From: Kofleriaceae bacterium
GTDB taxonomy: Bacteria; Myxococcota_A; Polyangia; Haliangiales; Haliangiaceae
NCBI GenBank assembly: GCA_024762925.1
Contig: JANTGM010000010.1
Location: 64,001 to 95,015, forward strand
Length of the DNA: 31,015 nucleotides
Direction: 5' to 3'
Shown here in pieces: positions 1 to 31,015 of the stretch. Position 1 is the stretch's first letter. Every line of letters begins with the position of its first letter. A program made the translations under genes and the position numbers. The notes below the pieces were generated by a model. That model saw nothing but the letters and a program-made list of their open reading frames with translations, had not been told where the DNA came from and did no database searches.

Positions 1-742
1 CGAAGTTCCCCGAGTTCTGAAACACACCGTCGGCGCAGGCTCCAAAGTAAAGCGACTGCACGTTGCCGTTCTGGTGAACCACAAAGAAGTGGAGCTGGAG
101 GCAGCGGTGGACCCGAAGCCCGCAGCGGACCCAGCCGCCGACCCTGCCAACGAGGAAAAGGAAGGCGACAAGGAAGGCGACAAGGAAGGCGATGAGGCTG
201 AGGACAAAGAATCTGAGGCGGGAGAGCCCAAGACCGAGCGAAAACCGCTCACACCAGAAGAACTCGAAGTCATTACGAAGATTGCCAAGCAAGCTGCCGG
301 TATTAACGATGAGCGTGGAGACTCGATCGTAGTCCAGAACGTGCCATTCGAGGAGGCCCCGACCCTCGCACTCGATGAGCCTGCACCGTTCGCCAAGCCG
401 CTCTTCTCCAAGAACATGTTTTACGTGGCAAGTGCCGTTGTTGCCCTGCTGTTAATCGTCATTGTTCTCTTCATGACCCGACGCAAAGGTGGCAAGGAAA
501 TCGCCAAAGCACAGGTTCTCTCCCTTCCTGCTCCAATCTCTGAAGTTGAGCGCGTTCTCGAGTCCAGACGTTCACCAGCAGAGTTGCCAGCACCAGGGGA
601 TGGCCAAGAAGCAGACGTCGAGCTCAACTCGCAAAACGGTGACCTCTATGGTCGCGTCCTAACGACAGTACGATCTGACGCCGGGCATGCTGCTCGCGTC
701 CTCTCTGCACTCCTCGATGAAACAGCGAAAGAAGGCGCATAA
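1..742 (+). CDS. fliF: Flagellar M-ring protein FliF, C-terminal part (5' end outside window)
   Basis: Reading frame is open from position 2 with no upstream stop, so the gene runs in from before the window. Shows a conserved 'ERGDSIVVQNVPF' motif, then a TM helix (FYVASAVVALLLIVIVLF), then a ~80-aa cytoplasmic tail. That matches the FliF C-terminus that binds FliG. Sits immediately upstream of fliG with a TAATG stop/start overlap. Confidence 0.8.
   Translation, partial: EVPRVLKHTVGAGSKVKRLHVAVLVNHKEVELEAAVDPKPAADPAADPANEEKEGDKEGDKEGDEAEDKESEAGEPKTERKPLTPEELEVITKIAKQAAGINDERGDSIVVQNVPFEEAPTLALDEPAPFAKPLFSKNMFYVASAVVALLLIVIVLFMTRRKGGKEIAKAQVLSLPAPISEVERVLESRRSPAELPAPGDGQEADVELNSQNGDLYGRVLTTVRSDAGHAARVLSALLDETAKEGA
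158..193 (+). repeat. 3 x 12-bp in-frame tandem repeat (aaggaaggcgac) encoding (KEGD)3 inside fliF
   Basis: Direct reading: aaggaaggcgac / aaggaaggcgac / aaggaaggcgat. Confidence 0.9.
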
Positions 743-1791
743 TGGCTGCAGCATTATCAGTGGCGGATACAGCAGGTCCAAATGAAGGAGCGGAGCTAAG
801 CGGTCCGCAAACTGCTGCATTGGTACTTCTCTCACTCGACGAAGACACAGCTGCCAGCGTCATGCGCTTCATGACTGAAGATGATCTCGTGCAACTTGCC
901 AAGGTCGTCGACGAGCTCGATCCGATTCCATACGACAGTCTGGGGCCGGCACTTCGGACGTTTGAGCGTCGGCTACGCGAACCTGTTGTGAGTGGCAAGG
1001 GCGGCGAATACATGCGAAAGCTTGCAGAAACAGCGCTCGGTGCCGACAAAGCCGGGAGGCTCTTCGCTCCACCCGAGCCTCCCCCTCCCACCGCGATGAA
1101 GCGGCTGCACCACGCACGCACAGGCCTTCTTGCAGACTTGCTCGTTGAGGAGCATCCGCAAGTGGCGGCAGTAATCACCTCCCAACTTCCTGCGGGCCAA
1201 GCTTCCAAGGTACTTCGCGAGATGCCAGAGGATTTGCAGCTTGAAATCATCGCACGAATTGCGGGTCTTGAAGAGATTCCGCGCGATGCGCTCGAAGTGG
1301 CCTCTGAAGCGGTGGTGCGCGGGCTCGATGCGGCTGGGGGCGCCCAAGGTGCCGACAAACGCTCGAGCTTTGATGGCGTTGCCTACTGCGCCTCGCTTCT
1401 AAACGAGCTTCCCTCGGACGATACCGAAAGGCTCTTGGAAGAGCTTGAGGAAAATGACTTTGAGCAGGTTCCAAAGATTCGCGAAGCCATGTTCACCTTT
1501 GAGGATCTCTCCAACCTCGACAAACGATCATTGCAAACCCTCATGCGTGAGATTTCTTCTGAGGCACTGCTCACCTCACTTCGCACTGCGAGCGAAGCGG
1601 TTCGCGAGGTGTTCTTCGGAGCCGTTTCATCGCGAGCCGCCGAGACCATGCGCGAGGACTTGGAACTCATGCCGCCGAAGCGCCTTTCCGAGGTCGAAGA
1701 AGCGCAACGTGAAGTCATCGAGACAGCGATGCGTATGGCTTCCGAGGGACAAATCACGATGCCTGGCGGTGGCGGCGAGGAGATGGTCTAG
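742..1791 (+). CDS. fliG: Flagellar motor switch protein FliG
   Basis: 349 aa. N-terminal 'TAALVLLSLDEDTAASVMRFMTEDD', a middle domain, and a C-terminal 'MFTFEDL' motif typical of FliG. Position between fliF and fliH. Confidence 0.93.
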   Translation: MAAALSVADTAGPNEGAELSGPQTAALVLLSLDEDTAASVMRFMTEDDLVQLAKVVDELDPIPYDSLGPALRTFERRLREPVVSGKGGEYMRKLAETALGADKAGRLFAPPEPPPPTAMKRLHHARTGLLADLLVEEHPQVAAVITSQLPAGQASKVLREMPEDLQLEIIARIAGLEEIPRDALEVASEAVVRGLDAAGGAQGADKRSSFDGVAYCASLLNELPSDDTERLLEELEENDFEQVPKIREAMFTFEDLSNLDKRSLQTLMREISSEALLTSLRTASEAVREVFFGAVSSRAAETMREDLELMPPKRLSEVEEAQREVIETAMRMASEGQITMPGGGGEEMV

Positions 1792-1961
1792 TGTCGGATT
1801 CAAAAATCTTGCTCGCGCTCGCTCGGTTCTTCGCCCTCTGGGCGCCTTCGGCTCTGCGTTACTCTGCGCCTCACTTGCTCCAGCAAGCTCGTTGTTCGCG
1901 CCTTGCCAGAGAACGAACTCCCGTCGCGATCATCGATCAACTATTCTGGAGCCGACACTAG
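1791..1961 (+). CDS. Small 56-codon ORF (GTG start) coupled to fliG and fliH by TAGTG overlaps; may instead be a frameshifted FliH N-terminus
   Basis: GTG at 1791 overlaps the fliG stop (TAGTG). Its TAG at 1959-1961 overlaps the GTG of fliH (TAGTG). The peptide VSDSKILLALARFFALW... is hydrophobic and aromatic. There is no homology evidence. Confidence 0.25.
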   Translation: MSDSKILLALARFFALWAPSALRYSAPHLLQQARCSRLARERTPVAIIDQLFWSRH

Positions 1962-2647
1962 TGGCTCATATCGTTCGCTCTCTCACGTCCGTGATATCGG
2001 ATGCCGATAGCACGCCATCCTCTGTGGTGTCTCTTGAAGAGCTTCTCTGCGAGGGTGGGGAGCCGCCAGCAAAAGGCAGTTGCACACCACGACCACTGTT
2101 TCGCGAGCCAAAGCGCACATTTGACGCCAGCGCGCCTGAGTTCCAAGCACGTGTCGAAGAGGCCCGAGTCTTGGCTGTCCGTGATGTGCAAGAAGTGAAT
2201 AGCCGCGAACTTGCGGAGATCAACGAACGTTACGCAACGACCTTCATGCGCTTGGACGAAGCGATTGCATCCATTCCGAACGTCGTGACCTCCGAGGTCG
2301 TAGACCTTGCCCTCTTGGTCGCGCAGGAGATTCTTCATGCAGAACTCGCGGTGCGCGAAGACCTTGTCTTTGCCGCCGTTGAGAAGGCGCTATCCGGTGT
2401 TCCTCACGATGGCACCGTCACTGTGCGCATGAATCCTGATGACCTGGAAGCGGTGAAGACGCGCCTGGAAGACAGCGGCATGCTGGCAATGAATTGGGAA
2501 GCCGATACCAGTCTTCGACGAGGCGATAGTGTTGTGCAGATGCCCAGCCGCATCATCGATGCTTCGCTCGAAGCACGCTTAGAAGCCGTTCGTGACACAT
2601 TGGTTCGAACACTCATGGCTGAAGAGCAAGATGGAGACAGGGAGTAG
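1961..2647 (+). CDS. fliH: Flagellar assembly protein FliH (start uncertain: GTG 1961, or TTG 1892)
   Basis: The C-terminal half ('...LALLVAQEILHAELAVREDLVFAAVEKAL...VRMNPDDLEAVKTRLED...RIIDASLEARLEAVRDTL') resembles a FliH/ATPase-stator-like fold. Lies directly upstream of fliI with a TAGTG overlap. The long same-frame ORF listed from 1445 overlaps fliG and is not credible upstream of ~1790. Confidence 0.75.
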   Translation: MAHIVRSLTSVISDADSTPSSVVSLEELLCEGGEPPAKGSCTPRPLFREPKRTFDASAPEFQARVEEARVLAVRDVQEVNSRELAEINERYATTFMRLDEAIASIPNVVTSEVVDLALLVAQEILHAELAVREDLVFAAVEKALSGVPHDGTVTVRMNPDDLEAVKTRLEDSGMLAMNWEADTSLRRGDSVVQMPSRIIDASLEARLEAVRDTLVRTLMAEEQDGDRE

Positions 2648-3960
2648 TGCGCAGTACCACCCGAGATCGAATTCGAGGTGTATTGGCCCGTGAGGCGACT
2701 CCGGTCGTTATCGGCCGAGTTGTCAAGGTATCGGGCCTGCTCGTGGAGGTGACTCTCGATGGCATTCGCCTTGGCGAGCAACTCGAGATTATCGACGACG
2801 ACCGCTCGCTGCTTTGCGAAGTGGTTGGATTTCGCGATGAGTGCGTCTTGGCAATTCCGCTTGGCTCCATGCATGGGGTCCGGCCCGGCGCACCCGTTCG
2901 ACGATGTCCTGCTGCGAATACCGTTCCCGTCGGAGCAGCGCTGCTCGGTCGTGTCGTCGATGCATTTGCACAGCCCATCGACGGCTTGGGACCAATTGCC
3001 TGTGCCGCCGAACAAGATCTCAACAGCCCCGCACCTTCAGTTCATGGGCGGGCCGAAGTCGAACTTCGCTTCGACACCGGTGTGAGGGTCATTGATGGAA
3101 TGCTGACATGTGGTCGCGGTCAGCGCATGGGGATTTTTGCTGGTGCAGGTGTTGGCAAGAGTGTGCTTGTTGAGCAAATTGCGCGGCAGAGTTTTGCTGA
3201 TGTGATTGTCGTCGGCCTTATTGGCGAGCGTGGTAGGGAAGTTCGTGAGCTGCTGAGCAGTGCTGTTCGCGAATCGATGGTGATCGTCGCAGCGACTTCC
3301 GACAAGTCTCCGATGGAACGAGCTCGCGGAGCCAAGACAGCCACGGCAATTGCCGAGTACTTTCGAGATGAGGGCAAGAATGTCCTTTTGGTGATTGATT
3401 CGGTAACGCGATACGCTATGGCGCTTCGGGAAATTGGCTTGAGTGTCGGTGAGCCGCCAGCGACAAAGGGCTATCCACCGAGCGTCTTTGCAGAACTCCC
3501 ACGACTATTGGAGCGCGTTGCGCCAATGCAACACGGCGGCTCTATCACTGCGTTCTATACCGTGCTTGTGGAAGGAGATGACCTTAGCGATCCGGTTGCG
3601 GATTCCGCTCGATCCCTTCTCGATGGTCACATTGTTCTCTCGAGACACCACGCGAGTCGCGGTCAGTTTCCTGCGGTTGACATTCTTGAGTCGACATCTA
3701 GGGTTTCTTCGCAGGTGACCGATGATGACGTGCAAGGACTCACTAGACGCTGTCGCGAGCTCTTGGCGACGCGCAAGATGGTGGCTGATCTGCAGAGTCT
3801 CGGTGCCTACGTTGAGGGAAGCAATCCCGAATATGACGAAGCTCTGTTGTTGGGCAAGCAGATTGACCGATGGGCCGCGCAACGCCCAAATGAGCGCTCC
3901 GACTTTGAGGCGACAATTGGGCAGATGCTGGCGGCGATGCAACCTGGAGCTCCAAGTTGA
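2647..3960 (+). CDS. fliI: Flagellum-specific ATP synthase FliI
   Basis: Walker A 'GAGVGKSVL', Walker B region 'VLLVIDSVTRYA'. 437 aa. GTG start overlapping the fliH stop. Confidence 0.95.
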   Translation: MRSTTRDRIRGVLAREATPVVIGRVVKVSGLLVEVTLDGIRLGEQLEIIDDDRSLLCEVVGFRDECVLAIPLGSMHGVRPGAPVRRCPAANTVPVGAALLGRVVDAFAQPIDGLGPIACAAEQDLNSPAPSVHGRAEVELRFDTGVRVIDGMLTCGRGQRMGIFAGAGVGKSVLVEQIARQSFADVIVVGLIGERGREVRELLSSAVRESMVIVAATSDKSPMERARGAKTATAIAEYFRDEGKNVLLVIDSVTRYAMALREIGLSVGEPPATKGYPPSVFAELPRLLERVAPMQHGGSITAFYTVLVEGDDLSDPVADSARSLLDGHIVLSRHHASRGQFPAVDILESTSRVSSQVTDDDVQGLTRRCRELLATRKMVADLQSLGAYVEGSNPEYDEALLLGKQIDRWAAQRPNERSDFEATIGQMLAAMQPGAPS

Positions 3961-4400
3961 AAGATCGGCTGAAGATGCTCAAGCGAATCCAGGCGGCTCG
4001 TGAGCGAATTCGTGACGCTGCTGCCGCAGAACTGGCTGTGGCTGAGGCCGAACGCCAAAGACGCAACTCGCGCAAAGAGAACGCGGAGGAGACTCGCCGA
4101 GAAATCGTTCGGGAATCTGATGAGCGGCTCAAGATTGCGGCCCACATTGCCGAGATTGAGATCCTAGGGATAGAACTGGGTGGTGCCGACCAAGGGATTC
4201 GCGATGCGAATCGTGCGTTAGGTGAAGCCGATGAGAAGAGCAAGCAAGCAGCGGCTGTACTTCGTGGCTGCGAGCGACAGTTGAGATTGTCGGAACGTCT
4301 TGTTCTGGAGGCTCGCGTCGAAGTGAGCAAGATCGCGGATAGGAACGAGCAAGCGATGGTGGATGACATCATTGCTAGCCGATGGAGCAAGACGGAATGA
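3957..4400 (+). CDS. fliJ: Flagellar export chaperone FliJ
   Basis: 147-aa charged coiled-coil protein immediately after fliI (TTGA overlap). Alternative ATG at 3975. Confidence 0.7.
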   Translation: MKDRLKMLKRIQAARERIRDAAAAELAVAEAERQRRNSRKENAEETRREIVRESDERLKIAAHIAEIEILGIELGGADQGIRDANRALGEADEKSKQAAAVLRGCERQLRLSERLVLEARVEVSKIADRNEQAMVDDIIASRWSKTE

Positions 4401-5545
4401 CAATGATTGATGCATCAAAAGGTTTCGATTCGCTTGAGAGCACCCCTTCAAAAGGTCCGAAGCGGAAACGGAGTTTTACCGAGAAGATCGGCCACAGTGC
4501 GTTTGAAGAGGCTCTCTCAAAATCACAGAAAGATGAGAGCCACTGGGAAGCTGGGCTTCATGCAAGCACACTGGCGGAGACTCCAGCGAATACCGCATCT
4601 CATGCCGAGGGGCACTCTCATTCTGTTGAGGAAACTCATGCCAGCGCATCGGTTTCGGAAGAAGACCGCACTGGGGAAACCAGCCCTGCTGCAGAGGAGT
4701 TAGAAGTCGCATCCCCAGAGGAGACGACATCCGGGTCCCAAGTGGCGGTTGATGGGGAAGGTAAACCCGCAGCGGAGACGATCGCAGGTGATTTTGAACT
4801 CCCTGAAGACTCTTGGTCCGAGGCAGATGATGCGACGGATGGAGTGGTGGATGGAGAAACCGAGGCACCTGAAGTGGAGCTTGTGGCTGATTCGTCCGAT
4901 ACCCTGGAGCATGCTGGCGACGAGACATCCGAAGAGTTCTCAGAAGAGTCGCAGGCCAAAGGGAGCTCGATCGATGCAGATGCCGACGTGTCCTTTGAGG
5001 TTTCGAGCACCCCTGATGCCCCCCAGACGTCGGAGCCAATCGCGACAAATACGCCCCAAGCGCCCATCGCATCATCCGCTCCCGCCACGTTCGTGGAGAG
5101 TTTTGGGCGCCAAGCCTTTGCCAGGTCGACCCAGCTGCATCGTGCGCAAGCCACTGCTCCCGCCTCGCTTGATATGAATGACCTCGTCGAGCAAATCGCC
5201 AAAGTGCGAGGCAACATGTCAACAGGTCGAGCGCGAGTCGTGATTGGTGAAGGTAGCGACAGGCTGGCACTGACCGTTCTTCTCAAGAATGGAACCGTCA
5301 ATATAGATGCGAGAGTCGCAGATGCTGGTATGGCGCAATCGCTAGAACGCGGAACGGCAGAACTCTCAGAAGCTCTGGGCAAGCACGGCCTCTCGCTTGG
5401 CACGATGGATACCGGTGGCGGCAACCAGGGGACGTTTGGTCATCATGATGAACCAGCCACTTCTGTGTCCGCTGGGGCTGATCCTGTCTTGGAACCCACT
5501 TCGCAACCACAGAGACTTCGGCGTGGTGTACGCATTGTTGCCTGA
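4397..5545 (+). CDS. fliK: Flagellar hook-length control protein FliK
   Basis: ATGA overlap with the fliJ stop; an in-frame ATG also exists at 4382. Long acidic, disordered central region. C-terminal 'RARVVIGEGSDRLALTVLLKNGTVNIDARVADAGMAQSLERGTAELSEALGKHGLSLGTMD' matches the FliK C-terminal (Flg_hook) domain pattern. Confidence 0.75.
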   Translation: MTMIDASKGFDSLESTPSKGPKRKRSFTEKIGHSAFEEALSKSQKDESHWEAGLHASTLAETPANTASHAEGHSHSVEETHASASVSEEDRTGETSPAAEELEVASPEETTSGSQVAVDGEGKPAAETIAGDFELPEDSWSEADDATDGVVDGETEAPEVELVADSSDTLEHAGDETSEEFSEESQAKGSSIDADADVSFEVSSTPDAPQTSEPIATNTPQAPIASSAPATFVESFGRQAFARSTQLHRAQATAPASLDMNDLVEQIAKVRGNMSTGRARVVIGEGSDRLALTVLLKNGTVNIDARVADAGMAQSLERGTAELSEALGKHGLSLGTMDTGGGNQGTFGHHDEPATSVSAGADPVLEPTSQPQRLRRGVRIVA

Positions 5546-5586
5546 ACCCACAATTCATTGAATCGACTCAATAGAGTAGGAGATCT

Positions 5587-6243
5587 ATGCAAATAACCGA
5601 TGTAACAAACCCCGGGCTCTCCGGGTCGTCACAGCAGCCAGTTGAGAAATCTTCTAAGGAGGAGTTTCTGCAGCTTCTGGTCGCTCAGCTGGAGAATCAG
5701 AATCCTCTGGAACCACAGTCCGGCGCTGACTTCATTGCGCAGCTCGCACAGTTTGCTTCCGTCGAGCAAAGCGAAGAGACAAATACCCTCTTGGCCGACA
5801 TGCGCGCAGAGCAAATGGCTGCGTCCAGCGCAGCATTGGCAGGTTTTGTTGGCAAGGAAGCGAGTTTTCGAACCGATACGCTTAGGCTTGATGATGCATC
5901 CGCAGGAGTTCCGGATATGAACTATGAGCTCTCGGCCTCCACGCCCCACGCTAAAGCTGTGGTGATTGATGCGGAAGGCAACGAAGTTCGCAGTATTGAC
6001 TTAGGCGCACTTCCGCCTGGTGAGCACACTGTGCAGTGGGATGGCAAAGACAAGCTCGGCCAGACTGTAAAGGATGGGGACTACCGCATCGAAATTCGTA
6101 CCGAAGATGCGGAGGGAAATGAGAGCACAGTTCCCGCCAACGTTACCGGAGTCATCGACTCTCTCGATTTTTCCCAAGGATTTCCAATGATGCGTATCGG
6201 TGGGGCGTTGCTTGCTCCTGCTGATGTTCTTTCCATCGGCTAA
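5587..6243 (+). CDS. flgD: Flagellar hook assembly/capping protein FlgD
   Basis: N-terminal 'KEEFLQLLVAQLENQNPLEPQSGADFIAQLAQFASVEQ' is the FlgD signature. SD aggag 7 nt upstream. Position before flgE. Confidence 0.9.
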   Translation: MQITDVTNPGLSGSSQQPVEKSSKEEFLQLLVAQLENQNPLEPQSGADFIAQLAQFASVEQSEETNTLLADMRAEQMAASSAALAGFVGKEASFRTDTLRLDDASAGVPDMNYELSASTPHAKAVVIDAEGNEVRSIDLGALPPGEHTVQWDGKDKLGQTVKDGDYRIEIRTEDAEGNESTVPANVTGVIDSLDFSQGFPMMRIGGALLAPADVLSIG

Positions 6244-6252
6244 GGAGGCCAA

Positions 6253-7539
6253 ATGTCAATTTCAAGCAATCTATACACAGGTACCAGTGGACTCTCGGCA
6301 CACGGCGATGCGATCGGCGTGGTCGGTGACAACATCGCCAATGTCTCAACTGTGGGATTCAAGTCTTCTCGGGCGGGATTCTCAGATATTCTCGGAGGTG
6401 TGACTGCCAGGGGCCAACGTGTTGGTGTTGGCGTCCAACTTGGTGCTGTGCAGTCGCGTTTTGGGCAAGGCTCAATCCAGCAAACTGGCGGACCATTGGA
6501 TATGGCCGTTCGGGGCGATGGGTTCTTTGTCCTGCAAGGAGACAATGCTGGCGTTCCAGGGCAGTATTTCAGTCGAGATGGACGCTTTGCTCTCGATGAG
6601 AATGGCTTTGTTACCAACCCCAATGGACTTCGGCTTCAGGGCTACACGATTGCACCCGATGGAACTCAGAATACTTCTTTGGGTGACCTAGAGCTTGGCG
6701 CAGGGCAGAATCCACCACTTCCAACGAGCGCTGTGAATATGGTGCTTAACCTCAATGGCACTGACACGGCTCCTCCGGCCTTTGATCCGGCAGATCCGAA
6801 CAACACCTCCAACTTTGCTACCTCCATGACGGTCTATGATTCGTTGGGAAGTGAGCGTCGCGTAGACATGTACTTCCGAACGAGTGGCTCTGGAGCCTGG
6901 GAATGGCACGCCATGGTCGATGGAAGCGATGTTGCTGGTGGTACACCGGGCACACCGGTAGAGGCCGCCACCGGAACACTCCAGTTCAACGCTGATGGAG
7001 CACTCGACGTGGAGACTCCAGGTGCAGCAAGCATCGATTTTCTGGGAGCTGCGCCAGGGCAGAGCTTGGCCTTTGACTTTGGCGATGCCATTACAACCGA
7101 TGCAGGCACAGGGCTCACAGGAACAACACAATTCTCTGGTCCTTCATCGGTGAGCAGTCTCAACCAAGATGGCTACGGCTTTGGTGATTTAGTTGATATC
7201 GCAGTTTCCGACGATGGAACCATGGAAGGGCTCTTTTCAAATGGCCAGAGGCGCGCGATTGCTCGAGTAGCCTTGGCAGACTTCACAAGTGAAGATGGTC
7301 TTGCGAGAGCTGGTGGTGCACTCTTCACCGAAACTCCAGACTCTGGCCAAGCATTGATTGATGGAGCAGCGGTGGGGGGGCGCGGCGCGGTCACCTCAGG
7401 TGCGCTCGAGATGTCGAATGTAGATCTTGCAACTGAGCTCGTCACGATGATTTCCTATCAGCGAGCGTTCTCAGCAAACGTCAAGACAGTTACCACCGCT
7501 GATGAGATGCTTGCTGAGGTTTCGAGCCTTAAGCGATAG
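6253..7539 (+). CDS. flgE: Flagellar hook protein FlgE
   Basis: N-terminal 'GLSAHGDAIGVVGDNIANVSTVGFK' and C-terminal 'ALEMSNVDLATELVTMISYQRAFSANVKTV' flagellar-axial-protein motifs. 428 aa. Strong SD aaggagg. Confidence 0.92.
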   Translation: MSISSNLYTGTSGLSAHGDAIGVVGDNIANVSTVGFKSSRAGFSDILGGVTARGQRVGVGVQLGAVQSRFGQGSIQQTGGPLDMAVRGDGFFVLQGDNAGVPGQYFSRDGRFALDENGFVTNPNGLRLQGYTIAPDGTQNTSLGDLELGAGQNPPLPTSAVNMVLNLNGTDTAPPAFDPADPNNTSNFATSMTVYDSLGSERRVDMYFRTSGSGAWEWHAMVDGSDVAGGTPGTPVEAATGTLQFNADGALDVETPGAASIDFLGAAPGQSLAFDFGDAITTDAGTGLTGTTQFSGPSSVSSLNQDGYGFGDLVDIAVSDDGTMEGLFSNGQRRAIARVALADFTSEDGLARAGGALFTETPDSGQALIDGAAVGGRGAVTSGALEMSNVDLATELVTMISYQRAFSANVKTVTTADEMLAEVSSLKR

Positions 7540-7565
7540 CACAACGTTAGCTAGGTAGAATTCGT

Positions 7566-7599
7566 ACGGCCGACTCCGCCAATCTGGTGGGTCGGCCGT
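7566..7599 (+). terminator. Strong GC hairpin after flgE (acggccgac...gtcggccgt with an inner ccgcc/ggtgg extension). No U-tract, so possibly an RNA-stabilising stem-loop or weak terminator.
   Basis: A 9-bp perfect inverted repeat plus a 5-bp extension, read directly. Lies in the 186-bp gap between flgE and fliM. Confidence 0.4.
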
Positions 7600-7695
7600 T
7601 ACTCGTCGGCAATAAATCCACATCTGGATCGTCATTCTCGCCGACGCCTGTAGCGGATCCCCTCTGTAATTGCCTGAAAATACAGGGTATTGGGC

Positions 7696-7711
7696 TGGCG
7701 TGACGGTTGCA
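7696..7711 (+). promoter_or_regulatory. Candidate sigma-54 (-24/-12) promoter TGGCGTG-N4-TTGCA at the fliM start
   Basis: GG and GC are spaced exactly as in the consensus TGGCACG-N4-TTGCW. It lies 15 nt before the fliM ATG at 7726, so a transcript from it would be nearly leaderless. Confidence 0.3.
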
Positions 7712-7725
7712 GTCTCATTGCTCCG

Positions 7726-8763
7726 ATGAGTGACGCACCTCTTGACCCAAACGAACTCGAAGCGATTCAGGACGCTGTTCGCGAGGCGCAAGGCAAAGTT
7801 GATCGACCGAGCGCACCGCCGCCAATGATGAACATGAGCGAGGATGTCCTACCTCTCGCACTCATCGCGGATGATCGCGTGGCCGAGAGCGCACGACCAG
7901 CAGCAATGCGACTCGCTGAGCGCTGGGCAGAGTTGGCGGGGGCTCGCCTGAAGCATGTGCTCAAAGGCGAGGTCGAGATCAAAGTTGTTAGCGCCGAAGT
8001 AGTAGATGGAGGCGCACTTCGTGAAGAGCTCGAGCAGATGTGGTCCTGCGCTCTAAGTCTCTCCGACCGACCGGGCACCGCGCTTGTCGCTGTTGGCGGT
8101 CCAATGATTTCTGGAGTCGCAGCGCGGCTCTTGGGCGCTGTTAGTGAAGAGGGAGAAGATGATGAGCGGCCACCAACGGGCGCGTCACTCAAAGTCTTCG
8201 AGCCGGTGGGTAGAGCCTTGGTCGATACCTTGGTGATTCGTTGGGAAGGCCAAGACCGCTGCCGCATCGAAATTGACGAGACGGACGCTGGAACCGAGAT
8301 TGAGAAGCGCGCCCTCTGTGAAGCCGACGTGGTTGTGGCAGTCACGATGTCCGTCGATGGTCCGGTGAAGGGGCGCATTCGGCTTCTCTCTACGCCCGCT
8401 GTCATGGTGCCTCCTCCACAGCCCATCGAAGCTGTGCCAGCCGCGCCAGGTGCCATTGAGTGTGCGCTTGGTCAAGTAAACGTGGAAGTTCGGGTGGAGC
8501 TGGGACGCGCTCAATTGAGCATGGCAGAGCTCAAGAGAGTAAAACCCGGAACAATTCTTACCCTTGGACAGTTTGTGGATGACCCACTTCCCGTCGAATG
8601 CTCAGGGGTTGTAAAGGCGTATGGACGTGCCGTGGTGACACGAGGCGTCCTTGCCGTAGAAGTTGTAGGGGCCGCGTTGCCGGGAGGTCAGTTGGCCAGC
8701 GGTGAAGGCGGCACCCTTGGAGTAGCAGTTTCAGCTGCAGAAAGGCAGGCAAAAGTCGCATGA
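7726..8763 (+). CDS. fliM: Flagellar motor switch protein FliM
   Basis: N-terminal 'MSDAPLDPNELEAIQDAV' resembles the CheY-P-binding LSQxEIDALL peptide. C-terminal SpoA/FliN-like domain 'VEVRVELGRAQLSMAELKRVKPGTILTLGQ'. An in-frame TTG at 7690 is an alternative start. Confidence 0.88.
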   Translation: MSDAPLDPNELEAIQDAVREAQGKVDRPSAPPPMMNMSEDVLPLALIADDRVAESARPAAMRLAERWAELAGARLKHVLKGEVEIKVVSAEVVDGGALREELEQMWSCALSLSDRPGTALVAVGGPMISGVAARLLGAVSEEGEDDERPPTGASLKVFEPVGRALVDTLVIRWEGQDRCRIEIDETDAGTEIEKRALCEADVVVAVTMSVDGPVKGRIRLLSTPAVMVPPPQPIEAVPAAPGAIECALGQVNVEVRVELGRAQLSMAELKRVKPGTILTLGQFVDDPLPVECSGVVKAYGRAVVTRGVLAVEVVGAALPGGQLASGEGGTLGVAVSAAERQAKVA

Positions 8764-9074
8764 GTGAAAACAATTTCCCAATAGATGGCGCTTCGGAGTA
8801 TCCGAGTCAAGAAGGTGCCCTAATCGAAGAACTTCTACACGACGTGCCGCTTGAAGTCAGCGTCGAACTCGGCAGAGTTTCTCTGAATCTCCGTGAAATT
8901 GCGGCGCGCTTGGGACCTGGCTCCATCATCCCTCTCAACAAGATGACCGGAGACAAACTTGATGTCCGGGTCAACAACAGGCTCGTTGCTCGGGCCGAAG
9001 CGGTCGCCGTGGGCGAGCGTTGTGGTGTTCGAATTATTGAAATTGTTGAAAGTGGAGAGGCCGATCAATCATGA
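8760..9074 (+). CDS. fliN: Flagellar motor switch protein FliN
   Basis: 104 aa. SpoA domain 'LEVSVELGRVSLNLREIAARLGPGSIIPLNKMTGDKLDVRVNNRLVARAEAVAV'. ATGA overlap with fliM. Confidence 0.92.
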   Translation: MSENNFPIDGASEYPSQEGALIEELLHDVPLEVSVELGRVSLNLREIAARLGPGSIIPLNKMTGDKLDVRVNNRLVARAEAVAVGERCGVRIIEIVESGEADQS

Positions 9075-10369
9075 AGAACGTAGGGATACTTCGGGCCGCG
9101 ATCGCCGTGAGCGCGCTGCTCGTGAGCTTCTTTGTAGCATCAAGCGAAGTAAGTGCCGAAATCCGCTCTTCGTCGGTTCACGTTGAGCAGGAAGAGGATG
9201 GCGTTGTTATCCGTATCGATAACATGCAGGTTGATCACAACACGCTTCAGACGCGTGGTGATCGAATCTACATCGAGCTCCCAACGGCGGCAGCTGCACA
9301 GCAAATTCGATTGCAGGGCGACAAGACAGTGAAGATGGTCGAAATTCGAGACGGCCGACGTCCTCGGATTAGTGTGAAAATGCGCCACGGCCGCGAGAAG
9401 ACGCGTGTCCTTGGCGGAGCTGCCACGATCGAAAATCTCGACGGTGGCATCATCATGCACATCCCGCGCTGGCCACTACCCAAAGAGGCGACTGCTCCGG
9501 CAGCCGCGATTGTGGCTCCCACGCCTCCAGTAGCGGAAGCTATCGAGCCGCCCGTCAAGTCTGCGACACCAGCACCTACCCCAACTCCAGAGGCCTCTCC
9601 TGTAGCGGAGACAAGCAAGCCCGCATCGAAGGCCCCAGCGCCTGCCGCAGCATCTATCGGAACTCCGAATTCTTCTGAAGGCGGGATGTCGTTTGGTCTG
9701 CTTCTTGGTGTTGTCTTGCTGATGGCTGGCGGCGGGATCATTATTTGGCGGTCACGTCAGACACCAAAGGATGTGGTTGACCTTGAGTCATTCCGTGTGA
9801 TCGCAACGAAGCAACTTGGAGGCAAATCGAAGGTCGTATGGTTGAGCGTTGGTACTCGCGAAATGGTTGTCTCTGTGGGTGAAACAGGAACCTCGCTTCT
9901 CAGTGAGTGGTCGCGCAACCAGCAGCCAGCTCTCGCAGGCAACGCAGCAGCTGGGCTCCTTGGTGCCCCAGTGGCTGAGCCAAAGGTTGCTCCAACGCTT
10001 GTCGATATGCAGGACAGCATCGCAGTTGGCACTCCGGCACCTCCTGCCTCGATGGGACCCGCTGATCCGAATGCTTCAACGGTGTACGATTTTCGCAGCA
10101 CTTTGAGCACGGCGGCGAAGGCCCAGGCAGATATCGCATCGCATCTAAAGCAACGCGCTGTTCCACCAAAGCGGCGGCCAAAGGCGGCAAAACGTCGTGC
10201 AACCGCAGATGGCGAGAACAGCCCATCAGTGGCGGGCCTACTCAAGCTCCGAGATCAAGCTCCTCAGGTGAGCGTCGAAGTTGCAACCGATGATGCCGAG
10301 GCTGACGCTGAGTGGGCTCGAGAGCTTTTCAAGGCCACTCGTGAGAACGTCCTTCGGAGAATGGATTGA
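9071..10369 (+). CDS. fliO: FliO-like export-gate protein with large N- and C-terminal extensions (432 aa)
   Basis: Located between fliN and fliP. An internal TM helix (MSFGLLLGVVLLMAGGGIIIW) is followed by a FliO-like core ('FRVIATKQLGGKSKVVWLSVGTREMVVSVGETGTSLL'). Preceded by a signal peptide (MKNVGILRAAIAVSALLVSFFVASSEVSA), a ~105-aa beta-rich periplasmic domain and a Pro/Ala/Thr-rich linker. Followed by a ~130-aa basic/acidic tail. Confidence 0.6.
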   Translation: MKNVGILRAAIAVSALLVSFFVASSEVSAEIRSSSVHVEQEEDGVVIRIDNMQVDHNTLQTRGDRIYIELPTAAAAQQIRLQGDKTVKMVEIRDGRRPRISVKMRHGREKTRVLGGAATIENLDGGIIMHIPRWPLPKEATAPAAAIVAPTPPVAEAIEPPVKSATPAPTPTPEASPVAETSKPASKAPAPAAASIGTPNSSEGGMSFGLLLGVVLLMAGGGIIIWRSRQTPKDVVDLESFRVIATKQLGGKSKVVWLSVGTREMVVSVGETGTSLLSEWSRNQQPALAGNAAAGLLGAPVAEPKVAPTLVDMQDSIAVGTPAPPASMGPADPNASTVYDFRSTLSTAAKAQADIASHLKQRAVPPKRRPKAAKRRATADGENSPSVAGLLKLRDQAPQVSVEVATDDAEADAEWARELFKATRENVLRRMD

Positions 10370-11133
10370 ACCCAAAGCTCCTCATATCGCTATTCGCTTT
10401 GGCGGCAGTTACACTGATTGCGAGTGTGGCTTCTGCTCAAGGCGTTGCACCCGAGCCAACCACGCTGGCTTCTCAGGGGCATCAGCTCATTGAGAAGGCT
10501 GGCGACGGCCCGTCTAGTGCAATCCAGCTGGTGGTGATGTTGACGGTGGCCTCACTGGCTCCAGCTATCATTCTCACATCAACGTGCTTTGCGCGGTTTG
10601 CCATTGTCTTTTCGTTTGTTCGCAATGGGCTCGCTACCCAAGGTGCCCCTCCGAGCCAAGTCTTGGTTGGAATGGCACTCTTCATGACCCTCTTTGTGAT
10701 GGCCCCAACTGGCAAGCTCATCTACGACGCTGGCCTTCAGCCATATCTCAATGGCGAAATTGGTGAAGCTGAGGCAATAGAGCGCGGAACTCCGCCACTA
10801 AGAGATTTTCTGCTAAAACGTACCTCTGAACGGGATCTAGAGCTGTTCTACGAGGTCTCATCTCAAGAGCGCCCAACCACCGCTGCCGATGTTCCTCTGC
10901 GCATTGCAGTCCCAGCATTCGTGCTCTCCGAACTGCAGACCGCTTTCAAAATGGGGCTTGTTATCTTGCTGCCCTTTCTCGTCATCGACCTCATTGTGGC
11001 CTCTGTGCTTTCGGCCTTGGGGATGGTGATGCTTCCGCCACCCATCGTATCGCTTCCGATCAAACTCTTGGTCTTCGTAGCTGTGGATGGCTGGCACCTC
11101 GTTGTTAAGTCGCTTCTCTTGGGAGTCGCCTAG
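10366..11133 (+). CDS. fliP: Flagellar export-gate protein FliP
   Basis: Signal peptide followed by 'QLVVMLTVASLAPAIILTSTCFARFAIVFSFVRNGLATQGAPPSQVLVGMALFMTLFVMAP', the highly conserved FliP core. TTG start overlapping the fliO stop (TTGA). Confidence 0.93.
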   Translation: MNPKLLISLFALAAVTLIASVASAQGVAPEPTTLASQGHQLIEKAGDGPSSAIQLVVMLTVASLAPAIILTSTCFARFAIVFSFVRNGLATQGAPPSQVLVGMALFMTLFVMAPTGKLIYDAGLQPYLNGEIGEAEAIERGTPPLRDFLLKRTSERDLELFYEVSSQERPTTAADVPLRIAVPAFVLSELQTAFKMGLVILLPFLVIDLIVASVLSALGMVMLPPPIVSLPIKLLVFVAVDGWHLVVKSLLLGVA

Positions 11134-11135
11134 CC

Positions 11136-11417
11136 ATGCAAACGACCGAGCTACTCGACTTGTGGAGAGATGCCATCTACTGCATGGCAATGGTCTCAGG
11201 GCCATTCTTGGTTGTGGCGCTCATTGTTGGATTGATCATGTCTCTTCTTCAAGCAGCCACTCAGATGCAGGAGAACATCCTGTCCTTGGTCCCCAAGCTT
11301 CTATCAGTTGGCCTGGTCATGATGATTGCTGGCAGTTGGCTGCTGGAAACACTAACAGGGTTCGCCTCAAAGGCCATTGGAAGCCTGGTGGTGATTGGTA
11401 GCGGGGGCGGCCTTTGA
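11136..11417 (+). CDS. fliQ: Flagellar export-gate protein FliQ
   Basis: 93-aa protein with two TM helices. 'GPFLVVALIVGLIMSLLQAATQMQENILSLVPKL' is the FliQ signature. Confidence 0.92.
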   Translation: MQTTELLDLWRDAIYCMAMVSGPFLVVALIVGLIMSLLQAATQMQENILSLVPKLLSVGLVMMIAGSWLLETLTGFASKAIGSLVVIGSGGGL

Positions 11418-12142
11418 ACGAAATGGTCATTGCGACCTTTCTCGCGGCCTTCGGTAGGGCCGCGGCATTCCTCTTTTCGGCCCCTATCATCGGTGGACCG
11501 ATGGTTCCAGCAAAGGTGCGTGTGGGTGGATCCGCATCGTTGGCACTTGCTGTGGCGACTGTGCGCCCACCCGTATCTCCCATGGATTTGCCCCTCGTGC
11601 TGCCCGGTGAAATTCTGATGGGGCTTGCAGCGGGGTTTGCAATTCGGCTCGTGTTCGCAGGCGCGGAATCTGGCGGCCAACTCATTGGTCTTCACCTAGG
11701 TCTAGGCATGGCCTCCTTCTTCGACCCAGCAGCAGGTGAGCAAGCCATCGTTACACGGCGCTTTGCTCTCATCTTTGCTGGCTTGGCCTTCCTCATGATG
11801 GGCGGCTTGCGAGAGGCTGTACGAGTCTTGGCGATGGCGCCGGCGGATGTGAGCACCCTGAGCGGCGCCGTCGTGCAGCTCATGGATCAGACGAACCAAG
11901 TGCTTGTATCGGCGCTTCGATTCGCGGCGCCTGCCATGGTTGCAGGCATGGTGACCAACGTTGGGATGGCATTTGCCTCGAAGGCTGCACCGTCGCTGAA
12001 CATCTTTTCCGTGATGCTCTCCGCACTTCTTATCGCTGGCGGCTTCACCCTAATCGTCACCGCGCCAGCCTTCATCGCGGAAATGAGTGGGACAGCCCAG
12101 CGAGCGATTGACGCCCTCTACATTGTAGGAGGCGCACGATGA
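11414..12142 (+). CDS. fliR: Flagellar export-gate protein FliR
   Basis: 242-aa polytopic membrane protein between fliQ and flhB. TTGA overlap, with an alternative ATG at 11423. Confidence 0.85.
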   Translation: MNEMVIATFLAAFGRAAAFLFSAPIIGGPMVPAKVRVGGSASLALAVATVRPPVSPMDLPLVLPGEILMGLAAGFAIRLVFAGAESGGQLIGLHLGLGMASFFDPAAGEQAIVTRRFALIFAGLAFLMMGGLREAVRVLAMAPADVSTLSGAVVQLMDQTNQVLVSALRFAAPAMVAGMVTNVGMAFASKAAPSLNIFSVMLSALLIAGGFTLIVTAPAFIAEMSGTAQRAIDALYIVGGAR

Positions 12143-13200
12143 GCAATCAGGATAAGTCACAGAAGACCCAGAAACCGACGCCCAAGCGAATTAAGGACTT
12201 TCGAAAGAAGGGCAAGGTTGCCCTTTCAAAGGACCTAAGCTCCGTCTCGCTAATGCTGATGGGCGGTGCGATGGGGATGGCCTACTCGGATGGTGTCATG
12301 CTTTCGATTTCCAATCTCATGCGCTCAAGTCTGCGAGCGGGCCCTAGTGAGGACATTCAGCGCGTCTTCAGTGCAGGCATTGGCACCTTCATTACTGCGT
12401 GCTGGCCAGTGATGCTCGGATGTCTCGTTGGCGTTATTGCCGCAACAATGGTGCAACTTGGTTGGCCTCCTGCGTTTAAGAAGATCAAGTTTGAACCAGG
12501 CAAGCCGTTCAAGATGGGTGGCCTAAAGGAACTCATCTCGCTAAAGGCTGCAGGCGGGCGAGTACTAAAGGCGACGGCAAAAGCCGGTCTTGTGATGGTT
12601 GTCTTGGCCTTGGTCATCGTGGCGGAATACAAGACGTTCCTCGCGGCTCCAACACTCGAGGCGATAGCGCTAGGCGGCACCGTCTTTGGAGCCGTCGGTA
12701 AGCTCGGTTTCTACTCGGTGCTCGTACTTGGCGCACTCGCCCTCATCGACTTTGGTTTTCAGAAGAAGAAGATCATGGATGAGATGATGATGTCGGTCCA
12801 AGATCTTAAGGACGAGCACAAGAAGCAAGAAGGCGATCCGCAACTCAAGGGCAAACGAAAGAACAAGATGCGCGAACTCGCCCAACGGAGGGTGAGGTCG
12901 GAAGTGCAGCGCGCTGATGTCGTCATCGTCAACCCGACTCACTACTCGGTGGCGCTGCGTTACGACGATAGCGCTGGTGGTGCACCTCGTGTGGTTGCCA
13001 AGGGCAAAGATGAACTCGCTGCCAAGATACGCGAGTTCGCGCGGCAGGCCGGTGTGCCCATTCTAGAGCGACCTCCTCTCACCCGTTTGGTGTACCGCCT
13101 GGTACCGGAGGGCAAAGAGATTCCCGCAGAACTCTACCAGGCCGTTGCTGAGATTCTCGCTTACGTATACCGGCTTAAACAGCCTAGGAGAGCCGTATAA
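12139..13200 (+). CDS. flhB: Flagellar export switch protein FlhB
   Basis: N-terminal 'KTQKPTPKRIKDFRKKGKV', four TM helices, and the NPTH autocleavage motif ('VVIVNPTHYSVALRY'). 353 aa. Confidence 0.95.
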   Translation: MSNQDKSQKTQKPTPKRIKDFRKKGKVALSKDLSSVSLMLMGGAMGMAYSDGVMLSISNLMRSSLRAGPSEDIQRVFSAGIGTFITACWPVMLGCLVGVIAATMVQLGWPPAFKKIKFEPGKPFKMGGLKELISLKAAGGRVLKATAKAGLVMVVLALVIVAEYKTFLAAPTLEAIALGGTVFGAVGKLGFYSVLVLGALALIDFGFQKKKIMDEMMMSVQDLKDEHKKQEGDPQLKGKRKNKMRELAQRRVRSEVQRADVVIVNPTHYSVALRYDDSAGGAPRVVAKGKDELAAKIREFARQAGVPILERPPLTRLVYRLVPEGKEIPAELYQAVAEILAYVYRLKQPRRAV

Positions 13201-15272
13201 TGGCCATTGCTGCACGATCGATGGGAAGTCTCTTGCGGTCAGATGCCATCATGGCCGCTGTCGTCATTGGCATGCTGGCACTCACCGTTGTGCCCTTGCC
13301 GGCGCCTTTGCTCGACGGCTTTCTCGGCCTCAGCTTGTGCATGGCCGTGCTCTCATTTCTCGTCGCGTTCTACGTCGAGCGCCCGCTCGACTTCTCTGCG
13401 TTTCCGACACTTCTTCTCTTTGTCACACTATTCCGGCTATCGCTTAACGTTGCTTCCACTCGCCTCATTCTGCTCAAAGGTGGTGAAGGTTCGGATGCTG
13501 CGGGCGGCGTTATTCGCGCGTTTGGCGAATTCGCAGTTGGTGGCAACTTCGTCGTCGGAACTGTGGTCTTCCTCATTCTCGTCATCGTCAACTTCATCGT
13601 TATTACGAAAGGTGCTGAGCGCATCTCGGAAGTTGCGGCACGATTCACTTTGGATTCAATGCCGGGCAAGCAGATGGCGATCGATGCCGACTTGGGAGCT
13701 GGCTTAATCACCGAAGCAGAAGCACGTCGTCGCCGCAAAGACATCGAGGCCGAATCAAACTTCCACGGATCGATGGATGGTGCGTCGAAGTTCGTGCGCG
13801 GTGATGCGATTGCTGGCCTGATGATCACAGGCATCAACATTGTCGGTGGCATGGTCATTGGCGTTGCGCAAAACGGCATGGGAGCTGGTGACGCTGCCAC
13901 GACCTACACGATCCTGAGCATCGGTGACGGTTTGGTCTCGCAGGTGCCCGCTCTCCTCATTTCGACGGGCGCCGCACTCCTTGTGACCCGCAAGGCCGAT
14001 GGTGGCGTCGGTGAGTCGCTAACGCTCCAGATGCTGTCTAGGCGCCGTCCTCTGGCCATTTCTGCCGGAGTGTTGGCTGTTGTCGGTCTCTTGCCGGGCA
14101 TGCCGCATCTCTCTTTCATGGCGTTGGCTGCAGGCGCAGGATTCCTCGCCAAGCGCGCCAGCAAAATTGACTCACATGTCTCGGCTGGTGGGGTAGGCGA
14201 GACAGAGGACGCTGCGCCTCGAAGCGAAACAGAGACCCAACGAGATGAAATCGAATCTCTACTTCCCGTCGACCTCTTGGCGATCGATGTCGGTCTTGAT
14301 CTCCTCGGGATGGTGGATGCGGATCGCGGTGGTGAACTTCTTAGTCGGATTGCGTCGCTGCGAAAGCAATTGGCCACGGAGCTTGGCCTGATTGTTCCAC
14401 CCGTGCATGTTCGGGACGATTTGCGACTGCGCCCAGGGGCCTATCGCGTTGTGATTTCCGGCGTGGAAGTTGCGAGCGGTGAGGTAAAGGCTGCCCGCCT
14501 GATGGCGATCGACCCAAGTGGCCGAGGCACAGCAGCGTTGCCAGGGGAGATGGTCAAGGAACCGACATTTGGGCTGCCAGCAAAGTGGATCGCACAGGCG
14601 GATCGTTCGAGGGCAGAAGCAAGTGGTTGCACGGTCGTGGATTCCTCGGCAGTGATCGCAACGCACCTAACTGAGATCATCCGAAGGCACGCAGGCGAAA
14701 TGCTTGGCCGCGTTGAAGCGCAAGAGCTAATCGATGTTACGGCTCGGGAAAATTCCAAGGTCGTCGAAGAGCTCATCCCACATCTGCTCAGTCTCGGCGA
14801 GGTGATCAAGGTCCTCCGAAATCTGCTCAGCGAGGGCATTTCATTGCGAGATATGCGAACGATTCTAGAGACTCTCGCCGATGAAGCAGGAGTTGTTAAG
14901 GATCCTGGAGAATTGACCGAGCTTGTAAGGCAGAGACTCGGTAGGCGCATTACGCGCGCTCACATGACCGAGCATGGGGAACTTCGAGCGATGGTGTTAG
15001 GTCCAGATTCAGAAGCGATTTTCAAAGGAACCGGAGCGAATTCCCCACGTGCTCTCTCCGATCTTACAAACCAGATTGAACAAAACACCAGGCAAGCAAT
15101 AGAGCGAGATGAACCCCCCGTTCTCGTCGTCGCTCCCGAGATTCGCCGAACGGTAGCTGCGGTTGCGCATCGGCATATTCCAGGGCTCATTGTCCTTAGC
15201 TATCGAGAAGTGGACTCATCGGTCCCATTTGTAACCAGCAGCGTAATCCACGCTCAGGAGATGGCAGCATGA
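13200..15272 (+). CDS. flhA: Flagellar export apparatus protein FlhA
   Basis: 690 aa. N-terminal TM region followed by the conserved FHIPEP loop 'RFTLDSMPGKQMAIDADL'. Large cytoplasmic C-domain. TAATG overlap with flhB. Confidence 0.95.
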   Translation: MAIAARSMGSLLRSDAIMAAVVIGMLALTVVPLPAPLLDGFLGLSLCMAVLSFLVAFYVERPLDFSAFPTLLLFVTLFRLSLNVASTRLILLKGGEGSDAAGGVIRAFGEFAVGGNFVVGTVVFLILVIVNFIVITKGAERISEVAARFTLDSMPGKQMAIDADLGAGLITEAEARRRRKDIEAESNFHGSMDGASKFVRGDAIAGLMITGINIVGGMVIGVAQNGMGAGDAATTYTILSIGDGLVSQVPALLISTGAALLVTRKADGGVGESLTLQMLSRRRPLAISAGVLAVVGLLPGMPHLSFMALAAGAGFLAKRASKIDSHVSAGGVGETEDAAPRSETETQRDEIESLLPVDLLAIDVGLDLLGMVDADRGGELLSRIASLRKQLATELGLIVPPVHVRDDLRLRPGAYRVVISGVEVASGEVKAARLMAIDPSGRGTAALPGEMVKEPTFGLPAKWIAQADRSRAEASGCTVVDSSAVIATHLTEIIRRHAGEMLGRVEAQELIDVTARENSKVVEELIPHLLSLGEVIKVLRNLLSEGISLRDMRTILETLADEAGVVKDPGELTELVRQRLGRRITRAHMTEHGELRAMVLGPDSEAIFKGTGANSPRALSDLTNQIEQNTRQAIERDEPPVLVVAPEIRRTVAAVAHRHIPGLIVLSYREVDSSVPFVTSSVIHAQEMAA

Positions 15273-16315
15273 AAATACTGAAGTACCAGGCAGGCAGCGT
15301 TCGCGAAGCTCTCGCGCAAATCAAAGACGAGTTGGGGGAAGGAGCGATGGTGGTCTCGACACGAGATGTTCGCCGAGGGCTCTTGGGGAAGGGCGTGGAA
15401 GTTTCTGTCGCGCTCGATAGTGACGACGTCGCCACACCACCGCCGATGAGCCATCGCGCCAGTCCTGCCATGGGTGCGGGATACAGCCTGGGGGACGCGG
15501 ACGTCGAACGCATCATGGCTCCCCTACGATCTGAGCTCAGGAGTCTACGTAGTCTTCTTAGGGCCACTTCAGATAGCAGACAGGGCGATGAGATTCGTCG
15601 AGAAGTGAATGCGATGCGGCACGTCTTGGAGGGGATTCGCACTCCGCCCGAGCAAACCGTCAACCTTCTTTCCCTTGTGCGTGATGCGCCTGTTGCAGCA
15701 GCCTCAGAAGGACGAGTCATCGTGCTCGTCGGTCCAACCGGAGTCGGAAAGTCGACCACCATTGCCAAACTCGCAGCCAAGGCCGTATACGGCGATCACC
15801 AGTCCGCTGCAATCGTAACTCTCGATACCTATCGGGTTGGCGGCGAAGAGCAGATGCGAACCTATGCCAATCTCATCGGTGCTCCGCTCTTCGTGGTTGC
15901 AGATCCTCGTGACTTGCCGGCTCAGATTGATGAGCTCGGTGAATACGACAAGGTTTACGTTGATACAGCTGGCCGCAGCCCGAGGGACATTCCTGCAATT
16001 CGAACTCTGCGAGGCGCTCTTCAGGGTATTTCTGATATGGAAGTGCACCTTACCCTCTCTCTCAATACGCCGAACAACGTCATGGACGCCAACTATCGGA
16101 GATATTCTGAGGTTGGTGTTAATCGGCTACTGTTCACAAAGCTCGACGAAAGCTTGGAATTCGATGAGCTGATTCGTACTCCGGCTCGTCTGGAGGTTCC
16201 GGTTTCTTTTCTCACTACTGGGCAAGCGGTTCCCGAGGATCTTGTGTGCGCTACCACAGAAGGCCTGATGAACATCGCCCAAGGCGGAGTCGAGCTTCGC
16301 GCGGAGGCTGCATGA
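15269..16315 (+). CDS. flhF: Flagellar-associated SRP-type GTPase FlhF
   Basis: P-loop 'LVGPTGVGKSTTIAKLAA', 'DTAGRS' G3 motif, NG-domain architecture. ATGA overlap with flhA. Confidence 0.9.
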   Translation: MKILKYQAGSVREALAQIKDELGEGAMVVSTRDVRRGLLGKGVEVSVALDSDDVATPPPMSHRASPAMGAGYSLGDADVERIMAPLRSELRSLRSLLRATSDSRQGDEIRREVNAMRHVLEGIRTPPEQTVNLLSLVRDAPVAAASEGRVIVLVGPTGVGKSTTIAKLAAKAVYGDHQSAAIVTLDTYRVGGEEQMRTYANLIGAPLFVVADPRDLPAQIDELGEYDKVYVDTAGRSPRDIPAIRTLRGALQGISDMEVHLTLSLNTPNNVMDANYRRYSEVGVNRLLFTKLDESLEFDELIRTPARLEVPVSFLTTGQAVPEDLVCATTEGLMNIAQGGVELRAEAA

Positions 16316-17181
16316 AAATCGAGTCCTCACCTGTCGGTGGCGATGCCTCCCCAAAGGGCGGTGAAGTCATTGCCTTGCATCCGCGACGCGATCGAGTTAT
16401 CGCGATCACTGGCGGCAAGGGTGGCGTCGGAAAAAGTACGATCGCCGTGAATCTCGCTGTTGCCTATGCTTCGCGCGGTTCTGAGACTCTTGCTGTTGAC
16501 GCTGACTTCGGCATGGCAGACTTGAACCTGCTGCTCGGCGTCGCGCCAAAGAAAAACTTGCTCGACATCATCAACGGAGCGAGTGTGGACGAGGCGCTGG
16601 TGGAGTGTCACGGTATTAGTCTGCTGCCCGCGCTCAACGGAAGCTTTGCTCTCGAGTCAATGTCCGAGGGTCGTCGTCGCGTGGCCTTCAATGCAATCGA
16701 GAGCCTCAGCTCTCGGTTTGAAACTCTCATCATCGATGTTGCGGCAGGACTTGGCGCAAATCAGACGGAGTTTGCTGGTGCTGCCTCAGACGTTTTGATT
16801 GTGGCAACACCCGAAGCGCTCTCGCTCGCTGATGCCTACGCTTGCCTCAAGGTGCTTGCACTTCGACAGGGCATCAAGACAGCGTACATTGTTCCCAATC
16901 GGGTGCGATCCGATGCGGAAGGCGAAGAGGTTTTTGCCAGACTGCAATCTTTGGTCTCGCGATTCCTCGATCTAAAACTGGTTGCCTTACCGGCCATTCC
17001 ATACGACCCGCGAGTTTGCGAGTCTGGAGCAACCGGAGTTCCAATCGTACGTGCCTACCCGGATAGTCCTGCGTCACGAGCAATTCGCGCGCTTGCACGC
17101 CGTCTGGACGCAGTTGCAGTCCCAGACACACGCACCAATGCGACCCGAAGTTTTTGGAAGGGGATTCTTGCTGAATCGTAG
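16312..17181 (+). CDS. flhG: MinD-like ATPase FlhG/FleN (flagellar number regulator)
   Basis: Deviant Walker A 'ITGGKGGVGKST'. C-terminal amphipathic 'TRSFWKGILAES' membrane-targeting tail. ATGA overlap with the flhF stop. The track ORF starting at 16246 overlaps flhF and is not credible. Confidence 0.88.
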   Translation: MKIESSPVGGDASPKGGEVIALHPRRDRVIAITGGKGGVGKSTIAVNLAVAYASRGSETLAVDADFGMADLNLLLGVAPKKNLLDIINGASVDEALVECHGISLLPALNGSFALESMSEGRRRVAFNAIESLSSRFETLIIDVAAGLGANQTEFAGAASDVLIVATPEALSLADAYACLKVLALRQGIKTAYIVPNRVRSDAEGEEVFARLQSLVSRFLDLKLVALPAIPYDPRVCESGATGVPIVRAYPDSPASRAIRALARRLDAVAVPDTRTNATRSFWKGILAES

Positions 17182-17251
17182 AACCGCCCCGAGCGGTTGT
17201 ACGCAGCGGGCACAAAAAGAGAACCATGACATGGGGAGAAAGAGACTGGAC

Positions 17252-17977
17252 ATGAAAGCCTATGCACAACACAGACAGAACGATCGGCAGCGAGACAACC
17301 TGATTGTTGCGCACGTCGACGTAGCGAAGCGCATTGCACTTCGAGTTGCGCGCCGTGTTCCTGACTGGATCTGCGTTGATGATCTTGTCGCTGCAGGCAT
17401 GATGGGGCTAGCAGAAGCAGCGGAGCGCTTCGACGAAAATCGCGGAGAGCCGTTCGTAGCGTTCGCCGAGAAGCGCATTCGCGGCGCAGTACTCGACGAG
17501 CTTCGACGGGGTGACATTATGCCAAGGCGTGTGCGCACCAAGGCTCGCCAGGTAGGTAAGGCCATACGACAGCTCGAGCAGACGCTGGGACGACCGCCCG
17601 AAGACGAAGAAATTGCTGCAGCTCTCGACGTTAGCGTTGAGGAGTATCGCGACAATCTCGCCGCGCTAAGCCACGTCGCGCTGATTGAGGTTACGCCCGA
17701 AATCGCTCGCTCTGAGGCGTACAACCGAAAGGACGAGCGTTCGCCTGAAATGTTGGCGGAGCGTTCAGAAATGCTTCGCTTGATCGAAGAGGCACTGCAC
17801 CGGCTTGAAGAACGCGACGCGTTGATTCTATCGCTCTACTACAATGAGCAGTTCACCTACTCGGAGATCGGTGGTCTTCTAGAAGTGAGCGAGAGCCGCG
17901 TGTGTCAACTGCACTCGAGGGCACTGGCTCGGCTGCGAGTCGAAGTACATGAACCTGCAGAGGCGCAGTACGCATGA
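17252..17977 (+). CDS. fliA: Flagellar sigma factor sigma-28 (FliA)
   Basis: Region 2 'DDLVAAGMMGLAEAAERFDENRGEPFVAFAEKRIRGAVLDELRR'. Region 4 HTH 'FTYSEIGGLLEVSESRVCQLHSRALARLR'. SD gggagaaagaga upstream of ATG 17252; alternative ATG at 17231. Confidence 0.9.
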   Translation: MKAYAQHRQNDRQRDNLIVAHVDVAKRIALRVARRVPDWICVDDLVAAGMMGLAEAAERFDENRGEPFVAFAEKRIRGAVLDELRRGDIMPRRVRTKARQVGKAIRQLEQTLGRPPEDEEIAAALDVSVEEYRDNLAALSHVALIEVTPEIARSEAYNRKDERSPEMLAERSEMLRLIEEALHRLEERDALILSLYYNEQFTYSEIGGLLEVSESRVCQLHSRALARLRVEVHEPAEAQYA

Positions 17978-18690
17978 GTTCTGGAATCTACGCGGCGCTC
18001 GCCGGAGCGCGGGCTCAGAGTAGCGCACTGGATTCGACAGCGCGCAACATCGCGAACGTCAGCACTACTGGCTACAAGGCAGAGCGCATCAGCTTCAAGA
18101 AGTCGCTTTCTGCTGCACAGTCTCCAGACCAAAAGTATGTCGCGATTCAAGCTCCTGCCTTCGACTTGAGCCAAGGAGCAATTCGACACACAGGCAATGC
18201 ACTCGACCTTGCCCTTGAGGGAGAGGGCTTCTTTGCCGTTCAAACGGCTGATGGCGAGCGACTCACTCGCGATGGCGCGTTTCGAATCAATGCCGACGGT
18301 CTCCTAGTCAATTCGACGGGTGCCCAGGTGCTCGATGATGGAGGTGATCCGATTCAGCTTCCAACCGACGCAGGGTTCGTTGAAGTCACCGATGCGGGTG
18401 AGGTCTTCGCCGATGGTATCTCAGTTGGCGATTTGAAACTCGTTAGCTACGACGGTGACAAGCTCACACGAGTTGGAGCAAATCTGTACGCCGCCGAGGG
18501 TGAGCCTCTCGAAGACGCCGAGCTCCCTGCAGTCGTGAGCGAGTCGCTTGAAGGTTCAAACTTCAATGCAGTGCGGGGAGTGGTCGACGTCATCAAGGTG
18601 ACGCGCACGTTCCAGGCACTGGTGAAGATGATGGAAAGCTACAAAGAAACAGAGAGCCGGGCCGCAAAAGCTCTCGGCGGACCCAAATAG
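17974..18690 (+). CDS. flgF: Flagellar proximal rod protein FlgF
   Basis: N-terminal 'GIYAALAGARAQSSALDSTARNIANVSTTGYK' rod/hook family motif. 238 aa. Immediately precedes flgG. ATGA overlap with fliA. Confidence 0.85.
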   Translation: MSSGIYAALAGARAQSSALDSTARNIANVSTTGYKAERISFKKSLSAAQSPDQKYVAIQAPAFDLSQGAIRHTGNALDLALEGEGFFAVQTADGERLTRDGAFRINADGLLVNSTGAQVLDDGGDPIQLPTDAGFVEVTDAGEVFADGISVGDLKLVSYDGDKLTRVGANLYAAEGEPLEDAELPAVVSESLEGSNFNAVRGVVDVIKVTRTFQALVKMMESYKETESRAAKALGGPK

Positions 18691-18703
18691 AAGGAAGTGA
18701 ATA

Positions 18704-19486
18704 ATGATTCGAGCAATGTCAACAGCCGCATCCGGTATGGACGCCCAGCAAACAAAGCTGGATGTCACCGCGAACAACATCGCAAACGTCAGCACTGCAG
18801 GCTTCAAAAAGGGCCGCGCGGAGTTTGCCGACCTGATGTATCAGACCATTCGTGCTCCAGGCACTGCCACAGGAGAGGGAACTACCGCTCCCACTGGAGC
18901 TCAAGTTGGTATGGGCGTGCGAACCGTCGCCACCCAGCGCCAGCACAGCATGGGCGATTTACAGCAAACTGGGAACACTCTCGATATGGCCATCGAGGGA
19001 CGTGGCTTCTTCCAAGTTGAGCTTCCCACAGGCGAGAACGCGTACACACGCAACGGCGCTTTCAAGATCAACGCAGAAGGAACCATGGTGAATGCCGATG
19101 GCTACAAACTCACATCAGAAATTGTCGTACCGCCAGATGCGCAGAGTGTCGCGATTGGCGCCGATGGCACGGTGACGGCTATTGTGCCTGGAGAAAGCAC
19201 ACCCACCGAATTGGGGCAAATTCAGGTCGCGATGTTCGCGAACCCCAGTGGACTTCAATCAACCGGAAAGACGCTGTATCGCGAAACGGCTGCCTCTGGC
19301 ACCGCCATTTTGGCGAACGCAGGCTCTGAGGGCGCTGGCGGTCTTGCACAAGGAACTCTTGAGATGTCGAACGTCAAGGTTGTCGAAGAGATGATCGACT
19401 TGATCTCGGGGCAGAGAGCCTACGAAATCAATTCGCGAGTGATTTCCGCAGCGGATGAAATGCTCCAGAGAACTGGGAACCTCTAA
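18704..19486 (+). CDS. flgG: Flagellar distal rod protein FlgG
   Basis: 'MIRAMSTAASGMDAQQTKLDVTANNIANVSTAGFK...' and C-terminal 'LEMSNVKVVEEMIDLISGQRAYEINSRVI'. 260 aa. SD aaggaag. Confidence 0.92.
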   Translation: MIRAMSTAASGMDAQQTKLDVTANNIANVSTAGFKKGRAEFADLMYQTIRAPGTATGEGTTAPTGAQVGMGVRTVATQRQHSMGDLQQTGNTLDMAIEGRGFFQVELPTGENAYTRNGAFKINAEGTMVNADGYKLTSEIVVPPDAQSVAIGADGTVTAIVPGESTPTELGQIQVAMFANPSGLQSTGKTLYRETAASGTAILANAGSEGAGGLAQGTLEMSNVKVVEEMIDLISGQRAYEINSRVISAADEMLQRTGNL

Positions 19487-20187
19487 TGCGTGCGTTCTTC
19501 ACCGTCCTATTTGTGTTGGGAGTTGCCACGGTGTCTCCTGCAAATGCAAAGTCTCGGAGCAAGCAAGACACGGCTACGAGTCTCGACCGCCAGGTCATGG
19601 CGGAAGTGAAGCGAATGCTTCCAGAAGGACTGGCTGTTGCTTCGGTCTCGGTCCCAGACACGCTCCAACGGCGCAGATCCAGCAAGGACGTTGTTTCGCT
19701 CCGTTGGCGACAGCCTCCAAGAAAAGGTCGCACCATTGTGCAAGTTCTTGTGCACAAGCATAGTGGGCGAATCAAAAAAGGCTGGGCTCGCATTGAACTC
19801 GTCGAGCTCGGCAAGGTGGTTGTTGCAGCAGTTGATTTGGAGGCTGGCACGACGATCGAAGCGGGGCAGTTGCGAGTGGAGGAGCGTGCACGGACCGAAG
19901 CGAGTTTGTTGCAAGTGGAACCTACGTACCTGCTCGGTGCCCGCGTTGTTCTGGCACGGCGAGCGGGCGAAGCACTTCGCGACAGTGATGTTTCCATGCC
20001 CATGCCGATTGCGCGCGGCACAGAAGTTCGTGTCGTCGTGCGCAGAGGTGGCGCTGTCGTCGCAACAAGCGGTGTCCTGGAGACCAAGGCAATGGTTGGA
20101 TCTCCTGCACGCGTTCGTGTCTCCGGAAAACTGTTGGCAGGCAAACTCACTCGTTCCGATCTTGTAGAGCTAGGTGGTATCCGATGA
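19486..20187 (+). CDS. flgA: Flagellar P-ring assembly chaperone FlgA
   Basis: Signal peptide MRAFFTVLFVLGVATVSPANA. C-terminal SAF-like region 'GAVVATSGVLETKAMVGSPARVRVSGKLLAGKL'. Position before flgH and flgI. Confidence 0.75.
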   Translation: MRAFFTVLFVLGVATVSPANAKSRSKQDTATSLDRQVMAEVKRMLPEGLAVASVSVPDTLQRRRSSKDVVSLRWRQPPRKGRTIVQVLVHKHSGRIKKGWARIELVELGKVVVAAVDLEAGTTIEAGQLRVEERARTEASLLQVEPTYLLGARVVLARRAGEALRDSDVSMPMPIARGTEVRVVVRRGGAVVATSGVLETKAMVGSPARVRVSGKLLAGKLTRSDLVELGGIR

Positions 20188-20900
20188 TTCGCTTTCTTGA
20201 TTCTCTTCGCTCGCTGCGCATGCATGCGTCCTTGGCCGTCGCCTCGAGCATTATCGTCGCAGGTTGCACAACTCATATTGCTCCGTATCGACCAAAGAAG
20301 CGGCGTTTTGACCCCGGCGAGTATGCTTCTGCACCAAAACGTGCTCCGGGGAGTTTGTATGCCCCTGGCGACAGCGGGCTCTATGAAGATGCTGTTGCCA
20401 GACGCGTGGGAGATATTCTTGTGATTCGCATCGACGAGCGAGACTCCGGATCTCAGAACGCAAGCGCAAACCTCGGACGAAAAGACGATTCGAAGTTTGC
20501 CGTACCCAGCGCCTTTGGCCTTATGAGCAAGCTCCAGGAAAAATTCCCAAGCGTCGACCCGACCGCGCTTTTTGGGGCGCAAAGAGAGACCAAGTTTACG
20601 GGGAGCGGACAGTCCAGCCGGCAGGGAAATCTCACGGCAACACTGCCGGTTCGAGTTCGAAAGGTGATGCCCAACGGCGACCTATATATTGAGGGAAGCA
20701 AGGTCGTGATGGTCGGTAACGAAGAGCATCATATCTATGTTAGCGGCATTGTCATGGCGTTGGACATCGATGCTAATAACTCAGTCGCCTCATCGCGCAT
20801 TGCCGATGCCGAGATCGAGTACACCGGTCGCGGTGACATATCCGACCAGCAGCGTCAAGGATGGTTCTCTCGAACGATGGGAAAAGTCTGGCCGTTCTAG
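20184..20900 (+). CDS. flgH: Flagellar L-ring lipoprotein FlgH
   Basis: Lipobox 'IVAGC'. 'SLYAPGDSGLYEDAVARRVGDILVIRIDE' and 'VMPNGDLYIEGSKVVMVGNEEHHIYVSGIV' are typical FlgH blocks. Confidence 0.9.
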   Translation: MIRFLDSLRSLRMHASLAVASSIIVAGCTTHIAPYRPKKRRFDPGEYASAPKRAPGSLYAPGDSGLYEDAVARRVGDILVIRIDERDSGSQNASANLGRKDDSKFAVPSAFGLMSKLQEKFPSVDPTALFGAQRETKFTGSGQSSRQGNLTATLPVRVRKVMPNGDLYIEGSKVVMVGNEEHHIYVSGIVMALDIDANNSVASSRIADAEIEYTGRGDISDQQRQGWFSRTMGKVWPF

Positions 20901-21008
20901 GAACATTCTCACCCAGGGCGATTGCACAGTAATTCCGAACCGGCAGGGCAGATCCTCTCTTATTGCCTCCTCAAGCAACGCAACTTCCAAACCACTACGT
21001 ACGAAACC

Positions 21009-22106
21009 ATGAGCAAACTTATTCTCGCCATCATCGCCACTGTTCTCATGCTTCCGAATTATTCGGAGGCGAGCCGTCTGAAGGATCTCGTCGAAATCGA
21101 GGGCTTCCGATCGAACAAGCTCGTCGGATATGGACTCGTCGTTGGTCTAAGTGGCACCGGCGACAGCGGAAGCTCCGTCCTTGTGAAGCAAAGCATGGCG
21201 AACCTGCTCAAACGACTCGGAACTCGAGTCTCAGCCAGAGATGTGAAAGCCAAGAACGTCGCCGTCGTGCTGGTCACGGCGGAACTGGCGCCATTTGCAA
21301 GACCTGGCATGAAGATGGATGTCTTGGTTTCGTCGTCGGGCGAAGCGAAGAGTCTGCAGGGCGGGGTCCTAATCGCGACGCCTCTTAAGGGGCCAGATCG
21401 CAAGACCTACGCCATCGCACAAGGGGCACTGAGCAACGGTGGCTTCTCCGTGAAAGGACTCTCTGGATCAAGCAGCGTGAAGAATCACCCAACCGCTGGC
21501 CGAATTCCCGATGGAGCCATGGTGGAAGTCGCAGCGCCCTCGGTTTTTCGTTCTGACAAGGTCACGCTCTTGCTGAAAGACCCTGACTTCACGACGGCAT
21601 CGCGCATTGCAAAGGCCATTGACGCGACACTTTCTAGTGAGGTTGCAGTGGTCCGAAATCCTGGGGCGGTGACTGTGAAGATCCGGCCTGAGTGGCGTGC
21701 TCGCGCTGTGCACTTTATCGCGACCCTCGAGTCGATTCATGCCACACCGGATGTTCCGGCACGGGTTATTGTCGATGAGCGGACTGGCACCATAGTCGTG
21801 GGTGCAGGAGTCACCCTAGGTAGTGTTGCCGTCGCGCATGGTGCTCTCACTGTCACGGTTTCCGAAGGCACGCAGATTTCGCAACCGGGAATACTCTCAG
21901 GTGGTGATACCGCAACCGCAGCAAAGGATTCAAAGCTGAAGGTTGAAGAGGCGAAGGGTGACTTGCGGGTTGTTCCTAATGCCACGACCGTTGGTGACGT
22001 CGCAGCCGCGTTGAATGCGCTAGGCGCTAAGCCTAGGGACCTTGTATCGATCTTCCAGGCCCTCAAAGCAGCAGGCGCTCTTCGGGCAGAAATTCAGATC
22101 CTCTAG
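21009..22106 (+). CDS. flgI: Flagellar P-ring protein FlgI
   Basis: Signal peptide MSKLILAIIATVLMLPNYSEA, then 'RLKDLVEIEGFRSNKLVGYGLVVGLSGTGDS', the FlgI signature. The track ORF's upstream extension from 20922 precedes the signal peptide and is rejected. Confidence 0.9.
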   Translation: MSKLILAIIATVLMLPNYSEASRLKDLVEIEGFRSNKLVGYGLVVGLSGTGDSGSSVLVKQSMANLLKRLGTRVSARDVKAKNVAVVLVTAELAPFARPGMKMDVLVSSSGEAKSLQGGVLIATPLKGPDRKTYAIAQGALSNGGFSVKGLSGSSSVKNHPTAGRIPDGAMVEVAAPSVFRSDKVTLLLKDPDFTTASRIAKAIDATLSSEVAVVRNPGAVTVKIRPEWRARAVHFIATLESIHATPDVPARVIVDERTGTIVVGAGVTLGSVAVAHGALTVTVSEGTQISQPGILSGGDTATAAKDSKLKVEEAKGDLRVVPNATTVGDVAAALNALGAKPRDLVSIFQALKAAGALRAEIQIL

Positions 22107-22117
22107 GAGTGTTGACG

Positions 22118-22921
22118 ATGACCGTAGGCCTTGACTCAATGCAACCAAATCTCACCGCGCGAGCGAGCAGTGAGCCCGATGCCAAAGACGCCGGTAAGCA
22201 GCTCGAGGCGTTTTTCGTGCGCCGAATGCTCTCCGAGATGCGCAAGACTGTCGGAGAGGGCATGCTTAGCGGCGGCTACGCGGGCAAGATGTTCCAAGAT
22301 ATGCTCGATGAGGCGATGGCGGCCGACGTTTCAAGGAGTGGAGGTCTCGGTATCGCCGAGATGATGAGCGCAGAACTGGATCCAACAGCAGCTGACGCCA
22401 CAAAAGCCCCTCCCTCCGCAGAGAGCACCCGAGCGCTTGGAGCAGTTCGAGGGCATGCTCGTGCATACCAATCTGGTGGAAGCAACTTGCGCCATGCCCC
22501 CGTCGCGGCTCGAGTGAGTTCCGAGTTTGGGAAGCGTATCCACCCTGTGACCGGAGCTAAGAGTTTTCATGAAGGTATTGACCTGGCGGCCGCAAAGGGC
22601 ACCAAGGTTGCTGTCTCGGGACCAGGGGTCGTTGTACGTGCCGGCAAAGCCGGGAGTTATGGCAACATTGTGGTAGTGGATCACGGTGGTGGGCTCGAGA
22701 CTCGCTACGCTCACCTTGACTCGATGTCGGTAAAGGTCGGGCAACAGGTTGCCGCAGGGGAAATCGTCGGCAGGGTTGGGCAAACCGGTCGAGTGACTGG
22801 GCCGCACCTGCATTTTGAAGTTCGACGCGCTGGCAAAGCCATTGATCCCAAAGGGGAAATCCATGGCCTAGAAAAACATCAGAATAATCCTAAAGACGTC
22901 GGGGCAATGGCCGATCGATAG
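22118..22921 (+). CDS. flgJ: FlgJ-like rod assembly protein: N-terminal rod-binding domain fused to a C-terminal M23 (LytM) peptidase domain
   Basis: N-terminal 'AGKQLEAFFVRRMLSEMRKT' is a rod-binding (FlgJ N-terminal) motif. C-terminal 'HEGIDLAA...GSYGNIVVVDHGGGLETRYAHL...GQTGRVTGPHLHFEV' is the M23 zinc-peptidase HxxxD/HxH signature. SD aggag 9 nt before ATG 22118; GTG 22109 is an alternative start. Confidence 0.8.
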   Translation: MTVGLDSMQPNLTARASSEPDAKDAGKQLEAFFVRRMLSEMRKTVGEGMLSGGYAGKMFQDMLDEAMAADVSRSGGLGIAEMMSAELDPTAADATKAPPSAESTRALGAVRGHARAYQSGGSNLRHAPVAARVSSEFGKRIHPVTGAKSFHEGIDLAAAKGTKVAVSGPGVVVRAGKAGSYGNIVVVDHGGGLETRYAHLDSMSVKVGQQVAAGEIVGRVGQTGRVTGPHLHFEVRRAGKAIDPKGEIHGLEKHQNNPKDVGAMADR

Positions 22922-22938
22922 ACTAAGGGAGCAGATTT

Positions 22939-23250
22939 ATGCGTATTCAAGGACCAAGACAACCAGGGGTTAATCGGAGCGATGCGGCAGAGCGCGACGC
23001 AAAGACAACCAAGGCCGAAGCAAAAGGCGAAAACGCCGGAGTCGACGGCAAACGAGGAGATGTCGTCTCGCTCGGTAGCAGTGCTCGCACACTCTCCGCG
23101 GGCAGCGCGTCGACTCTGGGGCCCGAGATTCGAGCGCGTCTCGATATGGTTCGGCAGCAGTTGCAAAACAACGAGTACGCTGTCGACTACAAGAAGCTCG
23201 CTTCGAACATTCTCGGTGATGAGATTGCTCGCTCGGGAGAAGCTGAGTGA
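22939..23250 (+). CDS. flgM: Anti-sigma-28 factor FlgM
   Basis: 103-aa protein. C-terminal 'RARLDMVRQQLQNNEYAVDYKKLASNIL' matches the sigma-28-binding helix motif. Lies downstream of flgJ. Confidence 0.8.
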   Translation: MRIQGPRQPGVNRSDAAERDAKTTKAEAKGENAGVDGKRGDVVSLGSSARTLSAGSASTLGPEIRARLDMVRQQLQNNEYAVDYKKLASNILGDEIARSGEAE

Positions 23251-23684
23251 ACCTTTCCGCCTCATGGAGCGAGGGACAAGACCTCGACTCACTTGTGAAG
23301 GCGGAGTCCCTCCTGGGACAGCTCTTTGCTGTTTTGGATGAGGAGCTGAAAGCGGTCGCGCGTTTTGACATCGAAGTCATTACGCGAATTGACGGCGACA
23401 AGCGTGAGCTTGTGCGCCAACTTGAGGAACTCACAGCGCAAGAGAAGTCTGGCGCTACACGATCTTCAAGCGAAGTGAGCAGCGAAGAGATGCGCGATGC
23501 AAAGGCGCGTGTTTCTCTCGCGGCTGGGCAAGTCAGAGCGATGATCTACGCCAACTCGGCGTTACTGGGTGAAGCAATTGCGGCAATTTCGGCCAAACTC
23601 GGAGTGGACTCAAGGGTGCAGGGATACGACAACCGTGCGCGCACAGTGGGACCAACCCGGCGATCTTCAACTACGTCGATCTGA
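23247..23684 (+). CDS. flgN: FlgN-like export chaperone for hook-associated proteins
   Basis: 145-aa helical protein between flgM and flgK. 'SLLGQLFAVLDEELKAVARFDIEVITRIDGDKRELVRQLEEL' fits the FlgN pattern. GTG start with GTGA overlap. Confidence 0.6.
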   Translation: MNLSASWSEGQDLDSLVKAESLLGQLFAVLDEELKAVARFDIEVITRIDGDKRELVRQLEELTAQEKSGATRSSSEVSSEEMRDAKARVSLAAGQVRAMIYANSALLGEAIAAISAKLGVDSRVQGYDNRARTVGPTRRSSTTSI

Positions 23685-23697
23685 CTGAGAGTTCATC

Positions 23698-25068
23698 ATG
23701 TCCAGCTTAATGGGCCTCCTCGATATGGGAGGCAGCGCGATTCAAGCGCAAAACGCAGGTATTGCGACAGCCGCAAACAACTCGGCAAACGTCAACACCG
23801 ATGGGTACACGCGCCAGCGAGTCGACTTGCGGGCGAACCTTGGCAGTCCCGTCTATGGTGGAGTCACATTCGGTGATCCGCTGCGAGTAGGCGATGCACT
23901 GCTAGCTGGTCGTCAGCGTCATGTCGGCGGCTCTTCGGGCTACTTCGACAGGCTCTCCAGCGTACTTCTCGATCTGGAAGGCGTGATGACCGCGGCAGAA
24001 GGAGACATTCCAGCTGGGCTGGGCGAGCTCTTTGGCAACATCAACAATGTCGCGTCGTCGCCGCTAGACCCGCAAGTGAGGGAATCGGCGGTCGCTTCTG
24101 CGGAGAACCTCGCATTTGCGTTTCGGCAACAGTCCCAAGAAGTGGCTCGAGCACGCGAGGATGCCGATGAACGAGTTCGCGACACCGCTTCTGAGGCGAG
24201 CGGCCTCACCGGGGAAATTGCGAAACTCAACAAGGCGATTCAATTGCAAAGCGATCCTGTACTTCTCGACCAACGTGAGCAGTCTGCGTTGCGCCTCGCC
24301 GAGCTCGTTGGTGGGAAGGCACGCATCGATGCTGACGGGCAGATGCGCTACCTCCTCGATAACGGCAGCGTTCTGGTCGATGGGCCGCGCGCAGCAAGTC
24401 TTGAGGCATCTGTCGACGCCACTCTCGGGGGATTCTCGCGAGTCGAAGTCGTGGATGGTCCGCACCGCTTGGACATCACCTCACAGATCAGCTCAGGCGA
24501 GCTTGGCGCCGACTTACACTTTCGTGACGACATCACCTCCAATCTCGTTCAAGAGATTGATCAGCTCGCGTTCGACGTTGCCACCAACATCAATGCGATT
24601 CATCGAGCAGGTCAGGGTATAAATGGCAGCACAGGGCAGGACCTCTTTGTGGAGCCCTTGACCGTTAGCGGAGCCGCTCTCTTGTTTGAAGTCGATCCAG
24701 TGGTCGTTGGCGACTCTTCGTTTCTAGCGTCCGGAACCGTTGGTCAAGACGTTGGTGACAACGGCGGCATGTTGGCCTTGCTCGACAGCAGTAACCAACT
24801 TCTGGCTAGTGGAGGGACGCGGACGTTTGTCGAAGAGTCTGTTCGGTCTATTTCGAGTGTGGGCCAAGACGTCCGTGCAGCGATCGTCGATCAGAAATTT
24901 CATGACGCGCAGCGAAATGGCATCGAAGCTCTGCGCGATTCGGTTTCAGGCGTGAGTCTGGAAGAGGAACTCAATCGGCTTTCTCAGTTTCAGCACGCAT
25001 CAGAGGCCAACATGCGCTTCGTGCAAACCATCGATCAGATTCTCGGCGAGATGATCGACAGGCTCTAG
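23698..25068 (+). CDS. flgK: Hook-associated protein 1 FlgK
   Basis: N-terminal 'GSAIQAQNAGIATAANNSANVNTDGYTRQRV' and C-terminal 'LEEELNRLSQFQHASEANMRFVQTIDQIL'. 456 aa. Confidence 0.88.
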   Translation: MSSLMGLLDMGGSAIQAQNAGIATAANNSANVNTDGYTRQRVDLRANLGSPVYGGVTFGDPLRVGDALLAGRQRHVGGSSGYFDRLSSVLLDLEGVMTAAEGDIPAGLGELFGNINNVASSPLDPQVRESAVASAENLAFAFRQQSQEVARAREDADERVRDTASEASGLTGEIAKLNKAIQLQSDPVLLDQREQSALRLAELVGGKARIDADGQMRYLLDNGSVLVDGPRAASLEASVDATLGGFSRVEVVDGPHRLDITSQISSGELGADLHFRDDITSNLVQEIDQLAFDVATNINAIHRAGQGINGSTGQDLFVEPLTVSGAALLFEVDPVVVGDSSFLASGTVGQDVGDNGGMLALLDSSNQLLASGGTRTFVEESVRSISSVGQDVRAAIVDQKFHDAQRNGIEALRDSVSGVSLEEELNRLSQFQHASEANMRFVQTIDQILGEMIDRL

Positions 25069-25094
25069 GCCGCCAACCGTCAGGAAAGAAGAAC

Positions 25095-25970
25095 ATGCGC
25101 ATTACCGAACGTAGAATGCTATTGCAGGCGAGCAGGCAGGTCGCCAAGTCGCGTGAGCGCGTCGCAAGCGCTGCCGGCCCGGTATCCTCGGGCATTGAAG
25201 TCGACCGCCCCTCGGATGACCCGGCGCGTTGGGCTGCTGGGCGAAGAGCGCGTGTTCGATTGCAAGTCGGCGACCTTCGAGAAAAGGCAATCACCGCTTC
25301 AAACGCGAGGCTGTCCGAGTCGGATCGCGTCTTTTCTACGGTTGGCAGTGTCGCAAGCCGTGCCCGCGAGCTCGCGATTCTGGCTGCCAATGATGGTGCC
25401 CAGAATGCGGAGAGTCGCGTTGCTACCGCTGGAGAGGTCACGGCGCTTCTTGGAGAAGCGTTAGTGGCCGCCAATAGTCGCGGCTTGGACGGAGAATTTC
25501 TCTTATCGGGAACTCGTGGTGACAATCCACCGTTTGATGCCAATGGCGTGTATCAGGGCGATGCCAACGCGCGAACGATCGAGGCTGCCGAAGGCAACCG
25601 TCTGGTCGTCACGGTTACTGGCACGCTCTTCACTGCTGCTGAAGGCGTAGACATCTTTGACGAGATCGTGAAGTTCCGAGATGCCTTGCTGGCCGATGAC
25701 CTTACGGGCATTCAGAACGCGATTGGCGCACTGGAGCAGGGCGTCCATCAGGTTTCACTAGGGCGCGCGCAAATTGGTGGGCTTCAGAGTTCTTTGGATG
25801 CTGCGGAGATTGCGCGGGCAGACTTTGAAATGGTGCTCTCAGAAGTTCACCAACGCGCTGTGGAGATTGATCCCATCGAGGCCGCCTCCGAACTCGCTCT
25901 CAGCACACAGGCGCTTGAGGCAGCTCAGGCACTTACAGAGCGCATTGCTCAGGTTGTGCAAGCAGTTTAG
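25095..25970 (+). CDS. flgL: Hook-associated protein 3 FlgL
   Basis: Flagellin-like N-terminus 'MRITERRMLLQ...SSGIEVDRPSDDPARWA'. 291 aa. Position after flgK. Confidence 0.82.
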   Translation: MRITERRMLLQASRQVAKSRERVASAAGPVSSGIEVDRPSDDPARWAAGRRARVRLQVGDLREKAITASNARLSESDRVFSTVGSVASRARELAILAANDGAQNAESRVATAGEVTALLGEALVAANSRGLDGEFLLSGTRGDNPPFDANGVYQGDANARTIEAAEGNRLVVTVTGTLFTAAEGVDIFDEIVKFRDALLADDLTGIQNAIGALEQGVHQVSLGRAQIGGLQSSLDAAEIARADFEMVLSEVHQRAVEIDPIEAASELALSTQALEAAQALTERIAQVVQAV

Positions 25971-26000
25971 CCCACTTATGAATTTCTCAAAAAAAGAGCC

Positions 26001-26036
26001 TAAAGCCCTTCATGAAGACCGATGTCGGGCGAACCA
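26001..26036 (+). promoter_or_regulatory. Candidate sigma-28 promoter for fliC1 (TAAAG-N14-CCGATGTC), with a conserved GGGCGAACCA box
   Basis: The TAAA at 26001 and CCGAT at 26019 approximate TAAA-N15-GCCGATAA. The downstream 10-mer GGGCGAACCA also occurs upstream of fliC2. Confidence 0.35.
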
Positions 26037-26080
26037 GGTAAGCGACACACACCTGCAACGCTACTTTGGAGAAATAAAAC

Positions 26081-26926
26081 ATGGGCATCTCAATCGTCAC
26101 AAACCTTCCGTCACTTCTCGCTCAACGCAACTTGGGCGCAACCCAGCGCGACCTTCAGAACAGCATCGGAAAGCTGTCCTCTGGTCTTCGCATCAACCGT
26201 GCAGCCGACGACGCCGCCGGTCTGGGCATCTCAGAAAATCTCAAAGCCGATATTCGCTCCATGGTTCAAGCCAAGCGAAATGCAAACGACGCAATCTCTC
26301 TGACGCAAGTCGCAGAGGGCGCCATGAACGAAATGCAAGGCATCACCGCTCGTATGCGCGAACTTGGAATGCAATCGGCAAACGGAACCCTTGGCACTAC
26401 CGAGCGCTCCTACATTCAGACCGAATTCAACCAGCTTCGCAACGAAATCAATCGCATCTCGGCCACGACAGAGTTCAACGGCCAAATGCTCTTGGACGGC
26501 TCCGCTTCGGCAGGACTGACCATGCAGGTTGGTATTCACAACACCGGCAACGACAGACTCTCAATGAGCGTCACACGTCTCACCACATCGACAATCGGCT
26601 CGACTTCGATGCACCTGGCAAGTGCCAGCCTCTCAACGGCTACCAACGCACAAATCGCGCTGGATCTCTTCGACAAGGCAATCGAGCAGCTCTCGACCTC
26701 TCGTTCGAATCTTGGTGCACTCCAGAATCGCATCATGATTACCATCAACAACTTGGATGTTGCTCACGAGAATCTCTCAGCAGCCAACTCTCGAATCCGA
26801 GACGTAGACGTCGCCGAAGAATCCGGCCGACTCACCAAGAACCAAATCCTCTCTCAGGCTGGCGTAGCCATCTTGGGACAAGCGAATCAGCTTCCATCGG
26901 CAGCGCTCTCGCTTATCGGAGGATAA
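26081..26926 (+). CDS. fliC: Flagellin (short, ~281 aa, D0/D1-only type)
   Basis: N-terminal 'LAQRNLGATQRDLQNSIGKLSSGLRINRAADDAAGLGISE' and C-terminal 'ENLSAANSRIRDVDVAEESGRLTKNQILSQAGVAILGQANQLPSAALSLI' are flagellin signatures. Confidence 0.93.
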   Translation: MGISIVTNLPSLLAQRNLGATQRDLQNSIGKLSSGLRINRAADDAAGLGISENLKADIRSMVQAKRNANDAISLTQVAEGAMNEMQGITARMRELGMQSANGTLGTTERSYIQTEFNQLRNEINRISATTEFNGQMLLDGSASAGLTMQVGIHNTGNDRLSMSVTRLTTSTIGSTSMHLASASLSTATNAQIALDLFDKAIEQLSTSRSNLGALQNRIMITINNLDVAHENLSAANSRIRDVDVAEESGRLTKNQILSQAGVAILGQANQLPSAALSLIGG

Positions 26927-26946
26927 TAACGGCAACAAAGGCTCGG

Positions 26947-26985
26947 GCCTCGGCGGCACACAGCATGCCGAGGCTCTTGTTTTTG
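26947..26985 (+). terminator. Rho-independent terminator after fliC1 (GCCTCGGC-12 nt-GCCGAGGC + TCTTGTTTTTG)
   Basis: 8-bp perfect stem followed by a U-tract, read directly. Confidence 0.75.
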
Positions 26986-27036
26986 CAAGCCAATCTCACG
27001 GTTTTGAAAAATCGTAAAAAAAGCGCTCTCGGCCCT

Positions 27037-27063
27037 TAAAAGAAATTGGCCTTGGGCGAACCA
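27037..27063 (+). promoter_or_regulatory. Candidate promoter region for fliC2 (TAAAA ... GGGCGAACCA)
   Basis: TAAA at 27037 with a GCGAAC-type -10 about 16 nt downstream. Same GGGCGAACCA 10-mer as upstream of fliC1. A weaker sigma-28 match. Confidence 0.25.
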
Positions 27064-27130
27064 CCTCATTGCAGAGAACACTTGGGTGCAACCGGGCCGC
27101 TTGGCGGCGGTCCATTACAGGAGTGAAGCA

Positions 27131-27976
27131 ATGGGAATGTCAATCTTGACAAATACGGCGTCTTTATCGGCGCAGAGAAATCTTTCGAAATCACAGAGTG
27201 CAATGTCCAAGAACATTGGTCGACTGTCTTCTGGACTTCGAATCAACAAGGCATCAGATGATGCAGCTGGACTAGGAATTAGTGAAAACCTCAAGGCAGA
27301 TATCCGCGGACTGGCACAAGCCACTCGCAATGCCAACGACGCGGTCTCACTGGCTCAGGTCGCTGAGGGTGCGATGAACGAGCAACAAGGCATCGTTACT
27401 CGCATGCGAGAGCTTGCTGTGCAGGCCTCGAACGGAACGCTTGGGTCGACGGAGAGAGGTTACATCGATACAGAATTCGACGAGCTTTCCTCGGAACTCA
27501 ATCGAATTGCAAACACCACGGAATTCAACGGTCAGAAACTCATTGAAGGGTCCGCTTCTGCAGGCCTAACTATGCAGGTCGGTTTTCAGAATACCTCGAA
27601 CGACCGGATTTCAATGAGTGTCACAAGGCTTGTGACGTCGACCCTCGGCTCAGCCGGAGGTCTGCAAATTGCCAGCGCAAGTCTCTCAACTGCTACCAAC
27701 GCACAGGCCGCTTTGTCGGCATTTGATGGGGCAATCGAGCAACTTTCAACGGCACGAGCGAAGGTCGGTGCGTTCCAAAACCGCGCGTCGATCACCATCT
27801 CGAACCTCGGTGTTGCTCACGAGAACCTGAGCGCAGCAAACTCGCGAATTCGAGACGTGGATGTAGCTTCTGAAGCTGCAGATATGACGAAGAACCAAAT
27901 CCTTTCTCAGGCCGGTATCTCGGTTTTGAGTCAGGCAAACAGTCTACCGTCTTCGGCACTGGCACTCATCGGATAG
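27131..27976 (+). CDS. fliC: Flagellin paralogue (short, ~281 aa)
   Basis: 'MGMSILTNTASLSAQRNLSKSQSAMSKNIGRLSSGLRINKASDDAAGLGISE...' About 75% identical to the upstream flagellin by eye. SD aggag 8 nt before ATG 27131. The track's upstream extension from 27086 is rejected. Confidence 0.92.
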   Translation: MGMSILTNTASLSAQRNLSKSQSAMSKNIGRLSSGLRINKASDDAAGLGISENLKADIRGLAQATRNANDAVSLAQVAEGAMNEQQGIVTRMRELAVQASNGTLGSTERGYIDTEFDELSSELNRIANTTEFNGQKLIEGSASAGLTMQVGFQNTSNDRISMSVTRLVTSTLGSAGGLQIASASLSTATNAQAALSAFDGAIEQLSTARAKVGAFQNRASITISNLGVAHENLSAANSRIRDVDVASEAADMTKNQILSQAGISVLSQANSLPSSALALIG

Positions 27977-27983
27977 CAAACAG

Positions 27984-28026
27984 GCGCTAGCGAGTCGATC
28001 CCTCGTTAGCGCCTGCCGCTTTTTTG
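27984..28026 (+). terminator. Rho-independent terminator after fliC2 (GGCGCTAGCGAG-loop-CTCGTTAGCGCC ... TTTTTT)
   Basis: 12-bp stem with one G.U pair, then a T-run at 28020-28025. Confidence 0.7.
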
Positions 28027-28045
28027 GACAAGGAGATAGAACAAT

Positions 28046-29380
28046 ATGCCCGTTAACTTTTCAGGACTCGCCTCCGGACTCGATACCGGCGCCATTATTG
28101 ATTCTCTTGTCAGCATTGAACGCTCCAGAGCGAATACGTTCAATGAGCGGAAGTTCAACACGGAGCGGCAGATTTCCACCATCGGGAGTCTGTCGAGCAT
28201 CATGAAGGATCTGGACTCGAAGCTCGAGAGCTTTAGTACCAAGAACGAAATCCGACAGATGTCAGTGGAGACGACTAATGAAGATCGAGTCGTCGTTACC
28301 AGTAGCGGTGCAGCCACTGCTGGCAACTTCGCGATGCGAGTCACCAATCTCGCAAAGAACGAGACGTCACAATCAAAAACCTATGCCACCGCTGATGCAG
28401 GCGTTGTTGGCGCAGGGACTCTTGATCTCACCGTTGGCTCAGAGCCTCTAGTGAGTATCGCCTATGACGCATCCGACTCTCTTTATGAGATTGCGGAGCG
28501 CATTACCAATTCAGATGCCAAGGCAACCGCCAGCGTGCTCTTCGATGGCACTGACTATCGAATCATGGTCACGTCCGAAGAAAGCGGAGTGGCGAATGGA
28601 ATCACCTTCGGCGAGAGCGGTGACGCTCTAGGCCTAACGTTAGGCACCGCGGAGCTCATTCCACCAGAAGATGCGGCCTTCACGATCAACGGAGTGCCAG
28701 TCACACGGCCTTCGAACGAAGTGTCGGATGTGATTACTGGTGTGAGCCTTCAGCTCGTGGGCCTCTCACAAGTTGGCGAGGCCGATACCAATATTCAGGT
28801 CACGCAAGACACCGAAGGCACCAAGACGAAGCTGCAAGAGTTCGTCGACGCCTACAACAAGGTTGTGGATGTCGTGAACAAGGAGCTGACCTATGGTGGC
28901 ACCACAAAGGACGGCAGCACGCTCTTTGGTGACTCAACGCTGAGGCAGCTGCAGCGGACGCTCGGCTCGAACATTTCTACGAATTACACCAACGGCTCAG
29001 AACAGGTCTCTCTTGGGCTTCTTGGCATCGAGATGGATAACACCGGCAAGCTCTCAATCGACTCTACAAAGCTCGATAAGACGCTTTCAACCGATCCGCG
29101 TGCGATCGACAATATCTTCGCTGGAGACGGAGGAAATGACGGCGTGGCCAAAGTTCTCCAAGATATGGTCGACACATATACACGAAGCTCAACCGGGCTT
29201 TTGTCGAGTAAGACCGAGTCGCTAAACAGTCGCATCAAAGTCTTCGACACTCAGATTGAGCGAATCGAGCAAAGTGCTACTGCTTTGTCCGAGCAACTCA
29301 ATCGGCAATTCGCCGCTCTTGAACAAGCGATGTCACAGCTCAATTCGCAGCAGTCGTATTTGGGCGCTATAGGGTTCTAG
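28046..29380 (+). CDS. fliD: Flagellar filament cap protein FliD
   Basis: N-terminal 'FSGLASGLDTGAIIDSLVSIERSRANTF' is the FliD signature. 444 aa. SD aaggag. Confidence 0.9.
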   Translation: MPVNFSGLASGLDTGAIIDSLVSIERSRANTFNERKFNTERQISTIGSLSSIMKDLDSKLESFSTKNEIRQMSVETTNEDRVVVTSSGAATAGNFAMRVTNLAKNETSQSKTYATADAGVVGAGTLDLTVGSEPLVSIAYDASDSLYEIAERITNSDAKATASVLFDGTDYRIMVTSEESGVANGITFGESGDALGLTLGTAELIPPEDAAFTINGVPVTRPSNEVSDVITGVSLQLVGLSQVGEADTNIQVTQDTEGTKTKLQEFVDAYNKVVDVVNKELTYGGTTKDGSTLFGDSTLRQLQRTLGSNISTNYTNGSEQVSLGLLGIEMDNTGKLSIDSTKLDKTLSTDPRAIDNIFAGDGGNDGVAKVLQDMVDTYTRSSTGLLSSKTESLNSRIKVFDTQIERIEQSATALSEQLNRQFAALEQAMSQLNSQQSYLGAIGF

Positions 29381-29387
29381 GAGATTT

Positions 29388-29762
29388 ATGTACGCACGCG
29401 CAGCCAAAGCCTATAAACAAGTAGACCTTGAGTCTTCCTCCAAGGCACAGATACTCGACAAGCTCTACCTTCGTTTTGCGCGAGATTGCGAGGATGCCAA
29501 GACCGCAATTGCTGGTGGCGATGTGGCAGCAAAGGCCAAGGCGATCAACCATGGCAACCAAATCATCATGGAACTGGTCGCCGCTCTGGACCACGCTCTT
29601 GCGCCAGACCTGTGTGGCAACCTGGCAGCGCTCTACGATTATGTCTTAGACCGTCTTTCACTGTCGAACATTCACAACGACGCAGCTTTGCTCGACCAGG
29701 CGAGCGCAGTCGTAATGCAGCTTCGCGAGGCGTTCACGGAGGCAAACAATGCCAACCGCTAG
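29388..29762 (+). CDS. fliS: Flagellin-specific chaperone FliS
   Basis: 124-aa protein. 'AYKQVDLESSSKAQILDKLYLRFARDCEDAKTAIAGGDVAAKAKAINHGNQIIMEL' is the FliS four-helix-bundle pattern. Follows fliD. Confidence 0.88.
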   Translation: MYARAAKAYKQVDLESSSKAQILDKLYLRFARDCEDAKTAIAGGDVAAKAKAINHGNQIIMELVAALDHALAPDLCGNLAALYDYVLDRLSLSNIHNDAALLDQASAVVMQLREAFTEANNANR

Positions 29763-30099
29763 AACGCCCATAGAGCAGGCAGAGAGCACGTTTGAACGGC
29801 TCCTCTCGCTGACCCCAGAACCTGCACCACAACTGGACGCGTCAGAGGTTATCGTCCAGGCAAGCCGCTTGATGAGCGAGCGAGAAACCGAAATCACGAT
29901 TCTGAAGATGCTGCTACGCGAGAACCCTGAGCTACTTCGAGGCAACACCAAGTGCCAGGAGATTCGCGACCTACTAAGTCTGCGAGACAGACAGTGGGAG
30001 AGCGCCCTTGGGCGAGCCCGAGGCGAGATGGCTCGGCGGCGATTGGCAGGGCAGCGAGCCCGACAGGCGCAGCGGGCGTATCAGGACCCAAGTCGCTAA
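29749..30099 (+). CDS. Hypothetical small helical protein in the FliT position (possible FliT-like chaperone)
   Basis: 116-aa ORF overlapping the fliS 3' end by 14 nt. The N-terminal two-thirds looks protein-like and the Arg-rich tail is less convincing. Assigned only by position after fliD-fliS. Confidence 0.3.
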   Translation: MPTARTPIEQAESTFERLLSLTPEPAPQLDASEVIVQASRLMSERETEITILKMLLRENPELLRGNTKCQEIRDLLSLRDRQWESALGRARGEMARRRLAGQRARQAQRAYQDPSR

Positions 30100-30426
30100 C
30101 TACGTCACCACGCAACATAGGCGCCGCTAAGAATACATCTGAGTGTCAGGTCGCCGTGCTTCTGCCCGCACCTGCTGCGGGAACAGCAGGGGTGTACGAA
30201 AAATTCTAATAGAGAGTATCTGCAATCCACTCTAGCTAGTCGGAGTGAAGCATGCGACCCGAGTGGTTGGAGATACGCTGGATGCCTGCCCTCGTGGGTG
30301 CGGTTCGAGTTGGCTACTCGAAGCGCTTCTACATCGAGAGGGCAGGCCCTTTTTGTCTGGGCTGGATCTGCTTCCGTAGACACTTTCTGTCGTGCGAGTT
30401 AGTACGGCACCTAGAGAGGTCTAGGT

Positions 30427-30674
30427 CATGGGAACACCCCGACATAGCAAGGAATTCAAAGCGGAGGCGGTTTGGGCTTTCTAAGGCCAGCAACAAGCTT
30501 GTCGTGCAGCTCGCGAAGGAGCTTGGCGTAGCCGCCAAGTCGATTCGGGACTGGGCAAAACAAGCGGAGGCCGATTCGGGTCGCGGAGCGCCAGGTGTTT
30601 TGACGACGCCGGAACGGGATGAGCTAGGGAGACCAGGTCCACTCGGCACTCTCCGAGACCCGAACAGGACTTAG
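30427..30674 (+). mobile_element. IS3-family transposase OrfA remnant (N-terminal HTH part, interrupted by a stop and frameshift; no OrfB follows)
   Basis: 'MGTPRHSKEFKAEAVWAF*' then, in the +1 frame, 'SKASNKLVVQLAKELGVAAKSIRDWAKQAEADSGRGAPGVLTTPERDEL'. This matches the IS3 OrfA pattern M..R.(F/H)S.EFK.EAV.L....G.S...VA.ELG.....L..W.KQ...D.G.....LT.EE.EL. Confidence 0.6.
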
Positions 30675-31015
30675 GGCGATGTTGATCGTTGGGCAGCTCG
30701 GACCAATCGCAACGGTTCCGGTTATGGAGTCATCACCGTGCTCGATGTCGAACCCAAATCGACAAGTGTGCCCCATCCCCGCCCGACTCCTCCGGAACCG
30801 CAAAAACCAACTCCGAACGACCGTGCAGGTGAACAGTAACATTGGCATCAGTCACCGGAGTTTCATCAGCAGCAAGAGCCGAAGGGCAAACTGCTGGGAC
30901 AGTGAGATGATACCGCGTTGCTACAAAGCAGCAGCCTGACCCTTGCTTGGGATCGACCACCTTGTGTCCTTGTGTTGATTTGTCGGCTGCCTGCTTCGTG
31001 GCCGTTTTGCGACAC

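Follow-up and report, generated by a model that had tools for sequence, protein, structure and literature searches.

The first step in assembling the flagellar export gate involves FliO, and a wall-binding domain on this protein is a plausible control of the site and stability of the flagellum. Andrianova, Dobbins, Erhardt, Hendrixson & Zhulin (PNAS 2025, PMC12403147) surveyed >30,000 genomes, assigning domains by Pfam models and AlphaFold inspection, and the text of their survey describes FliO as a near-universal core component with lineage-specific additions. One of these is a periplasmic AMIN domain, reported in Myxococcota, Campylobacterota and other phyla. The idea of wall anchoring is thus in print, and C. 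jejuni has provided a partial test of it: there, FliO without AMIN does not restore FlhB levels, restores amphitrichous flagellation in part and does not rescue chick colonisation (PMC12403147). The same text summarises the role of FliO as a chaperone of FliP in Salmonella. Outside FliO, AMIN domains have been studied in PilQ of M. xanthus, where they attach to peptidoglycan at septum and poles and bring about recruitment to the poles (PMC10653833). AMIN was defined by Rxxx[D/E], a signature that recurs in every strand pair on its second strand (de Souza et al. 2008, PMC2572700).

Here, we analysed a window of 31,015 nucleotides (the whole stretch of DNA under study, to which all positions refer) from a Kofleriaceae bacterium, which encodes a FliO of unusual length. 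Since the AMIN-FliO architecture has been published (PMC12403147), we see this protein as a further member of that class. It is probably the Kofleriaceae/Haliangiales orthologue of the described FliO with an N-terminal AMIN-type domain, combining a core that would act as chaperone or scaffold of the gate with an AMIN-like domain that would bind peptidoglycan. The initial annotation of the locus had presented a peptidoglycan-tethered FliO as unusual, a novelty that is lost given the architecture reported in 2025 for several phyla in the text of the survey (PMC12403147).

As in the class described there, the gene is adjacent to fliP in a flagellar operon of a member of the Myxococcota and, at the level of the fold, an extracytoplasmic AMIN-type domain precedes the transmembrane (TM) helix and the beta-sheet. 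The window FliO differs from the class in that its N-terminal domain (N-domain) is invisible to the Pfam AMIN model, and in that an insertion of 51 aa follows its core and a C-terminal extension of ~70 aa carries two highly conserved motifs; the main text of the survey mentions no such insertion or extension for Myxococcota (PMC12403147). The LysM-FliO of some Myxococcota likewise carries a wall-binding module on the periplasmic side (PMC12403147), but the module is a different one, as Pfam scans of the window FliO and of its family gave no LysM match. With the canonical short FliO of E. coli and Salmonella (121-125 aa, PF04347), the window FliO has in common the TM helix, the cytoplasmic beta-sheet, the position between fliN and fliP and, probably, a C-terminal helix (DFRSTL in the window, DFQSVM in E. 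coli). Yet, it is 3.5 times as long and has five additional parts: signal peptide, periplasmic domain, tether, internal insertion and C-terminal extension. The AMIN domains of PilQ (N. meningitidis B2, 4aqz/4av2; M. xanthus, 3jc8) and of E. coli AmiC (4bin) are 9-11% identical to the N-domain, with no significant sequence-profile similarity and with the Rxxx[DE] signature partly kept in the latter. They belong to a secretin (PilQ) or an amidase (AmiC), whereas the N-domain belongs to a putative inner-membrane chaperone, whose signal is of the Sec type and not a Tat signal.

The fliO gene and the layout of its product

Gliding and type IV pili are the more familiar traits of Myxococcota, but the window is an almost complete flagellar gene cluster, all on the + strand, from fliF to fliD. 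Upstream of fliO lie, in order, fliF, fliG, fliH, fliI, fliK, flgD, flgE, fliM and fliN. Downstream are fliP, fliQ, fliR, flhB, flhA, flhF, flhG and fliA, followed by flgF, flgG, flgA, flgH, flgI, flgJ, flgK, flgL, the flagellin gene and fliD. The presence of flhF and flhG in the same cluster suggests polar flagella. The closest genome matches of the window (1-31015) are MAGs of uncultured Kofleriaceae/Haliangiales (Myxococcota). The genes at the centre of this work are:

8760..9074, + strand: fliN, upstream of fliO and translationally coupled to it; FliN (PF01052)
9071..10369, + strand: fliO ORF, 432 aa plus stop, ATG to TGA; Pfam FliO above cut-off
10366..11133, + strand: fliP, downstream of fliO; FliP (PF00813), export-gate subunit

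The ATG of fliO shares an ATGA overlap with the stop codon of fliN, and at the other end the fliO stop overlaps a TTG, the codon at which the ORF list begins the fliP frame. Such overlaps between starts and stops are a common arrangement in translationally coupled operon genes. The product can be divided as follows:

9071..9157, + strand: predicted Sec-type signal peptide, residues 1-29 (K2, R8, hydrophobic core, V-S-A before E; from hydropathy)
9158..9475, + strand: predicted periplasmic AMIN-like beta-sandwich, residues 30-135 (nine strands and one helix, 108-117)
9476..9685, + strand: Pro/Ala/Thr-rich periplasmic linker, predicted disordered, residues 136-205 (composition; pLDDT 49-61)
9686..9754, + strand: single TM helix, residues 206-228 (hydropathy; AlphaFold helix 208-229)
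9785..9919, + strand: cytoplasmic four-stranded FliO beta-sheet, residues 239-283 (PF04347; AlphaFold strands 241-281, pLDDT 90-94)
9926..10078, + strand: Pro/Ala-rich variable insertion, predicted disordered, residues 286-336 (hydropathy/composition, AlphaFold, family comparison)
10079..10156, + strand: helix 1 (TVYDFRSTLSTAAKAQ...), residues 337-362 (test of joining it to the core in Pfam; E. coli FliO sequence)
10157..10219, + strand: basic, poorly conserved stretch (PPKRRPKAAKRR), residues 363-383 (composition, family conservation)
10220..10252, + strand: motif A, SPSVAGLLKLR, residues 384-394 (the most conserved segment of the family; short helix 385-395)
10295..10366, + strand: motif B helix (ADAEWARELFKATRENVLRRMD), residues 409-432 (acidic run before it; helix 409-431, pLDDT about 75-85)

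The initial annotation had read the ORF as an oversized FliO, with the FliO unit in the middle, a signal peptide and a Pro/Ala/Thr-rich spacer before it and a long charged tail behind. We recover each of these elements at the position given there. In the whole protein the Pfam FliO model (PF04347) matches residues 239-287 with 24.5 bits (gathering cut-off 22), and in a scan of residues 201-300 it scores 27.2 bits. The NCBIfam FliO equivalog TIGR03500 misses the protein (15.4 bits against a cut-off of 55.25), and the text of the survey notes that divergent FliO proteins often escape models of this kind (PMC12403147). A PDB sequence search with E. coli FliO found no relative.

A 19-residue Kyte-Doolittle scan found exactly two hydrophobic segments, at ~3-29 and ~204-228. 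The first ends in V-S-A followed by E, has neither Cys nor twin arginine, and its small-x-small site before the mature N-terminus is kept in most close homologues; these Sec-type features suggest a signal peptide that would be cleaved. The second is followed by RSRQTPK, which fits the positive-inside rule, so that the C-terminal half should be cytoplasmic; this is also the topology reported for FliO in general in the text of the survey (PMC12403147). Taken with the signal-peptide-like segment, this flank would place residues 30-205 outside the cytoplasm. The linker is made of 26% Ala, 23% Pro and 10% Thr; its length across the family ranges from 37 to 174 aa (median 82) and its sequence is little conserved. 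In the C-terminal part, AlphaFold predicts helices at 341-362, 385-395 and 409-431 (pLDDT about 60-85).

One gene across related genomes

One might object that the long ORF is an artefact, either because a sequencing or assembly error joined two genes, one for a secreted protein and one for a short FliO, or because the functional start is Met206. An ATG preceded by GAAGG is indeed found just before the TM helix, and its product would be about as short as a canonical FliO (121 aa in E. coli). Yet, the homologue search returned 15 proteins of 400-489 aa and one 264-aa fragment, with a layout matching end to end, and those with a name are FliO of Myxococcales or Kofleriaceae MAGs. The architecture is uninterrupted in these 15 close homologues and in about 40 distant cluster representatives from independent assemblies. 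About 55 homologues (Kofleriaceae/Haliangiales/Myxococcales MAGs) have the layout of the window FliO. In 12/12 loci from species-representative genomes (Kofleriaceae, Haliangiales, Myxococcales and 'Deltaproteobacteria' MAGs), fliN and fliP are separated by one ORF only, and all have the order fliM-fliN-fliO-fliP-fliQ-fliR of the window, which leaves no room for a separate gene. In close homologues, Val or Ile replaces Met206. The N-domain retains 41-90% identity, in contrast to the drifting linker between it and the TM helix. Since about 55 homologues always have one ORF between fliN and fliP, we reject the fusion artefact, and the domain-wise conservation together with the unconserved Met206 tells against both the fusion and the internal start, which we find hardly credible. 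The N-terminal part thus belongs to fliO, as the initial annotation had assumed.

An exhaustive HMM search with the N-domain only, among 1.84 billion representatives, recovered 54 clusters by their representatives (E<=1e-3). Nearly all of these have 300-490 aa, with the N-domain at residues ~20-135. It returned just FliO-type proteins and fragments, with no bridge to annotated AMIN proteins; one large match (P0051), a Cna_B/DUF11 repeat protein, was discarded as spurious. The Pfam FliO model matched 41/48 scanned sequences at E<=0.01 (the query and 47 representatives) and, at E<=10, all 55/55 members of the combined alignment.

The FliO sequence changes far more rapidly in evolution than those of the neighbouring gene products. 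Between the window and the nearest locus (L001, an uncultured Kofleriaceae MAG), FliP is 94.5% and FliN 95% identical, against 70% for FliO, where the two Pro/Ala-rich linkers hold most of the changes. Conservation follows the domains: in the homologue P0010, the two linkers are 11% and 23% identical to those of the window FliO, whereas the AMIN-like domain reaches 67%, the core 62% and motif A 81%. One Kofleriaceae MAG of the set, SMAG_U4951, has two contigs (L008 and L010) each carrying fliM-fliN-AMIN-like fliO-fliP-fliQ-fliR; this genome has either two sets of flagellar export genes or is a bin of two strains.

The N-terminal domain and the AMIN fold

The likeness of the N-domain to AMIN, put forward in the initial annotation, holds for the predicted fold and is not demonstrable in sequence. 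The AlphaFold model has a beta-sandwich at residues 36-132, ahead of the disordered linker. It is a small sandwich of strand pairs, as in AmiC (4bin) and PilQ B2 (4aqz); both the fold and its nearest structural neighbours are taken from this predicted structure. The helix at 108-117 of the model has no counterpart in the original description of AMIN, which is all-beta (PMC2572700). Foldseek gave no match of the predicted domain at E <= 0.001. In sequence, the Pfam AMIN model (PF11741) stays below threshold, at E 0.11 and 13 bits (gathering 20.5) over 33 residues, and across the family it matches 1/55 members, at E 0.28. Besides AMIN, the Pfam/NCBIfam scans of the N-domain gave just a sub-threshold SecD_1st (E 0.006, 16.4 bits against 27). 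With hhalign, the family N-domain had no significant similarity to the single AMIN sequence of E. coli AmiC, and the probability was 4% with a 44-sequence AmiC AMIN profile, a narrow one made of close enterobacterial AmiC fragments. Among PDB sequences, the close-family N-domain profile matched nothing at all, and the family N-domain profile found no AMIN chain. A full-length family profile did match N. meningitidis PilQ (E 6e-4) in an alignment that looked in register, but the match was lost with the N-domain-only profile; since it vanished once the Ala/Pro-rich linker was removed, we attribute it to the linker and reject it as evidence.

The signature of the domain is partly kept. R65-I-Y-I-E69 of the window FliO fits Rxxx[D/E]; R65 is found in 41/55 members, with an acid at +4 in 18/55 and at +2 in 31. 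R99 is found in 46/55 members, where position +4 is Gln or Lys, and in this comparison of sequences signature pairs 1 and 4 are unrecognisable. Given the failed sequence tests and the partly kept signature, we label the N-domain 'AMIN-like (fold level), divergent', a label that refers to the modelled structure; membership of PF11741 is not demonstrated. The likeness might instead be a convergence of folds, the N-domain being an unrelated family of small beta-sandwiches of these Myxococcota FliO. Every sequence-based test for AMIN was negative, the PilQ match depended on the linker and Foldseek was silent at its threshold, all of which speaks for convergence; still, we regard it as very improbable. 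Overall, the initial annotation was partly supported: it agrees with the predicted fold and topology, while sequence homology and function stay putative. The addition made here is modest, a clade of uncultured flagellated Myxococcota with an AMIN-fold FliO that standard Pfam annotation misses.

What might such a domain do? AMIN domains of PilQ and AmiC bind the septal and polar wall. The window FliO would be exported by Sec and, after cleavage of its signal peptide, would become a bitopic protein. Its AMIN-fold sandwich would sit in the periplasm on a flexible Pro/Ala/Thr tether of ~70 residues, one TM helix would cross the membrane, and the cytoplasm would hold the FliO beta-sheet, the C-terminal helix and the lineage-specific extension. 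The core would most likely serve as a membrane chaperone or scaffold for the assembly or stability of the FliP/FliR/FlhB export gate, whereas the AMIN-like domain would most likely bind peptidoglycan, by analogy with those of PilQ and AmiC. Binding to the wall might then hold FliO, and with it the gate under assembly, at one particular site of the envelope. Yet, AMIN-like domains can also bind proteins, as in the PflA-PflB complex. The N-terminal sandwich might accordingly be a module for protein-protein interaction instead of a peptidoglycan binder, contacting a flagellar component in the periplasm such as the ring of FliF, FliP/FliR on their periplasmic side or FlgA/P-ring parts, or it might be a small periplasmic holdase. 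We think this unlikely and retain peptidoglycan binding as the favoured role of the domain.

The C-terminal tail and its conserved motifs

The long charged tail (residues 337-432) has a net charge of +4, with a basic cluster (PPKRRPKAAKRR) and an acidic one (DDAEADAE), and it is structured internally. Its first part seems to belong to the canonical protein. When the FliO core is joined to helix 1 (VYDFRSTLSTAAK), the Pfam alignment reaches position 90 of the 91 in the profile and the score rises from 26.5 to 30.8 bits (+4.3), whereas with motif A or motif B joined to the core the alignment goes no further than position 77. In E. coli, the FliO sequence closes with the corresponding DFQSVMKNLLKR, and helix 1 is probably the counterpart of this C-terminal helix of the canonical FliO. 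Hence, the canonical unit would end near residue 362, split by the insertion of 51 aa. What follows, residues 363-432 (window 10157-10366), is a lineage-specific cytoplasmic extension.

The two motifs of this extension are more conserved than the FliO core and, across the family, surpass every other segment of the protein. Over 55 sequences, the mean fraction of the majority residue is 0.78 in motif A and 0.59 in motif B, compared with 0.54 in the core and 0.46 in the AMIN-like domain. The consensus forms are S-P-x-[VI]-[AS]-G-[LI]-[LM]-[KR]-L-[RK] and [DE]-A-[DE]-W-A-R-E-L, or in short SPxVAGLLKLR and ADAEWAREL. In the window, the motif B segment is ADAEWARELFKATR (residues 410-424), and its W415 is nearly invariant in the family. 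Pfam and NCBIfam scans of the tail gave no family match, and a profile search with the C-terminal motifs returned two short fragments and nothing else. Motifs A and B are the sole element of the window FliO that we could not trace to a prior description, as far as the main text of the survey goes (PMC12403147).

These conserved cytoplasmic motifs are the second addition of our analysis. One might speculate that the motifs form a new docking module coupling a wall-anchored FliO to a cytoplasmic partner, with FliO as a trans-envelope positioning adaptor and the N-domain as a branch of AMIN to which Pfam is silent. We put this forward tentatively, as a possibility that we would not favour at present. 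The partner could be, for example, FlhB-C or FlhA-C, the FliM/FliN ring or the FlhF/FlhG positioning system, whose genes lie downstream. If true, FliO would be a positioning adaptor and more than a transient chaperone.

We also noted three other genes of the window. The 357-aa product at the position of FliM (7690-8763, longest ORF) has C-terminal FliMN_C/SpoA as its sole match at E<=0.001; the missing match to the middle domain of FliM in Pfam suggests a divergent FliM. Between flgL and the flagellin gene, an ORF of 421 aa (25774-27039) has no Pfam match; it overlaps the end of flgL, and its true start is thus probably later. Finally, the protein at the position of FlgJ (22109-22921) joins Rod-binding (PF10135) to Peptidase_M23 (PF01551), in place of a muramidase or glucosaminidase domain.
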